Shown here piece by piece: positions 1 to 64,000 of a stretch of DNA of 64,000 bases. The notes beneath the pieces were generated by a model. The model had not been told where the DNA came from. It saw only the letters and a program-made list of their open reading frames with translations, and did not search any database. The translations under genes and the position numbers were made by a program. Numbering within the stretch: the first letter of the stretch is position 1; the number at the start of each line of letters is the position of its first letter. Where the stretch lies: positions 1,696,001-1,760,000 of the forward strand of contig OZ242296.1 in NCBI GenBank assembly GCA_965207735.1, in the 5' to 3' direction. Source of the DNA: Candidatus Versatilivorator sp. GTDB taxonomy: Bacteria > Acidobacteriota > Terriglobia > Versatilivoradales > Versatilivoraceae.

Positions 1-408
1 ATCTACCCCTTTGCTCCCTTCATCGAACGCGGGCTGGCCAACTACGTTCGCCTGGACGTCTGCAACGTGGGTGGTTTCACGGCCAGCCGCAAGGTAGCTG
101 CCATGGCCGAGGCCCACTATCTCGACATCGTTCCCCACACGCCTCAGGGGTCGATCTGCCTGGCCGCGTCGGTGCATTTGTGCGCGGCCGTCCACAACTT
201 CGCCATTCTGGAATACAACTGGCAGATGCCCCACCTTCCCCAGGACCTCTTCCCCCGGCAGCTTCAACTGCGGGGAGACGGCTTCCCGCTGCCACAGGGT
301 CCCGGGCTGGGCATCGAGTTCGACGAAGAGGCCGCCCGCCGCTATCCCCCGCTGCCCTGGGAAGCTCCTCACTTCCGGCGCCGCGACGGCGCTTTCACCA
401 ACTACTGA
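1..408 (+). CDS. Mandelate racemase/muconate lactonizing enzyme (enolase superfamily) dehydratase, C-terminal part, truncated by window edge
   Basis: Frame 1 is open from base 1. Motifs RLDVCNVGGFT, PHTPQGSI, ILEY and PQGPGLGIEFDEE match the galactonate dehydratase-like C-terminus. Confidence 0.8.
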   Translation: MYPFAPFIERGLANYVRLDVCNVGGFTASRKVAAMAEAHYLDIVPHTPQGSICLAASVHLCAAVHNFAILEYNWQMPHLPQDLFPRQLQLRGDGFPLPQGPGLGIEFDEEAARRYPPLPWEAPHFRRRDGAFTNY

Positions 409-483
409 GGCCGGCACTGCAAAGTCGGCTCTCCCGGCGCCCTTCGTCCCCGGTCCCGCTGCTGTGCCGCGGAGGCATTCCGG

Positions 484-1803
484 CTATCTGGCCGACGCTT
501 TGTCGTCCTTGACCGGTTTCCAGCGGATGGCGTAGAGGTCGGTCTTGTCCCGGACCGCATCCCAGGAGCGACCCACCGAAGAGGCGGCGATGGTCAGAAT
601 GGTGTCGTCCTCCAGCACCAGGCTGGCGCTGTAGCTGCCGGTGAAGTTGGTGGAGTCCAGGTAGTAGACTTCATCCTCCCAGGTTCGGCCTTCATCCCGG
701 CTGACCATAGCGCGGCTTCCCGGTGGCCCCGGACCGTAACGGGTATCGTGGACGACCACCGCGGTGCCGTCGCTCTGCACCGCCGGATAGCCGAAGGTTT
801 GCCCGTAGACCGTGGTCAGCATGCGTGGCCGGGTCCAGGTGGCGCCGTCGTCGCCGGAGTTCACCAGGAAGACGTTCTTGAATCCGACGTTCTCCGGGGT
901 GCTGGGGTAGGCTCCCATGTGCTCGACGATCGTCGCCGAGTCCTGGGGATGCTTGTCCCGCTGGTATCGCATGGTGGCCAGGATCTCTCCCGAGGGGAGC
1001 CGGGTTGCCGACCCCTCCGAACCCCAATCCCACATCAAGGTCGGCCCCTGCCAGGTGCGCCCCTTGTCCCGGGACCGAAACAGGAACAGACCGTGCTGCC
1101 TGGGCAGCCCGGTCTCGGGGTCGGCGTCACTTCGAACGTCGATGGTCCACAGCAGGGTATCGTCCTGCAGCCGGTCCAGCCCCCGATGGCAGTAGCGTTC
1201 ATCGTAGGGAGAGCCCGTGCCGGGCATCTTCAGGTCCAGGTCGATCCGGGCCGTCCTGTTCCAGGATAGGCCCTCGTCCTGGGAGGTCCACACCTCCGCC
1301 GGCGCCCGCTCGTCCTTTCCGGTGACCACCGCCACGCAGATGAAGGAACCGTCGCTCAAGACCTTCCAGCGGCCGGTCTGGTGGATCTCAAACCCGGCAG
1401 GGGCATTCACCTCCTGCTCCGACCAGGTAAGCCCGCCGTCGGAAGAGCTGGACAGCTTGTTGGCCTGGCGGACGTAGACGGTGCCGTCCGGCCCCTGGTC
1501 GACCGAGGTGCCGCCCTGGGGAGTCATGGGCTGGGCATGCGGCAGCAGAACCTTCTTGACCGGAACCCGGGTGAGCTTTCCCGCCCTTGCATGCAGAACG
1601 TAGTCCGACCGGTGCATGTTCTCCAAGGCTTGCTTGGAGGGCGGCGGCACCCCTCCCAGCTCGCGGGTCATCACCGTCGGATCGGTGATCACCTCCATGA
1701 GGGGCGGCTGCGCGTCCGACCCGGAGGGTCCGGGCGAGGAACAGGAAACCGCCATCCAACCCAGCCCTGCTAATCCGGCAAGTGTTCGGCAACTGATCTT
1801 CAC
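484..1803 (-). CDS. BNR/Asp-box repeat sialidase-like beta-propeller lipoprotein
   Basis: Several Asp-boxes (SSDGGLTW, SQDEGLSW, SRDKGRTW, SGDDGATW, SRDEGRTW), a lipobox-like AVSC, and GGAGG before the GTG start. Confidence 0.75.
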   Translation of the reverse strand: MKISCRTLAGLAGLGWMAVSCSSPGPSGSDAQPPLMEVITDPTVMTRELGGVPPPSKQALENMHRSDYVLHARAGKLTRVPVKKVLLPHAQPMTPQGGTSVDQGPDGTVYVRQANKLSSSSDGGLTWSEQEVNAPAGFEIHQTGRWKVLSDGSFICVAVVTGKDERAPAEVWTSQDEGLSWNRTARIDLDLKMPGTGSPYDERYCHRGLDRLQDDTLLWTIDVRSDADPETGLPRQHGLFLFRSRDKGRTWQGPTLMWDWGSEGSATRLPSGEILATMRYQRDKHPQDSATIVEHMGAYPSTPENVGFKNVFLVNSGDDGATWTRPRMLTTVYGQTFGYPAVQSDGTAVVVHDTRYGPGPPGSRAMVSRDEGRTWEDEVYYLDSTNFTGSYSASLVLEDDTILTIAASSVGRSWDAVRDKTDLYAIRWKPVKDDKASAR

Positions 1804-1860
1804 CCCAATCCTCCTTCCGGGCTAAACGTTCCCGGCGGGCACTTCACCTGCGGGCGCCAG

Positions 1861-2607
1861 TCAGCGCCGTTCCGCCAGATCGTCCCCGACCGGAACAGCC
1901 CGGTAACGGTGTTCGATGGTTCGACCCAGCACAGGGTCGTGCAACCGGGCCAGAAAGGCGTCGCCGACGCCGTGGCCTGTTGCTTCGGGAAGCGAATGGT
2001 CGCGGATGGCCTGGGCCATCGAATCCAGAAAAGACACCGATCCGCAATAGAGAATGGAGGGCAGGACCAGCGACTGCACATCCTCCATGGCCAGCAGATA
2101 TTCCAGGTCCACCAGCGCCGAGGCCGGGCTGTCCTGAAGAGGAACCACCTGTCCTCCCACCGTCACATCGCTGGAGATTCGAAGCTGATCCCAATGGCCG
2201 CGCACCTCGCTGTAGGGCCAGGCGGTTTGGGCAATCGGATGGGGACACATCTGCTTGGGCTTGTCCTGAAACAGCGGGTCCAGCTCGCGGTCGCACTGGT
2301 CGCTCCCGGTCGTGATGAGAATCTCGTTCCCATCCTGAATGGCCACGATTTCGGCCTCGCCGCCGGTCAGCGGACCCTGGACCTCGAACTCCGATGCCTG
2401 GGTCAGCAGATAGCGTCCAATGTGAAAGATGGCCGGATTGGTCTTGGTGCCGGACTCGCCTCGAGCCAGCGCGGCGTCGAGTTCCTTGCGCATGCCGGCC
2501 ACGTCCCGGGACGAGAATCGGGCGCCGGCCACCGACCCGATGGGGATGATTTTCCTCTCGGTCCTGTCCTTGCGCTGCACCAGAATTTCCACGGGTTCAA
2601 TTCGCAT
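1861..2607 (-). CDS. DUF2848 family protein (FAH-like fold)
   Basis: Motifs TGGEAE, GSDQCDRELD, KQMCPHPI, W.Y.EV..HWDQL and L.DPVLGRTIEHRY are typical of DUF2848. Confidence 0.7.
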   Translation of the reverse strand: MRIEPVEILVQRKDRTERKIIPIGSVAGARFSSRDVAGMRKELDAALARGESGTKTNPAIFHIGRYLLTQASEFEVQGPLTGGEAEIVAIQDGNEILITTGSDQCDRELDPLFQDKPKQMCPHPIAQTAWPYSEVRGHWDQLRISSDVTVGGQVVPLQDSPASALVDLEYLLAMEDVQSLVLPSILYCGSVSFLDSMAQAIRDHSLPEATGHGVGDAFLARLHDPVLGRTIEHRYRAVPVGDDLAERR

Positions 2608-2632
2608 GAGCCACTCCCTGTTGCCGGTTGAA

Positions 2633-2694
2633 CATTGTGCGGGGATTTAAACACACTTGCCATCGGACAACAAACGGATTGTTCGGGACAGCGC
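2633..2694 (+). repeat. ~60-bp direct repeat, copy 1 (copy 2 at 5075-5132)
   Basis: Identical 27-bp core CATTGTGCGGGGATTTAAACACACTTG, followed by a similar CATCGG..CAAACGGATTGT..GGGAC.GCGC tail. Confidence 0.85.
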
Positions 2695-2848
2695 CGGACC
2701 CCGTCTCCAGTTTTTCGCAAGACAAATTGCCCCATGCTTCGACAGCAATAGCCCGTGAGGGTTCGAACCTGAAAGAAGTTGCCGGAGAAGCCAACAGAAA
2801 GGCCTCCAAGGCATTCAGCCAATCCAAAGTGCAAGTTTTTATTTACAT

Positions 2849-4335
2849 GAGCCTTTTGCAAAATTCGGAATCGGGCATGACATTGGGCTGGCAACAGTGA
2901 TGTTCCGGCGGTGACTACCCAGCTGCAAAGACCCTTTTGAAGGAAAAAGCCCGAATCTGATGGCCGGATGGCCAGCGGTCGCCGGACGCAGGCACAGCTT
3001 ACCCTCTCCCGGCCTTGAGGCGGGCGAACCTGCTGTGCGGTTGGGGGTGGCAACCCGGTCTTCAGAGCGTCAGGCGCATCAACTGATCCACCGTCAGGGC
3101 CAGAATGCCGAACATCAGGTGGCACCTCACCTTGTCGGGGCCGCGAACCCTCACCTGCCTCCCGCCAAACTCCTCCTTGAGCCGTCCGTTGACCCGCTCC
3201 ACCGTCGAGCGTTCCCGGTAGCGCCGCGCCTCGGGAGTCACTTGGCCGATACAGCGCCGGGCCAGTGCCTCCCGCTTCCGCTCGGCTTTCAAGGTAGCTC
3301 TTCGGCGGGGGTTGACGTCAATAATCGGCACATGCCCCAGCTTCTCACTGAAGGCCCGGATCTCCGGCGCATCGTAGGCGCTGTCCATCAAGTCGTAGAG
3401 ACTCTCGACCCGCCTTGCCGTCAGCGTCGCCAGCGGAATGGCTGCCTGAGAGTCATGCACCGAGGCCGAGGTCAGCAGACAACTGACCGGAATCCCGCCG
3501 TCAATGGCGTCGAGGTGTAGCTTGTAGCCGGTCCAGCTCTCCTGATGCCCCTTGGCGTTGCGCTTGACGCCGATGTCGCAGGCCTTGGGCAACTCCTTCA
3601 ACATTTCCTCCAGCGTCATCGACCCCTGCCGCTCCAGCCGGCTCAACCGCTTGGGCCGTCGCTCGCCCTTCGGCGGCCGGCCCCGCCGGCGTTTCCGCTT
3701 GGCCTCCGGCGCAGCCTTGGCCGCTGGCTTTTCCCGTCCCGCAATCGCCGTCGAGTCCCTCGACACATGCCCCGCCAAGTGGCCCTTCAGCGTCTCCTCC
3801 AGCAATGCCTCGTGCAAACGCCCCGGCAGGTCGCTCTCAGCGAATTCCGCAAAGGCCCGCGAGAAGGTCGACTCGCTCGGTACCTCCCACGCCCTCTCCC
3901 AGCCGCACAGCCGCCGCAGCCTCCCCTCACTCCTCAGCCGCTCCACCAATCCCCGCGTGGTCGCCACCTCCAGCATCGACTTCGCCAGATAGGCTCGCGC
4001 CAGCACTGCCCGATCCTCCAGCGGCCGGCCACGCCAGCCCCGACTGTAAGGCAGCAACTCCTCCACCCGCACCAACTCCAATACCTGCACCAGCCGCTGG
4101 TAACGCTCTCCCAGAGGCCCCAAAACTTCCTCCAGCAGGGGAAACAGCTCTCGTTGAAACCGGAACCAGTGTCGTGATAGGGTTTCCCTAAGGGGCAAGT
4201 TCCACCTCCGTTCATCATGTGGTTCAGACACCTTCATGATACAACAGACAGTGGTCTTGCCCCTCCTTCCACCTGCCCTCCTTGATCTTTCCCCACGTGA
4301 AAATTCCCGCTATCTGCGAATTTTGCAAAAGGCTC
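2849..4335 (-). mobile_element. IS5-like (IS5/IS1182-type DDE) insertion sequence, 1487 bp, copy 1
   Basis: Perfect 19-bp TIRs GAGCCTTTTGCAAAATTCG and a 4-bp target duplication ACAT (2845-2848 / 4336-4339). An inverted copy of the same length lies at 53537-55023. Confidence 0.95.
3062..4237 (-). CDS. DDE transposase (DDE_Tnp_1-like), 391 aa
   Basis: RDSTAI, GYKLHL, MDSAYD and R..VERVNGRLK motifs; lies inside the TIRs. Confidence 0.92.
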   Translation of the reverse strand: MKVSEPHDERRWNLPLRETLSRHWFRFQRELFPLLEEVLGPLGERYQRLVQVLELVRVEELLPYSRGWRGRPLEDRAVLARAYLAKSMLEVATTRGLVERLRSEGRLRRLCGWERAWEVPSESTFSRAFAEFAESDLPGRLHEALLEETLKGHLAGHVSRDSTAIAGREKPAAKAAPEAKRKRRRGRPPKGERRPKRLSRLERQGSMTLEEMLKELPKACDIGVKRNAKGHQESWTGYKLHLDAIDGGIPVSCLLTSASVHDSQAAIPLATLTARRVESLYDLMDSAYDAPEIRAFSEKLGHVPIIDVNPRRRATLKAERKREALARRCIGQVTPEARRYRERSTVERVNGRLKEEFGGRQVRVRGPDKVRCHLMFGILALTVDQLMRLTL

Positions 4336-4357
4336 ACATGTATATCGAAACTCGGGT

Positions 4358-4756
4358 TTCTTCGACGTGGGGTTGGTGAACGAACTCGCCCATCGCGGCA
4401 CCCTGAAGCCCGGTTCGTTTGAATATGGTGCAGCCTTCGAGCACTTCATATTCATGGAGCTGCGCGCGTACTCGGGTTACAACGGTGGGCGTCCCTCCAT
4501 CGCCTACTGGCACACCTCCTCCGGCCTCGAAGTCGATTTCGTCCTGGGGGACGCGACCCTGGCCGTTGAGGTCAAATCGACTGAAAACCCCACCCGCGAC
4601 CACATGAAAGGACTGCGGGCCTGGAAGACCGAGCACAAGGACAGCCGCTGCCTCCTCGTCTGCCGTGCGCCCCGCCCAAGAAAGACCGAAGACGAGATCG
4701 AAATCATGCCTTGGCGATCATTCTTGAATCAGCTTTGGACTGGCGAGTTGTGCTGA
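4358..4756 (+). pseudogene. C-terminal remnant of an AAA ATPase/DUF4143 protein
   Basis: FFDVGL, G.AFE.FI..EL, YWHTSSGLEVDFVL and AVEVKS motifs are present; the N-terminal P-loop domain is missing. Confidence 0.75.
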
Positions 4757-5074
4757 GGTGATCTTCAAGACGCCCTGTTCCCGGTGAAAATCAGCCATGC
4801 TTGCCGGCTGATGGGGCCTTCCGGTAACAGATCTACGAGATAGGGCGCGTTTTGAGGTTAGTGGTTACTGATCACCGACGCTGGCGAGCTTTATTGTTGG
4901 CTTCGATTCGCTTGAAAAGGAAGGCGGCGAGCTATTGGGCCTCAGCCACTTGCTCAGGGGGCATCCTCGCCCTCACATAGTCCTTGGCTTTAGCGAAAGT
5001 CTTGTCTCCGGCTATGTCTCTGAACAATCCTCGGTTGTCAGGCCGAACGATCCCATGCTTTCGATGCGGTTAAT

Positions 5075-5132
5075 CATTGTGCGGGGATTTAAACACACTT
5101 GACATCGGCAAACGGATTGTGAGGGACGGCGC
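5075..5132 (+). repeat. ~60-bp direct repeat, copy 2
   Basis: Matches 2633-2694 with an identical 27-bp core. Confidence 0.85.
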
Positions 5133-5146
5133 TTGCAGGAACGGAT

Positions 5147-5476
5147 TCACCGAACATCACTCGCGAGTCGCGCGCTCACCAGACGGTTGAGGCTCACGCC
5201 CTCTTCCACGGCCCGTGTGGCAAGGGCCCGGTGGGTTTCCGGCGGCACGCGCACCATGAACTTCCCGCTGTAGGCGCGGTCAGCGATTGGCTCAGGAGGT
5301 GCTTCCCCATTTTTTTTCATGTCAGCGAGACAGTCGCGCACAAGCCGCTGTATGCCGGCCAAAGCCATGTTGGGAGTAGATGCCAGCCAGCTTAGAGATG
5401 GGAACTCAGCGCATAGCCCCACATGCTGGTTGTCTTCGGCGGACCAAGTGATACGGTAGGTGTAATGGTCACTCAT
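5147..5476 (-). CDS. hicB: HicB family antitoxin
   Basis: YTYRITWSAED...VGLCAEFPSLSW and the C-terminal YSGKFMVRVPPETHRALA...EGVSLN (RHH). Start overlaps the hicA stop (ATGA). Confidence 0.9.
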   Translation of the reverse strand: MSDHYTYRITWSAEDNQHVGLCAEFPSLSWLASTPNMALAGIQRLVRDCLADMKKNGEAPPEPIADRAYSGKFMVRVPPETHRALATRAVEEGVSLNRLVSARLASDVR

Positions 5477-5721
5477 TTCCTGTCCTCCAATTTCTCAATT
5501 GCCTTAATGACCTGGCGGACTTGATAGGGTTTAGCCATGCCCTTGGCGTTTTGGATGTTGACTCTGGGGTCGGCTGGCCACGGGGTCCGGTAGATCCTAT
5601 GGCTGGCGCCCTTTTGGCGCGGCTCCCCGAAGTATGCCTCACACACTTTGGCCAGATCCGTGAACCGAACACCTTTCGGGTTGTTGCGGAGCGCCTTGAG
5701 GATTGCCGCCGTGCTTGCCAT
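5473..5721 (-). CDS. hicA: HicA family mRNA interferase toxin
   Basis: NNPKGVRFTDL, GASHRIY and AKPYQVRQV motifs. ATG at 5721 chosen because of promoter position. Confidence 0.88.
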   Translation of the reverse strand: MASTAAILKALRNNPKGVRFTDLAKVCEAYFGEPRQKGASHRIYRTPWPADPRVNIQNAKGMAKPYQVRQVIKAIEKLEDRK

Positions 5722-5728
5722 GGGAATA

Positions 5729-5757
5729 ACATTATCAATATTGATACCAACTATCAA
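5729..5757 (-). promoter_or_regulatory. Putative sigma70 promoter with operator palindrome for hicAB, probably leaderless
   Basis: Minus strand reads TTGATA-N17-TAATGT with an extended TG, 7 nt before the ATG. Perfect palindrome TATCAATATTGATA at 5733-5746. Confidence 0.6.
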
Positions 5758-6008
5758 GACTCCGAATCAAAGATGATTGCGACCGGTACCGTTTTTCTGC
5801 CGTCGAGTCTTCGATGACGACAGCGGCAAGAGGACTGGCAGTATTTTTGGAAAATCCGACCCCTTCCACCGGTCGAATCCACTTGACCCGTATTTCTCAC
5901 CAGGACGCTGAGCATAAGGACAAGAGTGCTTGTCTTTAACATCTTGCGGCGCTTTGTTTGGAGTCTTCAGGGTACAGACGGGGAAAGTAGGGGACGAGGC
6001 GGGGGAAA

Positions 6009-6075
6009 GCCCCCCACCGGCTCGACCGCGGGCTTCGCCCCTATCTTGCCGATTCCGCCTCAAGTGGGGAGTGAT
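6009..6075 (+). repeat. Dispersed REP-like repeat (CCCCC..CTCAAG/GGGAGTGAT family), degenerate copy
   Basis: Similar to 46252-46318 and 50947-51014. Confidence 0.6.
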
Positions 6076-6200
6076 GGGAGCGTTGACGGCGACCATGCCA
6101 ATCTGACTCTTTGACTGGCTGGCGCCGTTTTGGAGAGGCGGTGTATTTCGGTAGGACGCTAAGTAACCGCCGCTTACGCGGCTGCAAGCGGTAGAATTGC

Positions 6201-6233
6201 AGATGCCCCCGGGCTCACGCCGCGGGGGCATCT
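6201..6233 (-). terminator. GC-rich hairpin downstream of the 6260-6739 gene
   Basis: 11-bp stem AGATGCCCCCG / CGGGGGCATCT; no clear U-tract. Confidence 0.45.
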
Positions 6234-6259
6234 TGGGGATACGAGGAACAGAGAGGGAT

Positions 6260-6739
6260 CTATTTCTTCTCTTCCTCCCTGCTGTCCTTCCAGTCGCGCA
6301 TCAGAGCCCGGCAGGCCTCCTTGACGGCGTTTCCCAGCGACCGGGTCGAACCGCTCTTGATGGCATCGCCGTCCTCGCGAAAAACCACGTACTTGTTGTC
6401 TTTTCGCAAGAGATCCTTGCCGCCCTCGTGCTCCAGTATCACCACGTAGTCGGCGCGCTCCTCTTTCATGGTGACGATGCAATCGCCGCAGCGTTTGTGG
6501 AAGGTCTTGATGATTTCGGCGGTCTGAGGACGAGCGCCACCGCCGAACTTTCCTCCGAAGGCGCCGATCCCGTCACCGACGCTGGCGCCGCCCCCCCCGC
6601 CTTCCATCTCCCAGGACTGGCTCTCCTTGATAAAGACGCGGGGCTTGGCCTTCTTCCCCTTGCTCCACACCGGAACGGAGGCAACCAGCGCCAGCGAAGC
6701 GACAACCAGGATACTGCAAGCGATTCGGTACGTTCTCAT
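6260..6739 (-). CDS. Hypothetical secreted protein
   Basis: Signal peptide, AGGAGG RBS and a Gly-rich linker. Confidence 0.75.
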   Translation of the reverse strand: MRTYRIACSILVVASLALVASVPVWSKGKKAKPRVFIKESQSWEMEGGGGGASVGDGIGAFGGKFGGGARPQTAEIIKTFHKRCGDCIVTMKEERADYVVILEHEGGKDLLRKDNKYVVFREDGDAIKSGSTRSLGNAVKEACRALMRDWKDSREEEKK

Positions 6740-6815
6740 GGGTTCCTCCTAATTCGCTTTGGCCCCCGATCGGGACCGGGCTTTCACGCCCCCATTTACG
6801 GAACAGTCAAGACCT

Positions 6816-8153
6816 CTAAACCAGGCTCTCGATCGGGACTCCGGTGGCATCTCCGATGGAATTGGCGATCTTGATGGGGCGCCCCACCGGTGTCATGTAG
6901 GTCTTCTCCCAATCGATGCCAAAGGCCTTGTAGAGCGTTGCATAAAGGTCGCCCACCGTGACCATTCCTTCGGCCACCTGGGCCCCTCGCTCGTCGCTGG
7001 CCCCGATGATCTGGCCGCCGCGTATGCCGCCGCCCCCCAGGGCCAGCGACCAGCAATGGGGCCAGTGGTCCCGGCCGTTGTTGGGATTGATGTGGGGCGT
7101 GCGTCCGAACTCGCCCATGACCAGCACCAGGGTGGAGGCCAGCAAACCCCTCTGCTCCAGGTCCTCCATCAAGGCCGCCAGCGCCTGGTCCAGGGGAGGA
7201 CAGAGCTTGTCGCGATGGCCCTGATTGTTATCGGAGTGCGAATCCCATTGGTTGTACTTGTAGCCGGCCGCCGTCACGAACCGGCATCCATGCTCGACCA
7301 GCCGCCGGGCCAGCAGCACACTCTGTCCGAAGCCGTGGCGGCCGTAGGCCTCCCGGGTCTTTTCGCTCTCCCGGGAGAGGTCGAAGGCCTTCTTGACTTC
7401 GGGAGAAAGGATCAGGCTGAGGGCCTGTTGGGTGAAGCTGTCCATCCTGGAGTATTCGGCCACCTCCTCCTTCTGACGGCAGAGGCGGTCCACGATCCGG
7501 AGCAGCGAGCGCCGGTCCTGAATGCGCTCCACCGAGATCCCCTTGGGCAGAGAGAGATCCGGAACCGCGAAGTCCTTGCGGTCGGGATCCGGAACCACCA
7601 TGGGAGCATATTTCGGACCGATGAAGGCCGACCCGAAATAGCGCTCGTAACCCTTCCAGTCGTCGTGCTCGCCATGGCGGACATAGGCGGGCATTCCGTT
7701 GCGCTGGCCCAGCTCCTTGGCCATGATCGATCCCAGGCTGGGGAACTGCATGGCGGGGTTGGGCCGATGTCCGGTGATGGCGTAGTGGGTGGCCTCGGGG
7801 TGGTCGATCTCCTCGGTGTGCATGGACCGAATGATGGACAGCTTGTCCATGTGCCGGGACACGCGGGGCAGCAGCTCCGACACCTGTATGCCGGCCACGT
7901 TGGTGGGAATGGCCTTGAACCCGCTGTTGGGCTTGGGATCCCAGGTATCGACCTGGCTCGGTCCGCCCTCCAGCCAAAGGAGAATGCAGGACTCGGCCTT
8001 TGCCTTCCCCGGCGGCCCCGCCTTGGCCATCAATTCCTTCAGAGCCAGGTACCGGCTCAGGTTGAAGCCAAGCAGGCTCAGCGAACCCACCCGCAGGAAA
8101 TCGCGCCGCCGAAGATTTTCCCCGGTGCACTGCAAGCAGCCTGACCACTTCAT
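6816..8153 (-). CDS. DUF1501 domain protein (Tat-type signal)
   Basis: RRRDFL, ILLWLEGGPSQVDTWDPKP, WDSH, GEFGRTP and GRDHW motifs. Confidence 0.92.
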   Translation of the reverse strand: MKWSGCLQCTGENLRRRDFLRVGSLSLLGFNLSRYLALKELMAKAGPPGKAKAESCILLWLEGGPSQVDTWDPKPNSGFKAIPTNVAGIQVSELLPRVSRHMDKLSIIRSMHTEEIDHPEATHYAITGHRPNPAMQFPSLGSIMAKELGQRNGMPAYVRHGEHDDWKGYERYFGSAFIGPKYAPMVVPDPDRKDFAVPDLSLPKGISVERIQDRRSLLRIVDRLCRQKEEVAEYSRMDSFTQQALSLILSPEVKKAFDLSRESEKTREAYGRHGFGQSVLLARRLVEHGCRFVTAAGYKYNQWDSHSDNNQGHRDKLCPPLDQALAALMEDLEQRGLLASTLVLVMGEFGRTPHINPNNGRDHWPHCWSLALGGGGIRGGQIIGASDERGAQVAEGMVTVGDLYATLYKAFGIDWEKTYMTPVGRPIKIANSIGDATGVPIESLV

Positions 8154-8206
8154 GACATCGCTCCCGGCATGAACATCGGATTCCCTGTCAAGTATAAACC
8201 CGAATC

Positions 8207-10513
8207 TCAGTGAACGTAGGCGAATTCGCGAGAGCCGATCAGGGCCCAGACCAGGTCCTCCACCGCCTTTAGCCGCGAATCCTGGCTCTCGATCCAGCCT
8301 TCCAGCTCCCCGAGCTCTTCCGGGCTTGGAAACCGGGAAAGCGCCGCCAGATAGAACTCCTCGATGATTTCTGCATCGGAAGCCCCGGCGGCAAGCAAGC
8401 GACCGATCCGGCTTCCCTTCCCCGACAGCTTTTCGGTGTAGGTGGGGCCGGCCAAGAGATGGAGGGCCTGACCAAGGCTGGCTTCAACCTCCCGCTGGGG
8501 CACCATCTGCCGGTTGGGTCGGCCGTAGAGATCCAGAAAGCGAGAGGGGTACATGTCGCTGGAGACCAGGTTGATTGCCCGCGTCCCTTCAGGCTTGGTT
8601 CCAAATCGCTCCGGCACGCCGGTCACCTGGGAAATGGCGTCCAGCAGCACTTCGGCGTCCATAGGCCGGGGATGCGCCCGAGCGTAGTTGGTTCGATCCG
8701 TCCGGTTGCTGGCGTTGGGGAAACTGGACAGCTGATAGACCCCGGACCGAACGATTCTGCGCATCAATTGCCTCAGGTCGTAGCCGCCGTCCCTGAAGTC
8801 CTCGGCCAGCGCCGCCAGCAGGTCGGGATGGGTGGCGGGATTGGCCAGCTTGAAATCGTCCACCGGATCCACTATTCCTCGTCCGAAGAAATGGCCCCAG
8901 ATGCGGTTGACGATGGCCTCGGCAAACTCGGGCCGGTCGGGGGAGGTCATCCAATCCGCCAGGCTGGCCCGTGGATCCTCAAGCCCATTTCGTCCGGCGG
9001 TCTCTCCGCTGAGGAACGCCGGGCGAACCTTCGTCTTGTTGCGCGGGTGGATCAAGGGTCCGCCCTTTCCCAGCACACCGTGCCCTTCGGGGTCATCCAG
9101 TATGATGTTATAGGGCGCGGTGGCCGTATTGATGTCCCCCACCCGGGTCAACTGACCGTAGAAGGCGGTCATGCCCCAGAACTGGTTCTGACTCCAGGGC
9201 TCGTAGGGGTGGTTGTGGCACTGGGCGCAGTCCAACCGCCGGCCCAGAAAGACCCGCACCTGTTCTCCCATCATGTCCTGGGGAGAGGGCAGATCTCCTC
9301 CGATGAGATAGTAGTGCAGGGCCGGACCGCCGTAGCCCTGAGCCGCGATACGCTCGCGGGCCATCTGGTCGTAGGGCTTGTTGCGGGCAATCCCGTCCCG
9401 AATCCATTCCCAGTAGAGGCGGCTGTACTTGGTAAAGCCCTGCACCGACTTGCCGACCCGAAAGAGATCGGCAAACCTGAAGGTCCAATGGTCCAGAAAC
9501 TCGGGAGAATTCAGCAAGGTTTCGATCAGCCGGTCCCGCTTGTCGGGACGATCGCCGGCCAGGAATTCCCTCACTCTCTGCGGCGGGGGAAGAGTGCCGG
9601 TCAGATCCAGGCAAACTCGCCTCAGGAACTGCTGGTCGTCCGACGGCTCCGACGGCAGGATGTGCAACCGCCTCAGCTTGGCGAACGCCAGCCGATCGAT
9701 GAAGTTCCTTTGGAAAACCCGGGGATAGTCGGTCAGTGGCTGTCGAATCACCCCGATGACCACGGTTGCGGCCCGCCCCGCCGCCCGGATGACGACGGCA
9801 GTCTCGCCGTGCTGCCTGGCACGGACCAAGCCGCCCTCGCTGACCTCGGCCACCTCGGGGTCGCTGGACTCGAAGTTCACCTGATCGGTCACGTCTTCCC
9901 GAATCCCTCCGGCAAGAGTGGCCGTCACCAGAAGCTGCTGTTCCCCGCCCACCCCCATCACCGGTTGGCGGGGCGACACCTCCAGCTGTTGAATTTCCCT
10001 GCCTCGATGGTCTTCCTCCCTGCCGTAAGGGGCCCCCGCGCGGACCCATTCCACCAACGTGCGGTAGTCCGCCGAGTCGCGGCTCAGCCGCTCGCCTCCG
10101 CCGTGGGGCTCTTCCATGGTGGGCTTGGTCAGCAGCAGGCTGTTTTCCGGTTGCTTCAGGTCGATCCTGGACTGACGGGGCCCCAGCGGCTCCGGACTCA
10201 GCACCTGGTAGATGCCTCCCTGGACGATCCACTCGTGGTCGTCCCGGGGATAGAGCGCGTTGGCCGAAAGCTTGAACCCTCCGCGGCCCTTGACACTCCC
10301 GTGACATTCCTGGTTGTTGCATCCCCGCTTGGTAAGGATCCCGCCCACGTCGCGTGCGAAGCTGAAGGGCCGCGCACTACCGCCGGACTGGTCACCGCCG
10401 GCCTGCAGGGAACCAGCCTCGGCCCCCGCCAGGAGGATTCCTAGCGCCAAGGCGCAGAACCGATCCAGGCGAACCCGCTGCGCTTTTTCGGGAGCAACTC
10501 TTCTGAACATCAA
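8207..10513 (-). CDS. DUF1549/DUF1553 protein with Ig-like domain
   Basis: GCNNQECHG, FLRRVCLDLTGTLP, CAQCHNHP, NRIWGHFFGRGIVDPVDD and EDLVWALIGSREF motifs. Confidence 0.9.
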   Translation of the reverse strand: MMFRRVAPEKAQRVRLDRFCALALGILLAGAEAGSLQAGGDQSGGSARPFSFARDVGGILTKRGCNNQECHGSVKGRGGFKLSANALYPRDDHEWIVQGGIYQVLSPEPLGPRQSRIDLKQPENSLLLTKPTMEEPHGGGERLSRDSADYRTLVEWVRAGAPYGREEDHRGREIQQLEVSPRQPVMGVGGEQQLLVTATLAGGIREDVTDQVNFESSDPEVAEVSEGGLVRARQHGETAVVIRAAGRAATVVIGVIRQPLTDYPRVFQRNFIDRLAFAKLRRLHILPSEPSDDQQFLRRVCLDLTGTLPPPQRVREFLAGDRPDKRDRLIETLLNSPEFLDHWTFRFADLFRVGKSVQGFTKYSRLYWEWIRDGIARNKPYDQMARERIAAQGYGGPALHYYLIGGDLPSPQDMMGEQVRVFLGRRLDCAQCHNHPYEPWSQNQFWGMTAFYGQLTRVGDINTATAPYNIILDDPEGHGVLGKGGPLIHPRNKTKVRPAFLSGETAGRNGLEDPRASLADWMTSPDRPEFAEAIVNRIWGHFFGRGIVDPVDDFKLANPATHPDLLAALAEDFRDGGYDLRQLMRRIVRSGVYQLSSFPNASNRTDRTNYARAHPRPMDAEVLLDAISQVTGVPERFGTKPEGTRAINLVSSDMYPSRFLDLYGRPNRQMVPQREVEASLGQALHLLAGPTYTEKLSGKGSRIGRLLAAGASDAEIIEEFYLAALSRFPSPEELGELEGWIESQDSRLKAVEDLVWALIGSREFAYVH

Positions 10514-12393
10514 CTCTCCTCAGCCCCCCCGGTGGGACGAACCACCATGGTGGGGATTTCCTGGATCAACAAGCCCGGTCCGGGACCCTCGTCCGAAATC
10601 GGACGGGCCAGCAGCCGCAGCTTCACAGGAAACGACGTAGCGGGAGCGTCGGCGCCGGCCAGCAGAACGATGGTAACGCTTTCGCTCTGGGGGGAGAAGC
10701 GCACCCTCATCCGATCCTCCGGTACCGGGCCCTGGTAGGCCTTCACCTCGGTGCCCGGGAAGAACTCCACGCCCTCGGGAAGCCCCTCCAGCACAAGGGC
10801 GATGTCGCCCGAAAACCCCTCCTCCTGGTCGGTGGTCACCGTTATTTTGCTCGCCCGACCGGCCAGCAGGTTCAAGCGATCCGTGTCGGTCCGAACCTCC
10901 CCCACGTGAGGGATCTGCGGCCGCAGCAGCAGGCGATAGCGAAATCCGGCATTTCCGAAGCGGCGGGTCAGGTCGCTGACCACCAGCGAGTATTCCCCCG
11001 AACGCTCGAAGGTGTAAAGGGTCTTGGGCTCAACCGTCTTCAGGTAAAAGGTAAGTTGCCTGCCCAAGCGCTTGTAGACGTTGCTGAACAGTTCTCTTCC
11101 CTCTTCATCCAGAATGCCGAAACGGGGGTTGAACTGCGGAGGACCGACCTGCGGGGTCTCCACTTCGAAAGCCACCTGCTGGCCGCGTTCGGCTTTGACC
11201 GAATAGCGATCCACGTCACCGGGACGATCGATGGTTCCCTCGACCAGTCCTGGAATGGACACAACGAGAAGGTTCCCCTCTTTTTTCCCGTTCTCCTGTT
11301 CTTTCACCAGCGCAATCGAGGCCTGGCTGCCTCGATCATTGGCGCCGGGCTGCACGATTTCCCTGTGGCTGGAAGCGGCGCCGTTGGTCAATGAGCCGTC
11401 GGCGCCGGTCCCGTTCGAGCCCGCCGCCCTCGACCGGAGGAGGCCGAGCCGGTCGCCGTCAATGGTGCGGCGAAAGGCGCGCTCGTTCCAGGGGGAGGGC
11501 ACCCGGTTGCGACTGCTTCGATCCAGTTGGGCGAAAGTGGGAGCGCTGGAGTCGCTAATCCTCAGTTGATAGGAAAAGTGTGGGCTGCCGCCACCCAGAA
11601 ACGCCCCCACACCAACCAGGTAGCTCCCCTTCTTCAGGAACCGATATGTCAACCGGGGAAGCCGGCTTACGTGATAGGAGCTGGGGTCGTCGTTGTAGGC
11701 CAGCCGGGTGGTGCGTTCCTTGTCGAACCAACTGCCGGTTGGCTCGTAGAGGGTCAACTCCGGATCCAGGCCTACAACGTCGGGAGGCTTGCCCGGCGGC
11801 TTGCAGAAAACCTCGAAGCGCAGTTCCCGGCCTTCCGTTATCTCAAAGGCGTAGAAGTCTTCCTCGCCGTCCCGGACCACCCGGCCGTTGATCAACGCCG
11901 GAACGGGGACCTGCTGGGCCGTCGAGGGGGTCTGGTGAGGCTGGCTGGTCTCGTCCAGGACGACATCGGAATTCACCCGAAACTTCAGGGCATTGGAAAC
12001 TCCGCGTTGGGTAACCAGCCGGAAACGATGGACCCCGGCAAGGGCGGTGGGAGGGATCTCAAGCGTGACCCGAACCCCCAGGAGGACCGGTTTCTCGCTA
12101 TCTGCAGCCTCGGCAGGGCCGGACTCCTCCGAGGAAATCGGCCTAAGGTCCCGGACCCGACCCTGAAGCTGACCCTGCTCGAACCAGACCGCGCGGGCGC
12201 CCTCCAGCAGATGCCCCTGGATTTCCACTTCCAGTGTCGAGCCTGCCCGGGCTCCCAAGGGATGGACGGAGAGAATCGTGGGTTCGGTGGGGGGCGCCGG
12301 TTCCTGGGCCTGCAGCGGACCGGCCGAAAACGTAGCTGCCAGCAGCACCGCCGCCGATCCGGCGATCCTGCTCCTTGGCGAAAACACGTTCAT
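10510..12393 (-). CDS. PPC (pre-peptidase C-terminal) repeat protein of DUF1549/DUF1501 clusters
   Basis: SVHPLGARAG, INGRV...EEDFYAFE and EGTIDRPGDVDRY motifs plus a signal peptide. Start is uncertain (ORF open to 12459). Confidence 0.8.
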   Translation of the reverse strand: MNVFSPRSRIAGSAAVLLAATFSAGPLQAQEPAPPTEPTILSVHPLGARAGSTLEVEIQGHLLEGARAVWFEQGQLQGRVRDLRPISSEESGPAEAADSEKPVLLGVRVTLEIPPTALAGVHRFRLVTQRGVSNALKFRVNSDVVLDETSQPHQTPSTAQQVPVPALINGRVVRDGEEDFYAFEITEGRELRFEVFCKPPGKPPDVVGLDPELTLYEPTGSWFDKERTTRLAYNDDPSSYHVSRLPRLTYRFLKKGSYLVGVGAFLGGGSPHFSYQLRISDSSAPTFAQLDRSSRNRVPSPWNERAFRRTIDGDRLGLLRSRAAGSNGTGADGSLTNGAASSHREIVQPGANDRGSQASIALVKEQENGKKEGNLLVVSIPGLVEGTIDRPGDVDRYSVKAERGQQVAFEVETPQVGPPQFNPRFGILDEEGRELFSNVYKRLGRQLTFYLKTVEPKTLYTFERSGEYSLVVSDLTRRFGNAGFRYRLLLRPQIPHVGEVRTDTDRLNLLAGRASKITVTTDQEEGFSGDIALVLEGLPEGVEFFPGTEVKAYQGPVPEDRMRVRFSPQSESVTIVLLAGADAPATSFPVKLRLLARPISDEGPGPGLLIQEIPTMVVRPTGGAEES

Positions 12394-12650
12394 TGCATTC
12401 GCGGCCGCGCGGGCCCGGGCCGACCTGAATCCAGTAAAGTCCAATCCCAGCAAAACCATACCGCTCGGGCCTCGCCATTGTCAATTTTCGGCTGGTCCGG
12501 GTTGGCCAGCTTGAGAATGAGGCCAATCTCCGTGCTTTTCCAGTTAGGTGGTTCGCTATCTGACAGGATCTCGGAATCTCTCCACACGAGTGCTTTCCGT
12601 TATGGCTCATTCCGAGCTTGGACAACACACTTAACCCCGGCTCCAATCTC

Positions 12651-12679
12651 TTGACTAAAGACGTCCAGACGTCCATGGT
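12651..12679 (+). promoter_or_regulatory. Putative promoter of the methyltransferase, with two GACGTC sites in the spacer
   Basis: TTGACT-N17-CATGGT; GACGTC at 12660-12665 and 12668-12673. Confidence 0.4.
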
Positions 12680-12689
12680 GCTGGTTGAG

Positions 12690-13907
12690 ATGACGGAGAG
12701 GCAACCCAGATACGCTCCCGGACGTGTGAGAGACGGAATTCTGCAGGTCATGTCGTTCACGTCCAAGGCTCTCTCCGTCAAGGAGATCGGAGAACGAGTG
12801 TCTGAGGTCGTGGGACCAACCAAGGAGTCTTCCGTTCGATCCTATCTCAGGCTGAATACTCCCAGGCTGTTCATACGAGAGGAACGGGGCGTTTACAAGC
12901 TGCAATCATCCATGGCATTGGGCATCCAGCGTGGACTGCCGCTGGCGGGAGAGTCCAGGGCGCCGCTATCGTTCGGACGGGCAAGACTTTATCACGGGGA
13001 CTGTTTCGACTGGCTTGGGCAACGGGAAGACAGCAGCATTCACGCCGTTGTGACCGATCCTCCCTATGGCCTTCATGAGTACACCCGGGAACAACAAGCC
13101 AAACTCCGGCAAGGCAAGGGAGGGGTGTGGCGCATTCCTCCTTCATTCGACGGCCATCTTCGATCCCCCGTTCCGAGATTTACGACGCTAACCAAGGAAC
13201 AACTCACCTATATCGGGAATTTTTTCTTCGTTTGGACCCGCCTTTTTCTTCCGAAATTGGTTCCGGGTGCTCATGTGGTCGTGGCCTCTAATCCGCTGGT
13301 GTCCTACCTGGTGTCAGCTGCGCTTGCGGAAGCTGGGCTGGAGCGGCGTGGAGAAATCGTGAGGTTAACCATGACCATGAGGGGTGGGGACCGTCCCAAG
13401 GCTGCTCACGACGAGTTTTCCGATGTCAGTGTGATGCCGCGTTCGATGTGGGAACCCTGGGTCGTGTACCGGAAACCCCTGGAGGGAAGAGTTCAGGACA
13501 ATCTGAGAAAATGGAAGACAGGCGGTTTTCGCCGGCCAAGCCACGAGAAGCCGTTCGGGGACGTGATCGCTTCGTCGCCAACCGGAACGAGCGAACGCAA
13601 GTTGGCGCCGCATCCGAGCCTCAAGCCTCAATCCTTTCTTCGGACTCTGGTAGGCGCTGTGTTGCCACTGAGAGAAGGCACTATTCTTGATCCGTTCGCA
13701 GGCTCAGGATCAACCTTGGCGGCCGCCGAAGCTGTCGGTCATACATGCATCGGCGTGGAAATGGACGATCTCTATTTCAGGATGGCTGCCGATGCCATTC
13801 CCAAGTTGGTTCGCTACTCCCCCAAACTAGGCGGCACGGCGGGTCACGTGGTAGAGTGCTCCGCACCACGAGGACCATGCCCCGAGGCAAACGGAGATGA
13901 AGGATGA
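12690..13907 (+). CDS. Beta-class N6/N4 DNA methyltransferase with N-terminal wHTH-like domain; no cognate REase adjacent
   Basis: Motif IV VTDPPY precedes motif I LDPFAGSGST, with HPSLKP. The N-terminal ~70 aa are HTH-like. Start could be 12675. Confidence 0.88.
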   Translation: MTERQPRYAPGRVRDGILQVMSFTSKALSVKEIGERVSEVVGPTKESSVRSYLRLNTPRLFIREERGVYKLQSSMALGIQRGLPLAGESRAPLSFGRARLYHGDCFDWLGQREDSSIHAVVTDPPYGLHEYTREQQAKLRQGKGGVWRIPPSFDGHLRSPVPRFTTLTKEQLTYIGNFFFVWTRLFLPKLVPGAHVVVASNPLVSYLVSAALAEAGLERRGEIVRLTMTMRGGDRPKAAHDEFSDVSVMPRSMWEPWVVYRKPLEGRVQDNLRKWKTGGFRRPSHEKPFGDVIASSPTGTSERKLAPHPSLKPQSFLRTLVGAVLPLREGTILDPFAGSGSTLAAAEAVGHTCIGVEMDDLYFRMAADAIPKLVRYSPKLGGTAGHVVECSAPRGPCPEANGDEG

Positions 13908-14770
13908 CTTCCACCCGCTGGCATCATTTGGGGATTGTTGCTGCATTGGCAGTGACACTGATTGGTCTGTTCTCGACCGTCCACTCCCTCTCGGCTCAAG
14001 AGGAATTCGATGCCAACAGGGTGTGCAAGGAATTGCCGGAACACGAGCAGTTGACCGAGATCCTCAAGAGGGTCGTCAAGGATCCCTTGGGGAACGGCGG
14101 ACTGGGCAACGACCTGTGGGCTACCATCGTCAACCGGGACGGCGTGGTCTGCGCGGTCACGTTTTCCGGCGAAGACCGCGGCAGCCAGTGGCCGGGAAGC
14201 CGGGTGATCTCGGCTCGGAAAGCCACTACCGCCAATGCCTTCAGCCTTCCCAAGGGAGCCGGAGGAGCCCTGCCGGGCCTGGCGCTGTCGACGGCCAACC
14301 TCTATGCTGCCGTGCAGCCGGGAGGCAGTTTCTTCGGGCTCCAGTTCAGCCTCCCGGTCGATCCCCGGGTCGCCCATCGCGGCAACCCCAAGAACCATGG
14401 TGAGCCCAAGGACCCGATGGTTGGACGAAGAGTGGGGGGGATCGACGCCACCGGAGGGGGCCTGGGCCTCTATGACAGTCAGGGTGATCTCCTGGGCGCC
14501 CTGGGGGTAAGCGGCGACACCTCCTGCACCGATCACGTGGTGGCCTGGAAGGTGCGGGACGCCCTGGCTCTGGACCACGTACCGGTCGGCATCAGCCCGA
14601 CCGGAGACGACAACATCATCTTTGACATGAAGACCGATCCCGCCAGAGGCCTGGCGGTGAGCCAGGGAGGGTTCGGTCACCCCCATGATTGCGCGGGGTC
14701 GGAAGTCCGGGAAATCGCCCGGGAACTCCCTCAATCGCATCCGATCGGCGCCAACCCCAAGAACCCTTAG
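13904..14770 (+). CDS. GlcG/HbpS family heme-binding protein, secreted
   Basis: ATIVNRDG, SRVISARKATTA, GGGLGLY and GALGVSGD motifs plus a signal peptide. Confidence 0.82.
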   Translation: MTSTRWHHLGIVAALAVTLIGLFSTVHSLSAQEEFDANRVCKELPEHEQLTEILKRVVKDPLGNGGLGNDLWATIVNRDGVVCAVTFSGEDRGSQWPGSRVISARKATTANAFSLPKGAGGALPGLALSTANLYAAVQPGGSFFGLQFSLPVDPRVAHRGNPKNHGEPKDPMVGRRVGGIDATGGGLGLYDSQGDLLGALGVSGDTSCTDHVVAWKVRDALALDHVPVGISPTGDDNIIFDMKTDPARGLAVSQGGFGHPHDCAGSEVREIARELPQSHPIGANPKNP

Positions 14771-14813
14771 CAACAGCCGGCACGGTTTTTCATTACACCC
14801 TCTCCCAGTTTCA

Positions 14814-17087
14814 ATGCCGCGTCTTCCCCATTCCCTGATCACCCTGCTGGCCGCGGCCCTGCCCGTCACTGCCTCGCTGGAGGCCGCAGCCCAATCCGAC
14901 CCTGAAGGGAACGGTTCCCAAAGAACCCTCCAGGCCAAACGGGTGGCAGCGCCACCTACACTGGACGGCCGGGTCGACGAACCCCTGTGGCAGCCGATCG
15001 AGCCGGCTACCGAATTCATCCAAAGGAATCCGGAGGAAGGAGAACTTGCCAGCGAGAATACCGAGGTGCGGATCGCCTTCGACGATGAGAACCTCTACCT
15101 GGGCATCATCTGTTTCGATTCCCAACCCGAACAGATCGTGATCAACCAGAATCGGCGGGACGGGCTGAAAAACGACTCGGACTACGTCATCGTTCTGCTG
15201 GACACCTTCCACGACGGACAGAACGCCTTTATATTCGGCACCAGCCCCACCGGCATCGAGCACGACGCCCAGGTCTCCAAAGCGGGTCAGACCCGAGGAG
15301 GCGGGGGCGGCCCCTCGCGCGCCGGTGGCGGCGGAGGGGCTCAACGGGGAGGCTCCAGCGCGCTGAGCTTGAACTGGGACGGCGTCTGGGAGGTGAGGTC
15401 GCAGATTACGCAGCGCGGCTGGGAAAGCGAGATGGCCATTCCCTTCCGGACCTTGCGTTACAAGCCGGGCCCGGACCAGTCCTGGGGCCTCAACATCGAG
15501 CGCAACCTGAGGCGCCGCAACGAACTGTCCCACTGGTCCCCGGTTTCACGGGCCTTCCGCTTTATTCATGTCGACCTGGCCGGGACGCTGCAGGGGCTGG
15601 AAATCCGGAACCACCGCAGTCTCAAGCTCCTTCCCTACGTGCTGGGGGGATACAGTCAAGACTACACCCACCCCGGAGATCCATCGAAATTCGAAAGAAA
15701 CGTCGGACTGGATGTCAAGTACAGTCTCACTCCCAGCCTCACCCTGGACGGCACCGTCAATACCGATTTCGCCCAGGTTGAAGTCGACGAAGAGCAAGTC
15801 AACCTCACCCGCTTCGACCTCTTCTTCCCGGAAAAGCGCCCCTTCTTTCTGGAGAACTCGGGCTTCTTCGAATTCGGCACACCGCAGGAAGTGGAGATTT
15901 TCTTTTCCAGGCGTATCGGCATCGACCAGCACCAACACCAGGTTCCCATCGACGGAGGGGTGCGGTTGAGCGGCAAGGCCGGTCCCTACCAGATGGGTCT
16001 GCTCAACATGCAGACCCGCAAAGTCGACGGCGTGGTGCCTGCCGACAACTATTCGGTGGCGCGCTTCAGCCGGGAGCTTCCCAACCGCTCCTCTATCGGG
16101 GTCATCGGCGTCAACCGGCGTTCGACCTCCGCCCTCGAAGGCGACCGTCCTTACAATCGAACCTTCGGGGGCGATGCCAATTTCGGCCTGGGGCAATTCG
16201 CCAACTGGTACAACTACGCTGCCTTCACACAAACCCCGGGGCTCAAGAGCGGAAACCACGCCTATTCCTCCCTCCTGGAATACGACGATTCCACCCACGA
16301 GTTCAGGCTTGGCTACCTCGAAGTGGGTGGCCATTTCAATCCCGAGGTCGGTTTCGTTCCCAGGGTCGGTTACCGCAAGACCAACTACTTCTACCGATTC
16401 CACCACTATCCGAACGGCGGCCCGATACGCAGCTGGGAACCTCACGCCTCCAGAAGGGCCTGGTACTCGCTGGAAAACAATGACCTCGAATCCGACTTCC
16501 AGCACTACCACGTGGATTCCAAGTGGCAGAACGGCGCCCGGCTGGGTGTCGCCTGGAACCGAAACTTCGAGCGCCTGGACGAACCGCTGGAGGTGGTGCC
16601 CGGGGTCACCATTCCGGTGGGACGGTATGGCTACGACGAGATTATCGCCAACTATCGCACCGACCCCAGCACACCGCTCTTCCTCAGCGGCACCGCCGCG
16701 GCGGGCGGCTTCTACAACGGCAAAATCCGCGCCGTCAATCTGAACGGCGGCTACCGCCACAGCCACAGGCTTTCCTGGACGGCATCCTACCTTCGCAATA
16801 TGGTCAGTCTTCCGGTGGGAGACTTCGACGTGGACCTGGTGGGGCTGCGCTTCAACTGGTCCTTCACCCCCAAGAGCTTCCTGCAAACCTTCAGCCAGTA
16901 CAACAGCGTGTCCCAGACGCTAGGGCACAATATCCGCCTGGGACTCCTCTCGTCGGCCAGCACCGGTCTTTTCGTGGTCTACAACACCAACAATTCCACC
17001 ACGCCCCTGCTCGACGCCCATCGGCTTCCTCGCCGGACACTGACCCGAGCCCTGTTCGTCAAGTTCAACTATCTGTTCGACTACTGA
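14814..17087 (+). CDS. CBM9-like/DUF5916 outer-membrane protein
   Basis: PTLDGRVDE.LW, NTDFAQVEVD and FFPEKRPFFLE motifs; C-terminal FNYLFDY. Confidence 0.85.
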   Translation: MPRLPHSLITLLAAALPVTASLEAAAQSDPEGNGSQRTLQAKRVAAPPTLDGRVDEPLWQPIEPATEFIQRNPEEGELASENTEVRIAFDDENLYLGIICFDSQPEQIVINQNRRDGLKNDSDYVIVLLDTFHDGQNAFIFGTSPTGIEHDAQVSKAGQTRGGGGGPSRAGGGGGAQRGGSSALSLNWDGVWEVRSQITQRGWESEMAIPFRTLRYKPGPDQSWGLNIERNLRRRNELSHWSPVSRAFRFIHVDLAGTLQGLEIRNHRSLKLLPYVLGGYSQDYTHPGDPSKFERNVGLDVKYSLTPSLTLDGTVNTDFAQVEVDEEQVNLTRFDLFFPEKRPFFLENSGFFEFGTPQEVEIFFSRRIGIDQHQHQVPIDGGVRLSGKAGPYQMGLLNMQTRKVDGVVPADNYSVARFSRELPNRSSIGVIGVNRRSTSALEGDRPYNRTFGGDANFGLGQFANWYNYAAFTQTPGLKSGNHAYSSLLEYDDSTHEFRLGYLEVGGHFNPEVGFVPRVGYRKTNYFYRFHHYPNGGPIRSWEPHASRRAWYSLENNDLESDFQHYHVDSKWQNGARLGVAWNRNFERLDEPLEVVPGVTIPVGRYGYDEIIANYRTDPSTPLFLSGTAAAGGFYNGKIRAVNLNGGYRHSHRLSWTASYLRNMVSLPVGDFDVDLVGLRFNWSFTPKSFLQTFSQYNSVSQTLGHNIRLGLLSSASTGLFVVYNTNNSTTPLLDAHRLPRRTLTRALFVKFNYLFDY

Positions 17088-17096
17088 GAAACTTTC

Positions 17097-17543
17097 TCAA
17101 TCCGATTCCGGGGCCAGCTGCAACAGTTCCAGCCTCTCCCCATCCGGGCCGTAGAAGTAGCACCAGCGAACCCCATTGGCCATGGTCACCGGGGTGGAGG
17201 CGAATTCCACGCCCTTGTCGCGTAGGGACCGATAGGCCTGCTGGATGTCATCGACTTCAAAACAGATATGGCCGAATCCCATGTCATTGGCCTTGGAATC
17301 GGAGGGCATGGGACGGCTGGGAGGATTGAGGTACTGAAAGGTCTCGACCAGGGTATTGGAGCCTGGGACGGAGAAGAAGGTGGCGGCCACCCTGGTGTCG
17401 GCCAAACCCGCCCCGCGGCTGAATTCACTGTCTTCGATCGATACCTCGAGGGAAATTTCAAGTCCGAGAGTTTCCGTGTAGAACTGCTTGGTTCTGTTCA
17501 TGTCGGATACCACGATGTTGGTGTGGTGGAGACCTTTGATCAT
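17097..17543 (-). CDS. VOC/glyoxalase family protein
   Basis: HHTNIVVSD, HICFEVDD and YFYGPDGERLELL motifs. Confidence 0.85.
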   Translation of the reverse strand: MIKGLHHTNIVVSDMNRTKQFYTETLGLEISLEVSIEDSEFSRGAGLADTRVAATFFSVPGSNTLVETFQYLNPPSRPMPSDSKANDMGFGHICFEVDDIQQAYRSLRDKGVEFASTPVTMANGVRWCYFYGPDGERLELLQLAPESD

Positions 17544-17780
17544 GGTTGCGCTCCTGAGGAGAGATACACGGCAGCGCCGATTGCAAGCCAGGTCATGGGC
17601 TGCCTGGCCGGGTGCCGCCCGTTGAAATTGAGGACCGGCTCCGCCGCGGTTCCGGTGGTTCAGCCCCCTCCAACTCTATCGCTTTCACCGGCGGTTTGGA
17701 ACAGTGACATGACCAGGACAATCGCCGGCCGGCAATGGTGATATCATGCGGCCTGTCCTCGATCAGGAAAGGCCTGAACA

Positions 17781-19529
17781 ATGGCGTCCTCTTCCCGGTT
17801 GGATCCGATTCGATTCGAAGTCATCCGAAACGCCCTGATGGAAGCGACCGAGGAGATGTCGGTCTCGCTGCGCCGCAGCGCCTATTCCACCAACATCAAG
17901 ACCCGAAACGACTTCTCCTGCGCCCTTTTCGATTGCCGCCTGCGGGCCGTGGCCCAGGCCTTCAATCAACCCAACCATCTGGGCTCACTGGTTCACAGCG
18001 TGCCCAGCGTGGTGCGCGCCTACGGCCCCGACCGGCTCGGACCGGGAGACATGCTCATCGCCAATCATCCCTATCAGGGGGGAGTCCATCTCAACGACAT
18101 CACCTTCATTTCGCCCCTTTTCCACCGGGACCGTCTCTTTGGCTATGTCGCCAACCTGGCCCACCACGTGGATGTCGGGGGCGGAGCTCCGGCCAGTGTC
18201 GGGGCCTTCCAGGAGGTGTTTCAGGAGGGTGTCATTATCCCTCCGGTCAAAGTGGTGGAGAACGGGGAGCTGGTGGAGGATGTCTTTCGATTGGTCCTGG
18301 CTCAGATCCGCTCCAAGCACGAGACCGGCGGCGACTTTCGGGCCCAGGTGGCCGCAAACCACACCGGAACCCGTCGATTGACCGCACTGATCGAGCGGCT
18401 GGGACTGGAAACGATCACTGACTATATCGAAGAACTTCTCGAATACACCGAGCGGCGGACGCGAGCGGAAATGGCCAAGCTTCCCCAAGGTGAATTCAGC
18501 GCCGAGGGCGTGGTAGACAGCGACGGCTTCACCGACCGCCCGGTGCGCCTGGCCGCCAGAATCCAGTTCGAGGGGACCCGGGGGGTTCGATTCGATTTGA
18601 CCGGCTCCGACCCCCAGAGGCGGGCGCCGGTCAATTCCACCTACGCCCAGACCTATTCGGCCTGCGCCTACGTGCTGAAATCGCTGATCGACCCCGACCT
18701 GCCGGTCAACGACGGCTTCTACCGCCTGATGCGGATCGTGGCTCCGGCCGGCAGCGTGGTCCATTGCAGGCCGCCGGCCCCGGTGGTCGGGGGATGGGAA
18801 GTCCAGACCCGCCTGGTGGACGTGATGTTCAAGGCCCTGGCTCCCGCCCTTCCCGGGACCATGCCGGCGGGCACCAAGGCCATGCAGTGCCATGCCGGGT
18901 TTGGCGCCGTCCATCCCGTAAGCGGCGAGTACTACTGTTTCCTGGAAACCCTGGGCGGTGGCTATGGAGCCCGGGCTGCCAGGGATGGCCCGGATGCCGT
19001 ACAGACTCATGGTCAGAACACCGAAAACGCGCCCATAGAAGAGACCGAGTCCAACTACCCGGTACGCATTCTGCGCTACGAACTGGTCAACGATTCCGAG
19101 GGGGCCGGAACCTGCCGAGGAGGATTGGGTCTACGCCGGGACTACCTGTTCACCGACCACGAGGTCTCGTTCACCATTCTGGCGGATCGGGAACGCTGGG
19201 GCCCGCACGGCCTCTTCGGCGGATTCCCGGGCCGCAGGTCCAGCTACCTGCTCAACTCAGGAGACCAGGAGGTTGAAGTGGGATCCAAGCAGACGCTGCA
19301 GCTCAAGCCGGGCCAGATTGTCAGCTACCGCACCTGCGGCGGGGGGGGATACGGTCCGCCTCACCGCCGTTCACCCCAGGCTGTGATGCGGGACGTTCGG
19401 GAAGGCAAGGTCAGCGCGGAAAGAGCCCGGAGTGTCTACGGGGTTGCGGTCGACACCACCGCCTGGAGGGTGGACGAAGCCGAAACCGGCCGGCTGCGCC
19501 GAAAGGACGATCCGGGCGGTTCGGCGTAA
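17781..19529 (+). CDS. Hydantoinase B/oxoprolinase family protein
   Basis: DPIRFEVIRNAL, RSAYSTNIK, NHPYQGGVHLND, HHVDVGG and GGGGYG motifs. Confidence 0.9.
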   Translation: MASSSRLDPIRFEVIRNALMEATEEMSVSLRRSAYSTNIKTRNDFSCALFDCRLRAVAQAFNQPNHLGSLVHSVPSVVRAYGPDRLGPGDMLIANHPYQGGVHLNDITFISPLFHRDRLFGYVANLAHHVDVGGGAPASVGAFQEVFQEGVIIPPVKVVENGELVEDVFRLVLAQIRSKHETGGDFRAQVAANHTGTRRLTALIERLGLETITDYIEELLEYTERRTRAEMAKLPQGEFSAEGVVDSDGFTDRPVRLAARIQFEGTRGVRFDLTGSDPQRRAPVNSTYAQTYSACAYVLKSLIDPDLPVNDGFYRLMRIVAPAGSVVHCRPPAPVVGGWEVQTRLVDVMFKALAPALPGTMPAGTKAMQCHAGFGAVHPVSGEYYCFLETLGGGYGARAARDGPDAVQTHGQNTENAPIEETESNYPVRILRYELVNDSEGAGTCRGGLGLRRDYLFTDHEVSFTILADRERWGPHGLFGGFPGRRSSYLLNSGDQEVEVGSKQTLQLKPGQIVSYRTCGGGGYGPPHRRSPQAVMRDVREGKVSAERARSVYGVAVDTTAWRVDEAETGRLRRKDDPGGSA

Positions 19530-19559
19530 GTTCCAACGAGTGATCACCGGAAGGTTCCC

Positions 19560-20711
19560 ATGGGCGACGCTGCCAGCAAGTCCAAACGACCTCAACCCAT
19601 CTCACGCATCAACTGGTCCGGCCTGCAGCAGGCAATGGATGCGGAAGGCCTGGAGGCCGTGGTGGCCGCATCTCCCGAGAACTTCTTCTACCTGTCCAAC
19701 TGCCTTCTTCTCTCTCAGCAGATCATACCGAGCCGCCTCTGCCTGACCATAGCCCCCAGAGAAAACTCCCCAACGGCCCTGGTCTGCTACTGCGAGGAAC
19801 GGCAGATGCGGCAGGATTCATGGATGACCGACATTCGCATCTACCTGGAATTCCAGGAGCATCCCATGAAGGCCCTGGCCGAGACCTTGAAGGAGATGGG
19901 ACTGGCCAAGGCAGATATCGGCATCGAAAGGCACTTCCTGACGGCCGCCGACGTCGACCGGCTTGGCGAAGAGCTGCCCCAGGCGCGGCTGCGGGGCGCC
20001 GATCGGCTTTTCGGCAGGGTGCGGGCCGTCAAGACACCCGCCGAGCTGGAGATCCTGACCCAGGCGGCTTCCCTGACCGAGGGAGCCATTCAGTCCTCCT
20101 TCCGGAAGGCCCGTCCGGGCCAGTCAGAGAAAGTCATGGCTGATGACCTGTCGGGCCGGGTCCTGCACGCCGGAGCCACCTCGCAATGGATCACGCTGGC
20201 GGTGGGAGCCAATACTGCCGTCAACCACCCCTTCCCCAGTTCCAAGCCGTTGAATCCGGGGGAGGTCCTTCGGGTGGATGTCGGCGGGACCTTTCAGGGT
20301 TATCAATCGGACGTGGCCCGCACCGCGGCCATCGGCGCCGTCACATCCGAGCAGGCCTCGGTGTATCGACGGCTCAGGGAAGCGCAGCGGCGGACCATCG
20401 ACACCGCCCGTCCCGGCGTCAGGGCCTGCGACCTCTATTTCACCTGCAGACGGGAACTGGAGCAGCGCGGTCTGTCCATGACCAGCCAGGCGGTCGGGCA
20501 CGGACTCGGCATCGGCATGCATGAGTTCCCGGTGCTGCACGGCCGCGAAACGGCCCGGATCCAACCCGGCATGGTGCTCAACGTGGAGCCGGCCGTGCTG
20601 GATTCGCAGGGATTCCTCTACCATCTCGAGGACCTCTTTGCGGTGACCGAAACCGGGCCCAGGATCCTGACCCGTCTGATGGACACCACCGATCTGTTTG
20701 TCATCCGCTGA
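19560..20711 (+). CDS. Xaa-Pro peptidase family (M24) protein
   Basis: VDVGG...YQSDVART, GHGLGIGMHEFP, NVEP and LED metal-site motifs. Confidence 0.85.
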   Translation: MGDAASKSKRPQPISRINWSGLQQAMDAEGLEAVVAASPENFFYLSNCLLLSQQIIPSRLCLTIAPRENSPTALVCYCEERQMRQDSWMTDIRIYLEFQEHPMKALAETLKEMGLAKADIGIERHFLTAADVDRLGEELPQARLRGADRLFGRVRAVKTPAELEILTQAASLTEGAIQSSFRKARPGQSEKVMADDLSGRVLHAGATSQWITLAVGANTAVNHPFPSSKPLNPGEVLRVDVGGTFQGYQSDVARTAAIGAVTSEQASVYRRLREAQRRTIDTARPGVRACDLYFTCRRELEQRGLSMTSQAVGHGLGIGMHEFPVLHGRETARIQPGMVLNVEPAVLDSQGFLYHLEDLFAVTETGPRILTRLMDTTDLFVIR

Positions 20712-20838
20712 CCCCGGTCCCGAGCGGAATGGCAGCCGGGTCTCACGACCTCCCGCCCGGAATGGCGAGGCCCCGACCAATCTGCTAAGATCACTTAGAC
20801 CACCGGCCTGCCGGCACCAACCCTAGGGGAGAAAATCC

Positions 20839-22074
20839 ATGGAAAGAAGACACTTCTTGCTGCAATCGGCCGCGCTGACCTTGGCGGCCACCGGACTGCG
20901 ATGCTCGGCCTCCCAGGGGCTGACGAGCCCCCGCCAGGCTGCCGGCCGCAAGGAGAAGCACCGGGTGGCCATTATCGGTTGCGGGCGGATGGGTCAGTAT
21001 TATGCGGACGTCTATCGCGCCATGCCCGACACCGAGCTGGTGGCCATCGCCGAGTGGAACCCGGAGCGGCGCAAGGTGGTCGGCGAGCGTTTCGGAGTCA
21101 AGGCGCTCTACAAGGATGCGCCCGCCATGCTGAAGGAGACGGTGCCTGACATCGCTGCCGTTATCACTCCCACCAAGTTCATGAAGGATGCGGTCATCGC
21201 CTGCGCCGAGGCTGGGGTCAAAGGGGTCTCCACCGACAAACCCATCGCGGCCCGCTTGTCGGACGCCGACGCCATGGTGGAGGCCTGCAAGCAGCGGGGC
21301 GTGGTTTTTGCCGGCGGCAACCTGCAGCGGGCCAAGTGGAACGTTCAGGAGGCCGGCCGCCAGTTGAACGGGGGGAAATGGGGCACTCTCCAGGGAGCTT
21401 CGATCCACGGTTTCGGCGGCGAGATCTCGGGCGGAGGGTGCCAGCATCTTTCCGTACTGCGGCTCTTTGCCAAGTCGGAAGTGCAGGAGGTGATTGCCTG
21501 GGGTACCCCTCTGGAAGCGCTGGCTCCGGAGAAGGACGACGCCGGGCTGATCATCAACGGTCTCTTCTACCTTGGTTCCGGCCTGGAGGCCACGGTATTC
21601 GGCCAAAAGACTCCCTACAGCGGCGTGGAAGCCTGGACCGAAGACTCCCTGGTCCGCTGGAACTGGAACGAGCCTCAGGCGTACAAGGGGGTGGATGCCA
21701 AGGGCGCCCGCCAGGAGGTGGACCCCCAATATGCTCCCAACCTCTGGCTGGACTACGTCAAGCAGACCAAGGGGACCATTCCCGGAACGGAAGAATCCCC
21801 CTGGTACGGGGTCGACTACCTGGTCACCTCCATTCGCTCCTTTCTGGATGCCGTCGACAAGGGACGGGAGCTGTTCATTTCGGGCCACGACCTGCGGCAG
21901 GCCCTGGAGATCGCCATTGCCTGCAAGCTGTCGGCCCAGCTCGGCAATCGTCCGGTCAAGCTGCCCCTGGAAGACCGAGCCCTGGCCCTCTACCCCAGAC
22001 CCTACCGCTGGCTGGGCGGAGACGTCACCAATCGCCCCCAGTCGGCCGAAGAGGCTGCCGGGCAGTTAAGCTGA
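20839..22074 (+). CDS. Gfo/Idh/MocA oxidoreductase with Tat signal
   Basis: ERRHFL, IIGCGRMG and DKPIA motifs. Confidence 0.85.
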   Translation: MERRHFLLQSAALTLAATGLRCSASQGLTSPRQAAGRKEKHRVAIIGCGRMGQYYADVYRAMPDTELVAIAEWNPERRKVVGERFGVKALYKDAPAMLKETVPDIAAVITPTKFMKDAVIACAEAGVKGVSTDKPIAARLSDADAMVEACKQRGVVFAGGNLQRAKWNVQEAGRQLNGGKWGTLQGASIHGFGGEISGGGCQHLSVLRLFAKSEVQEVIAWGTPLEALAPEKDDAGLIINGLFYLGSGLEATVFGQKTPYSGVEAWTEDSLVRWNWNEPQAYKGVDAKGARQEVDPQYAPNLWLDYVKQTKGTIPGTEESPWYGVDYLVTSIRSFLDAVDKGRELFISGHDLRQALEIAIACKLSAQLGNRPVKLPLEDRALALYPRPYRWLGGDVTNRPQSAEEAAGQLS

Positions 22075-22153
22075 AGCTGCCCCAAAATGAACCGGCGACT
22101 CCGGCCTGAAGGGCAGCAGCGCCGCCCAACCCCAACCCCGCGGAGGTGAGTTT

Positions 22154-23680
22154 CTGGAAGCACCATCTTTCGGAACGCTAAACACCCTGGTCCTGGTGGG
22201 TTACTTCGCGGTGGTGGTCGGTCTGGCCCTGAGTCTTTCCGGCAAGCAGAAGGACACCGGCACCTACTTCCTGGCCAACCGGCGCATGCCCTGGCTGGCG
22301 GTTTCCCTCAGCGTGGTCGCCAGTGTTCTGAGCGCCATCACCTACCTGGGTGCGCCGCAGGTGGCCTACGAGGAGAATGCCGCTCTGGTTGTGGGGCTGC
22401 CGGCTACCCTGCTGGCCGCGCCGCTGGTCATTCTGCTGTTTTTCCCCATCTACCGCAGGCTTCAGGTCACCAGCATCTACGAGTACGTGGGCTTGCGCTT
22501 CGGGAGCCGATCCCGCTACGCCGCTTCCTTCTTCTCGATTCTGCAGTTGCTGGGCTGGATGGGCATTGCCCTGTACGCGCCGGCCCTGGCGCTTTCGACG
22601 GTCACCGGCCTCGACCTCTGGAGCGCGATCATTGTCATGGGCCTGGTGGCCACCGCCTACACCACCTTGGGCGGGATGGCCGCAGTGATCTGGACCGACG
22701 TGGTGCAGTTCCTGGTTCTGGCCTTCGGGGCAGTCCTGATCACCTTGTCTCTGATCGAGCGCGTGCCCGGGGGGATGGACCGGATCATGGAAATGGCTTC
22801 CGCCCATGACAAGCTGCCGCTGCTGGATCTGACCTTCAGCTTCTCGGAAATCAACGGCCTGACAGTGGTGATCTGCTATTTCATCATCGCCTTCGGCCAG
22901 TACGGCACCAGCCAGGTGCCTGTCCAGCGGTTGCTCTCGATCAAGAACTTCAGAGGGATGGTCAAGGCACAGATTCTGGATCACCTTTTGGAAATCATCC
23001 TGCTGGCGCTTCTCTTCTTCATCGGGCTGGGCCTGTTCGCTTACTTCTCCCTGTTTCCGGAACGTCTGGCCGAAGGGATCAGCGGCGACAGAATTCTCCC
23101 GTTTTACATCATCCACGCCCTGCCGGCAGGAATTTCAGGCCTGATCATCGCCGCAGTCTTTGCCGCCGCCATGTCCACCGTCGACTCCGGCATTCACTCC
23201 ATGAGCACCATGATCCTGGTGGACTTCATCCAGCCGTTGAGAAAGAGAGCCCTGGATTCCCGCCAGGGTCTCCAGGTCGCCCGTGGACTGACGATCGGCC
23301 TGGGTCTGCTGGCCACTGCTTCCGGCCTGCTGGTCTCTCAGATCGAGGGAATCCTCAAGGCGATCAGCATGGTCGGCGGCTACGTGGCCTCACCGGTCAC
23401 CGCCCTGTTCCTCATGGGGATTCTGACGCGCAGGGGAAATTTCGGCGGTTGGCTGATCGCCACCTGCCTGGTCACCATTCCCACGCAGGTCTACATCCAG
23501 AACTATTCGGACACCCACTGGATATTTTACGGGCCCCTCGGGATGGTCATCTGCCTGGCGGTCTCCTACCCTTTCAGCCTGATTTATGCCAGGGTGCGGC
23601 GCCTCCCACCCGCCGACCGGGAATACACCCTGTGGCGCCGCAAGACGCCCGGTGAAGCGTCCCTGTTGCAAAATCCTTGA
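22154..23680 (+). CDS. Sodium:solute symporter (SSS, SiaT-like); probable CTG start
   Basis: YFLANRRMPW, GGMAAVIWTDVVQ and AAAMSTVDSG motifs with many TM segments. GGAGGTGA RBS precedes CTG at 22154. Confidence 0.88.
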   Translation: MEAPSFGTLNTLVLVGYFAVVVGLALSLSGKQKDTGTYFLANRRMPWLAVSLSVVASVLSAITYLGAPQVAYEENAALVVGLPATLLAAPLVILLFFPIYRRLQVTSIYEYVGLRFGSRSRYAASFFSILQLLGWMGIALYAPALALSTVTGLDLWSAIIVMGLVATAYTTLGGMAAVIWTDVVQFLVLAFGAVLITLSLIERVPGGMDRIMEMASAHDKLPLLDLTFSFSEINGLTVVICYFIIAFGQYGTSQVPVQRLLSIKNFRGMVKAQILDHLLEIILLALLFFIGLGLFAYFSLFPERLAEGISGDRILPFYIIHALPAGISGLIIAAVFAAAMSTVDSGIHSMSTMILVDFIQPLRKRALDSRQGLQVARGLTIGLGLLATASGLLVSQIEGILKAISMVGGYVASPVTALFLMGILTRRGNFGGWLIATCLVTIPTQVYIQNYSDTHWIFYGPLGMVICLAVSYPFSLIYARVRRLPPADREYTLWRRKTPGEASLLQNP

Positions 23681-23724
23681 GGAGCCAAGCGACTCCGTCC
23701 CAGCTTGGCCTGGAGGAGGACCCA

Positions 23725-25335
23725 GTGCAAACCAGAAGAGATTTCCTCAGAACCTCGACCGCCTCCCTGGGCCTGGTAGGCGCCCAGGGCCTGAACCCAT
23801 CCCGCGCCGCCCCGGCGCAGGGTCCCCGCGGCAGCGGAAAGCGGCCCCGCCTGATCTACAACAACGACGGCGACGACAGTTACTCCCCCCTGGCCACCAC
23901 CCCCGAGGGGTTTCTGGCGCAGCGGATGAAGACCCTGCCGGGCACCCACGTCGACAGCCTCTACTACTGCGGATTCGTGACCAGGCCCCACTGGGAAACT
24001 TCATATCCCATGGGGCCGGAAAAGGATCCCATCCGGGTCACCGTGGATTTTGCCCGGCAGCACGGCCTGGAGTGCGTCTTCTCCTTCCGCATGAACGACA
24101 TCCACGACGCCTTCATCGCGGGACGGCTTAACCCTTTCAAGCGTCGACACCCTCGGTTTCTGCTGGCAAGCTTTTCCGATTCAGACTCCTTTCAGCCCTT
24201 CCTGCGCTGGAATCGGAAGGAGGGCGAACACCCCCTGACGCCGACCCGGCAGGCCTTCGGGGTCCGCTCCTCGGAGTGGTTCAGCTGGTCGGCGCTGGAC
24301 TACGCCCGCCCCGAGGTGCGCCAACGGTTTCTGCAAGCGATCGAAGAAGCCTGCCGGCGCTACGACCTGGACGGCGTGGAACTGGACTGGTGCCGCCACC
24401 CCTTCTTCTTCCAACCTGGAACCGAACGCCAGAACGCCCCCCTCCTGACCGACTTCGTGCGGACGGTTCGCCGCCGCCTGCGGGACATTTCGAGGCAGAA
24501 GGGCAAGGCCATCCAACTGGCCATGCGCGTGGCCGACACGCCCGAACTCTCGCTGAACAACGGGGTGGACGCCGCTTCCTGGATCGAGGAAGGCCTGGTG
24601 GACCTGCTGGTTGCCGGGGCCGGCTATGTCCCCTTCACCACCCCGGTCGAGACCTGGATCGAACTGGGCCATGCCGCGGGCATCCCGGTCTATCCCTGCC
24701 TGAGCGGCTCGACCAGAGCCTTCCAGGATATTCGCGCGGCTCGGGCCGCGGCCCAGCGCTTCTGGTCGGCAGGGGCCGACGGCCTTTACTGGTTCAATCT
24801 CTTTGTGATGTCAGGCATTCGCGGCGGCAGAGGCACTGCCGAGGTCCACGACCCCCACCAGCAGCAGATCGCCGAGGAGACGGGAGAGGCCGCCGTGCTC
24901 TCGCGTCTCGACAAGCTCTATACCGTCGATCGCACCCAGGAAGCCGGCTACATTGCCCACATCTGCCCTCCGGCGCCGCTGCCGGTGACCTTCTCGACTG
25001 CCTCGGGCTCCCAGGAGAAACGGATCCCCATCCCTGTCGGCGACGACTTGAAGGAAAATCCTGCCTCCGGCTCCCGTCCGGCGACGGAATTGAGGATTGC
25101 CTGGTCGACGCCGGTCCGGCCGGAACAGGCAAGCTTTGAGCTCAACGGGGTTCGGCTTGCCGCTGGTGACGGTGTTCGACGGCCAGGTTCCGGCGGCACG
25201 GCCTGGATGGATTGGAAGCTGCCCGCCGGCCGGGTCCGCCGGGGTACCAACGAACTTGCCGTGAAAGTCCACCCCAACTGCCCGGCCGGCTTGACGCTGG
25301 AGGAGGTGCACCTGGCGCTCACCTATCCAGAGTGA
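23725..25335 (+). CDS. Tat-exported glycoside hydrolase-like (GHL10/DUF187-type) TIM-barrel protein
   Basis: TRRDFL, RLIYNNDG, SFRMNDIH, LDYARPEVR and YDLDGVELDWCRH motifs; GGAGGAGG RBS. Confidence 0.75.
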   Translation: MQTRRDFLRTSTASLGLVGAQGLNPSRAAPAQGPRGSGKRPRLIYNNDGDDSYSPLATTPEGFLAQRMKTLPGTHVDSLYYCGFVTRPHWETSYPMGPEKDPIRVTVDFARQHGLECVFSFRMNDIHDAFIAGRLNPFKRRHPRFLLASFSDSDSFQPFLRWNRKEGEHPLTPTRQAFGVRSSEWFSWSALDYARPEVRQRFLQAIEEACRRYDLDGVELDWCRHPFFFQPGTERQNAPLLTDFVRTVRRRLRDISRQKGKAIQLAMRVADTPELSLNNGVDAASWIEEGLVDLLVAGAGYVPFTTPVETWIELGHAAGIPVYPCLSGSTRAFQDIRAARAAAQRFWSAGADGLYWFNLFVMSGIRGGRGTAEVHDPHQQQIAEETGEAAVLSRLDKLYTVDRTQEAGYIAHICPPAPLPVTFSTASGSQEKRIPIPVGDDLKENPASGSRPATELRIAWSTPVRPEQASFELNGVRLAAGDGVRRPGSGGTAWMDWKLPAGRVRRGTNELAVKVHPNCPAGLTLEEVHLALTYPE

Positions 25336-25363
25336 AGAGTGGAGAGTGGAGAGTGGAGAGTGA
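25329..25363 (+). repeat. Heptamer tandem repeat (AGAGTGR)x5
   Basis: AGAGTGA AGAGTGG AGAGTGG AGAGTGG AGAGTGA, overlapping the stop codon of the upstream gene. Confidence 0.9.
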
Positions 25364-25496
25364 ATGAACTCGATGGGTTGAGCACCAAATCGATCTGGGC
25401 ACGGAAGTTCGGGAAGTGCGAACGGACCAAAGGGGAGCTTGCCTGGTGCCGGAACTTTCTCCTGTGAATGATCCTCCCGGCAGTCCCGAGGCAAGG

Positions 25497-27053
25497 CTAA
25501 ACCTGCTCCGCCGGCGCGGCCCGCGTCCAGTAGTCCCGATCCAGATTGCGATACTGAATGGCCTCCGAGATATGGGGAGGCTGAATGACCTCGGACTGAT
25601 CCAGATCGGCAACGGTGCGGGCCACCTTGAGGATCCGATCGTAGGCGCGGGCGCTGAAGCCCATTCGGGTCATGGCTCGTTCCAGATGTCGCTGCCCCTC
25701 TGCTCCAATATCGCAGAAACGGCGAATCAGGCGCGGCGTCATCTGGGCGTTGCAGTAGATCCCGGCGCCGGCGAAGCGCCGCTGTTGAATTTCCCGGATC
25801 CGGGTGACCCGTCCCCGGATGTCTTTCGAGGGCTCCCCCATCGCCTTGGCCGACAGTTCGGCGTAGGCAACCGGGGGAACATCGATGTGGATGTCTATGC
25901 GGTCGAGCAACGGCCCTGAGATCCGGGCCAGGTAACGCTGGATCAGGCTCGGGGTGCAGGCGCAGGCCCGGCCGGGATCGTTGTAGAAGCCGCAGGGACA
26001 GGGGTTCATGGCCCCCACCAAGGTGAAGCGGGAAGGGAAAGTCAGCGAAACGGCCGCCCGAGCGATGGTCACCTCTCCGTCCTCCAGCGGCTGGCGCATC
26101 ACTTCCAGGACGTTGCGGGCGAACTCGGGAAGTTCGTCCAGGAACAGGACGCCGTTGTGGGCCAGACTGACCTCTCCCGGCTTCGGCAGCGCGCCCCCTC
26201 CAATCAACCCGGCATCGGAGATGGTATGGTGAGGAGCCCGAAAGGGGCGCTGGCTGATCAGCCCGGCGCCGCTTGCCAAGACCCCGCCGACGGAGTGGAT
26301 CTTGGTGGTTTCGATGGCCTCTTCAAAACTGGGCGGCGGAAGGATGGTGGGGATGCGCTTGGCCAGCATGGTCTTTCCGGAACCGGGAGGACCGATCATG
26401 ATGAGGTTGTGCCCGCCGGCAGTCGCCACCTCCAAGGCCCGCTTGGCGGTGAGCTGTCCCTTCACGTCCCGATAGTCCAGCGGGGATTGGGGCGCCGCCG
26501 CCAGTAGGCGGCGGGCATCCACCTCGCTGGGCTGAAACTCGCGGGCGCCGTTGACCAGGTCCACCACCTCCGTCAGGTTTTTCAGACCGTAGACCGAGAG
26601 GCCGCCGACAACCGCGGCTTCACGGGCGTTTTCCGCCGGCAGGACCAGGTGGCTAATCCCTTTCTGCCGGGCGGCCACGGCAATGGGAAGAGCTCCTCGA
26701 ACCGGACGCAATCCTCCGTCCAGGGAAAGCTCCCCCAGAAAAAGCCAGTCTCCGAGATCCAGACTCTGCAGAGTTCCCACCGTTCCCAGGATGCCCAGGG
26801 CCATGGGAAGGTCGAAAGCCGATCCTTCCTTCTTGACGTCGGCCGGCGCCAGGTTCACGGTAATGTTCCGAAAGGGATAGTCGAGTCCGCAGTTCTTGAC
26901 GGCCGAACGGATCCGCTCCTTGCTTTCCTTGACCGCGGCATCCGGCAGTCCTACCGTCAGGAAGTTGGCTTTCCCGGGGGAAACATCCACCTCCACCTCG
27001 ACCACGTAGGCATCGATCCCGAAAACGGCTGCACTCAGCGTTTTGAACAGCAT
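25497..27053 (-). CDS. comM: YifB/ComM family Mg-chelatase-like AAA+ ATPase
   Basis: [40 protein letters not shown] and SGPLLDRID motifs. Confidence 0.9.
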
Positions 27054-27403
27054 CCTCACCTCCAGCGATCGCCGGCGACATTGGGTGGCCGGCGCCGGGA
27101 CGCGCCTGCGCAATCCGACGCATTGGCAAGACTTGCGTGGGAAGAGTGCAGCCCGGCTTGAATTGTGAGGGAGGTTGGAACCAGGGAGAGTCAACGGATA
27201 GGGGACCTACCCGCGTCCGTCCGCTGAGACTCCGGATTATAGGCGATGTACCGAGGGCAGGCAACGGCCTCGCGAAACAGGCACTGGTCCGCTGGTCGAA
27301 ATGCCCGACGGCCCGCGGCCGAAGATGGCCCTATAATCGGGGAAAGACTGCCTGTTCAATGCTATACTTCGATAGCAAACTTCAAAAAAGGAAACACCCA
27401 GCC

Positions 27404-28519
27404 ATGACTCATCCATCCCTCAGGATCGGGCTTCCGGTTCTGCTGATTGTCGCGCTCCTACCCGGACTGGCGGGGACCGCCGAAGCCGCGCCGCCTCTGA
27501 CGGCGGAGCAGGTCACCACCATCGTGACCGCCTCCAAGTTCGGAATCACGGTCGAGCGGGCGGTGGAGATGATTCGCGAGCGCGGGATCGGATTCACGGT
27601 CACCGACGCCTTTCTGAAGCGACTGGAAGCCCAGGAGGCCGACGCGGCCATTGTGAATGTCGTGAAAGAGTTGGGAGGAAAGCACAAGACGACCGTCCAG
27701 CCTGCCGCGGCCCCCGGCGTCATCCCCGCAGAACCCAACGGCGCCGAGAAGGCGCCCCCACCGCCGCCCGATGTGGATCTCCTGCCGCTCGGGACCGCGC
27801 CCACGGCCGAGAACTGGCCTCAATTCCTGGAGTCGGTCAGAAACAGGGTGCTGAGATACGCCCACACCTTGCCGGAGTTTGTCTGCAATCAGGGTACCCG
27901 GTCATACCAGGCGTTCGGCCGGAGAGGCTGGACCCAGAGGGAGATCTATGAGGTCGAGGTGAGCTACTTCGACCACTCACCCCATTACAAGCAGATCAGC
28001 AAGTATCCTCTTTTCCGCGACGTGGGGGAATTCGGGCCCGTATTGACCGGACTCTTCGTGCCTCGGTCCAAGGCCACCTTCAAACTGCAGGGCCTGGAGA
28101 AAAAGCATGGACGAAACACGGCCAGAGTGTCCTTTCAGGTGCCCCGTGAAACTTCCCAGCGCCCCATTCAAGTCAAGGACGAGGGAATGGTTCCCTTTGG
28201 CTATCGCGGGCGTTTCTGGGTGGATCTCGACACCCACCGGGTAGTCCGGCTGGAGTCCAAATCCACCGACATGCCCCGGAAAGCCCCGATCACCGACGAG
28301 GAACTGGTGCTCCGCTACAAGGAAGTGATGTTGGTGGACAAGCTGGTCTGGCTGCCCGCCGAGCTGCATGTCATCGTCAAGACAGACGCCATGGGCGACG
28401 GCGGGCTGAGCACCGGCGCGCTGAACGCCGGCGGGACCCCCAATTTCCAAACCTCCGACAAGACCTCGCTGCGTTGGGTCAGCTTCTTCAGGAACTATCG
28501 CCCCTTCGAATCGGAATGA
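27404..28519 (+). CDS. Hypothetical secreted protein
   Basis: Signal peptide, Pro-rich linker and a beta-rich C-terminal domain (LPEFVC, GEFG, GRFWVD). Confidence 0.7.
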   Translation: MTHPSLRIGLPVLLIVALLPGLAGTAEAAPPLTAEQVTTIVTASKFGITVERAVEMIRERGIGFTVTDAFLKRLEAQEADAAIVNVVKELGGKHKTTVQPAAAPGVIPAEPNGAEKAPPPPPDVDLLPLGTAPTAENWPQFLESVRNRVLRYAHTLPEFVCNQGTRSYQAFGRRGWTQREIYEVEVSYFDHSPHYKQISKYPLFRDVGEFGPVLTGLFVPRSKATFKLQGLEKKHGRNTARVSFQVPRETSQRPIQVKDEGMVPFGYRGRFWVDLDTHRVVRLESKSTDMPRKAPITDEELVLRYKEVMLVDKLVWLPAELHVIVKTDAMGDGGLSTGALNAGGTPNFQTSDKTSLRWVSFFRNYRPFESE

Positions 28520-28552
28520 GCCCCGAATCCGGTAGAAACGTCGTGAACCGGG

Positions 28553-31500
28553 TCAAAAGACGAAGCGGATCCCGAAGCGTGCCGAGACCGGATCCAGGAA
28601 TCGGTCATGCTTGAGGAAGCGCGGGTCCCGGGTCGCGCCCTGCGAAACCGCGATCGCCTGGTAGTCGTAGCCGTCCAGGACTTGCGAAACGGGATCGCCC
28701 GGTTGCCACAGGGGAAGGGACTGGCGGTAGAGGCTCCGAAAGGTCCGCAAGGGCGTCTTTTGATTGAACAGGTTGATGACGTTGAAGTTGATCTCAAGCG
28801 ACCGGGTTTCATCCGAAAAGGGGTGGAAACGCTGGACCAGGGAGAGGTCAGTCTGAGTCCAGGCCGGATTTCTGCCGTCGCTGCCCCGGTTGTCCACCAT
28901 GACGTCCACGTGTTCCAGATCGACTGTCCGGCTGATCGGCGCTCCGCTCATGGCTCGGAAGAATCCTCCGATCTCCATGTCCCACGGCGTGATATAGGTC
29001 CAATGGGCCTTGAGCTGATGGGTTCTGTCGGTGCCCAACGGTCCGTCGATCAGGTTGCCCTTGGAGTCGTAGTTGAGGAACCAGAGATCGAAATCGCGAT
29101 TGACGTTGGGACTGAGACGTCCGTTCTCGTCCGAGCTGCCCAGGCCCGAATAGAGGCCGTGAAGCCTGGAGTTCACGTAGGCGACGTCCGCAAGCCAATT
29201 GTGGCGGAATGCCTTTCGCAAGCGGAATTCGAAGGCGTTGTAAGTCCTCTTGGGTCTGGGTGTGGCCGGAAGGCCGACTTCAACAAACCGGTCGACCGAG
29301 AGGCTCCGTCCCGGGTTGGTGATGTAGTAGGCTTCGCCGGCCGGGGTCTGGCGGCCGACATCCTCGATCGCCTGGTCAAGGTTCTTGCGCGTGTAACGGA
29401 ACGAAACCACATGGTCCGGGGCGGCTTCGTACTCGAATCCGGCCACGGTCCCCGTCATTCGCATGGGCTTGAGATCGGGGTCCAGATCCTCGAACGAGGG
29501 GATACGCCAATTCCTCGTCTCGACGTAGGTTCCCGGATAATTTCCTTGACCCGACAGCCCGCCGATGCGAGTCCAATCGAGCGTACCGTCGTCCATCAGG
29601 TAGTAGTGGCTCAACCACTTGAACCCGCCGAACGATCCCTGGGCCATTTCAAGCTTCATGGCGTCGTAGAACCATCCCCAACTGCCGAACAGCTTCAGTT
29701 TGGCGTTGCCCAGAACGTCATAGGCCAAGCCGGCCCGAGGGGCGACCTTGTCAGGGAAGTTCCACCTGAACACCGCTCCGGAAAATTCCGGAAGATCGCT
29801 GAAGGACGGAATCTCCTCGCGCTCGAAGCGCAGCCCGAGATTTAGGGTGAGTGCACCGCCAATGGTCCAAGCATCCTGAACGAAAAGGGAATGCCGGTGG
29901 GTGCCGGCGTTGGCCACTACGCCGAACGGCATCCGCACTTCGTAGTAGCCGCAGGGATCGTAGACATCGCCGTTGGGCCCGGTGCAGGTGCTGGTGCGAA
30001 CAGTCCCGTCCACCATGTTGTAGGGTCGGGTGTAGTTGTAGAGGACATAGTCGAACTTGTAGGCATCGTTGATATCGTGTGCGAGCCCGTTGAACTGCCA
30101 GCCAAACCGCAGGTTGTGTTGCCCGCCCGCCCGGGTCACATAGCTCCCGCTCAGAGATAGGGTGCTCTTCTTCTGAAAATCCTGAGACGTGTTGAAGCTT
30201 GCACCATGTCCGATGGTGGAAAAACCACGGGGGCGGTACAAGGCGTCATCCGGCGAGTATCCGATCAGTCCCGGCGACTCGGGGAACCGGTGACGCACCT
30301 GATCCGGGCCGAGCAATTGTTCGGTCTGAATGGCATTTAGTCCCCACCGGGCGTCCACCGCCAGGAATGGGCTGAAGCTGATCATGGCGGCTCCCGTGAG
30401 GGTGTAGCCGGGGTATTCGAAGCCCTCTTCGGCCCATTCGAAAGCTGGGTTGGAAGTCCCGTCGAGATGGGGCAGCCCGCCCTTCCAGTGCAACCGGTCG
30501 GTCACCGCCGATGCCATCAACCTGACTTTCTCGACGGGTTGGAAATCGATCTTGACCGGAATGCTGCGAAACCGCTCCTTGCGCTGAAATTGCCCGGCTT
30601 CTCCCGAGGTAAAGGTGACCGAGCGCGTCCGATTCCGGAGTTCCGACAGGAATCCTCCGAAGAACCAGGCCCGGTCTCGCCAGAGAGGACCGCCCAGAGT
30701 GAAGCCGAATTCGTGAGTCAGGTCGCCGTCTTCCGGATCGAAGACATATTCGGCCAGGTCCACCGACTGAGTGGGATCGAGCCTCAGGCGCTTGCTCGGC
30801 CTGCCTGTCAGCGCGCTTCCGCTGCCGTACCAGAGGAGACTGCCGTGAAATTCATTGGAACCGCTCCGAGTTCGAGCACTGAGTACACCCCCCATGGCGC
30901 CCCCGAATTCCGCTTCGTATCCGGCGGTCTTCAACTGGAACTCCTCCACGGTTTCGACACGCAGCTTCTGGTTGTTCAGCCCGTTGTACATGCTGGTGGT
31001 ATCGACGCCGTCCACGTAAAAGACGTTCTCGGCTCCAGAGGAACCGTCGACCGAGATCCCATGGACACCCTGTCCTCTATAGGTCACGTTTCCCGACAGG
31101 GCTTCGATGTTGACGCTCGGCGCGAAGCGGGCGTAGTCGGTGAAGTCTCGCCCACCGGCAGCGTTGGTCAGCCCCTCACCCGTGTAGACCGAGGCTGCCT
31201 CACTCTTGAAGGTATCGATTGCGGCCCCGCCTGCCTCCACCACGATGGTGCTTTCCACGCGGCCGACCTCAAGGGCCATCTCAACGGAGAAACTGCGACC
31301 GACCTGGACGACGACCTCTTCCTTCACCGCGGTCTGGAATCCCGGGCAACGGGCGACTATGGTGTAGGTCCCGGGGGAAAGACTGTTGTTGATGATCAGG
31401 CCCTGACTATTGGAAACGCTGAAGACCGGCCGGATCAATGTCGAACCTCTGAACTCGACTTCGGCTCCGGGGATGAGGCCGCCGCTGGGGTCGGTGAGGA

Positions 31501-31600
31501 TGACGCGGAGTCCCCCGACCTGCTGCTGCCCGACCATGGGAACCCCCATGGCGGTCAGGCAGATCACGACGCCGGCGACGATCCAACGCCTGTTGCACAT
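28553..31600 (-). CDS. TonB-dependent receptor, Oar-like, with carboxypeptidase-regulatory-like N-domain
   Basis: TDPSGGLIPGAEV, ENVFYVDG, TRSGSNEFHGS and TLNLGLRFE motifs; C-terminal FGIRFVF. Confidence 0.9.
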   Translation of the reverse strand: MCNRRWIVAGVVICLTAMGVPMVGQQQVGGLRVILTDPSGGLIPGAEVEFRGSTLIRPVFSVSNSQGLIINNSLSPGTYTIVARCPGFQTAVKEEVVVQVGRSFSVEMALEVGRVESTIVVEAGGAAIDTFKSEAASVYTGEGLTNAAGGRDFTDYARFAPSVNIEALSGNVTYRGQGVHGISVDGSSGAENVFYVDGVDTTSMYNGLNNQKLRVETVEEFQLKTAGYEAEFGGAMGGVLSARTRSGSNEFHGSLLWYGSGSALTGRPSKRLRLDPTQSVDLAEYVFDPEDGDLTHEFGFTLGGPLWRDRAWFFGGFLSELRNRTRSVTFTSGEAGQFQRKERFRSIPVKIDFQPVEKVRLMASAVTDRLHWKGGLPHLDGTSNPAFEWAEEGFEYPGYTLTGAAMISFSPFLAVDARWGLNAIQTEQLLGPDQVRHRFPESPGLIGYSPDDALYRPRGFSTIGHGASFNTSQDFQKKSTLSLSGSYVTRAGGQHNLRFGWQFNGLAHDINDAYKFDYVLYNYTRPYNMVDGTVRTSTCTGPNGDVYDPCGYYEVRMPFGVVANAGTHRHSLFVQDAWTIGGALTLNLGLRFEREEIPSFSDLPEFSGAVFRWNFPDKVAPRAGLAYDVLGNAKLKLFGSWGWFYDAMKLEMAQGSFGGFKWLSHYYLMDDGTLDWTRIGGLSGQGNYPGTYVETRNWRIPSFEDLDPDLKPMRMTGTVAGFEYEAAPDHVVSFRYTRKNLDQAIEDVGRQTPAGEAYYITNPGRSLSVDRFVEVGLPATPRPKRTYNAFEFRLRKAFRHNWLADVAYVNSRLHGLYSGLGSSDENGRLSPNVNRDFDLWFLNYDSKGNLIDGPLGTDRTHQLKAHWTYITPWDMEIGGFFRAMSGAPISRTVDLEHVDVMVDNRGSDGRNPAWTQTDLSLVQRFHPFSDETRSLEINFNVINLFNQKTPLRTFRSLYRQSLPLWQPGDPVSQVLDGYDYQAIAVSQGATRDPRFLKHDRFLDPVSARFGIRFVF

Positions 31601-31622
31601 GCAGACTCCGCGATCCGTCGTT

Positions 31623-32651
31623 CTAGGCGAAACAGGACCGGGCGACTTGCACGGCCTCTTCCACGTCTTGGCGGGAGATATCCAGGTGGGTGACGGCACG
31701 CAAGCGGTATGGACCAGGCTGGCTGACTCGCACACCCTGCTCCAGCAGTCGGCCAAGCACTGCCGACGCCGGCTCCGACACTTCGAACATCACGATGTTG
31801 GTTTCAACCTCGTCCGGGTCCACGGTAACACCGGGAATTTCCGCCAGTCCCTCGGCCAGGACCCTGGCGTTGGCGTGGTCTTCGGCCAGACGCTCGATGT
31901 GGTTCTCCAGGGCGTAGAGCGCCCCGGCGGCAATGATTCCGGCCTGCCGCATGGCCCCTCCCAGGCGCTGCTTCCACACCCAGGCTTCCTCGATCAGCTC
32001 CCGGCGCGCCGCCAGGACGGCTCCTACCGGTGCTCCCAATCCCTTGCTGAAATCCACCCAGACGGTGTCGAAAGGGGCCGCGAAGTCGCGGGCCGGCGTC
32101 CCGGTGGCTACCACGGCGTTGAACAGGCGAGCCCCGTCCATATGAAGGATGAGGCCGTGCTCGCGGGCGACCGCGGCCACATCTCTAATAGCCTGGACGG
32201 GCCAGGGAGTCCCTCCCCCGGAATTGGAGGTCTGCTCGATGGAAACCGCCCGTGTGCAGGGCGCATAGCGGTTCAGCGGCCGGATGGCCGCTCTGACCTG
32301 CTCGGCGCTGAAAACTCCCCGTCGAGCCTCCAGGCCGGTGGGGATGGCGCTGGAGAGTGCCGCCAGTCCTCCCGCTTCCGAGATCAGGGGATGGGCCGTG
32401 CGATGCAGCAGCACCTCGTCTCCCGGGCGGCAGTGGATCCTGAAGGCGATCTGGTTGCACATGGTGCCCGAAGGCAGATAGAGCCCTGCCTCCTTGCCCA
32501 GCAGCTCGGCCACCCTATCCTGCAGCCGATTGACGGTCGGATCTTCAAACTTTTGCTCATCCCCGACCTCGGCCTCGGACATGGCTTTCCGCATGGGCGT
32601 CGTCGGCTTGGTAACGGTGTCGCTGTAGAGGTCTATTTTGATTGGCGGCAT
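31623..32651 (-). CDS. ltaE: Low-specificity L-threonine aldolase
   Basis: [32 protein letters not shown] and GGAMRQAG motifs. Confidence 0.88.
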
Positions 32652-32882
32652 GATGGTTCGCTCCTGTCGTTAAGATCCGCCTATTATCCATGATTCATTC
32701 ACCGGCAGACACGGAATTTGCTCGTTTGTTCCACGTGAACCGACGCTGGCGGAGGGACAGCTTCCCTCTCAAGCCACCAGCCCGCCCGGCAGCCCCAATC
32801 TGGTATAATTCGAGCTCTTCTGAAGGTCCCAATCAATTGCGATTCGGGAGCTTCGGTCGGGCTACCTCCCTCCCGGAAGCGG

Positions 32883-33521
32883 ATGTCCATCGACGAGATT
32901 CGAGAACGCTACAGCCAGGCAGGCCTGAGCGAAACGGACCTGAACCCCGATCCGATCCTGCAGTTCGAGCAGTGGTTTCAGGATGCCGGCGCTGCCGGGG
33001 TCTTCGAGCCGAGCGCGGCCTGCCTGGCGACGGCCAACCCTGAGGCCGAGCCTTCAGCCCGCATGGTGCTGCTGAAAGGCGTGGAGTCCCGCGGATTCAT
33101 TTTCTTCACCAACTACGGGAGCCCCAAGGCCCGGGACCTGGCAGAGAACCCTCGAGCAGCCCTGGTGGTGGCCTGGGTGGAGCTGGCCCGTCAGATCCGC
33201 ATCTCCGGAAGGGTTGAGCCAATCTCCCGGGAGGAATCGCTCCGCTACTTCGAGAGCCGGGTGGCCGGCAGCCGGCTCAGCGCCTGGGCCTCTCACCAGA
33301 GCCAGGTGATCGACAGCCGCCAGGTGCTGGAAGAACGAATGCGGGACTTCCAGGCCCGATTCGGCGACGACGACATTCCCCTGCCCCCCTTCTGGGGAGG
33401 GTATTGCCTCTCCCCTCGCCAGATCGAATTCTGGCAAGGCCGCCCCGACCGGCTGAACGACCGGCTGCGCTACCGCCGCCAGGGAAAAGCCCAGTGGGTC
33501 GTGGAAAGACTGGCGCCCTGA
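32883..33521 (+). CDS. pdxH: Pyridoxamine 5'-phosphate oxidase
   Basis: RMVLLK, FFTNYGSPK, WGGY, IEFWQGR..RL.DR and ERLAP motifs. Confidence 0.95.
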   Translation: MSIDEIRERYSQAGLSETDLNPDPILQFEQWFQDAGAAGVFEPSAACLATANPEAEPSARMVLLKGVESRGFIFFTNYGSPKARDLAENPRAALVVAWVELARQIRISGRVEPISREESLRYFESRVAGSRLSAWASHQSQVIDSRQVLEERMRDFQARFGDDDIPLPPFWGGYCLSPRQIEFWQGRPDRLNDRLRYRRQGKAQWVVERLAP

Positions 33522-33601
33522 GCCCTAGCCACAGGCAGAGGTCTGAAAACCATGAACAGCTACCGTATGGAACTGTGGAGACTCTTTCTGGAGAACTACC
33601 C

Positions 33602-34312
33602 ATGAAGACAATCGTGCTGACGTGTGCCCTCTTTGCTTCTTTTGCCAACCTGCTGGCCGACTCGATCCAGACTGCCGAGGGAGAGCTCAAGATCACCCCT
33701 GTGACTCACGGCAGCCTGATGCTGGAGTTCAAGGGCAAGGTCATCCACACCGATCCTTGGGGCCGGGGAGACTATACCGGATTGCCCAAGGCTGACCTGA
33801 TCCTCATCACCGACATTCATGGTGACCACTTGGATCCAGCTCAGGTGAAGAAACTGAAGAAGAGCGGAACCCAAATCGTAGCTCCGCAGGCTGTAGCCCA
33901 GACCGTGACCGAGGCCGTGGTGCTGCATAACGGCCAGAAAAAGGTGGTGGCCGGCCTGGAGATCGAAGCCGTCCCCATGTACAACCACAAGCGGGGGCCC
34001 AGCCCAGGCAAGCTCTACCACGACAAGGGTAGAGGCAACGGCTACGTGTTGACCCTGGGAGATAAGAGAGTCTATGTCTCGGGCGACACCGCCTGCATTT
34101 CGGAGATGAAGTCCCTGACCGACATCGACATCGCCTTCGTCACCATGAACCTGCCCTACACCATGCCTCCCGAGGAAGCAGCCGAGTGCGTCAAAGCCTT
34201 CAAGCCAAAGATTGTCTACCCCTACCACTACCGAGGCTCCGACCTGAGCGTGTTCACTCGAGCCCTGGAGTCTCACCCGGATATCGAAGTCAGGATCCGG
34301 GACTGGTACTGA
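33602..34312 (+). CDS. MBL-fold metallo-hydrolase
   Basis: LITDIHGDHLD, VYVSGDT and YPYHY motifs plus a signal peptide. Confidence 0.85.
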   Translation: MKTIVLTCALFASFANLLADSIQTAEGELKITPVTHGSLMLEFKGKVIHTDPWGRGDYTGLPKADLILITDIHGDHLDPAQVKKLKKSGTQIVAPQAVAQTVTEAVVLHNGQKKVVAGLEIEAVPMYNHKRGPSPGKLYHDKGRGNGYVLTLGDKRVYVSGDTACISEMKSLTDIDIAFVTMNLPYTMPPEEAAECVKAFKPKIVYPYHYRGSDLSVFTRALESHPDIEVRIRDWY

Positions 34313-34346
34313 GGCCTTACTTTCGCAATGGAGCCGTATTGAGAAT

Positions 34347-34646
34347 TCAGGTGTGAACGTGTTCGTTCTTAAGCATCGGCAGGGTGTTGATCGTCTTGCC
34401 GGCTTTCTTCTCGGCAAGGCGCAGCTCATAGAGCTTTTGCAGATTGAGCCAGAATTCCGCACTGGTGCCGAAGAAGTGGGCCAGGCGCAGGGCCGTATCG
34501 CCGGTGATGGCCCGACGGCCGTTTAGAATCTGGGTGATGCGGTTCGTAGGCACCTGGAGCTGGCGTGCAAGGGCGGTCGCGCTCATATGGAGCTCTTTCA
34601 GTTCTTCGGCGAGATGTTCGCCGGGATGGATTGCGGGCACGGCCAT
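34347..34646 (-). CDS. higA: HigA family antitoxin (solitary)
   Basis: IHPGEHL, RITQILNGRRAITGDTALRL and FWLNLQ motifs. Confidence 0.9.
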   Translation of the reverse strand: MAVPAIHPGEHLAEELKELHMSATALARQLQVPTNRITQILNGRRAITGDTALRLAHFFGTSAEFWLNLQKLYELRLAEKKAGKTINTLPMLKNEHVHT

Positions 34647-34670
34647 TGCAGTTCTCCTAGTGAAAATATG

Positions 34671-34709
34671 CGTTACGTCAAGAGTAACGGCCAACATAGC
34701 CAGTGTCAA
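34671..34709 (-). promoter_or_regulatory. higA promoter with inverted-repeat operator
   Basis: Minus strand reads TTGACA-N17-TACTCT. The inverted repeat CGTTAC-N7-GTAACG (34671-34689) overlaps the -10. Confidence 0.65.
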
Positions 34710-35056
34710 CAGCAGCTGGATGGCGGGGCATGTGCGCTACGGGGCTTTCCGGATTGATGATTGACGACAAAAGGGGTTACCTTGTCGGTGGATCTGGAAC
34801 TTCGGGTTAGTAGACCTGTGGACCCGGATCCAATAGACACCCTGCCTCTCAATGAGAGGAATTCGGTCCAGCACCGGAAAGCCCTTACCCTGTTTCAAAC
34901 TGCCGGAAGCTACGGCAAGTTGTCGCACGGACCTGTCGAGTTCAGAGGCAGTTAACCATTGGGAATGGGAATCGGCTAAAGTACAATGAGCCCGGGGTGA
35001 AACCGGCGGCGGCATGGCGAGATTCAATGGCTGGGCCAGCCGCTCGGAAAGAGACC

Positions 35057-35683
35057 ATGGGCGTCGACCGCAACCGGCATATTAGCTACCAAATCGGTGA
35101 TTCTCCCTTGGGGCGGCTGTTGATTGCGGCCAGCTCGAAGGGGTTGTGCGGGCTGATGTGGGGAGAACAGGATCGGAAGCTTCTGGAGGCCCTGGAGAGG
35201 CGCTTTGGGCCGCCTACCCTCCGCCCCGGACTGGAGAAACCCCAACGGTGGTTCGAACCCGTCAATCGATTTCTCGGGGGAGAGCCCGTCGACCTTTCCT
35301 TCCCGCTCGACCCGGGGGGAACACCGTTTCAGCAAACCGTCTGGCGCCGGCTCCAGGAGATTCCGCTCGGGCGGACCCTGACCTATGCAGGACTGGCGAA
35401 GGCTTTGGGCAATCCGGGCGGAGTCCGGGCAGTGGCCGGGGCTTGCGCTTCCAATCCGGTGGCGCTCGTCATTCCGTGCCACCGAATCGTCCGTAGCGAC
35501 GGCGGATTGGGAGGCTATCGCTGGGGGCTGCAGCGGAAGCAGAGACTGCTGAGCCTGGAAGCCTCCATGGTGGCAGGCGGCCACTGGAATCTGACCGCAC
35601 CCGCCGGACCGGAGCGGGCAGAGGCCGCACTCCGGCATCCTCATCCGGAGCATCGCCCTTCGCAGGAGAGCGGCAATCCTTGA
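35057..35683 (+). CDS. ogt: Methylated-DNA-protein-cysteine methyltransferase
   Basis: GTPFQQTVW, RAVAGAC, IPCHR and GGYRWG motifs. Confidence 0.88.
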   Translation: MGVDRNRHISYQIGDSPLGRLLIAASSKGLCGLMWGEQDRKLLEALERRFGPPTLRPGLEKPQRWFEPVNRFLGGEPVDLSFPLDPGGTPFQQTVWRRLQEIPLGRTLTYAGLAKALGNPGGVRAVAGACASNPVALVIPCHRIVRSDGGLGGYRWGLQRKQRLLSLEASMVAGGHWNLTAPAGPERAEAALRHPHPEHRPSQESGNP

Positions 35684-35749
35684 CCGGTGGCACCACCCCT
35701 TTCATGACAACCGGAAAAATCCCTGAAATTCGAACAGGAGGTTAGATCC

Positions 35750-36796
35750 ATGGCATCGGCCATTCGCATCGGCATCGTTGGCGCGGGAGACAACACCCGC
35801 GTGCGTCACATTCCAGGACTGCAGGCCCAGGAGGGCGTCGAGATCGTCTCCGTCTGCAACCGCAGCCAGGCCTCCAGTCAACGAGTGGCCCGGGAGTTCG
35901 GCATCCCCACCATTCACGACAACTGGCGGGAGCTGGTCGCCTCTGACGGGATCGACGCCGTGGTGATCGGCACCTGGCCCTATCTCCACTGCCCCATCAC
36001 CCTGGCGGCCCTGGAGGCCGGCAAGCACGTGATGACCGAGGCCCGCATGGCCATGGACGCCGGCCAGGCCCGGCTGATGCTGGAGGAGTCTCAGGCCAAC
36101 CCTCACCTGGTCACCCAGATCGTTCCCTCTCCCATCACCTTGAGGGTGGACGGCATGATCCGGAAGCTGGTGGCCGAAGGCTACCTGGGAGAGATCCTGG
36201 CGGTGGAGGTCACCAGCAACGCCAACAGCTTCGTGGACCGATCCGGCCCGCTGCACTGGCGCCACGATCGCAACCTGAGCGGCTTCAACATTCTGGCCAT
36301 GGGGATCTGGTATGAAGCCCTGATGCGGTGGGTGGGAGAAGCCGTAGAGGTGATGGCCATGACCCAGGTCAACGTCACCCAGCGCGGCACCCCTGAGGGC
36401 GTGCTGCAGACCATCACCATCCCCGACCACGTGGATATCCTGGCCAAGATGGCCTGCGGGGCCCAGGCGCGATTGCAATTCAGCGCGGTGACCGGCTTGG
36501 CGGCCTCTATCTCCAGGACCTGGCTGTTCGGCAGCGAAGGCACCCTCTGCTACGATCTGGACGCCGACGAGCTGTCAGGTGGAAAGCGAGGGGACGGCGA
36601 TCTCGCGCCGATCGCCATTCCGGCTGAACTGGAAGGAGACTGGCGGGTGGAGGAGGAGTTCATCAATGCCATCCGCGGCGAGGAAAAAATCTCTCACACC
36701 ACCTTCGAGGATGGCCTCAAGTACATGCAGTTTACGGAAGCGGTGACTCGCAGCGCCCGGTCCGGCGTGTCGGTTTCGGTACAGGATATGGGCTGA
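35750..36796 (+). CDS. Gfo/Idh/MocA oxidoreductase
   Basis: IGIVGAG and AGKHVMTEARMA motifs; AGGAGG RBS. Confidence 0.85.
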   Translation: MASAIRIGIVGAGDNTRVRHIPGLQAQEGVEIVSVCNRSQASSQRVAREFGIPTIHDNWRELVASDGIDAVVIGTWPYLHCPITLAALEAGKHVMTEARMAMDAGQARLMLEESQANPHLVTQIVPSPITLRVDGMIRKLVAEGYLGEILAVEVTSNANSFVDRSGPLHWRHDRNLSGFNILAMGIWYEALMRWVGEAVEVMAMTQVNVTQRGTPEGVLQTITIPDHVDILAKMACGAQARLQFSAVTGLAASISRTWLFGSEGTLCYDLDADELSGGKRGDGDLAPIAIPAELEGDWRVEEEFINAIRGEEKISHTTFEDGLKYMQFTEAVTRSARSGVSVSVQDMG

Positions 36797-36863
36797 CCCT
36801 GACCGGCACCCCCGGGACGGACCGCTGTCAGCAGGGCTGTGCCTCAGACCAACAAGCAATGAT

Positions 36864-36954
36864 ATTGTAGATTGCGGATTTCTGATTGTTGATTGGAGAG
36901 TTACGGAACCTGACTTTTCCCCAAATCCACAATCTACAATCCGCAATCTACAAT
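36864..36954. repeat. Inverted pair of heptamer arrays forming a long hairpin
   Basis: Left arm ATTGTAG ATTGCGG ATTTCTG ATTGTTG ATTGGAG; right arm AATCCAC AATCTAC AATCCGC AATCTAC AAT; between convergent genes. Confidence 0.85.
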
Positions 36955-37011
36955 GAATTTCATGATCCGAAACCCGGACTCATCCGTCAATCTTGTTTCG
37001 GCTCGAGACAT

Positions 37012-38223
37012 CTACCCCCGGCCAGGGCCCGCCTCGGCCACCAGCCGTGCCGTCTCGCGGGCGATCACCAGCTCTTCATTGGCCAGAATGACCAGGACTG
37101 AAACCTGGGACCCGTCGGCGGAAATCACCGCGTCCCTGCCCCGCACCTGGTTCCCAGCGGGGTCGATCCGAATGCCCAGATACTCCAGGCCCTGGCAGAC
37201 GGATTGTCGGATCCGGATGCCGTTCTCGCCGATTCCTCCCGTAAAGGCCAGAATATCCAGGCCTTCCAGCACCGCGGAATAGGCGCCGATGTACTTCCTG
37301 GTTTCGTGCACCAGCACCTCCAGGGCCAGCTTGGCCCGGGGGTTCCCCCCCGTTGCCGCTTCCTCCAGGTCCCGCACGTCCCCGCTCAATCCCGAGATTC
37401 CCTTGAGCCCTCCCCGCTGGGAAAGGCCCTCCCGCACCTGGTCCACGCTCAGGCCCTCCTCCTGCATGAGATAGAGCGGAACAAAGGGATCCAGATCGCC
37501 GTTGCGAGTAGCGTGGGACAGGCCCGCCTGGGGTGAGAAACCCATGCTGGTTTCAATGGACCGGCCGTTCCTGATGGCGCAGATGCTGGCGCTGCCGCCC
37601 ATGTGGCAGGAGATGACTCTCAGGTCTTCGCCCGAGCGCCCGGCCAGCTCAGGGGCTCGCCAGGAGATGTAGCGATGGGAGGCGCCGTGAAACCCGTAGC
37701 GCTGAATGGCGTGTTTCTCGGCCCACTCATAGGGGATCCCGTAGGTTCTGGCGTAGTCGGGAATGGTCTTGTGAAAGGCGGCTTCGAACACCCCCACCAG
37801 GGTCTTGTCGGGCAGAAGCTGCTGGAAGATGCGGAAGGCCTCGATGTAGGGAGGATTGTGGGCCGGAGCCAGGAAGATGTAGTCCTCCATGGCCCGGATG
37901 ACCTCGTCGGTCACCACCACCGAATCGGCAATGCCCTTGGCGTGAACCGGCTTGAAGCCGATGGCGTCGAGTTCCTGCAGGCTGGTCAGGACCTTGGCCG
38001 CCGGGTCGGTCAGGATCTCGAGCACCTGCTCGATGGCCGCGCGGTGGTCGGGGGCCCGTATTTCCCTTTCCTGCTTTGGACCGTCGCCCAACTGGTAGCT
38101 CAGCGGCGAACGGGGGCTGCCCACCCGCTCGACCTTGCCCACCGCAGCCACCGATTCATCGTCCATCTGGAACAGCCGGAACTTCAACGAAGTGGATCCG
38201 ACGTTGACGACCAGAATCTTCAT
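37012..38223 (-). CDS. ackA: Acetate/propionate kinase
   Basis: ILVVNVGSTSLK, APAHNP, RYGFHGASH, TSMGFSP and FTGGIGEN motifs. Confidence 0.9.
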   Translation of the reverse strand: MKILVVNVGSTSLKFRLFQMDDESVAAVGKVERVGSPRSPLSYQLGDGPKQEREIRAPDHRAAIEQVLEILTDPAAKVLTSLQELDAIGFKPVHAKGIADSVVVTDEVIRAMEDYIFLAPAHNPPYIEAFRIFQQLLPDKTLVGVFEAAFHKTIPDYARTYGIPYEWAEKHAIQRYGFHGASHRYISWRAPELAGRSGEDLRVISCHMGGSASICAIRNGRSIETSMGFSPQAGLSHATRNGDLDPFVPLYLMQEEGLSVDQVREGLSQRGGLKGISGLSGDVRDLEEAATGGNPRAKLALEVLVHETRKYIGAYSAVLEGLDILAFTGGIGENGIRIRQSVCQGLEYLGIRIDPAGNQVRGRDAVISADGSQVSVLVILANEELVIARETARLVAEAGPGRG

Positions 38224-38253
38224 GACGGTTTCAAACGCCCTTTCCGATCCGGC

Positions 38254-39174
38254 TCAGCCCGCGGAGCCGCCCGCGGCCTTGCCGACCAGAACGGCCAGAG
38301 CGATGGATCGAATCTTGGTTTCGGGAGTCTCGGCCCGGGACAACAGGATGAGCGGAGCCCGGGCTCCCAGGACGATGCCCCCCGATTCTCCCCCGGCAAA
38401 GTAGAGAATGGCACGATAGAGGATGTTGGCTGCCTCGATATCGGGGGCCAGGAATATGTCGGTGGCTTCCACCAGCGGGCTGTCGATGCCCTTTCGCTCG
38501 GCGGCAAACCGGCTCAAGGGAGAATCCAGGGCAATGGGACCTTCGATGTAGGCTCCCGAGATCTGTCCGCGGCGATTCATCAGGGTCAAGCCGGCCGCAT
38601 CCAGCGTCGCCCCCATCTCGGGATTGACGAACTCCAGGGCGCAGAGCACGGCCAGGTTGGGTTTGGATACGCCGATGGCGTGAGCCACTTCTATGGCGTT
38701 GCGGCAGATCTCGGCTTTTTGAGCCAGGTTGGGAGCGATATTGATGGCGGCGTCGGTCATGACCATCAGCCGCCGGATTCCCGGCACCTGGAAGACGATC
38801 ACCTGGCTCAGCAGCCGCCCGGTGCGAAGGCCGGCCTCTCTGTCAAGCACTGCACGGACCAGGGTCGAAGTGTTGATCTTGCCCTTCATCAGCAGGCTGG
38901 CCCGGCCTTCCCGAATCAGGCCGATGGCTTTCCTTGCCGCCTGGGCCTGGTCGGGCTCGTGGATCAACTGATCGGGAGCCAGCTCCAGTCCGACCTTTTC
39001 GACCATGGGTTCCATCCTGGACCGATCGCCCACCAGGATGCCTTGGGCCAGACCCATGGACTGGGCCTGCTTGAGCGCTTGCAGCACATCCGGATCCTGG
39101 CCGCAGGCCACCGCGATGCCGGCAGGCCCCTCGCTGATGGCCGCGGCTACCAGTTCATCCAGGCTCTTGACCAT
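38254..39174 (-). CDS. ptb: Phosphate butyryl/acetyltransferase
   Basis: LMKGK, TDAAINIAP, EGPIALD, PDIEAANIL and LLSRA motifs. Confidence 0.82.
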   Translation of the reverse strand: MVKSLDELVAAAISEGPAGIAVACGQDPDVLQALKQAQSMGLAQGILVGDRSRMEPMVEKVGLELAPDQLIHEPDQAQAARKAIGLIREGRASLLMKGKINTSTLVRAVLDREAGLRTGRLLSQVIVFQVPGIRRLMVMTDAAINIAPNLAQKAEICRNAIEVAHAIGVSKPNLAVLCALEFVNPEMGATLDAAGLTLMNRRGQISGAYIEGPIALDSPLSRFAAERKGIDSPLVEATDIFLAPDIEAANILYRAILYFAGGESGGIVLGARAPLILLSRAETPETKIRSIALAVLVGKAAGGSAG

Positions 39175-39290
39175 GGAAAGAAGCCTCCTTTAATGCATCC
39201 TCGGGAGCGGACCGATGGCGGTCCTCCGGCCTCCGCGGCTCGCTCCCCGCCTGAAGTCGCCCCGTCCCCTACAGCCGTCCGGAAGTAGCC

Positions 39291-40526
39291 TTAAACCGAG
39301 GCCGGCGTCCCTTCCAGGACCGACTTCACAATCCGGTCGAACTCGGCGTCGGACAGGAGACGCTTGCTGTCGATGGAAGTCTGCTTGACCTGAGCCAGGA
39401 TCTCGTTGGCCTGCTCCGGCGTGGCCTGCAGTCCCCTGCGTTCCAGGTGCTCCTCGATATTGAACAGGCCGCTCCCTTTGCCCAGGGCAATATCTACCGC
39501 CGGCCGGCCGACCACTTCCGGAAGGAAGGGAATGTATTCCAGAGGCTCGGCCTGCTTGCAGCGGCTATGGAACATGGCCACGATGCCCGACTCGATATGG
39601 TAGAGAGAATCGCCAACGATGGGCCGGTTGGGAGGCACGCCGAACCCGCTCAACTCCTGAACCAGCTTGGACAGCTCGTAGAAGCCTTCGGTCTTGACGC
39701 CGGTTTCCACGCCGTAGAGGACCTTGAGGGCCATAATGGTGTCTTCCAGGGGAACGTTGCCGGCGCGCTCTCCGGTGGCCGTAACGGTGACGTGAGCCAC
39801 CGAGGCTCCGTTGGCCAGGGCCGAGATGGTGTTGGCCACTCCCAGACCGAAGTCTTCGTGGCAGTGGATCTCGATGGGTTGGGCGAAGCGGTCCCGCAGC
39901 TTACTCACCACCATGGCAATGCCCTGGGGTGTGCAGACGCCGAAAGAGTCGGCCAGGGTCATCGAGTCCATGTGTCCCTCGGTGGAGACCCGCTCCATGA
40001 GGTCGAGATACCTGTTCAGGTCGGACCGGGTGCTGTCAATGGTGAAGAAGACCGTGTAGAGGCCCGCCTCCTTGGCCGCCAGGGTGGTGTCGATGGAAGC
40101 CTTGATGGCCCAGTCCATGCTCTTGCCGTAGGCGTGCTTGATGATGTGGTCGCTGGAGGGAATCTCGGTAATGATGCCGTTGACCCCGCAATCCTTGGCC
40201 ATCTTGACGTCGGCCGGCATGCAGCGGGCGAAGGAGAAGATCTCCGGCCCCAGGTCCAGGCTCACGATGTCCTTGATGGCTGCCTCGTCTTCAGCCGAAA
40301 CCGCCGGCATGCCCGCCTCGATGCGGTGGACGCCGGCCGCTGCCAGCTTCTTGGCGATAGCCACCTTCTCCTGACGGCGAAACACGATCCCCGTCTGTTG
40401 CTCTCCGTCACGCAGGGTGACGTCGTGAATCCGGATCTGCTCCGGGAAATTCATGCCCTGGGTGGCTTCGGGCGCATAGTTCCAGGGGCTGGCAAACCAG
40501 CGATCGGTCTTCCAAGGTTGACTCAT
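39291..40526 (-). CDS. DRE-TIM metallolyase (LeuA/homocitrate synthase/HMG-CoA lyase-like)
   Basis: HDVTLRDGEQ, HCHEDFG, GERAGN and HIESGI motifs; no LeuA regulatory domain. Confidence 0.85.
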   Translation of the reverse strand: MSQPWKTDRWFASPWNYAPEATQGMNFPEQIRIHDVTLRDGEQQTGIVFRRQEKVAIAKKLAAAGVHRIEAGMPAVSAEDEAAIKDIVSLDLGPEIFSFARCMPADVKMAKDCGVNGIITEIPSSDHIIKHAYGKSMDWAIKASIDTTLAAKEAGLYTVFFTIDSTRSDLNRYLDLMERVSTEGHMDSMTLADSFGVCTPQGIAMVVSKLRDRFAQPIEIHCHEDFGLGVANTISALANGASVAHVTVTATGERAGNVPLEDTIMALKVLYGVETGVKTEGFYELSKLVQELSGFGVPPNRPIVGDSLYHIESGIVAMFHSRCKQAEPLEYIPFLPEVVGRPAVDIALGKGSGLFNIEEHLERRGLQATPEQANEILAQVKQTSIDSKRLLSDAEFDRIVKSVLEGTPASV

Positions 40527-40756
40527 CTGAATTCTCCTTAACGTTGGAAACTGGGCGAGATCGGTTTTAATCAGGGCGGTCGGGCAGAGGGATGAATGCG
40601 ACGGTGCCCCCGGTTTCTCGCGGCACAATCTATTGCATCGAACGGATGCCTGTCAAGTTCGCCCGGGGACCGTCCCCAGGACTATCCCACGCTGCCGAAT
40701 TCAGGGTGACAGAAATGTCAAGGCCCCCGAATCAGGCCTTCATTCCAGGTGGAATC

Positions 40757-40852
40757 GTAGGGGCGCCCTTTGTGGGCACCCTTTGTGGACACCCAATTCG
40801 GCTGTTGCCGGGCGAATGGGAACGACCGGGCAACCACAAGGGTTGCCCCTAC
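40757..40852. repeat. Inverted pair of GTAG-type REP sequences
   Basis: GTAGGGGCGCCCTTTGTGGGCACCC (40757-40781) and GGGCAACCACAAGGGTTGCCCCTAC (40828-40852). Confidence 0.8.
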
Positions 40853-40913
40853 AGTGGGGGTTCAGGGGGGATGGCCCCAGACCATCCCCCGGCCGCGTGA
40901 GGCCGCCTGGAGG

Positions 40914-43607
40914 CTATCCGGACACTGGTTCGCCGCTAGGATCCACGATTTCCACCGGTCCCAGGTCGAGTCGCCGCACCGGTTCCTCCAGTCGATTCAG
41001 GTCACCGACCACAACCACCAGCAACCGGGTCGGGTCCAGATAGCCTCGAGCCGCCGCTTGAACCTGTTCGAGCGTCACCGAATCGACCGACGCGGGGTAA
41101 GCGGCCAGCGTCTCCAGGGGAAGGTCATAGGCAAAGAGGTCGGCCATTTGATCGGCCACCCGACCCAGGGTCTCGAAACGCTGGGAAAATCCCCTTACCA
41201 GGTTCTGCTTGGCCGCAGACACCTCGGCGGGGGTGATGGGCCGGGCTGTGCCTATGTCTGAAATTTCCTTGTGCATTTCCAGCAGCGTTTCGGTGGTCAC
41301 CGAGGTCTGCACGGCCGTCCCACCAACCCAGAATCCCCCCTGGCGGGCGTAGGCGAACCGGGTGGAAGCCCCGTAGGTGTATCCCTTGTCCTCCCGCAGG
41401 TTGAGATTCAGGCGGCTGCTGAAGCTGCCCCCCAGCACGGCGTTCATCAGCTCGATGGCGTGGTAGTCGGCAACCTTGCGGTGAGGTCCGATCGACCCGA
41501 TGCGAATCTGTGACTGGGGGGCATCCTGGCGGTCCACCAGGACCACTCGAATCCCCTCGGGAGGAGCGGCTTCAGGCAGGCTGAGCCGGGGTGTCTCGCC
41601 CGCTTCCCAGCCGGCCAGGCAATCCCCCGCCAGCCGGGCGGCTTCGGCCAGCGTGATGTCTCCCGCAAAAAGCAGGACCGCGTTGCCCGGCTTCCAGTGC
41701 GTTCGGTGAAACTCGACCAGTTCACGTCGGGTCAGGGCCCGCATCGAGGTTTCGTCCCCTCCGGTCGGAAGCCCGAAGGGGTGACCCTCGCCGAACAGCA
41801 GGGACCGGAAGACCCTCCCGACCGTAGCCGAGGGACTGTTCTGCTCCTGGAGAATGCGGTCCAGCCGCAATTTCCGCTGCCTCTCCAACTCCTCCGCCGG
41901 GAAGGTCGCGTTCAGAACCAGGTCGGCCAGCAACCGAACCGCCGGCTCCAACTGCACCTTGAGCACTTCCAGGGCCAGGTGGCAGTTCTCCGACTCGGTG
42001 CCCGAACCGAAGGAAGCCCCGAGCCGGTCCAGCTCCGCCTGGATCTCCAGGGTTGTCCTCGAGCGGGTGCCTTCGTCCAGCATGGCGGTGGTCATCCAGC
42101 CGACTCCCGGCCTGGAGAGCGGATCCGAACACGACCCTGATTTCAGCAGCAGGCTGACGGCTACCTTGGGAAGATCGTGCCGCTCGGCCACCGCCACCGT
42201 CAGACCCGGGGCGATGGTCTCGGCAACCGGAGCAGGGGGGCGAAAGGACTTCGGACTTCCCATGCCGGGCTGCTGCTCCCGGTTCGGCTCGGTCTTCTGT
42301 GGACGGGCCGACAGCTCCGGAACGAAGCTGAGGGCAACTCTGCGGGAGCTGTTCAAGCAAGCTGACACAACCCTGCGCACCTGTTCCGCTCCCATTCCCT
42401 GATAGCGCAGATAGTCCTGCCGGAAGTAACCGGGGTCTCCCAGGAAGGTGTTGTACTGGTTCAGGAGATCGGCCTTCCCTCCAAATCCCCCGATGCGCTC
42501 CAGGCCGCTTACGAACTCGAACTCCTGCTTGGCTTTTTCCCGCTCCAGCTCTTCCGGGGTGGGTCCATTCTCGGCAAAGGCGGCGATCTCCTCCCGGATG
42601 AGGTCGTCCAGGCCGCCCAGGGTCTGACCGGGGCGGGCGGTGGCCACCACGCCGAACAGCCCGCTGATTTCCAGAGAATAGTTGAACGCGGACACATCCG
42701 AGGCCACCTGCTCCTGATAGACCAGTCGCCGGTACAACCGCGAGTTCTTGCCCCGGGAAAGAATGCGCGAGGCCAGGTCGAGCTCGGCGTCCCCGGCGTG
42801 GAAATAGGCCGGCGCAGGCCACACCAGGTAGAGGCGCTCCAGGGGCACCCGGTCGGAGACGGTGACTTTGCGCTCGCCTTCCATGCGGGGCACCCACAAA
42901 CGGGGGCGTTCCAACGCGGGACCGGGAGGCAGTGGTCCAAAGTACTTCTCCACCCAGTCCCTGGTCCGAGCCGGGTCGAAATCGCCGGCAATCACCAGGC
43001 TGCAGTTGTTGGGCGCGTAGTGCTTGTGGAAAAAGTCCTTGGTCTCCTGCAGGGAAGCCGCGTCCAGATCCTCCTGAGATCCGATCACGATCCAGGAATA
43101 GGGATGTCCCGGGGGGAAAAGGTTTTCGAAGATCAACTGAAGCGCGCGCCCGTAGGGGACGTTTTCGTAGCTCTGCCGGCGCTCGTTCTTGACCACGCCG
43201 CGCTGGTTGTCGAACTTCTCCTGAGTGAGGGCATCGGCCAGAAAGCCCATTCGATCCGACTCCAGCCACAACACATATTCCAGAGCCTCGCTGGGCACCG
43301 TCTCGAAATAGTTGGTGCGGTCGAAGCTGGTGGTGCCGTTGACCCCACCCTCCCGCATGTTGGCTCCCGCCCTTTCCATATACGTCAGATACTCTCCATC
43401 GGCGTTCCTGGACCCCTGGAACATCATATGCTCGAACAGGTGAGCCATCCCGGTGCGGCCCGGCTGCTCGTTCTTGGAGCCGACGTGATACCACAAGTTG
43501 ACGTGGGCTACGGGAAGCTTGGGATCGGAATGCAGAATGACCTGAAGGCCGTTGGCCAGGCGGTACTTCTCGAACTGAATGACCGGGGCTTGCCGAGTCG
43601 CGCTCAT
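40914..43607 (-). CDS. M16 (pitrilysin) family zinc protease
   Basis: HLFEH inverted zinc motif, NGTTSFDRTNY, and a duplicated M16 domain with LREDKGYTYG. Confidence 0.92.
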   Translation of the reverse strand: MSATRQAPVIQFEKYRLANGLQVILHSDPKLPVAHVNLWYHVGSKNEQPGRTGMAHLFEHMMFQGSRNADGEYLTYMERAGANMREGGVNGTTSFDRTNYFETVPSEALEYVLWLESDRMGFLADALTQEKFDNQRGVVKNERRQSYENVPYGRALQLIFENLFPPGHPYSWIVIGSQEDLDAASLQETKDFFHKHYAPNNCSLVIAGDFDPARTRDWVEKYFGPLPPGPALERPRLWVPRMEGERKVTVSDRVPLERLYLVWPAPAYFHAGDAELDLASRILSRGKNSRLYRRLVYQEQVASDVSAFNYSLEISGLFGVVATARPGQTLGGLDDLIREEIAAFAENGPTPEELEREKAKQEFEFVSGLERIGGFGGKADLLNQYNTFLGDPGYFRQDYLRYQGMGAEQVRRVVSACLNSSRRVALSFVPELSARPQKTEPNREQQPGMGSPKSFRPPAPVAETIAPGLTVAVAERHDLPKVAVSLLLKSGSCSDPLSRPGVGWMTTAMLDEGTRSRTTLEIQAELDRLGASFGSGTESENCHLALEVLKVQLEPAVRLLADLVLNATFPAEELERQRKLRLDRILQEQNSPSATVGRVFRSLLFGEGHPFGLPTGGDETSMRALTRRELVEFHRTHWKPGNAVLLFAGDITLAEAARLAGDCLAGWEAGETPRLSLPEAAPPEGIRVVLVDRQDAPQSQIRIGSIGPHRKVADYHAIELMNAVLGGSFSSRLNLNLREDKGYTYGASTRFAYARQGGFWVGGTAVQTSVTTETLLEMHKEISDIGTARPITPAEVSAAKQNLVRGFSQRFETLGRVADQMADLFAYDLPLETLAAYPASVDSVTLEQVQAAARGYLDPTRLLVVVVGDLNRLEEPVRRLDLGPVEIVDPSGEPVSG

Positions 43608-43762
43608 GAGATTCCCTTCCCCGTTCCGGACACCTGATATGCACCTGGGAGAGACCTTGGCTTACCCCCACTCGGTCTCCACCACTCCTCAATTATCACG
43701 ATCGTGCCTCCAGCCGTCATTAGCTCTTTCCAACCCCGTGTAAATCGGGTAAGTAAAGACCC

Positions 43763-46219
43763 ATGTACGTGGAAGTGAGCCTGCCGCTCCCGATCACACA
43801 ACACTTTTACTATTGTCTTCCGGAGGAAGCATCCGAGCCCCTGCAACCGGGCCAGCGGGTGCTGGTCCCCCTGGGGAACCGGAAGATGACGGGCTATGTC
43901 CTGCAAACCCTTCGCCGACTCCCGCCGGATTTCCCCCGAGCGGCCGAGTTGAAACCCATCCTGGAAATTCTGGACGAGTCCAGCCTTATCTCCCCTCATC
44001 TCTTCGAGCTCAGTCGCTGGGTGGCCGGCTACTACTTCGCTGCGCTGGGAGAGGTTCTCAAGGCCTGCCTTCCGCCCAGCTACAATCCCAGACTGGAGCA
44101 AAGCTTCAGCTTGACTGCTTCGGGGCAGCGCCTCCTGAAGCAGACGAAGAATAGCGCAGAGATCAGCCAAAGAAAAAGACAAATCCTGGAGCTGCTGGCC
44201 CGTCACTCCGAACTGGACCGCCGGTCACTGCAACGGTTGGCGAAACGCAGAATCTCCACCGCCGAGCTCGAATCACTGGCAACCGCAGGCTGGATCCGGA
44301 TCGGACAGGCCACGAGGGGATCGGTCGTCGCCCCCAAGAAACAGTGGTTTCTCTCGCTCCACCCCGATTGTGAAGCCGCCTTGCCCAGCGCCAGGCTCAC
44401 CGCAAACCAAAGGGCCTTGATCTCCCACCTGCGGGGCGCCGGAGGCGCGTTGAGCCTGGCCGGTCTTCGCAAGCTCTTTTCCCTCTCCCGGCCTTCCCTG
44501 GAGCGACTGGAGCAACGGCGACTGGTCCGGCTGAGCCGGGAGGAGGTGGCGCGCGATCCCTTGGGGGCGTCGGACCCTGCCGGCCCGAATCAACCCCGGG
44601 TCCTGTCCCAACAGCAGCGGAAGGTCCTGGAAACACTGATTCCCGCGCTGAGCGCCGGCAGGTTTTCGGCCGTTCTGCTGCACGGTGTGACCGGCAGCGG
44701 CAAGACGGAAGTCTACCTCGGCCTGATCGAGCATACCCTGCGGTCGGGAAAGACCGCCCTGGTGCTGATGCCGGAGATCGCGCTCACCCCGGGGGTGGCG
44801 CAGGAATTTCGCGCCCGCCTGGGGGACACCGTCGCCATCCTGCACAGTGGATTGTCCAACGGAGAACGCCACGACGAGTGGTGGCGCATCAAGCGCGGAG
44901 AGGCCCGGGTGGTGATCGGCACCCGCTCAGCAGTATTCGCTCCCCTGGAGAGTCTCGGTCTGGTGGTGGCGGATGAAGAGCACGATCCCTCCTACAAGCA
45001 ACAGGAGAGTCCCCGCTACCACGGTCGCGACACGGCCATCGTTCGGGGCAAACAGGCCGGCGCAGTGGTGGTTCTCGGCTCGGCCACGCCTTCGGTTGAG
45101 ACTTTCCACCACTCCCAGAGCGGGAAATATGGCTACCTTCGAATGGCGACTCGCATTCACTCCCGGCCTCTCCCCGAGACCCGCCTGGTCGACATGCGGT
45201 CGGACTTCAAGGACACGGCCCGCAAATCCCCTCTCTCAGCCGAGCTCAGCGGCGCCATCGGTGACCGCCTGGAGAGGCGGGAACAGGTGCTCATCCTGCT
45301 CAACCGCCGGGGATACGCCGCTCACGTGCTTTGCCGCAGTTGCGGAGAAAGCATTCAATGCCGCTTCTGCAGCATTGCAATGGCCTACCACAAGATTCGC
45401 AAGGCCCTGGTCTGCCACTACTGCAGCTACTCTCAACGCGTCCCCGGGGAGTGCCCGGGCTGTCAAAGCCAGTACCTCTACTTCATGGGAGAGGGGACGG
45501 AAAAGGCGGAGGGATTGCTACAGCATGCCTTCCCGCGGGCCCGTGTGGAGCGGCTCGATCGGGACGCGGCCCGCCGGAAGGATGCGCACCGTCAAATCCT
45601 GAGCCGGTTCAAGCAGCGCGAGACCGACATCCTCACCGGCACTCAGATGATCTCCAAGGGCCACGACTTTCCCTTCGTAACCCTGGTGGGGGTGGTCTCC
45701 GCAGACCATTCCCTGTCATTTCCCGATTTTCGGGCGGCAGAAAGGACCTTTCAGCTCTTGAGCCAAGTCTCCGGCCGCGCCGGGAGGGGGGAGCTGCCTG
45801 GCGAGGTCCTGATTCAGAGCTACTGCCCGGAACACTACTGCTTCCGTTTCGTGACCTCCCACGACTATCAAGGGTTCTACGAGAAGGAAATCCAGTTCCG
45901 AAGGTTCATGCACTATCCGCCCTTCACCGCCCTGGCGCTGGTTCTGGTCCGCGACAGGAACCTCCCAGCGGCGACCGAGACCATCGGCCGCTTCGCCGAG
46001 TTGCTTCAGGCGGCTCGCGGCCCGCACACTCGCATTCTGGGCCCCACCCAGTCTCCGCTGGCCAGAATCCGGTCGGAACACCGATTTCAGCTGCTGATAA
46101 AATCCCGGAGTCGATCCCAGCTCCAAGCGCTTCTTCGGAAAACCCTCCGCCAGGCTCAGAGCCAGGGACTGGATCTCCGCAGGGTCCACGTTGACATCGA
46201 CCCGGTGAACCTGATGTAA
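43763..46219 (+). CDS. priA: Primosomal protein N'
   Basis: GVTGSGKTEVY, DEEHD, four CxxC pairs, GTQMISKGHDFP and QVSGRAGR motifs. Confidence 0.96.
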   Translation: MYVEVSLPLPITQHFYYCLPEEASEPLQPGQRVLVPLGNRKMTGYVLQTLRRLPPDFPRAAELKPILEILDESSLISPHLFELSRWVAGYYFAALGEVLKACLPPSYNPRLEQSFSLTASGQRLLKQTKNSAEISQRKRQILELLARHSELDRRSLQRLAKRRISTAELESLATAGWIRIGQATRGSVVAPKKQWFLSLHPDCEAALPSARLTANQRALISHLRGAGGALSLAGLRKLFSLSRPSLERLEQRRLVRLSREEVARDPLGASDPAGPNQPRVLSQQQRKVLETLIPALSAGRFSAVLLHGVTGSGKTEVYLGLIEHTLRSGKTALVLMPEIALTPGVAQEFRARLGDTVAILHSGLSNGERHDEWWRIKRGEARVVIGTRSAVFAPLESLGLVVADEEHDPSYKQQESPRYHGRDTAIVRGKQAGAVVVLGSATPSVETFHHSQSGKYGYLRMATRIHSRPLPETRLVDMRSDFKDTARKSPLSAELSGAIGDRLERREQVLILLNRRGYAAHVLCRSCGESIQCRFCSIAMAYHKIRKALVCHYCSYSQRVPGECPGCQSQYLYFMGEGTEKAEGLLQHAFPRARVERLDRDAARRKDAHRQILSRFKQRETDILTGTQMISKGHDFPFVTLVGVVSADHSLSFPDFRAAERTFQLLSQVSGRAGRGELPGEVLIQSYCPEHYCFRFVTSHDYQGFYEKEIQFRRFMHYPPFTALALVLVRDRNLPAATETIGRFAELLQAARGPHTRILGPTQSPLARIRSEHRFQLLIKSRSRSQLQALLRKTLRQAQSQGLDLRRVHVDIDPVNLM

Positions 46220-46251
46220 GGCGCCACTGCGAAACTTGCGGGTCCGCGATT

Positions 46252-46318
46252 GCCCCCACCGCATCAGCCTTCTCCTGGCGGCTCGGCTTCTGCGACTCCC
46301 CCTCAATGCGGGAGTGAT
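46252..46318 (+). repeat. Dispersed REP-like repeat (CTCCCCCTCAA..GGGAGTGAT family)
   Basis: Aligns with 50947-51014 (ATCAGCCTTC..GGCTCGGCTTCT..GACTCCCCCTCAA..GGGAGTGAT). Confidence 0.75.
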
Positions 46319-46480
46319 TGGAGGAAGCAGGTTCCGGGATCAACCTTGGACTGTCAGGGATTTCAATGGAAAGGGGACCAGCCGCGGGAGCGGCAGCTCA
46401 ACGACCTGTAGAGGGACACCTGTTTCCGGGAATCGACGGGGCAGCCATCCGGCGACTTCCATCCGGATGGCATGGCGGTG

Positions 46481-46747
46481 CTAGATGGATTGCAGGTCCT
46501 TGCCGGGCTTGAACCGAACGGCTTTGCCGGGTGGGATGGAAACCTCTTCCCCGGTTCTGGGGTTGCGACCGATTCCGGTCTTGCGAGGTTTGATATTGAA
46601 GACGCCGAATCCCCGCAACTCGATCCGATCATTGCGTTGAAGTGCGCTCTTCATCGCGTTGAAGACGGCGTCAACGGCAGCCTCGGCCTTGGTTCTGGGA
46701 ATTCCGGTCCGCTCGACAACATGGTTGATGATGTCTAGTTTGATCAC
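46481..46747 (-). CDS. HU/IHF family DNA-binding protein
   Basis: IELRGFGVF, GRNPRTGEEV and FKPGK motifs. Confidence 0.93.
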   Translation of the reverse strand: MIKLDIINHVVERTGIPRTKAEAAVDAVFNAMKSALQRNDRIELRGFGVFNIKPRKTGIGRNPRTGEEVSIPPGKAVRFKPGKDLQSI

Positions 46748-46811
46748 CGCTAAAACCTTTCCTCGAAGAGATGCCGACAGAGTCTAACGGCTAAGTCCAA
46801 TGCTGTCAAGG

Positions 46812-47237
46812 CTAACCCGCCTGCAAGGGCTTGAAGGCAAGGACCGCGCGCGACCCCGAACCGCGATCCTCCTGCAGGAAATCGACCTGGAGCGGCATTC
46901 CGACAGTAATCGTGCGGGGATTGCGCGTATCCACGCCCTGAATACGGGCCACCACCCGGGCTTTTTCCTCGAGTTCGACCACGCCGGTGCAGTAGGGGTT
47001 ATCTCGACCGTAGCCCAGCTTCAGCATGGAAGGTGGACCGATGGCAATGCAGGTGAACGCCACCAGCTTTCCCCGTCCTTCCATCCGCTCCCACTCCATG
47101 GTCGAGCCGTCGCACTTGGGACAGAGGGCTCGAGGCGGCACAAAAATCGCCTGGCAGCCCAGGCATCTCGCCCCCATCAGTGTTCCTTCCTCGAGGAAGT
47201 CCTGAAAGGAATGATCGGTGAAGGGCCTTGGGTCCAG
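46812..47237 (-). CDS. DUF35 Zn-ribbon/OB-fold protein; probable CTG start
   Basis: C..C...FVPPRALC..C and PYCTGVVELEE motifs. AAAGGAG RBS lies 8 nt before CTG, next to the thiolase stop. Confidence 0.85.
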   Translation of the reverse strand: MDPRPFTDHSFQDFLEEGTLMGARCLGCQAIFVPPRALCPKCDGSTMEWERMEGRGKLVAFTCIAIGPPSMLKLGYGRDNPYCTGVVELEEKARVVARIQGVDTRNPRTITVGMPLQVDFLQEDRGSGSRAVLAFKPLQAG

Positions 47238-47241
47238 GGGA

Positions 47242-48504
47242 CTATCTCCTTTCGAGAATGGTGACGGTCGAAGTACCTCCGGTCCCTCCCAGATTGTGGG
47301 CGGCACCCAGGCGCGGATGGCCGGGCACTTGTCTCTCCCCGGCTTCTCCCCGGAGCTGGGTCCAGACTTCAAACAGTTGGGCCGCCCCCGTGGCGCCGAC
47401 AGGATGGCCCTTGCACTTGAGCCCGCCCGAGGTATTGATGGGCTTGGACCCGTCCAAACGGGTCTGACCATCCTCTACCGCTTTGTATCCCTGACCGGCT
47501 GGAAAGAAGCCCAAGTCCTCGATATGAAGCAGCTCAGCAATGGAGAAACAGTCGTGTACCTCGGCAAACCCGATGTCGTCCGCGGCAATGCCGGCCATGC
47601 CGTACGCTTCCCGCGCCGCATATCGGGTCGCTTCAAAAGTGGTCAAGTCCTCGGTGGCGTGCAGCCCTCGCCCGCTCGCCTGCCCGATACCGGCAACGTA
47701 GAGCGGATCGTCGGTAAAGTTCCGGGCCAACTCTTCACCCACCAGCAGGAGGCAACAGGCTCCGTCGCTGATGGGACAGCAGTCAAACAGGTGAATCGGC
47801 CAGGCCACCACCGGATTGGCCTTGGGGTCTCGAAGAAAAGACTTGGCGTCCGACCAACTTGGAACCGGGCGCCCCTTGCTCTCGGCCCGCTTGATCTTGG
47901 CGGCCATGACGTCTTCCAGTGTAGCGCTCAGTTGGGCCCTGGGGTTCCGGGCCGCGTTGTCATGACTCTTGATGGTCACGTTCATGAGATGGTCGCGGGA
48001 GGCGCCATACTTTTCAAAATAGGCGGTGGCAATGGTGCCGAAGACTCCGGGAAAGGTGAATCCGACCTCCCGTTCGTAGGGAATCGCCGCCATACCCAGA
48101 CCTTCGGCCACCACTTCAGTGGCCCCCTTGGACATATCTTCCACGCCCCCCACCAGGACCGCATCGTAGAACCCCGAGGCGATGGCGAAAACGCCCTCCC
48201 GGAAGGCCAGCGCACTGGAAGCACAGGCTCCCTCGGTTCGGGTCGCCGGCCGCGGGACCAGCCCCAGCGTGTCGGAAAGAATGGCGCCCCAGTGGGATTG
48301 GTGAACGAAAAAGTCATTGGTGAAATTGCCCAGATAGAGTGCATCGATATCGGCAGGGTCCAGCTCCTTGTCCACCGAGGCTGTCATCGCCCGGAAGGCC
48401 TCCAGAAAAAGGTCCTTGGAGTCCCGGTCCCTGAACATTCCGAACCCAGACATTCCCGCGCCGACCAGGGCCACCCCGCGGCTCAGTTTCCTGTTCTTTC
48501 TCAT
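47242..48504 (-). CDS. Thiolase (SCP2/archaeal-type)
   Basis: EGACASS, EVHDCF, KGHPVGATG and HNLGG motifs. Confidence 0.9.
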   Translation of the reverse strand: MRKNRKLSRGVALVGAGMSGFGMFRDRDSKDLFLEAFRAMTASVDKELDPADIDALYLGNFTNDFFVHQSHWGAILSDTLGLVPRPATRTEGACASSALAFREGVFAIASGFYDAVLVGGVEDMSKGATEVVAEGLGMAAIPYEREVGFTFPGVFGTIATAYFEKYGASRDHLMNVTIKSHDNAARNPRAQLSATLEDVMAAKIKRAESKGRPVPSWSDAKSFLRDPKANPVVAWPIHLFDCCPISDGACCLLLVGEELARNFTDDPLYVAGIGQASGRGLHATEDLTTFEATRYAAREAYGMAGIAADDIGFAEVHDCFSIAELLHIEDLGFFPAGQGYKAVEDGQTRLDGSKPINTSGGLKCKGHPVGATGAAQLFEVWTQLRGEAGERQVPGHPRLGAAHNLGGTGGTSTVTILERR

Positions 48505-48666
48505 TGTTCCCCGTTCCCCGCCCCGATCTTGCAGTTGAGCGGCTACCCTGCCGGGCAGCTTTCCGCATGTTACCACAAACTTGGAGCCCCGGAATGTCGA
48601 CCTCGAAATCCCCTGGGCGCCGGCTTGGCGGGAGATATTCCGGCAAAGCGCGAACGGGACTCCTGA

Positions 48667-48720
48667 TTGAAACAATTCAGGGGCAATCCACGAAGTCGCA
48701 CGAAGGGCCACGAAGAGGTT
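48667..48720 (+). repeat. Degenerate TGAAACAA + periodic CACGAAG element
   Basis: TGAAACAATT...ATCCACGAAGTCGCACGAAGGGCCACGAAG resembles the reverse complement of the array units at 50.7-55.2 kb. Confidence 0.65.
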
Positions 48721-48972
48721 GAGAAGCCTCAAGCGGAATGCGCCAAAGGTTGGGAAGGGGGGCAAGATCTCCACCCAGAGCTGCGGGGGATCTGTCAGGG
48801 GGGTAACAGATTAGTCCGCCAAGGGAGTGATCTTACGGAGTGAACCGAGCGCCTTGCCGATGCCCTGGCAAAGCGTCACCGCTGTTCCCGGTTATTTGGT
48901 GTAAAGGATGTTCCCGGTTTGCACCCTGGTCCGGTGGCGCTGACGGGGACGGAAACATCGGCAGGAACAGGA

Positions 48973-48999
48973 TGCGGGCGGCACGCCCGTGCTCCCAGG
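48973..48999 (-). repeat. REP-like palindrome (GGGAGCGCGGGCGTCCCGCCCGC family), degenerate
   Basis: TGCGGGCGGCACGCCCGTGCTCCCAGG; related copies at 50282, 51100 and 51286. Confidence 0.7.
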
Positions 49000-49034
49000 C
49001 GAACGCTTTCCTGGCTTCTGCTCTCCCGGAACCC

Positions 49035-49760
49035 TCACACCTGCTTCCCCACCCACCTGACTTCGCCGAAAACCTTGGCGCCGCCAGGCCAGGGGACCGG
49101 GTCCCATGCGGGGTTGTCGCTGACCAACCGCCAGTTGCCGCCGGAGTCCCTGTCCATACGCTTGACCAACATGCCCTCATTGGTCTGGAGAACAAAGATT
49201 CGGCCCTCCTTGAGCTGCGCCCGGTTGCGGTCGACCAGAATGGCGGAGCCGTCGGGGAGGGTGGGCGCCATCGACTCTCCCTTGACGCCGACGACAGTGC
49301 ACTGCTGGGGGTAGAGGCCGTTGCGGTCGAGCCAGCTTCGAGTAAAGGTGATATAGCCGGCCACGGACTCGTTCGGCTCTTCATTGGCACCGGCAGCGGC
49401 TGCCAGCTGTTTGATCGCTATGTGGCGGTTTTCGGCCGGGACTTCCGCATCCTTGGGCCGGGGTTGGCCGAGGAGTAGGGTAAGGTCGCGCCGGATGTCT
49501 TCCCGAAGCCGCCGGGCCCAGTCGGGGCGCTTCTCGACAGCGGGCACCCCCTCGGGCGACTCGACGGGATCATCCATAGGGGCTGTCTGGAGCCGAAGGC
49601 CCAGCACACGGCAGATAGCTTCCAGCGAATCCAGGCGCGGGGAGGAGCCGCGGCGGATGTTGCGAACGGTATCGGAGCTACCGGTAGCCAGGATGGACAA
49701 GTGGCGATCGGAAACGCCACACCGATCGATTAGGTCGAGGAGGTGTCGCCGAAAACTCAT
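49035..49760 (-). CDS. CI/LexA-like repressor (HTH + S24 peptidase)
   Basis: N-terminal HTH (..VRNIRRGSSPRLDSL), AAGA cleavage-like site, catalytic VKGESM and LVKR motifs. Confidence 0.88.
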   Translation of the reverse strand: MSFRRHLLDLIDRCGVSDRHLSILATGSSDTVRNIRRGSSPRLDSLEAICRVLGLRLQTAPMDDPVESPEGVPAVEKRPDWARRLREDIRRDLTLLLGQPRPKDAEVPAENRHIAIKQLAAAAGANEEPNESVAGYITFTRSWLDRNGLYPQQCTVVGVKGESMAPTLPDGSAILVDRNRAQLKEGRIFVLQTNEGMLVKRMDRDSGGNWRLVSDNPAWDPVPWPGGAKVFGEVRWVGKQV

Positions 49761-49837
49761 GAGGTAATTATACCACAAAATCGAATAGCAAAAACAAAAG
49801 GACTTGAATCACGGTTTTATAACCGTATAGTAGCGGA
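49761..49837. promoter_or_regulatory. Divergent leaderless promoters with operator palindrome
   Basis: Minus strand: TGGTATAAT, 6 nt, ATG. Plus strand: TTGAAT-N16-TATAGT, 6 nt, ATG. Inverted repeat ACGGTT-TTAT-AACCGT at 49811-49826. Confidence 0.7.
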
Positions 49838-50137
49838 ATGACTCACCGCGAGGTTCTCCTGACCCTGTTCGAGTGCTATTGCCGGAGGGCGAATCTCAGC
49901 CAGGCGCGGGTCTCGACCCTGGTCTTCAACCACGGTGGGCGCATTGCCAGGATCCGGGCAGGGCGGGACTTCACCATCGGCAGCTACGTGCGAGCCCTGC
50001 GGTGGTTTTCCAACCACTGGCCGGAGGAGCTTCACTGGCCGGCAGGCATAGAGCGCCCCCCTCGGGCCGGCCAGCGCGGTGAGGCGGCGGCAACCGCGCG
50101 GGTCGCCGCCCCGGGAAGCGGAAAAGAGGTGGGCTAA
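49838..50137 (+). CDS. Cro-like small DNA-binding protein
   Basis: Divergent from the CI-like gene. The SQARVSTLVFNHG...RAGRD...ALRWFS.HWP...WP pattern resembles phage Cro-like proteins. Confidence 0.7.
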   Translation: MTHREVLLTLFECYCRRANLSQARVSTLVFNHGGRIARIRAGRDFTIGSYVRALRWFSNHWPEELHWPAGIERPPRAGQRGEAAATARVAAPGSGKEVG

Positions 50138-50281
50138 TCCTGCGACAAGTCCCCCCCTGTCGGGCGGAACATTCAGAGAATAACCGACTGATCGTCAGTT
50201 ATAGGCGAACCACGAATAGGCACGAAGACCGATGGACCTCCTTCAACCACAAGGTGTCACGACGTCAGGGGAGAAAGCCCC

Positions 50282-50306
50282 CCGGGAGCGCGGGCGTCCC
50301 GCCCGC
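50282..50306 (+). repeat. REP-like palindrome
   Basis: CCGGGAGCGCGGGCGTCCCGCCCGC, identical to 51100-51124. Confidence 0.8.
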
Positions 50307-50480
50307 CCCAAAGCCTCTCGCAGTCTCGGCCCTCTCCTTCACCCGGGTCGACCGGCTGCAGCATCGCAGGGAAACTGAGCGGCAACCCAAGGGACAGGAC
50401 TAGAGGCCGCTGCACGAAACGCTGACTCAGGCGGGTGCGACTTGATGAAAAATGGGAGTTCACCACAAAAAGCACAAAAG

Positions 50481-50616
50481 TCACAAAACGAATTTCTTGA
50501 TTTTCGAGTCCTCACGATCCGAAGTTGATCCCCATGGCGTCGCGTTGACCGGATGTAGGCAGATAGCGCGGAACTTGTGCGACATGTTCGGGAGTCAACT
50601 CCTTGCAGGCTTTCAG
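50481..50616 (-). pseudogene. C-terminal remnant of a GxxExxY (PD-(D/E)XK-like) protein gene
   Basis: Translates LKACKELTPEHVAQVPRYLPTSGQRDAMGINFGS*GLE/IKKFVL*, matching the GxxExxY ELK..H.AQ...YL......INFG pattern, with an internal stop and a frameshift. Confidence 0.65.
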
Positions 50617-50679
50617 TGTTCTGCTCTTTTTGTGTTTTTTGTGCCTTTTGTGGCCATTCCCGGCAATGGTCCCGCTGCT

Positions 50680-50697
50680 GAATATTGCAAAAGGCTC
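50680..50697 (-). mobile_element. Solo terminal inverted repeat of the IS5-like family
   Basis: GAATATTGCAAAAGGCTC matches the IS TIR at 17/18 positions; no partner end found. Confidence 0.7.
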
Positions 50698-50822
50698 GAG
50701 AGTGAAACAATCAGTAATCGACCATCCCTTCGCGACCTTGGTATCCCGTCGCGGTGAACCTCAGCGCCTTAGTGGCTCTTCGTCGTTCTTCGTGGCCCTT
50801 CGTGGATAAGTCTTTTTCTTTT

Positions 50823-51357
50823 GAGCCATTTGCAAAATTCTTCGGTAAGCGGAATTGATTACCGGGAAGGGTTGTGATCCCCGGGAGGTCGCGTCTGCCC
50901 TCCTCTGGATCGACGGCGGGCGGAGCACTCTCGGGACGCCGCGTTGGCCCCCCTCCGGATCAGCCTTCGCCATTCGGCTCGGCTTCTCCGACTCCCCCTC
51001 AAGGGGGGAGTGATACTTGAGCGCTGAACCAGGCTCCTTGCCTGATTCCGGGGCATGATGTAAATGATGTTCTCGGTTTAGGGTGTCGAGGATGCCCCCC
51101 CGGGAGCGCGGGCGTCCCGCCCGCACCATGTCGGGCACAGCCTTGGCCATCTCCGCCACTCGGATCGACCCGGAACTGCGCCCTGGGTCTGCTTCGGTTT
51201 GACCGTTGAGGTTGCCGCCGACAGGCCGGCACCCTTCAGCACCGGACGAAGGCTCAGCGCCAGCCAAAGGAATGGGGCATAAGGATGCAGGCGGGACGCC
51301 CGCGCTCCCGGGGGGCTTTTGGGCGGCCCGTGCAGATCCGAATTTTGCAAAGGGCTC
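50823..51357. mobile_element. 535-bp non-autonomous MITE with IS5-like TIRs carrying REP modules
   Basis: Ends GAGCCATTTGCAAAATTC / GAATTTTGCAAAGGGCTC, TTTT on both flanks, no transposase. Internal REPs at 50947-51014, 51100-51125 and 51286-51311. Confidence 0.85.
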
Positions 51358-51512
51358 TTTTGTCTCTTGTCGTTTGTTTCAGACAAGCCGGCCCCCGCCC
51401 TGCCGTGCGGATCATTCGAGAGTGAAACAATCAGAAATCGACAATCCTTTCGCGAACTTGGTATCCCGTCGCGGTTAACCTCAGCGCCTTAGTGGCCCTT
51501 CGTCGTTCTTCG

Positions 51513-53506
51513 GTAGAGTCGAGGGGAGGCGCGCCGGCCTTAGATCGAGGGAGTCGCTGTTGCCGGCGGCTTTCGCCACTCGCCGGTGCCTCAATCTCGT
51601 TCCTCGCTGCGTTTCCTCGCCCCCGCTCGTCAAACCGGACGTGCGGTTTTCCCGCATCCGGCTTTCAGTCAAGATCATGCCTTCGCCCTCGGAAGGCTCT
51701 GTGGCTTCGACCCCAGGCAAGTGAGTCCATAGGTTTTCCATAGTCTCTCGTCCGAGAAGCGCACACTCCCCCCGGTCCTCACCTTGTGCTTCCGACAGAG
51801 CCACTGACGCAGCCGCCCGCCCGCGTGGCGGTCGATCGCTCGGTAGGCCGGGCTCACCTGCCCCAGAACGAAGTAGTTCGCCCACCCGGTCATCGCCCGG
51901 TTCAGGTGTTCTACCATCTGTCCTCGAAGCAGCGTCCCGTTCCTCGGCGCCGTCCACTCGCTGATCTTGCGGCAGATGCTCTGGACGCTCGCCTGGCTGG
52001 GTCGTGTGCCGATGTAGGCTCCTTTCCCTTTGGGGCGATAGTTGCGTCCGATGCGATATCCCAGAAACCCCATCGGTTCCTCCGGACACCGCAAGCATCG
52101 GGTCTTCCGCTCGTTGACCGGTAGCTTCAGCTCCTCCATGATCCGCTTGACCGCCGTCAGCATCTCTGCCGCCGGTGCCCTGCCGAGTACACGGAAGTCA
52201 TCCGCATAGTTGACGATCTCCGCACAGAAGCGCCGGGCATATCCCAGCACCTTCCAGCCCAAAACGAAGCGCCGCATGTAGAGATTGCTGAGCAACGGTG
52301 AGATCGGGGCTCCTTGCGGTGTCCCCTTCCGCTCCCGGCGCCCTCGGTTCCGGCGGCGTCTGCCACCCTTCCCGTCGTCCTCCTCCACCGGCATCTCCAG
52401 CCATGCCTTGATGAGCTTGAGCATCCTCCCGTCACTCACGCGCCGGGCAATGCTCCGAATCAGCTCCGCATGCGGAATCTCGCCGAAGTAGTTGGACAGG
52501 TCGCCGTCAACCACCTCCTGGTAACCCCTTTGCAGGAGTTCATGCACGCGTTTGACCGCGTCGTTGGCACTCCGCCCCGCCGATAGCCATATTGCTCCGG
52601 TTGCAGGTCCGCTTCGAAGATCGGCTCCAACACCAGCAAAGCCGCCGTCTGCGCTACCCGGTCCCGTATGCAGGGTATGCCCAAAGGCCGGAACTTGCCG
52701 GGCTGTTTCTTCGGGATCAGCACCTGCCGCACCGGCTTCGGTACGTAGGTTCCTTCCCTCAGATCCCGCGCCAGTTCCCCCAGCCAGCCCTCCACCCCAT
52801 ACGCCTCGATGTCCTTGAAGCCCTCCCCGTCCACCCCGGCCGACCCGCCGTTTCGGCGTACCTGTGCCCAGGCTTCCTTCAGAAAGTCCTCTCGCCACAC
52901 CTTGTCCGACAGCGCATGAAACCGCCGCTTGGGGTCCTCCTTCGCTTTCGCATGTAGCATGGTCTGGAATTTCCGAACCCCCTCTGACCCTGTTAGACTT
53001 TTGTCAGTGGCCACGCCTTGCCTCCTTTCCATGCTGCTCTCAACTCAGGGTCCCTTCCCTCCACCGGCGTTACCCGGCTTCTCCGGTACTACCGACCCAT
53101 CCGCCACCCTGACGGCCCGGCCTGCCCCTCGCGGGGTCCCGGTTGATGTGTGCCGCATCTCCCCCAGGGCTTCCCGTGTTGCTGCCTTCTTCCCCTTCCA
53201 TGCGTGCCAGCGTCACTACCCCGACGGAAGCGGATCGGTGCCCGCGTCGCTCTCTTCCCCATCCGCCAACGGCCTTCCCCTAAAGACAGGAGGGTCGGCT
53301 TCCGTATTGTCCGTTTCGAGGCCTGCTCGACGTTCACTCGCGTTCCGGCCCGCATGCTCGCTGAGCCGCCCTTGGCGGCCCTTGACGCCAGAGTGCTTCA
53401 GACCATTTCGTTACCTCCATGATCCGCCCTGGCTGCTACCAACCGGAGCGACAGTTGTTGGGCGGGGTTCGCACCCGCCAGAAGAAGGCGCCTTTCCACG
53501 GCGCAC
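51513..53506 (-). mobile_element. Group II intron (1994 nt)
   Basis: 5' end GTGCG, 3' end CTCGACTCTAC, domain V AAGCCGGATGCGGGAAAACCGCACGTCCGGTTT (51632-51664). Removing it restores the array unit with no target duplication. Confidence 0.93.
51675..53014 (-). pseudogene. ltrA: Group II intron reverse transcriptase/maturase, frameshifted near 52580; no HNH domain
   Basis: RPLGIP..RDRVAQ, QYGYR / GRSA.DA split across frames (1 nt short of YGYRPGRSA), GTPQGAPISPLL, YADD, GWANYF; AAAGGAGG RBS before GTG at 53014. Confidence 0.88.
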
Positions 53507-53536
53507 TGTCCCTTCGTGGATAAGTCTTTTTCTTAT

Positions 53537-55023
53537 GAGCCTTTTGCAAAATTCGCAGATAGCGGGAATTTTCACGTGGGGAAAGATCAAGGAGGGCAGG
53601 TGGAAGGAGGGGCAAGACCACTGTCTGTTGTATCATGAAGGTGTCTGAACCACATGATGAACGGAGGTGGAACTTGCCCCTTAGGGAAACCCTATCACGA
53701 CACTGGTTCCGGTTTCAACGAGAGCTGTTTCCCCTGCTGGAGGAAGTTTTGGGGCCTCTGGGAGAGCGTTACCAGCGGCTGGTGCAGGTATTGGAGTTGG
53801 TGCGGGTGGAGGAGTTGCTGCCTTACAGTCGGGGCTGGCGTGGCCGGCCGCTGGAGGATCGGGCAGTGCTGGCGCGAGCCTATCTGGCGAAGTCGATGCT
53901 GGAGGTGGCGACCACGCGGGGATTGGTGGAGCGGCTGAGGAGTGAGGGGAGGCTGCGGCGGCTGTGCGGCTGGGAGAGGGCGTGGGAGGTACCGAGCGAG
54001 TCGACCTTCTCGCGGGCCTTTGCGGAATTCGCTGAGAGCGACCTGCCGGGGCGTTTGCACGAGGCATTGCTGGAGGAGACGCTGAAGGGCCACTTGGCGG
54101 GGCATGTGTCGAGGGACTCGACGGCGATTGCGGGACGGGAAAAGCCAGCGGCCAAGGCTGCGCCGGAGGCCAAGCGGAAACGCCGGCGGGGCCGGCCGCC
54201 GAAGGGCGAGCGACGGCCCAAGCGGTTGAGCCGGCTGGAGCGGCAGGGGTCGATGACGCTGGAGGAAATGTTGAAGGAGTTGCCCAAGGCCTGCGACATC
54301 GGCGTCAAGCGCAACGCCAAGGGGCATCAGGAGAGCTGGACCGGCTACAAGCTACACCTCGACGCCATTGACGGCGGGATTCCGGTCAGTTGTCTGCTGA
54401 CCTCGGCCTCGGTGCATGACTCTCAGGCAGCCATTCCGCTGGCGACGCTGACGGCAAGGCGGGTCGAGAGTCTCTACGACTTGATGGACAGCGCCTACGA
54501 TGCGCCGGAGATCCGGGCCTTCAGTGAGAAGCTGGGGCATGTGCCGATTATTGACGTCAACCCCCGCCGAAGAGCTACCTTGAAAGCCGAGCGGAAGCGG
54601 GAGGCACTGGCCCGGCGCTGTATCGGCCAAGTGACTCCCGAGGCGCGGCGCTACCGGGAACGCTCGACGGTGGAGCGGGTCAACGGACGGCTCAAGGAGG
54701 AGTTTGGCGGGAGGCAGGTGAGGGTTCGCGGCCCCGACAAGGTGAGGTGCCACCTGATGTTCGGCATTCTGGCCCTGACGGTGGATCAGTTGATGCGCCT
54801 GACGCTCTGAAGACCGGGTTGCCACCCCCAACCGCACAGCAGGTTCGCCCGCCTCAAGGCCGGGAGAGGGTAAGCTGTGCCTGCGTCCGGCGACCGCTGG
54901 CCATCCGGCCATCAGATTCGGGCTTTTTCCTTCAAAAGGGTCTTTGCAGCTGGGTAGTCACCGCCGGAACATCACTGTTGCCAGCCCAATGTCATGCCCG
55001 ATTCCGAATTTTGCAAAAGGCTC
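53537..55023 (+). mobile_element. IS5-like insertion sequence, 1487 bp, copy 2
   Basis: Same TIRs as copy 1; TTAT target duplication (53533-53536 / 55024-55027); transposase identical to copy 1. Confidence 0.95.
53635..54810 (+). CDS. DDE transposase, identical to 3062-4237
   Basis: Identical 391-aa translation. Confidence 0.92.
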   Translation: MKVSEPHDERRWNLPLRETLSRHWFRFQRELFPLLEEVLGPLGERYQRLVQVLELVRVEELLPYSRGWRGRPLEDRAVLARAYLAKSMLEVATTRGLVERLRSEGRLRRLCGWERAWEVPSESTFSRAFAEFAESDLPGRLHEALLEETLKGHLAGHVSRDSTAIAGREKPAAKAAPEAKRKRRRGRPPKGERRPKRLSRLERQGSMTLEEMLKELPKACDIGVKRNAKGHQESWTGYKLHLDAIDGGIPVSCLLTSASVHDSQAAIPLATLTARRVESLYDLMDSAYDAPEIRAFSEKLGHVPIIDVNPRRRATLKAERKREALARRCIGQVTPEARRYRERSTVERVNGRLKEEFGGRQVRVRGPDKVRCHLMFGILALTVDQLMRLTL

Positions 55024-55157
55024 TTATGTCTTTTTTCGGTTGTTTCAGGCAAGCCGGGCCCCCCGCCCTAGTGTGCGGATCATGCATAGAGTGAAACAAT
55101 CGGAAATCGACCATCCCTTCGCGAACTTGGCACCCCGTCGCGGCCAACCTCAGCGCC

Positions 55158-57380
55158 TTAGTGCCCCTTCGTCGTTCTTCGTGCCCCTTCGTGGATAAGT
55201 CTTTTTCTTTTGTCGTTTTGTCGTTTGTCGGTTGTTTCAGACAAGGCGAAAGCGACGTAGCTTCCGCCGGAGGGGGCTCCGCTCTTGCCTCCCCCGGCCG
55301 CAATCACCACGAACTGGCGCCCCGACACTTCATAGGTGGCCGGGGTTGCGTTTCCCGAGGCCGGTAGCAGAGTTTCCCACAATAGGCGTCCATCGGCCTT
55401 GTCGAAGGCCCGGAACTTGCGGTCGAAGTTGCTGGCGCCGATAAACACAAGCCCGCCCGCCGTCACAATGGGGCCGCCGTAGTTCTCCGACCCGGTCCCC
55501 ACCATTCCCCTTGCCGCCAGCTCCGGGATTTCACCCAAGGGAACCTGCCAGACGATCTCGCCCTTGTCGAGGTCGATGGCGTTGAGGATTCCCCAAGGCG
55601 GTTTCACTGCCGGGTAGCCTTCCGGATCCAGGAAGCGGTTGTAGCCGTCATGACCGTAGGGCAGGCGGTAGAGTGGCCTGCCGGCCCGGTCCGCGGGGAC
55701 CGAGGCGTCCTTGCCGTAGAGAACAAACCCCAGGATGGCCTCCAACGCGTCCTCCCCCAGGTGGGCAAAACCCGGCATGCGGCCCCCGCCCTGGCGCAGG
55801 GTCCGCCGCACCATCTCCTGCGAACGGCGTTTTCCCAGGTCCACCAGCGAGGGAAACTCCGGGGGGGCGCCGCTACGGTCCTGACGGTGGCAGCCGCTGC
55901 AGTTCCACTGGTAGAGCTGCTTGGCGGTGACGGGGCCGGCGACCGCTTCCCTCGCCACCAGCCGCAGGATCCAGGCCATCTCGCTGGAGTTGACATACAA
56001 CCGTCCCGATTCCGGATCGAAAGCTGCCCCGCCCCACTGCCCCCCTCCGTCGAAACCCGGAAAGAGAACGGTCCCCTCCAGACTGGGAGGAGTGAACTGG
56101 GGTCCGTTGCGCAGCTTGCGGAAGCGCTTCAACACCTCCCGGCGCGCTTCCGGAGTGCGGTCGGTTAACAGGTTTTCCGTCAGGTGCTGGCGGGCAAACG
56201 GAGGCGGCTTCGAAGGAAGGACCTGGGTGGCGGCCAGCCGTTCTCCCGGGACGCCGGCGACCGGAACTTTGACTTCCCTGAGCGGGAACAGCGGACGGCC
56301 GGTCACCCGGTCGAAGGTGAAGACGTGTCCGGACTTGGTGATCTGGGCCACGGCGTCAACCGGCCTGCCCTCCCTCACCACCGTCACCAGGCCGGGAGGA
56401 GCCGGCAGGTCCCTGTCCCACACGTCATGCCTGACCACTTGAAAGTGCCAGACCCGCTCGCCGGTTTCGGCCTTCAGGCAGAGCAACGAGTTGGCGAAGA
56501 GGTTGTGGCCGGAACGGTTCCCGCCGAAAAAGTCGAAAGCCGCCGAGCCGGTGGGAACGTAGACCAGGCCGCGCTGCTCGTCCAGGCTCATGCCGGCCCA
56601 GCTATTGGCCCCGCCGGCGGTTTTCCAGGCCTGCCCGGGCCAGGTTCGATGGCCCGGTTCGCCCGGACGGGGAATGGTTCGGAACCTCCAGCGGAGCTTG
56701 CCGCTGCGGGCGTCGTAGGCTCGAATGTCCCCGGGGGCGCTCGGCAGGCTCTCACCCACCGTGCTGCCGAGGATGAGCAGGTCCCGGTAGACAACCCCGG
56801 GCGTGGTCAGAGAAACGGTGATCGAATCGGGTGGCCGCCCCAGGTGGCGCCTCAGGTCGATAAATCCCCGATCCCCGAAGTCCAGGCAGGACTTGCCGGT
56901 GGCCGCGTCCAGGGCATAGAGCCGGTGCCAGTAGGAGAAGTAGATCCGTGCCTGGGCACCCCGGCTCCAGTACATCAATCCCCGAATGCGAACCCTGTCG
57001 CGGGGAGTCCCGCCCGGAATGGACGGCCGGAAAGACCAGATCTCCCTGCCGGTGGCCGCGTCAAGCGCGAAGACCCGCCCTCGGGGACTGGTGGCATACA
57101 GCCGCTCACCCACCACCAGGGGATTGCATTGCATCTCCGAGCCCGGAAAGGCATCCCCCGTATCGTAGGTCCAGGCGACCCGCAATCGGTGCAGGTTGCG
57201 GCGGTTGATCTGAGCGAGGCGGGAGTAGCGGATCTGCCGGTTGCCGCCTCCGTAGGCGCTCCACTGGTCGTGGCCCGCCCTGGGCAGTTCGCGGCCGGGT
57301 TTCCCGGTCCGTGCCAAAGGAACCCAGGCGACCGAAGCCGCAACCGCCAACAAACAGGCCAGCAGTGCACGGTTTTCCAT
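55158..57380 (-). CDS. PQQ-dependent dehydrogenase with cytochrome c domain
   Basis: PQQ beta-propeller repeats (ALDAATG..W), HDVWDRD, CSGCH heme motif and YGGP.VTAGG. The C-terminal tail is encoded by the repeat unit. Confidence 0.88.
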
Positions 57381-57388
57381 GGTCCCTG

Positions 57389-58867
57389 TCAGACAGAGCG
57401 AAGCGAATAGAGTCTGGCCCGGCGCATCCGAAAGCGCAACCGCACCGGGCGGCCACTCCAGGCGGAGAGGTCCGACTCCCCTCTCCAGGTGACGGTGTGG
57501 TCGAGGTGGTCGCCGGAGATGGGATCGCAGTCTTCGAAAGCGCGGCCGGGAAGGGCGGGAGCATGAGTCCTGCGGTTGTCGCCCGAGGCATCGGCCACCT
57601 CCACCCGTATCTCACCGCCGAATCGGGTCCAGGCGTTGAGCACCAGGCGCGACCCGCTGAGAGCCAGGATCAGGGTGGAGCACCCACCCAGGGACTCCGC
57701 CTCCAGGGAGACGAACCCGTCCTGCCGCCAGCTTGCGGTCAATACGCCGGTCTCGGGACGGGAGTTGTCGAAGAAGAGGGTGTTGTGGGAGCCGCGCCGG
57801 GGCGAGTAAGGCAGCGACCACTCTCCCGGGGTCAGGCTGACCAGGCCGCAGCCGGCATAGGCGCCTCCCTCGGCTTCGGAACCCGGCTCGCCGGCCGGAA
57901 TGATCGGTCGCCGCAGGGGTCTTTGCCAGTTCAGACCGTCTCGGCTGATCATCAGGTGCACTTCGGCGAAGTCGCCCGTGTGGCGGTAGAAAGCCGGAAA
58001 CATCAGGTGGGCGTCGGCTCCGGGCCAGCGCGTATAGGAGTTTGTGTAGATGTCGGTGTCGGGGCCGTCGTGCATGTCGATCCCCACCAGTGGCCGGGGA
58101 GTCGGCCAGTGCTCGAAACGGTCCGTCTCCGCGTAGCTGATGATGCGGCGGGCGTGGGAGGTTCCATGCTCGTGGGCTGTCCAACCTCGGAAGTATCCGA
58201 CGTAGACTCCCCTTTCAGGATCGAATTCGACCACGCTCTGGGTATCGCTGAGGTAGTTCGCGATCAACGGCTCCTGGATCATTCTCCAGTGCAGCCCGTC
58301 GGAGGACAGGGCTCCGAAGACACAGAAACGGCCCTGGTGCGACCCCAGATGGACCATCTTGTAACGCTCCGGCGGAGGCGCCGAGGGGTCCTTGAAGACG
58401 GTGGCCCCGTGGGCGTCCCGGCCCGGTGAGGCATCCAGCCCGAAGACCAGGTTGTTGCGGCGCGATCCCCGGTAGGTCACCCTACCCAGCTCCGGCTTGA
58501 CCCAATGGATCCCGTCGCTGGACTCGGCATAGGCCATCACCCTCTGGGTTCCCACGTCCTCGTCCACCTCCAGCTCGCCGCTCAGGTCCCCGCTGTCGTA
58601 GTAAAGCCTCCAGCGCCCCTCGTCCTCCAGCAGAGTGCTGTATACCCCCAGGCCGGTACGGGCGTTTCCGGCCTCCCACGGCTTGTCGGCCGTCACCAGT
58701 GGAATGCGGTCCAGGCGAGGCGGATGGACTCTCAGGCGGACCCCATGGGGCATTTCCCAGCTATCGGGCCGTTGGCCGCCGAACGACAGACCGTAGCCCG
58801 GCTCGATCAGGTTCCAATCCACAAAGACGTGCTTGCGGCTTCCCAGCTGGAACGGCTTGTAGGTCAT
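57389..58867 (-). CDS. Five-bladed beta-propeller glycoside-hydrolase-like hypothetical protein
   Basis: [27 protein letters not shown] and RQDGFVSL motifs; C-terminal [13 protein letters not shown]. Confidence 0.7.
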
Positions 58868-59006
58868 GAGCTGCCTCCAGTCCTCACGTGTGAGCCAGGA
58901 GCATACAACAACTGCCGGAATGCCCCGATCTCTTTATTCATGGCCCGCATCGCGGTATACTGCAGGAACATCGGAAAGAATCCCGGCCCCGATGCCGACA
59001 GTCCGC

Positions 59007-61847
59007 ATGTATCGATCGAGCCAGTTTCACCCCTCCAGCATGGCAGTGCTTCTGCTCCTACCGGCGCTGGCCCTCTGCGGTCTGTCAGGCCCGGCCTGGA
59101 GTCAGGCGTCCGAAGCGGAGGAGTTGTTCGAAAGAAAGATCCGGCCGCTGTTTATCCGGCACTGCACGGCCTGCCACAACTCCGAGCTGGCTACCGCCGG
59201 GCTGGATCTCTCGACCGCCGAAGGGTTCCACCAGGGGGTGGCCGGCAGCCCTCTGATCTCGGCCGAATCTGTCTCTCAAAGCCGCCTCCTCAGAGCCGTT
59301 CGCTACCAGGACCCGGTCAAGATGCCACCGGCCGGCAAGCTGGACCCCGCCGAAATTGCCGATCTGGAAACCTGGATCCGGTTGGGAGCGCCCTGGCCCG
59401 AACCTTCGGCCGGGAGGGATGAGGACGCGGGAACGGCCCGTGAGGGATTTACAGCCCTCTGGTCCTTTGAGCCGGTGGCCGATCCCGAACCGCCGCCGGT
59501 AACCCGCCAGGACTGGGCCAGGACGCCCATCGACCGTTTCATTCTGGCCAAGCTGGAAGAGCAAGGTCTGGAACCGGCGCCTCCGGCCGACAAGCTGACC
59601 CTCCTGAGACGAGCCACTTTCGACTTGACGGGTCTGCCGCCTTCCGTCCGGGACATCGAGCGTTTCCTGAACGATACCTCCCCGGACGCCTTCGACAAAG
59701 TCATCGGGCGGCTGCTCGACTCACCGCGATACGGAGAGCACTGGGGCAGGCACTGGCTGGACGTGGCCCGCTACGCGGACTCCACCGGCAACGACGAGGA
59801 CCATAAGTACCCCCATGCCTGGCGCTACCGGGACTACGTGATCGATGTCTTCAACCGGGACCTTCCCTACGACGAATTCATCCTGGAACAGATCGCCGGA
59901 GACCTGCTTCCCAGGACAGGCCGCCTCGATACCGACCGGCGCAGGATCATCGCCACCGGGTTTCTGGCCCTGGGGCCCAAGGCCGTCGCCCAGCAGGACA
60001 AGATCCGGATGGTCTACGACGTCTACGACGAGCAGCTTGACGTGGTCTCCAAGAGCATTCTGGGATTGAGCATCACCTGCGCCCGCTGCCACGACCACAA
60101 GTTCGACCCCATCCTGACCCGGGACTACTACTCCCTGATCTCCGTCTTTGCCAGCACCCGCAGCTTCGTGGACCCGACGGCCCATGTCTCCGAAATGTTC
60201 ATGAAGCCCCTGGTCCTGCCCGAAGAGCACCAGGCCTATCTCGATCACAAGAAGAAAATCGACGACCGCAAGCAAGCCCAGGGGAAGCTGGTGGAGCAGG
60301 AAAAGGAAAGGTTCGCGGAGGCCGAAAGCCGGCGGCTGGCCGACTACATGCTGGCTGCCCATCGGGTCTACGCCCAAGGCGCCGATCCGGTGGAGCTGTC
60401 CCGCAAGCTCGATCTTCGAGAAACGATCCTGGAACGCTGGTCCGGCTATCTCAAGCCCGGCCAGGGGTTCCGCCCCCATCTGCTGGCCTGGCGCAGGTCC
60501 GGGGAGGACCAGCGTGCTCCAGTCGCCAAGGACTATCAGGAGAAATTCCGACAGCGCCTGCACGAGTGGAACCGGGAACTGGAGGCCTGGCGGCAGCGGG
60601 TCGAGAAGGCCGGGCCGGAGGAAGCCAAGGAAGACCGGCCCAAGTTCATCCCCGGCAGGGATCGTTTCTTCCACGAAGTCTATCTGCAGGGCAACCCGAG
60701 GGACGATAGCTACCAGACCCCGTTCATCCTCAAGCCCAGCGACACCCAACTTTTCTCCGAAGAACACAGGGAAACCATCGCACAGCTCCAGAAAGAGATC
60801 GAGCAGTTGGAGAAGGAAGCTCCTCCTGAACCGGACATGGCCAACGCCGTGGAGGACGGAGAGGTGGTCGAGCAGAAGGTTTTCGTCCGAGGCGATCCCG
60901 CCAATCCGGGCGAGGAAGCTCCCAAGATCTCTCCCAGGGTGTTCGACACCCGGTGCAAGCCCATGGACGCAAGCCACGGCAGCGGCCGCCTGCAGCTGGC
61001 CCGCTGGCTCATCCAGCCGGAGCATCCGCTCACGGCTCGTGTGATGGTCAACCGGGTCTGGCACTGGCACTTCGGGCAAGGCCTGGTGCGGACGCCGGAC
61101 AACTTTGGAGCCAAAGGGGAGGCGCCGACCCATCCCCGACTGCTGGACTTTCTGGCCCGAGAGTTCAGGGAGAACGGCTGGTCCCTGAAATACCTCCACC
61201 GATCGATCATGCGGTCCCGCACTTACCAGATGGCGAGCACGCACTCGGAGCTGACGGCCCGAACCGACCCCAGGAACCTCTGGTTGTCCCATTTCCCCAG
61301 GCGGCGGCTGAAGGTGGAAGAAATCCGTGACGGCATGCTGGCCCTGGACGACTCGCTCGACCTGAAGATGGGGGGCACTTTGCAGAGCGGGACCGGATAC
61401 CAGCCCGAGAACAGCAGTGAGCGGCTGAGCATCGACCCGGAGACCCAGCGCCTCCGCACCGTCTATCTGCCTTTGCGCCGCGCCAATCTGCCCCCGCTGC
61501 TCAACCTGTTCGACTTCGGCGACGCCACCACTTCCTCGGGAGAGCGCCTCCAGACCAACGTGGCGCCCCAGGCCCTGTTCATGCTCAACAGCCAATTCGT
61601 GGAGACACGCTCCCGCGGGCTGGCCGAGCTTCTGCTGAAGGACCCGAACTCCAGTGACCGGGAGCGGCTGAATCTTGCCCATCTCAGGACCCTGAGTCGA
61701 CACCCTCAAAGTGAGGAACTGGACCAGGCCCTGGATTACATCCGGGGATTTCAGGAGCGGTCGCCGGGCGACGAGAGCCGACTCCAGGGTTGGCAGAGTT
61801 ACTGCAAGGCCCTGCTGTCCTCCAATGCGTTCATATACGTGGATTGA
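59007..61847 (+). CDS. PSD1/planctomycete cytochrome c (DUF1549/DUF1553) protein
   Basis: CTACH, LLRRATFDLTGLPP, YGEHWGRHWLDVARYADS, CARCHDHKFDP and RVMVNRVWHWHFG motifs. Start is uncertain (58992/59007/59040). Confidence 0.9.
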   Translation: MYRSSQFHPSSMAVLLLLPALALCGLSGPAWSQASEAEELFERKIRPLFIRHCTACHNSELATAGLDLSTAEGFHQGVAGSPLISAESVSQSRLLRAVRYQDPVKMPPAGKLDPAEIADLETWIRLGAPWPEPSAGRDEDAGTAREGFTALWSFEPVADPEPPPVTRQDWARTPIDRFILAKLEEQGLEPAPPADKLTLLRRATFDLTGLPPSVRDIERFLNDTSPDAFDKVIGRLLDSPRYGEHWGRHWLDVARYADSTGNDEDHKYPHAWRYRDYVIDVFNRDLPYDEFILEQIAGDLLPRTGRLDTDRRRIIATGFLALGPKAVAQQDKIRMVYDVYDEQLDVVSKSILGLSITCARCHDHKFDPILTRDYYSLISVFASTRSFVDPTAHVSEMFMKPLVLPEEHQAYLDHKKKIDDRKQAQGKLVEQEKERFAEAESRRLADYMLAAHRVYAQGADPVELSRKLDLRETILERWSGYLKPGQGFRPHLLAWRRSGEDQRAPVAKDYQEKFRQRLHEWNRELEAWRQRVEKAGPEEAKEDRPKFIPGRDRFFHEVYLQGNPRDDSYQTPFILKPSDTQLFSEEHRETIAQLQKEIEQLEKEAPPEPDMANAVEDGEVVEQKVFVRGDPANPGEEAPKISPRVFDTRCKPMDASHGSGRLQLARWLIQPEHPLTARVMVNRVWHWHFGQGLVRTPDNFGAKGEAPTHPRLLDFLAREFRENGWSLKYLHRSIMRSRTYQMASTHSELTARTDPRNLWLSHFPRRRLKVEEIRDGMLALDDSLDLKMGGTLQSGTGYQPENSSERLSIDPETQRLRTVYLPLRRANLPPLLNLFDFGDATTSSGERLQTNVAPQALFMLNSQFVETRSRGLAELLLKDPNSSDRERLNLAHLRTLSRHPQSEELDQALDYIRGFQERSPGDESRLQGWQSYCKALLSSNAFIYVD

Positions 61848-61865
61848 CGGCCCCGCGCTCTGACA

Positions 61866-63341
61866 ATGGATACGATCATGAATGATCTCCATTCCCTCGA
61901 CCGAAGACTCCAAGTGCCGGTGTCCCGGCGCGCCATGTTGCGGGCTTCGGCCGGCGGATTCGGATTTCTGGGTCTGGCCGGATTGCTTGCCGAGGAATCG
62001 GGCCTGCTGGCCTCGCCCTCGGGAAACCCGCTGGCCCAGAGGCCACCCCATTACAAGCCCAGAGCCAAGCGGGTCATCTTCCTCTTCATGCACGGAGGTC
62101 CTTCGGGGATCGACATTCTGGACCCCAAGAAACGCCTGACCCGCGACCACGGCAAACCGCTTCCCATCGAGCGGCCTTTGGCCTTTGACGACGAGAACCC
62201 GGCGGGACCGCTGATGCAGTCACCCTGGGAGTTTCGGCCCGGCGGCCAAAGCGGGCTTCCCGTCAGCGATCTCTTTCCCCACGTCCGCGCCTGTGCCGAC
62301 GACCTCTGCGTGATTCGTTCCATGGTCGGAGAGGGTGTTGACCATGGCGCCGCCATGCTCCAGACCTTCACCGGCACCAGCACCTTCGTGCGGCCCAGCA
62401 TGGGATCCTGGGTTGTCTATGGACTGGGAACGGAGAACCGGAACCTGCCGGGATTCATCATGATCAAGCCGGCCCTCTCCCACGGAGGCGCCAAGAACTG
62501 GGGCTCGGCCTTCCTGCCGGGGGCCTATCAGGGCACGGCTGTCGGACATGGAGGTCTCTATGTCAAGGATGTCCGGAAGGAGCCCATCCGTTACCTCCTG
62601 AATGAGCGCTATTCACCCGAGCTGGCCCGCTACGAGCTCGACATGCTGCAGAACATCAATCGGCGGCACCGGGTGCTTCGTCAGCACGACCCCGAGCTGG
62701 AAGCGCGCATCCAGGCCTTCGAGCTGGCCTTTCGGATGCAGGCGGCGGCACCGGAAGTGTTTGAAGTGGAAAAGGAATCGGAACCCACCCGGAAGCTCTA
62801 CGGCCTGGACGACCCGCTGACCGCCGACTTCGGCTGGCAGTGCCTGCTGGCCAGGCGCATGGCCGAACGGGGGGTCCGCTACATTCAGTGCACTCACACC
62901 TACATGCCCGGCGGAGTCGGCTGGGACCAGCACGGTGAGCTCTACGCCAAGCATACCGACAACGCCCGGCAGGTCGACCGCCCCATAGCCGGCTTGCTGA
63001 AGGACCTGAAGGCGCGGGGACTGCTGGAGGATACGCTGGTTATCTGGGCCGGCGAGTTCGGCCGCACCCCCGTATCCCAGAACGGCGACGGCCGGGACCA
63101 CAACCCCTACGGCTATTCCATCTGGATGGCGGGGGGCGGAGTCAAGGGCGGCTTTGCCTACGGGGCCACCGACGAATTCGGCTACCACGCGGTCGAGGAC
63201 CGCATGCACATTCACGATTTCCACGCCACCGTGCTCCACCTGCTGGGGATCGACCACGAAAAACTGACCTACACCTACGGCGGCCGGAACTTTCGCTTGA
63301 CCGACGTGGCCGGCGTGGTGGCTCACAAGATTCTGGCGTAG
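61866..63341 (+). CDS. DUF1501 domain protein
   Basis: SRRAML, VIFLFMHGGPS, WDQH, GEFGRTP and GRDHNP motifs. Confidence 0.92.
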   Translation: MDTIMNDLHSLDRRLQVPVSRRAMLRASAGGFGFLGLAGLLAEESGLLASPSGNPLAQRPPHYKPRAKRVIFLFMHGGPSGIDILDPKKRLTRDHGKPLPIERPLAFDDENPAGPLMQSPWEFRPGGQSGLPVSDLFPHVRACADDLCVIRSMVGEGVDHGAAMLQTFTGTSTFVRPSMGSWVVYGLGTENRNLPGFIMIKPALSHGGAKNWGSAFLPGAYQGTAVGHGGLYVKDVRKEPIRYLLNERYSPELARYELDMLQNINRRHRVLRQHDPELEARIQAFELAFRMQAAAPEVFEVEKESEPTRKLYGLDDPLTADFGWQCLLARRMAERGVRYIQCTHTYMPGGVGWDQHGELYAKHTDNARQVDRPIAGLLKDLKARGLLEDTLVIWAGEFGRTPVSQNGDGRDHNPYGYSIWMAGGGVKGGFAYGATDEFGYHAVEDRMHIHDFHATVLHLLGIDHEKLTYTYGGRNFRLTDVAGVVAHKILA

Positions 63342-63366
63342 CTTTCCCCCCACATCCCGGTCCCGA

Positions 63367-64000
63367 ATGAACCGCAGACAATTCTTGCAAACCCGGGCTG
63401 CCGGCTTCCCGGCAGCTCTGGTTGCCCTCACGGCCTCCGGTTCAGGCTCCGAACCGGCCCGCCGGGACCCCAACGCCCCGCCACGTGTCTTCCTCTTCAA
63501 CGACGGTCGCCACGTCGGAGGACTGGACAGCTTTGAGCCGCCGATCACCCCGGAAGACCACGGCTCCATCGCCGACCAACTGGCAGGAAGCGGTGTGGAC
63601 GCCCTGGTGCTGTTTGCGGCCGGAGCCCATGGGACGGTTCTCTATCCCAGTCGAGTGGCCGACCTGTGGGGGGATACGGTCGAGCGGTGGGACCACTATG
63701 TCTGGGGCAGAACGGCACGGGTCCTGCGGCAGTTGATCGCCGACGGTCACGATCCGCTGAAGCTCCTCTGCGACCGCTGCCACCATCACGGCATCCGCAT
63801 GATCCCCAGCACCTGGATCAGCCTTCACAGCGGCAACCGGCAAACCCATCAGAACCTGGGGCGCTGGTCGGCCTTCACCCTGGACAATCCCCAGTTCCAA
63901 GTGGGCGAGGACCCCGACCCCAGGGCGGCCGGCCTCTTGAAGACCCGTTTCAGCTTTCTCCACGCCGAGGTAAGGCAGGAGCGCTTTCGCCTCCTGTCGG
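63367..64000 (+). CDS. Tat-exported GHL10-like protein, truncated by window edge
   Basis: MNRRQFL..., FLFNDGRH, G.DPLKLLCDRCHHHGI and FSFLHAEVRQERF; frame open to the end of the window. Confidence 0.7.
   Translation, partial: MNRRQFLQTRAAGFPAALVALTASGSGSEPARRDPNAPPRVFLFNDGRHVGGLDSFEPPITPEDHGSIADQLAGSGVDALVLFAAGAHGTVLYPSRVADLWGDTVERWDHYVWGRTARVLRQLIADGHDPLKLLCDRCHHHGIRMIPSTWISLHSGNRQTHQNLGRWSAFTLDNPQFQVGEDPDPRAAGLLKTRFSFLHAEVRQERFRLLS

Follow-up and report, generated by a model that had tools for sequence, protein, structure and literature searches.

A GxxExxY gene remnant between periodic inverted arms, nested among insertion sequence ends and repeats in a Candidatus Versatilivorator genome

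Results

Organization of the locus

The window (the whole 64,000-nucleotide stretch of contig OZ242296.1 that was analyzed) contains about 5.1 kb of nested repeats at 50140-55235, comprising host repeat units, two units with insertion sequence (IS) ends, a group II intron, and an IS. The gene remnant studied here has a Cro-like gene on one side and a PQQ-type dehydrogenase gene on the other; these labels come from a reading of the open reading frames. The small Cro-like gene (49838-50137, forward strand) is divergent from an S24-peptidase/HTH repressor gene (49035-49778, reverse strand). The pair is kept in 10 of 10 relatives and has no obvious prophage genes beside it.

The remnant and its surroundings (50432-50701) are read on the reverse strand. 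A TCTC target site within the host repeat (50698-50701), whose far-side duplicate is present in complete copies elsewhere, is followed by the left terminal inverted repeat of a non-autonomous unit (50680-50697), which matches the IS end at 53537 at 17 of 18 bases. A spacer (50655-50679) places this end 25 nucleotides outside the upstream arm (50625-50654), which consists of three CACAAAA units with a 9-10-nucleotide period and is native to the GxxExxY clade of the remnant. At the deletion junction (50617-50618) unit position 81 is joined to position 325, with loss of the ATG and codons 1-81. The remnant proper (50481-50616) comprises codons 82-125 and the native stop, which falls within the downstream arm (50462-50491, forward strand), the inverse of the upstream one. 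Beyond it is the beginning of the right-hand segment of the unit (50432-50461), the final ~72 bases of which, including the right terminal repeat, are absent from the window copy.

The two inverted arms (50463-50491 and 50625-50653; 29 nucleotides each, with 133 nucleotides between them) are 86% complementary, and the arm region folds with z = -3.4, none of 200 shuffled sequences being equally stable. Searching for the two-unit arm pattern gave 88 arms, after merging, across the 5.26 Mb of the genome, whereas order-3 Markov sequence totaling 2 Mb gave two matches. An earlier note on this DNA had described inverted periodic CACAAAA arms enclosing an internally deleted gene, with only the last ~45 codons remaining and the N-terminal part lost; both points are borne out. 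Alignment with an intact relative shows that the deletion begins immediately ahead of the ATG, extends through the Glu of ELK, and leaves 44 codons. Microhomology is rejected as its cause, since the two sides do not meet in a clean GAAC join.

The reverse-strand reading between the arms is LKACKELTPEHVAQ...INFGS, next a TGA in frame (50512-50514) and then a one-base frameshift (an extra base near 50504). In the profile search that the earlier note had proposed, the frame at 50515-50622 matched PF13366 with 26.6 bits (cut-off of 22), and the remnant matched positions 74-106 of TIGR04256 with 22.5 bits (E = 1e-4), under the cut-off of 35. The GxxExxY motif and the invariant Asp-71 and Glu-81 are deleted, and Lys-83, Gln-95, and Tyr-99 are kept. 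The loss of Asp-71 and Glu-81 makes an active nuclease very unlikely. Judged by its sequence, the window fragment is a pseudogene piece of a member of the GxxExxY/PDDEXK_3 family rather than itself a member (the TIGR04256 score being below the cut-off and residues 1-81 missing with the motif), whereas the parent gene is a full member, with scores of 110.6 (TIGR04256) and 99.9 bits.

The IS and the non-autonomous units

An intact IS of 1487 bp occupies 53537-55023 on the forward strand, 3 kb from the remnant, and is flanked by a TTAT duplication. Its transposase gene (53635-54810) encodes a 391-residue DDE protein. There are 43 copies with an identical protein in the genome, and 36 of these have a 4-bp duplication. 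The transposase scores above the Pfam cut-offs for DDE_Tnp_1 and DUF772 but below the NCBIfam cut-offs for IS1182 (117 of 270 bits) and IS5 (70 of 140 bits), and so we refer to the element as IS5/IS1182-like. It is the likely helper of the arm-bearing unit. Full-length relatives were found in 7 of 13 other genomes of the genus, all of them single- or few-contig assemblies.

The arm-bearing unit and this IS have 18-bp terminal repeats in common, although the window copy has the left end only. The right 57 bp of the unit are 81% identical to the right end of the IS, and the part inside the terminal repeat scores better than 1000 of 1000 shuffled sequences. At the left inner end the similarity is faint and not significant (100 of 1000 shuffles were as good), which counts against reading the cassette as a passenger of the IS.

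Another non-autonomous unit, which shares these IS ends and has different cargo, is found at 50823-51357 (forward strand), flanked by a TTTT duplication. Within its 535 bp are two inverted palindromes of REP-like type, matched 110 times in the genome, and a CCCCTC...GAGGGG hairpin, matched 165 times and typical of the flanks of DUF559 genes.

The full parent unit, with the whole gene between both IS ends, is present in one relative (G012) in four copies of 570-579 bp, three of which have a target duplication. The 579-bp unit contains no transposase, its sole gene being GxxExxY. In another relative (G006) an intact GxxExxY open reading frame lies in a 582-bp IS-ended unit. From ten relatives, 60 of 206 IS-end-plus-arm matches were sampled, of which 45 were two-ended and 15 were without the right end. 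Target duplications of 4-5 bp flanked 24 of the 45 two-ended units (in seven relatives) versus 43 of 1980 cross-pairs (2.2%), some of the positive units (L245 and L248; three G006 copies) sharing flanks and thus not being independent. Internal deletions vary between the subfamilies of the unit.

Several observations weigh against the IS-passenger reading. No duplication was found for 21 of the 45 two-ended units. In this genome the automatic duplication test was passed by 5 of 14 short arm units and by none of 4 remnant units; for the window copy, which has no right end, a target duplication of its own cannot be read. In several variants flank homology shifts just outside the arm, which an arm-cutting enzyme could equally explain. 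Among sampled arm loci of G002, G003, and G008, 9 of 17 had no IS end nearby, though most of them resemble pieces of IS-ended units.

The exact deletion junction occurs 16 times in this genome. A six-frame search with the family model yielded 17 matches (E ≤ 1), among them 11 that begin at model position 74, and neither this search nor that with PF13366 detected a full-length, intact GxxExxY gene. Arms are found at 53 loci, many of them shorter pairs with other deletions, and for 48 of the 53 an IS-type end is no more than 170 bp away, compared with 1.8% of random spots. Matches to the exact arm pattern number 80, without an intact gene. Three further GxxExxY clades are represented by broken genes, each of which has a distinct arm word (G000:C1:2249924, 5017386, and 4148679; loci L001, L013, and L007, respectively); the first of these genes is cut by an IS end.

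The relation between arms and gene differs in other genomes. Two genomes with an intact gene, G011 and G314, have exactly two exact-pattern arms each and no spare arms. In G007 and G001 there are 50 and 24 IS-end-plus-arm matches, respectively, and the sole GxxExxY match is to another clade. Given the absence of an intact gene here, the 48 of 53 arm loci beside IS ends, and the two gene-bearing genomes without spare arms, the window copy is best read as cargo of a miniature inverted-repeat element (MITE). The earlier note had taken the arms to bound the mobile unit at this site. We reject the arms as ends of the unit that moved here, since they lie inside the IS ends and it is the IS ends that the duplications flank. 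The window copy is probably a decayed passenger of an element resembling a MITE or a mobile insertion cassette (MIC), a known kind of element with an unusual cargo.

Spread of the remnant within the host repeat

The element is inserted in a repeat of ~185 bp with one CACGAAG arm (50698-50822, reverse strand), which resumes at 51358-51512, 53507-53536, and 55024-55245. Over 200 copies of this host unit are found in the genome, often head-to-tail and with TGAAACAA-like words at the borders. It is a frequent IS target and here carries the group II intron (51513-53506), which has a frameshifted reverse transcriptase; 13 of the 15 near-full-length copies of this intron in the genome are over 99.5% identical. 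The CACGAAG units (223 starts) are single-armed, and all 38 close neighbors have the same orientation, with no inverted pairs. Within the genus, a different GxxExxY clade uses CACGAAG as its arm word. The suggestion that the neighboring CACGAAG motifs are variant arms thus holds for the word but not for the arrangement, the single arms running head-to-tail and never forming inverted pairs.

At the target site of the remnant the host repeat is empty in 213 cases and filled with the remnant element in 9, with 54 rows unclassified. The host flank is the same in 9 of 9 remnant copies that have a right end, and the exact TCTC duplication is kept in 3 of 4 copies with both host flanks. In G006, 34 loci were retrieved, 31 with the deletion junction and 3 without it. 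Of the G006 copies, 14 have a resolvable orthologous site in this genome, and the remnant is missing from all 14; the differing blocks at these sites are mosaics of 0.3-1.8 kb that reach past the IS-ended unit. One further G006 locus, and possibly two, is shared with this genome; 10 of the 12 apparent shared spans match in just a mosaic of ~1 kb and were excluded from the orthologous set, and 5 loci have no resolvable pair. At the site orthologous to that of the window copy the remnant is absent from all 10 relatives compared, five of which are empty (a gap under 30 bp) and five of which have other repeats. We infer a single insertion followed by copying within mosaics for the 16-copy remnant subfamily.

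All copies in the genus might also be ascribed to recombination or gene conversion among repeats, with IS ends that are incidental and never transposed the cassette. The shared flanks of the 16 remnant copies and their movement in mosaic blocks speak for this, but the IS ends are immediately bordered by 4-5-bp duplications that differ from site to site, and in G006 one arm unit with IS ends is flanked by a GGTG duplication, at an orthologous position that is unbroken in G001. Recombination as the only process is largely refuted by these sites, and we regard it as highly improbable. The window copy was likely multiplied first by the IS transposase and then by copying of the repeat mosaic, and not by an enzyme of its own.

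Intact cassettes and the hsdR-like/hsdM-like junction

In G011 an arm-gene-arm cassette without IS ends has an hsdR-like gene on one side and an N6-methylase gene on the other. Pfam gave no name for the hsdR-like fragments, which we label by their apparent helicase motifs and the adjoining N6_Mtase gene. The same junction houses 7 of the 13 closest genes of the remnant's clade, in two phyla. Of 80 metagenome loci compared at this junction, 32 have no insert, 5 have GxxExxY, 38 have an insert of another kind, and 5 are unresolved. The GxxExxY cassettes at the junction have at least three arm types. The other inserts that were checked include KilA-N, four-helix-bundle, and YhcG genes, the KilA-N and YhcG genes being arm-less. 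Our literature search gave nothing relevant on cargo at hsdR/hsdM.

Arms and fold of the GxxExxY family

A GxxExxY gene is present in 100 of 301 genomes searched. Inverted arms flank 33 of 45 full-length genes from many phyla (3 short matches of 48 having been excluded), against none of 41 controls, and 25 of the 30 best phylum-wide matches, against 1 of 29 controls. Combining both sets, arms were found at 58 of 75 full-length genes versus 1 of 70 controls.

Within this genus, four arm words go with four GxxExxY clades. Across phyla, the last base of the arm word changes 4 times on the protein tree versus 14.9 times when shuffled (37 representatives at 80% identity, from 109 loci of which 96 were parsed and 62 had a word). 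The arms therefore travel with the gene, a result that says nothing on whether the protein reads them. His at one position of helix 1 goes with words ending in G or A and is absent with words ending in T. We do not claim a residue-to-base recognition code, the basis being 2-3 changes on the tree with many columns scoring alike.

The parent protein, modeled from 44 sequences, is predicted with a pLDDT of 96.5 to have a PD-(D/E)XK fold with invariant Asp-71, Glu-81, and Lys-83. A single-sequence fold (pLDDT 61, all helix) was discarded. Foldseek, the only source of fold neighbors used, placed the model near Cas4 SSO0001 (E = 8e-4, TM 0.59), λ exonuclease, and Hjc. Sequence searches of the PDB with the GxxExxY protein gave no significant match, and the ESM Atlas returned the GxxExxY family only.

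Discussion

In the course of events that we propose, an arm-gene-arm cassette without IS ends, as seen between the hsdR-like and hsdM-like genes, would have been the starting point. Capture between IS ends in this genus may then have given the 579-bp unit. This unit and its internal-deletion derivatives (about 190-580 bp), which are flanked by 4-5-bp duplications, would have been transposed, presumably by the IS enzyme. One derivative has lost codons 1-81 and sits in the TCTC site of the 185-bp host repeat, and this single insertion would have been copied within ~1-kb mosaic blocks, recombination among the abundant repeat modules being the most likely route. In the window copy the right end has since been lost, and a stop and a frameshift have arisen.

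MITEs and MICs are described in PMC3129680 and PMC9330008 as IS-derived elements moved in trans. The arm-bearing unit is like them in its IS-type terminal repeats, lack of a transposase, cognate IS in the genome, short duplications, many copies, and series of internal deletions. It differs in that its cargo is a GxxExxY cassette with a second pair of inverted arms of its own, in the later spread of the remnant subfamily inside repeat mosaics, and in that the window copy has no right end. The transporter IS, as we read the term in these sources, similarly has a passenger gene between IS ends but keeps its transposase, whereas the unit of the remnant has none.

A separate question is what moves the arms in the family at large. 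A GxxExxY nuclease might recognize and cut its own periodic arms and thereby spread both the cassette and gene-less doublets, as proposed for RAYTs and REPINs. Arms at 58 of 75 full-length genes, an arm word that follows the protein tree, a cassette with at least three arm types at one junction, and the predicted nuclease fold are all consistent with this. So are the doublets of G318 (Chloroflexia) and G316 (Luteolibacter), each of which has a gene of the remnant's clade. Of the sampled arms, 9 of 10 in G318 and 6 of 7 in G316 are in gene-less doublets without IS ends (L362-L390 and L364-L389, respectively). In these doublets the triple arms are conserved and the spacers vary in both length and sequence; in G318 the flanks are unrelated. 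Assembled contigs show the repeats at high depth and gave no usable excision joint, the multi-copy repeats swamping the signal.

Arm-driven movement is nevertheless opposed by the number of arms in this genus, which does not track the presence of the gene, and by the arm-less KilA-N and YhcG genes at the same junction. Furthermore, the arm word and the residues change together on too few branches to tell recognition from common descent, many columns scoring alike. In addition, no PD-(D/E)XK protein of this size is known to act as a transposase. For the family we hold arm cutting to be possible, if short of probable; as an account of how the window copy spread it is quite unlikely.

The cassette could otherwise be passive cargo moved by recombination in the conserved flanking genes, with the arms serving as binding sites or as transcript hairpins that control the gene. 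The variable occupancy of the junction (empty, GxxExxY, or other inserts), its recurrence among the closest clade genes in two phyla, and the lack of spare arms in G011 and G314 fit such a role. However, it does not account for the dispersed doublets of G316 and G318, in which the arms are conserved and the flanks unrelated, or for the many other gene contexts, and we consider it rather doubtful.

Of the three outcomes that would have refuted the earlier note, none occurred: the remnant matches the GxxExxY family, full-length genes have periodic inverted arms, and gene plus arms is present or absent at the hsdR-like/hsdM-like junction. Its comparison of gene plus arms to a RAYT/REP-like mobile unit stands as far as family arms and presence or absence at one junction are concerned; it does not extend to the protein, which is PD-(D/E)XK-like and not HUH, or to the window copy, which rides IS ends. 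Likewise, the candidate undescribed mobile system holds as an idea at the family level, where arms, junction polymorphism, and IS-free doublets in two other phyla support it, but this copy is best read as IS-borne.

The gene-plus-arms cassette is thus a well-supported unit, and its self-mobility is plausible. We tentatively suggest that GxxExxY proteins may provide the enzymes for an undescribed class of mobile DNA, in which a 125-residue PD-(D/E)XK nuclease would read clade-specific phased 7-mer arms, insert the cassette at gene junctions, and seed doublets with free spacers. In this genus an IS would have hijacked a dead cassette, which then went into the construction of large intergenic repeat mosaics, the arms of four GxxExxY clades supplying part of the material.

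REPIN/RAYT (PMC3116915) and TIRtrons/TIRYT (PMC3733652) resemble the cassettes in having a small gene between inverted repeats and a repeat type tied to the protein clade. The likeness may extend in part to gene-less inverted doublets, which are dispersed in some gene-bearing genomes (G316 and G318 but not G011 or G314), this genome having many without the gene. RAYT, as described there, is an HUH (Y1) tyrosine transposase, whereas the GxxExxY fold is PD-(D/E)XK. REPs are short palindromes, whereas GxxExxY arms are tandem 7-mers at a 9-10-nucleotide period that pair with the other arm; the doublet spacers of the latter vary freely, and in this genus the doublets ride IS ends. A Y1 transposase gave just a partial match in this genome.

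We found no description of GxxExxY arms in the literature searched, which excluded supplements and left subscription journals mostly uncovered. The available portions of PMC3424549 give the function of PDDEXK_3 as unknown, report multiple transfers, and make no mention of the arms. The passage of bioRxiv 10.1101/2021.01.26.428298 with the term names the GxxExxY domain and says no more of it, and the term also occurs in PMC12085832.

The locus presents one mobile-looking cassette nested within the ends of another element. Because an unrelated transposase can amplify arms, gene-less arm copies are by themselves no evidence of GxxExxY-driven movement. PF13366 is a large family with no known function, and clade-specific arms provide it with a defined candidate substrate, so that binding, cutting, and integration become directly testable. 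The IS-free doublets of G316 and G318 are the best test case for arm-driven mobility that we noted, and a better one than this genome. At the hsdR-like/hsdM-like junction, the four-helix-bundle cassettes (L120, L142, and L128, with L120 and L128 confirmed) have periodic flanks of their own, of the GATTGCT/CAATC and GTCCAC types, which suggests a second gene family with arms.

Follow-up and report, generated by a model that had tools for sequence, protein, structure and literature searches.

Several elements of the IS110 group, as described in the portions of the reports drawn on here, come close to the repeats analysed in this work. ISPpu9, from Pseudomonas putida KT2440, has an AG core and a GCCC-N4-GGGC palindrome in its left end, mutation of which still allowed circle formation; the MITEPpu9 module (ssr9) carries both ISPpu9 ends, adjoins the IS at an AG that the two share, circularises in trans and sometimes occurs in tandem (PMC12288879). 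In a study of expanded IS110 loci, repeats of at least 95% identity were scored, in-place duplication was proposed, and insertion was said not to regenerate the target (10.64898/2026.08.14.744561). IS110 miniatures and tandem growth are already in print. The folding of DNA and the formation of single-stranded circles also play a part in IS110 reactions: the target of ISPpu10 contains a stem-loop, with guides still pairing on opposite strands (10.64898/2026.03.19.712850), and single-strand excision or integration is described for IS621 and CazIS110-1 (10.64898/2026.08.31.748434, 10.1101/2025.10.25.684509).

The window analysed here is a stretch of 64,000 nucleotides from Candidatus Versatilivorator sp. 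(contig OZ242296.1, positions 1,696,001 to 1,760,000, forward strand). It contains an array of repeat units which, by their sequence, are gene-less miniature copies of both ends of an IS110 element present in the same genome in 10 copies. The initial annotation did not recognise the units as non-autonomous IS110 derivatives, nor did it recognise the cause of the arrays. The layout is as follows (positions of the window):

49838..50137, plus strand: Cro-like small gene to the left of the array, without Pfam match
50143..50149, plus strand: left junction, a target half with the AG core (50148-50149) at its end, defined against empty alleles
50150-55245: whole array, 5.1 kb, inserted into the final codons of the PQQ gene
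50150..50428, plus strand: older family member with degenerate left end (hairpin; motif 50167-50174)
50429..50697, plus strand: right part of a DDE-type MITE, including the "solo TIR" (50681-50697)
50698..51387, plus strand: unit 1, mini-IS110 without left hairpin; subterminal repeat 50703-50710, right end 51374-51387
50823..51357: 535-bp MITE sharing its 18-bp TIRs with the 1487-bp IS, inserted in the unit 1 T-tract; duplication TTTT
51388..55053, plus strand: unit 2, complete mini-IS110, 181 bp net; left end 51388-51430 (hairpin, distal 7-mer 51411-51417, subterminal repeat 51423-51430), right end 55040-55053
51513..53506, minus strand: group II intron, 1994 bp, in unit 2
53283..53288, minus strand: intron EBS1 loop UGUCUU, complementary (G-U pairs included) to the unit's 5' exon end GGGRCA
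53537..55023, plus strand: 1487-bp DDE IS in the T-tract of unit 2; ORF 53635-54810, 391 aa; duplication TTAT
55054..55245, plus strand: unit 3, complete mini-IS110, uninterrupted, 192 bp; right junction AG at 55244-55245
55158..57380, minus strand: PQQ dehydrogenase gene, the last codons of which are the former insertion target
50703, 51423 and 55092: TGAAACAA
51374, 55040 and 55232: TTGTTTCA
50805, 53519 and 55194: GATAAGTCTTTTTC

Removal of the MITE, the intron and the IS uncovers three head-to-tail units of 181, 184 and 159 bp, as first annotated and in the phase used then (element boundaries taken from searches, subtraction by hand). All three contain CGCGA/TCGCG; the MITE and the IS occupy one shared position within their units, and unit 3 has no insertion. 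The repeats used to delimit the units are likewise real, but the phase was wrong, the true start lying just after the AG core. A unit runs from this core through an 8-nt linker and a GC hairpin to TGAAACAA and on to the right end, TTGTTTCAGRCAAG; the 32-33-bp "spacer" is the linker plus GC hairpin of the unit's left end. Three units are indeed present, but the array begins earlier, at 50150, with the older family member. Past its left end, this member consists of GxxExxY-type arm repeats and a REP-like palindrome, and its right end is gone. The "solo TIR" next to unit 1 exists but is not solo: it belongs to the right-hand 270 bp of a DDE-type MITE of 330-340 bp, which elsewhere occurs whole inside the unit left end with a GAGA duplication (4 of 5 copies examined). 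The part present here includes a GxxExxY gene remnant (50503-50616, minus strand).

The array is absent from four of eight relatives (G006, G008, G012 and G013), where the bare target is still present in the final codons of the PQQ gene; in the four others the locus is filled with different contents. A left end is found at the same place as that of the older member in G004, G005 and G009. In the window, the stop of the Cro-like gene overlaps the ancestral stop of the PQQ gene, whose reading frame now extends about 28 codons into unit 3.

The suggestion that the unit is a small repeat element is right. A profile search gave 326 matches, distributed over 249 loci in a genome of 5.26 Mb; 173 of them are nearly complete in length. 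About 220 gene-less IS110 derivatives make up the genus-wide family here, against 8 copies of MITEPpu9 (PMC12288879), and the units cover 0.7% of the genome. Of 13 further genomes from the genus, 12 contain family matches, whereas none of 27 genomes from outside it does. As in MITEPpu9, both ends are common with an autonomous copy and no transposase is encoded; presence/absence polymorphism with exact boundaries is seen at this locus and at further sites. When G000 was compared with 1.2 Mb of G002, 10 sites were flagged as empty, of which 4 were clean, 3 approximate, 1 unclear and 2 spurious; a chain of nine elements in G002 corresponds to an empty site in G000. Seventeen minimal elements of 60 or 65 bp keep the ends and have no interior. 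Two other identities were discarded: the units are not classical MITEs, their repeats being subterminal and asymmetric with no duplication beyond the core, and they are not a CRISPR-like array.

The autonomous element, or helper, is present in 10 copies encoding 464-468 aa, all with the left and right ends of the units. Its product scores 222 bits against NCBIfam NF033542 (cut-off 140) and has the DEDD RuvC-like domain and conserved C-terminal serine of the IS110 family: D36, E84, D121 and S356 are invariant in 9 homologues, and D124 is present in the query, outside the invariant list. The AG core occurs at 65 of 65 left junctions of homologues, empty sites are scarless, and there are no terminal inverted repeats or target duplications. 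The long left end is predicted to form a two-armed RNA, 31 of 45 pairs showing double changes in the alignment; this structural signal comes from the alignment only, single-sequence folding giving none (z +1.1). The left end thus appears to encode a two-loop bridge RNA with guides for target and donor. Among 65 homologues, the target guide matches the left junction at 299 of 325 bases (permuted, 123) and, in 56 of them, the donor guide matches the right end at 278 of 280 (permuted, 182), whereas crossed comparisons were not significant. Sister pairs were chosen by BLAST identity. A DEDD plus serine recombinase, a long left end encoding a two-loop RNA, guides covarying with target and donor, a core dinucleotide and short subterminal repeats are all shared with IS621 (PMC11208160, PMC11208158), and the AG core, the module with both ends of an IS110 element and its tandem occurrence with ISPpu9/MITEPpu9 (PMC12288879). 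The units are likely to be mobilised in trans by the IS110 recombinase and its bridge RNA, which probably gives a mover to a repeat family of this size. Contigs from four RNA-library runs cover parts of the IS110 element and of the units; they are strain mixtures and give no ends, strand or level. In DNA contigs from four runs the repeats are collapsed and the array is not spanned.

The guides of the helper point to its own family. In the 10 copies, the donor guide always equals the element's own right end, the target guide is identical to the donor guide in four and one base apart in six, and the left junction is invariably a family member's right end, as it is in 11 of 11 close homologues. 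Copies with a matching guide lie at a right end in 21 of 21 cases; in a lineage 79-80% identical, with target guide GGTCAG, none of 9 copies does (4 further loci were not scored by pattern). A left end follows 59 of 119 and 55 of 86 right-end-type sites, as against 11 of 464 and 22 of 790 other copies of the same 7-mers; these occupancy figures are inflated, since insertions into genes are selected against. Across the clade as a whole, near-identical guides show no enrichment (7 of 65 at one mismatch, 5.5 expected). We hold it to be probable that the units, which share the helper's ends, move in trans and insert, through the target guide, at the right end of earlier copies. Insertion would likely renew its own target, because the target guide spells the family right end, and head-to-tail stacking is likely since that guide matches the copies' own end. 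In this mechanism a circular intermediate would form and recombine at (TTTC)AGRCA-AG; the new right end would again be a target, and arrays would grow stepwise from unrelated family members. The array junctions look like circle junctions.

The same elements could also have accumulated through recombination guided by the donor loop only (a half-match) or through duplication in place, the guide match being incidental. Precedents are at hand: IS621 inserts at donor half-sites and its DBL alone supports recombination (10.64898/2026.08.31.748434; PMC13626964), and repeat units beside IS110 elements retain donor-only matches (10.64898/2026.08.14.744561). At one homologue locus, L187, a mini lies at the right end despite unlike guides (minis are similarly placed at L199 and L200; guides were read at L187). 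A half-match mechanism does not, however, account for the right-end position following the guide so strictly between the two lineages. As for duplication, units 1 and 2 of the window are 94% alike, with best matches elsewhere of 90% and 93%, and for this pair a local duplication instead of separate insertion is possible. In the genome at large, neighbours are no more similar than random pairs (47 pairs, 0.846 against 0.847), and of 94 cases the neighbour is the nearest relative in just 4 and identical in none. We therefore regard this alternative as unlikely and retain guide-directed insertion at earlier copies. The arrays resemble expanded IS110 loci (10.64898/2026.08.14.744561) in their stepwise growth at one site and in the donor-side match at repeat-unit boundaries; they differ in that neighbours are only about 85% alike and in that the target half would be regenerated, because target and donor guides coincide. 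The target of ISPpu9, in turn, is a host REP (PMC12288879), whereas here it is likely the element's own end. If true, self-targeting would break, in nature, the stated rule that an IS110 element destroys its target on insertion. In the portions consulted of the IS110, bridge-RNA and seekRNA literature, we found no description of self-targeting by guide identity or of a fold-back donor.

The geometry of donor recognition also departs from that of IS621, whose guides read both strands next to the core (PMC11208160, PMC11208158). Here the match at the core comes from the 3' strand of each loop only. In the 65 homologues, a motif matching the second donor guide lies on the far side of the hairpin, 20-29 bp into the left end: the 5' donor strand gives 409 of 455 same-sense matches to this distal motif, on the same DNA strand, unlike IS621 (PMC11208160, PMC11208158). 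A second donor guide of IS621 type, on the opposite strand next to the core, yields 91 of 455 matches, with 96 expected by permutation, and the 5' strand of the target loop shows no match, distal motif included. The match beyond the hairpin suggests a folded single-stranded donor, a reading toward which we lean slightly. Both donor guides would then pair on the CT-core strand, on either side of the extruded hairpin; the proposed fold would be in the donor with both guides on one strand, in contrast to ISPpu10, IS621 and CazIS110-1 as described. In 72 natural end-to-end junctions the distal motif is nearly invariant at 6 of 7 positions, the four core-adjacent bases vary and the hairpin differs in length by 4-5 bp, whereas ISPpu9 needs the bases just after its left AG (PMC12288879). 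Folding of the junctions does not separate the strands (outer stem in 68 of 72 top and 66 of 72 bottom strands).

Put together for the widespread clade of 460-aa bridge recombinases, an attC-style folded donor, a single 7-nt target guide and convergence of the guides within the genus would make a self-renewing landing pad; we rate the chances of this combined picture as even. The 72 junctions amount to a ready-made mutagenesis of the donor and, with the 60-bp minis, make donor strandedness in bridge recombination directly testable. These minis offer a compact donor for cargo stacking; if the combined picture is true, 60 bp would suffice for iterative, scarless stacking, and the arrays would be the chief place in the genome where nested mobile DNA builds up. 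In several copies a 340-bp MITE sits between the distal 7-mer and the subterminal repeat, an arrangement for which the folded-donor geometry does not account.

In integrons, a circle with one folded attC site recombines beside earlier units and so builds an array. The present system differs in its dispersed loci and RNA-guided enzyme; no integrase exceeds the cut-off (best TIGR02249 match 83 of 265 bits), no attC consensus was seen on comparison by eye, and an integron was rejected. Rolling-circle transposition of IS91 or IS200/IS605 type, suggested by the CAAG junctions and the hairpin, was dropped once the IS110 helper was found.

The unit interior probably has a different origin from the ends. 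Positions 103-154 of the unit are 76-95% identical to the arms of intact GxxExxY genes in relatives, the match in unit 3 lying at 55156-55207. This match speaks for units that are REP-like elements moved by a GxxExxY nuclease; an HUH enzyme (RAYT, IS91) is another candidate mover, for which the genome offers one weak Y1_Tnp match. Yet the genome has no intact GxxExxY gene, only five fragments, and none of 30 GxxExxY loci examined has both unit ends. No Y2_Tnp match was obtained in the genome, in a search whose control was also silent. It is moreover the ends, not the interior, that are common with the IS110 element, and the 17 minimal elements do without the interior. We give these movers almost no credence; with mobilisation by the IS110 helper, the interior would be cargo that the elements picked up, some of it the arm repeat from cassettes of GxxExxY genes.

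The unit is not unique to the locus, and the family's insertions are enriched in units, contrary to what would have spoken against the initial annotation. These secondary insertions illustrate nested targeting clearly, though by mechanisms that are ordinary. The 1487-bp IS appears to be IS5/IS1182-like, with scores below the family cut-offs (IS1182, 117 of 270 bits; IS5_4, 70 of 140). Thirteen of its 43 copies lie in units, although units are so small a part of the genome. In a genome of 62% GC, each of the 36 sites that show a duplication has an A+T content of 55-80%. The excess in units, about 40-fold at first, is reduced to about 4-fold when the reference is AT-matched intergenic DNA, defined by gene calls from a crude hexamer model. 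On this basis 11 of the 36 sites are in units against 2.7 expected (P 1.3e-4, or 0.02 if just 7 are independent). Group II introns are known to home into repeats or IS ends through an EBS1 complementary to a high-copy repeat; here the target repeat is the cargo of an IS110 mini. Ten of the 13 near-identical copies of the intron are in units. Enrichment of both is likely to reflect, for the most part, AT-tract preference and EBS1 pairing: the T-tract of the unit would draw the AT-seeking DDE IS and its MITEs, and the motif CACGAAGGGRCA would be the homing site of an intron with matching EBS1. EBS2 was looked for by eye and none was assigned. Insertions into units are likely tolerated too, because the units are non-coding and redundant.

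The initial annotation had instead proposed that the host keeps the array as a structured RNA or as a decoy sink for mobile DNA. The enrichment on which the decoy was founded is real, both for the IS sites and for the introns, given that only 333 of 4465 EBS1-type motifs lie in units. Ordinary sequence preference probably suffices to explain it without a decoy role: 30 of the 43 IS copies are outside units, and sibling introns whose EBS1 loops differ have their homing sites in different repeats. A structured RNA finds little support, Rfam having no match in the units (its matches in the window are two intron families only) and folding being weak (z -1.9 on one strand, +0.3 on the other). Nor is an array kept by the host easily reconciled with a locus that is empty in four relatives and differently filled in four, and we consider this explanation very improbable beside sequence preference. 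One genome has three sibling introns, each with an EBS1 loop and a target of its own. In the intron at 51513..53506 the RT frame is broken by one missing base near 52574, the other copies being unaffected.

The three elements that interrupt the window array (a MITE, a group II intron and a 1487-bp IS) and the leftover units lie at the positions given in the initial annotation; its interpretation of the array as a decoy is unsupported. The units belong to a dispersed family, with 326 profile hits at 249 loci of the source genome, and pairing of left and right motifs yields 222 end-to-end elements, which form chains of up to 7 and are spread over 128 loci. A search of the genus found the unit in 12 of 13 other genomes; none of the 27 other genomes searched gave a match. 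That the units are real self-targeting, non-autonomous IS110 elements carrying nested passengers is well supported, the closest known system being MITEPpu9. In flank profiles the right edge is sharp after TTGTTTCAGRCAAG, and the left side matches the same letters only fuzzily. In four relatives (G006, G008, G012 and G013) the Cro-like and PQQ genes meet directly at a bare (TTC)AGGYARG site, the PQQ gene ending in AFALPED, AFALPVD or AFALPEI; in four others (G002, G004, G005 and G009) different family members occupy the same point as the window array. Since four relatives are bare and four differently filled, the entire 50150-55245 interval is inserted DNA, with the AG core alone on both sides. 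An empty-site comparison covered 1.2 Mb, roughly one quarter, of the G002 genome. It could pair 21 loci in one direction and 20 in the other and flagged 10 as empty (4 clean, 3 approximate, 1 unclear, 2 spurious), and one further clean empty junction was classed under "other".

In the window, the reading frame of the PQQ dehydrogenase runs on through the unit at 55158-55245 and ends in a new tail of 28 residues where the ancestral protein had two or three. The PQQ gene has two conserved neighbours across the genus (49035-50137), an S24-peptidase repressor and a divergent Cro-like gene; other phage genes are absent near this pair. The gap ahead of the thiolase gene contains, at 48660-48745, a degenerate copy of the CACGAAG arm in inverted orientation, with TGAAACAA.

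An IS110 search identified a 464-468-aa recombinase present in 10 copies in the source genome. Every copy of this helper starts with the units' left end and terminates with their right end, about 23 bp past the stop codon; close homologues come from Terriglobia and Candidatus Versatilivorator. Alignments of 13 and 85 distinct sequences, together with a predicted fold, resolve the helper's 250-bp left end into two arms with internal loops; the 85 sequences were fitted to a structure model, towards which the pair counts lean. For the guide analysis, 98 loci were searched, yielding 88 model hits; the analysis used the 65 distinct rows whose guide columns are free of gaps. The first loop's 3' strand tracks the left flank in these 65 rows (299 of 325 bases, against 123 by permutation), and the second loop's 3' strand tracks the element's own right end in the 56 rows that have one (278 of 280 bases, against 182). 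Crossed guide-flank tests on the kept homologue rows were flat. By sequence, the two strands are the target and donor guides, respectively, in the sense of PMC11208160; compared with the scheme presented there, the helper guides read in a flipped frame, the core being CT on the lower strand.

The helper's target guide in the source genome is AG(A/G)CAAG, and so is its donor guide; the two are identical in 4 of the 10 copies and one base apart in the other 6, an eleventh hit, to part of the pattern and lacking a donor guide, being left out of this count. The family right end precedes all 10 copies and 11 of 11 scored close homologues, where the pattern did not score four loci of a further genome, two of which look right-end-type by eye. 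A lineage at 79-80% identity, with target guide GGTCAG, is located in TGGTCAG repeats and follows the right end in 0 of 9 copies. Members of this lineage (L172-L180) are inserted in short TCAGTGG-type tandem repeats, and 60-bp minis with target repeats between them also occur. At least half of the right-end-type sites have a left end after them; for other copies of these 7-mers the share is 2-3%, a contrast inflated by selection in genes. Array neighbours are as unlike as random pairs, which favours independent arrivals over duplication. The exception is the window's units 1 and 2: at 94% they are unusually alike for neighbours, and local duplication could have produced them. Of 62 elements from the wider clade, 10 come after a right-end-like GTTTC. 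In 7 of these the target guide also occurs in the set as a donor guide, so that aiming at kin ends recurs there; a close match between the two guides of one element is no general rule in that clade. Among metagenome homologues (L275, L282, L274, L278 and L229), one element's target guide equals another's donor guide, reciprocally for L275 and L282; such elements are aimed at relatives' ends. At the homologue locus L185 the right end fits the target guide, not the donor guide, and in G000 (the source genome), G002 and G004 two guide variants appear swapped between subfamilies. Half-match activity, published in 10.64898/2026.08.31.748434, may contribute to arrays alongside self-targeting. The study 10.64898/2026.08.14.744561 reports tandem growth at IS110 loci, without target regeneration.

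In the 65 rows, the donor loop's 5' strand does not match the bases adjoining the core (91 of 455, with 96 expected). It corresponds, in the same sense, to a distal 7-mer (409 of 455, against 292 expected) located immediately past the hairpin and 5-6 nt ahead of the subterminal repeat; in 62 rows this motif is 20-29 bp into the left end, in one it is at 38 bp, and two rows are misaligned. Over 31 disjoint sister pairs, from which the two misaligned and two duplicate rows were excluded, RNA and DNA sides co-change 12 times, all concordantly; a change on the RNA side alone occurs 7 times and on the DNA side alone 8 times (Fisher P 2e-9). Most of the interior transition mismatches are G-U/G-T-compatible with the lower strand (16 against 6, counted by hand). 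Across 72 natural junctions in the source genome there is almost no variation at six positions of the motif; the four bases that follow the core vary, and the motif lies at a distance of 24 or 28-29 from the core. In 17 minis of 60-65 bp these parts are all that is left. The simplest reading of the distal-motif match would be a folded donor, whose lower strand would fold between the subterminal stem and the hairpin into a bubble of ~14 nt, each half being read by one guide. Copies with a MITE inside the left-end region are an imperfect fit to such a fold, and the main alternative is that an antisense RNA pairs with the distal motif instead. Single-stranded IS110 circles are reported in 10.64898/2026.08.31.748434 and 10.1101/2025.10.25.684509, and no description of a fold-back donor was found in the accessible portions of the IS110/bridge RNA literature searched. 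It is the part of the finding most deserving experiment.

The group II intron occurs in 13 copies of at least 99.6% identity, 10 in units at one motif, one in a related arm and two elsewhere. Its EBS1 loop, UGUCUU, is complementary to RRGRCA; siblings with TGAGAA and TGTAAT loops are located after TTTCTCA and ATTACA, respectively, and EBS1 loops covary with targets in all three, the third using ATTACA. The EBS1 motif by itself cannot account for the concentration in units, which hold 333 of its 4465 sites; a longer CCACGAAG-type motif can, with 199 of 215 sites in units. In the window copy the RT frame is one base short; this base is present in 12 of 12 others and in the contigs of 4 of 4 runs, and its loss reflects either mutation or assembly error. 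An ORF-less sibling (~880 nt) follows the terminal repeat CCCGCATTTCTCA of an IS1380-like element at G000 C1:72930 and at least 27 similar sites.

Forty-three copies of the 1487-bp IS were found, 36 with a 4-bp duplication. Thirteen are in or abut units, two of them being swapped halves of one event; the T-tract holds 10 of the 11 unit-located copies with a duplication; both orientations occur among them, and the unit variants hit differ. By length 0.3 copies would be expected in units, by A+T class 1.4, and by comparison with AT-matched intergenic DNA 2.7; given the last figure, a real excess of about four-fold remains. At G000 C1:2820668 and C1:4928490 the flanks of two copies are swapped (GTAA/TTTT duplications crossed), a hallmark of rearrangement between IS copies.

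Unit positions 103-154 match the arms around intact GxxExxY genes in relatives, and decayed GxxExxY frames were recognized by eye in other family members. In the window:

50503-50616, GxxExxY remnant

At three loci (L038, L042 and L047), an intact GxxExxY gene is flanked on both sides by gene-less copies of its own inverted-repeat cassette; these copies are tandem, with A-tracts between them, and every GxxExxY gene subfamily has its own arm repeat.

Follow-up and report, generated by a model that had tools for sequence, protein, structure and literature searches.

The window analysed here, a 64,000-nucleotide stretch of a Candidatus Versatilivorator genome (G000; one contig, 5.26 Mb), carries an endonuclease-less (En-less), class F-like group II intron with 13 copies in that genome, which in our estimate (a probability of roughly 0.8) retrohomes to the outer edge of a dispersed repeat matching the arms of GxxExxY genes and uses two RNA guides to do so. 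The first guide, EBS1 (UGUCUU), would pair with the six nucleotides before the insertion site and tolerate G-U pairs, so that RRGRCA is accepted, and the second, EBS2 (GGACAA), would pair with TTATCC lying 3-5 nt further upstream. The first period of the arm alone has both guide targets, which is why the intron would land there. Reverse transcription would likely be primed at the replication fork, and with the repeat about 175 compatible sites, most of them intergenic, would be available. The guide pair appears to be a property of domain I, with sister introns of nearly the same protein carrying other guides and entering other repeats, and arm-targeting domain I alleles in the genus seem to differ in positions 3-4 of EBS1 according to the arm variant occupied. 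We infer mobility from the patterns of copies; on these sequence comparisons, the case that a domain I sub-lineage of one genus is led by its guides into a dispersed repeat derived from arms appears real and well supported. The strategy, a multi-copy repeat used as landing site, is known from RmInt2; the landing site looks new.

The intron spans positions 51513..53506 on the minus strand (1994 nt; the 12 other copies in the genome measure 1995 nt), and its ends are exact: it starts with GTGCG at 53506 and finishes with CTCTAC at 51513, between minus-strand flanks that read CCACGAAGGGACA|CGAAG. It has the features of a group II retroelement, including GUGYG...AY ends, domains I-VI and a catalytic domain V, and Rfam models match both domain I (group-II-D1D4-4, 81 bits) and domains V-VI (Intron_gpII, 40.1 bits). 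Domain V (51632..51665, minus strand), located by the Rfam match and a consensus fold, has a 5-nt GAAAA loop, as do IIE/IIF ribozymes (PMC3753933). The reverse transcriptase (RT)/maturase ORF lies in domain IV, contains YADD and scores 328.7 bits against TIGR04416 in an intact copy (cut-off 300). The intact protein has 452 aa and ends soon after its maturase domain; Pfam finds RVT_1 and GIIM and nothing else, in agreement with the original prediction that the protein has no En domain. That prediction had overlooked a frameshift: one G is missing from a G-run at intron position 929 of the window copy (about window 52578), which splits the ORF into an N-terminal RT part (52460..53032, minus) and a C-terminal RT/maturase part (51675..52571, minus; YADD at 52197-52208), as delimited by ORFs and Pfam matches and, for the N-terminal part, by comparison of copies. 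The ORF is intact in the other 12 copies of this type, and the missing G could reflect either a true mutation or a sequencing error in the homopolymer. Contigs from RNA runs of three studies cover related introns, one of them extending 25 nt into an arm-type 5' flank; contig joins that skip the intron are not proof of splicing, because empty repeats exist as DNA.

The guide evidence starts from a domain I loop that had been proposed as EBS1 at the outset (UGUCUU, 53283..53288, minus) and that both folding and covariation now place there. Its hairpin (53278-53294) appears both when the sequence is folded singly and in a consensus fold of 35 sequences. Across 140 introns with 5' flanks, which represent 52 distinct guide alleles (two of the searches behind them kept the best 80 of 427 and the best 80 of 167 matches), EBS1 is Watson-Crick complementary to exon positions -1 to -6 with z = 7 to 11 against shuffled exons, although these z-scores overstate independence because the guide alleles are related. 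Its partner in the window, IBS1, is GGGACA (53507..53512, minus), which forms 4 Watson-Crick and 2 G-U pairs. The second guide, absent from the original prediction, was located by a variable loop just upstream of EBS1 that covaries with exon positions -12, -13 and -14 (z 8, 5 and 5), equivalent to a 4-nt linker. In the window copy this EBS2 is GGACAA (53307..53312, minus), an internal loop before the YRYGGA stem that is unpaired in the consensus fold, and the predicted IBS2 is TTATCC (53518..53523, minus), with 5 of 6 pairs and a 5-nt linker to IBS1, in a register taken from the sites of relatives together with covariation. The EBS2 register of arm-targeting introns lies one base further out, with GGACAA or GGAUAA facing TTATCC; shifted sites have a 3-nt linker between IBS1 and IBS2, and one relative (L239) has GGUC with AACC as its EBS2/IBS2 pairing. 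The YRYGGA motif beside the EBS2 loop lies in a stem in the consensus fold and shows no covariation. UACGGA was considered as EBS2 and rejected, being near-invariant, paired inside domain I with compensatory changes and devoid of diagonal exon covariation, and its perfect match to the target of the type C introns described below is treated as incidental. In a crude, unaligned test, no exon base clearly covaried with a candidate EBS3.

The repeat that receives the intron had been described as a periodic CACGAAG motif, and this motif proves to be the head of a longer dispersed unit. G000 has 254 matches to the pattern TCCACKAAGNNNCACKAAG; 12 of the 13 other genus genomes have 48-425 each, and the 27 other genomes searched have one between them. 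A common tail follows 167 of the 254 heads, giving a dispersed unit of about 185-190 bp; among 136 plus-strand units, 35 have a neighbour within 400 nt, often in tandem, and four have an inward-facing partner within 700 nt. The suggested link to GxxExxY is borne out by 27 PF13366 loci examined in the genus out of 52 matches listed (one has no motif). In one GxxExxY subfamily of eight genes, six are flanked by CACGAAG arrays, upstream and inverted downstream, while nine other loci have CACGAAT/CACAAAT arms and the remainder use other words. The first 60-106 nt of the unit match GxxExxY gene flanks in sister genomes (blastn E down to 3e-17), whereas the tail does not, and G000 itself retains GxxExxY as fragments only, one of them preceded by CACGAAG arrays. 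Because the head matches flanks with inverted arrays and the genome keeps only GxxExxY fragments, the head of the unit is, as judged from sequence, a gene-less GxxExxY-type arm, and the unit probably descends from a GxxExxY cassette. Each GxxExxY subfamily in the genus (L277-L304) has an arm word of its own (CACGAAG, CACGAAT/CACAAAT, ACAGGAT and others). The sole genus genome that has no CACGAAG repeat, G001, also lacks the intron family's 5' end.

Three repeat units stand in tandem in the window, with heads near 55212, 53532 and 50822, and the intron splits the second into a head, its 5' exon (53507..53532, minus), and the rest, its 3' exon (51358..51512, minus). The two neighbours are empty, as originally described: a GGGGCA variant (55028..55212, minus) and a truncated GGGCCA variant (50698..50822, minus). 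Between the first and second units lies an insertion sequence (IS; 53537..55023, plus) with a DDE transposase gene (53635-54810), terminal inverted repeats of 18 nt and a duplicated ATAA, and between the second and third a MITE (50823..51357, strand unassigned) that has the terminal repeats of the IS. The IS and MITEs (53537-55023, 50823-51357 and 50680-50697) have in common the terminal repeat GAGCCNTTTGCAAWATTC, represented by 132 words in the genome, and elements with these ends insert between or inside repeat units here. A C-terminal GxxExxY (PF13366) remnant (50503-50616) lies between inverted CACAAAA arms (50463..50653, minus), and plus-strand CACGAA-type arms are also present at 48688-48705 and 50210-50227.

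The intron family has 45 members in G000 (15 full-length, 29 ORF-less and one fragment), among which the 13 with EBS1 UGUCUU, here termed type A, are near-identical; nine of the 13 are identical in sequence. Targeting of the CACGAAG repeat, as first proposed, is upheld by 11 of these 13 copies. Ten share one register after TCCACGAA, with GGGGCA at six sites, GGGACA at two, and GAGACA and GTGATA at one each, and one arm copy is shifted by two bases, where it has a perfect AAGACA. The two copies outside the repeat both combine full IBS1 pairing with CC for EBS2. Identical type A introns occupy flanks of different variant, one arm copy has a non-repeat 3' side, and one copy sits in a repeat unit with an internal deletion. 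C1:3379785, which looked like a thirteenth junction, was discarded, there being no intron at that place.

Comparison of used with unused sites indicates what the guides contribute to this distribution. EBS1 by itself is insufficient to explain 11 of 13 copies in arms, because RRGRCA|C has 4465 matches in the genome and only 307 of them are in arms. Adding T.TCC upstream of IBS1 accounts for these copies, since the pairing pattern T.TCC, 5 nt, RRGRCA|C finds 156 arm sites against 30 non-arm sites (84% arms). EBS1-compatible internal periods without the upstream T-C-C were used in 0 of 112 cases, compared with 9 of 184 first periods (p = 0.015), and the earlier expectation that many versions of the periodic motif would be accepted is therefore not supported. 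The proposal that the occupied unit was chosen for its better EBS1 fit fares no better: GGGGCA, the commonest occupied site, is occupied in 6 of 144 instances and GGGACA in 2 of 29 (Fisher p = 0.62). Variants GGGCCA (0/45) and GACACA (0/14, standard register) are unused, and the difference between EBS1-compatible and incompatible first periods is not significant (p = 0.06-0.18). The intron probably reads the edge of the arm, through EBS2 with TATCC together with EBS1, and not its periodicity.

A strong enrichment of insertions in arms would also be expected if the ribonucleoprotein recognised periodic or structured DNA itself, in the manner of IIC introns at terminator or attC hairpins, and EBS1 just fixed the cut. 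The weak EBS1 pairing at six sites (3 Watson-Crick plus 3 wobble pairs) would suit such a mechanism, as would the dispensability of EBS2-IBS2 for splicing of IIE/IIF introns in vitro (PMC3753933; the same work suggested a role for EBS2 in homing). Against this stand the unused internal periods, the two copies outside any repeat and the one with a non-periodic 3' side, the 84% of arm sites already obtained from a pattern made of pairing only, and the unrelated target sequences served by near-identical proteins, and we consider direct recognition of DNA structure unlikely. Nor is it probable that a single insertion was passively copied with the repeat, by duplication or gene conversion between units and with no repeated homing. 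The frequent tandem arrangement of units makes recombination possible, and the copy in a unit with an internal deletion is compatible with it, but identical introns lie in flanks that differ at IBS1 bases, in a shifted register and outside the repeat, and the family has a strand bias that empty units lack, so that we give passive copying slightly less credence still.

This bias is towards the lagging-strand template, on which the sense strand lies in 35 of 45 copies of the family by local skew (p = 1e-4) and in 37 of 45 by global skew, compared with 74 of 184 empty compatible units in lagging-template orientation; for type A alone the counts are 11 of 13 by global skew and 8 of 13 by local skew (p = 0.10). 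It fits the fork-primed homing of En-less class D introns (PMC4615759). Cumulative GC skew in G000 is lopsided, with its maximum at 0.73 Mb and its minimum at 4.51 Mb, which suggests rearrangement or inversions. A further conceivable source of the primer, or of open DNA, for an En-less intron is a GxxExxY nuclease that nicks its own arms. Insertions at the arm edge, one relative whose arm is of the type found with a second GxxExxY subfamily, and the PD-(D/E)XK-type affiliation that the Pfam name gives to PF13366 would all be in keeping with such nicking. We nevertheless hold it to be very improbable, since G000 has GxxExxY fragments only and yet nine identical, hence recent, copies, siblings with the same protein need no arms, and the strand bias points to fork priming.

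Siblings with proteins 86-97% identical target other repeats. G000 has three type B introns (94.5% nucleotide identity; EBS1 UGUAAU), a full-length one, one without the ORF and a fragment, which share a single palindromic target that ends in ATTACA; these three (C1:4589468, 1135573 and 4261108) occupy the right arm of the palindrome CCCAATGTA-T-TACA|TTGGG in another dispersed repeat. Type C introns (86% nucleotide identity; EBS1 UGAGAA) comprise one full-length and 28 ORF-less copies in CCCGCA-T-TTCTCA. The 28 ORF-less type C introns, of about 866 nt (for example C1:72930 and C1:55668), outnumber full-length ones and all lie at a conserved RRCCCGCATTTCTCA|CC-like site, and a site resembling the type C target serves homologues with protein identity as low as 53%. 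ORF-less introns of 860-866 nt carry domain I of types A, B or C (C1:1135573 and C1:55668 in G000; L236-L238, L240 and L256), and the two G000 examples, when aligned, have one common 3' body. A common 3' body under different domains I suggests repeated exchange of domain I.

Beyond G000 the family was followed through 130 5' ends in 13 of the 14 genus genomes, with 84 of the 85 outside G000 read. Thirteen arm insertions were found outside G000, in G002, G004, G005, G008, G012 and G013 (automatic flagging gave 14, one row from G007 having a different target), and with G000 included the count is 24 of 129, in 7 of 14 genus genomes, with five ORF-less copies among the 24. These arm-targeting introns have five EBS1 alleles (UGUCUU, UGUUUU, UGACUU, UGUGUU and UGUGUA), most of which match the occupied variant: between EBS1 nucleotide 4 and exon position -4, the 22 readable arm insertions show C-G in 14 cases, G-C in six, U-A in one and a mismatch in one. 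UGUCUU dominates in G000, where GRGRCA makes up 174 of 254 heads, and UGUGU alleles are found in three hosts, G004, G008 and G012, in which GACACA leads, alone or in a tie, among the three classes of variant that were counted (41/104, 13/60 and 79/141). Poor fits are UGACUU in GGGCCA, with one mismatch, and a G008 copy in a CACGAAT arm, with two, and in G002 the commonest variant (GGGCCA, 111/251) is not the occupied one. No arm insertion was seen in G007, G009 and G011 despite many arms and family introns there. Two or three changes, in hosts that are related, underlie the match between allele and variant, which may reflect co-descent.

A domain I tree with the guides masked groups 9 of 10 arm-targeting rows (support 82/84). 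The tenth, L239, lies in a CACGAAT arm and combines the type A EBS1 with a backbone from another type, which suggests exchange of a patch. The ORF tree rejects a single clade of arm-targeters (p-AU 0.0009), and the domain I tree neither shows nor rejects one; from the rejection on the ORF tree it follows that domain I and ORF recombine and that the protein does not set the target. The idea of an intron lineage specialised for arms thus survives in part, in the related introns of 7 of 14 genus genomes with their changed EBS1 alleles, and has to be given up for the lineage as a whole, given this rejection, the siblings in the same genome that use other repeats, and the arm motif at 0 of 52 homologue sites at 50-85% identity. 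Specialisation for arms is, on these comparisons, apparently that of a small domain I sub-lineage. At homologue sites with both flanks, the motif was found in 4 of 26 at 85% identity or above, 0 of 40 at 65-85% and 0 of 12 at 50-65%.

A search of 301 class genomes for the 3' junction found intron ends that are intact and lead into an arm only within the genus, and 10 out-of-genus 3' junction loci inspected had no domain V motif. The 5' junction pattern was too loose in 401 phylum genomes, with matches near control level and an RT match at 0 of 30 loci inspected, and one of these genomes, G063, which is unpublished, counts towards that background tally alone; nine pattern matches in viral contigs include none that continues like the intron's 5' end. 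None of four more remote introns from the same host family whose 3' flanks could be read lies in periodic arms, and the closest relatives, among the best 80 of 427 matches, belong to Terriglobia or Ca. Versatilivorator. We offer only tentatively the broader view, doubtful at present, that GxxExxY arms form a widespread class of landing site, that class F introns in several bacterial groups independently retuned EBS1 and EBS2 to local first periods and so track arm variants, and that such introns mark the functional edge of an undescribed mobile element; the case here would be one genus of that pattern.

The class F-like assignment draws on the 5-nt loop of domain V and on comparison of proteins. 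One terminal loop contains a GCACC whose complement is the GGUG/GUGC hairpin region and which, by eye, is a candidate alpha-prime element (in IIE/IIF introns, the tip of the DId3 stem-loop). The intron protein groups with Ni.ha.I1 against g1/g2 references (SH-aLRT 99) in a tree that has no class E or g4 reference and in which long branches meet. Ni.ha.I1 of Nitrobacter hamburgensis (class F, g3) is the nearest of the four references, all taken from Table S2 of PMC3552965, with 47% protein identity over residues 12-440. It is likewise En-less, has the same 3' end and 77% nucleotide identity over part of domain I, and its loop GUC faces GAC at -13 to -11, which by eye suggests the same long linker. 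It differs in that its locus, as listed in that table, is an IS4 transposase gene, with another EBS1 and no periodic repeat. Group IIC membership, which implies no EBS2, a 3-4 bp EBS1 and an upstream DNA hairpin, is ruled out by the 6-nt EBS1 and the covarying EBS2. Group IIC introns at terminators and attC sites resemble the present intron in being En-less and in using a repeated class of site, but there a DNA hairpin replaces IBS2 and EBS1 is short (PMC4424553, PMC7923331).

Among systems described in the available literature, RmInt2 of Sinorhizobium meliloti (class D; PMC4615759) is also En-less and homes into a multi-copy repeat of another mobile element, with relaxed EBS2 pairing, lagging-template bias and head-to-tail copies, which also occur among the present relatives (L020). 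Its target is the ISRm17 inverted repeat and its linker 2 nt, in contrast to a GxxExxY-type arm, a 3-5 nt linker and a different class here. The TeI3/TeI4 introns of Thermosynechococcus elongatus (PMC2882425) likewise gave rise, from one ancestor, to EBS families with different targets, keep ORF-less beside ORF-bearing copies and insert into other mobile elements; they are IIB1 introns related to EcI5 (CL lineage), whereas the present arm-targeting alleles span several host species. Homing into repeats of other mobile elements, divergence of EBS into families and ORF-less passengers are therefore known already (PMC4615759, PMC2882425). A literature search, with subscription papers outside its scope, turned up neither a title nor an abstract that concerns introns in GxxExxY arms; the term GxxExxY itself occurred in three papers, and the two that were listed mention it once each. 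The arm target and the 3-5 nt linker between IBS1 and IBS2 look new, the linker in comparison with RmInt2 and with IIB1/IIB2 introns, where IBS2a lies at -14 (PMC8643678).

These results enlarge the set of target types known to give bacterial group II introns many harmless places to land, by adding the gene-less arm of GxxExxY type, and the 52 alleles provide a natural guide-target series from which the place of EBS2 in class F-like introns can be read. Being compact and En-less, with a flexible 3-5 nt linker and a domain I that can be swapped, the intron lends itself to direct tests as a retargetable element, and the fixed register of insertion marks the outer arm edge, which helps to define uncharacterised GxxExxY elements. 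Relatives with head-to-tail tandem introns are L020, L084, L119, L148 and L149. At 49035-50137 the window also contains an S24-peptidase repressor-like gene (49035-49778, minus) and, divergent from it, an ORF of 99 aa, an arrangement that resembles the remnant of a phage-type switch.
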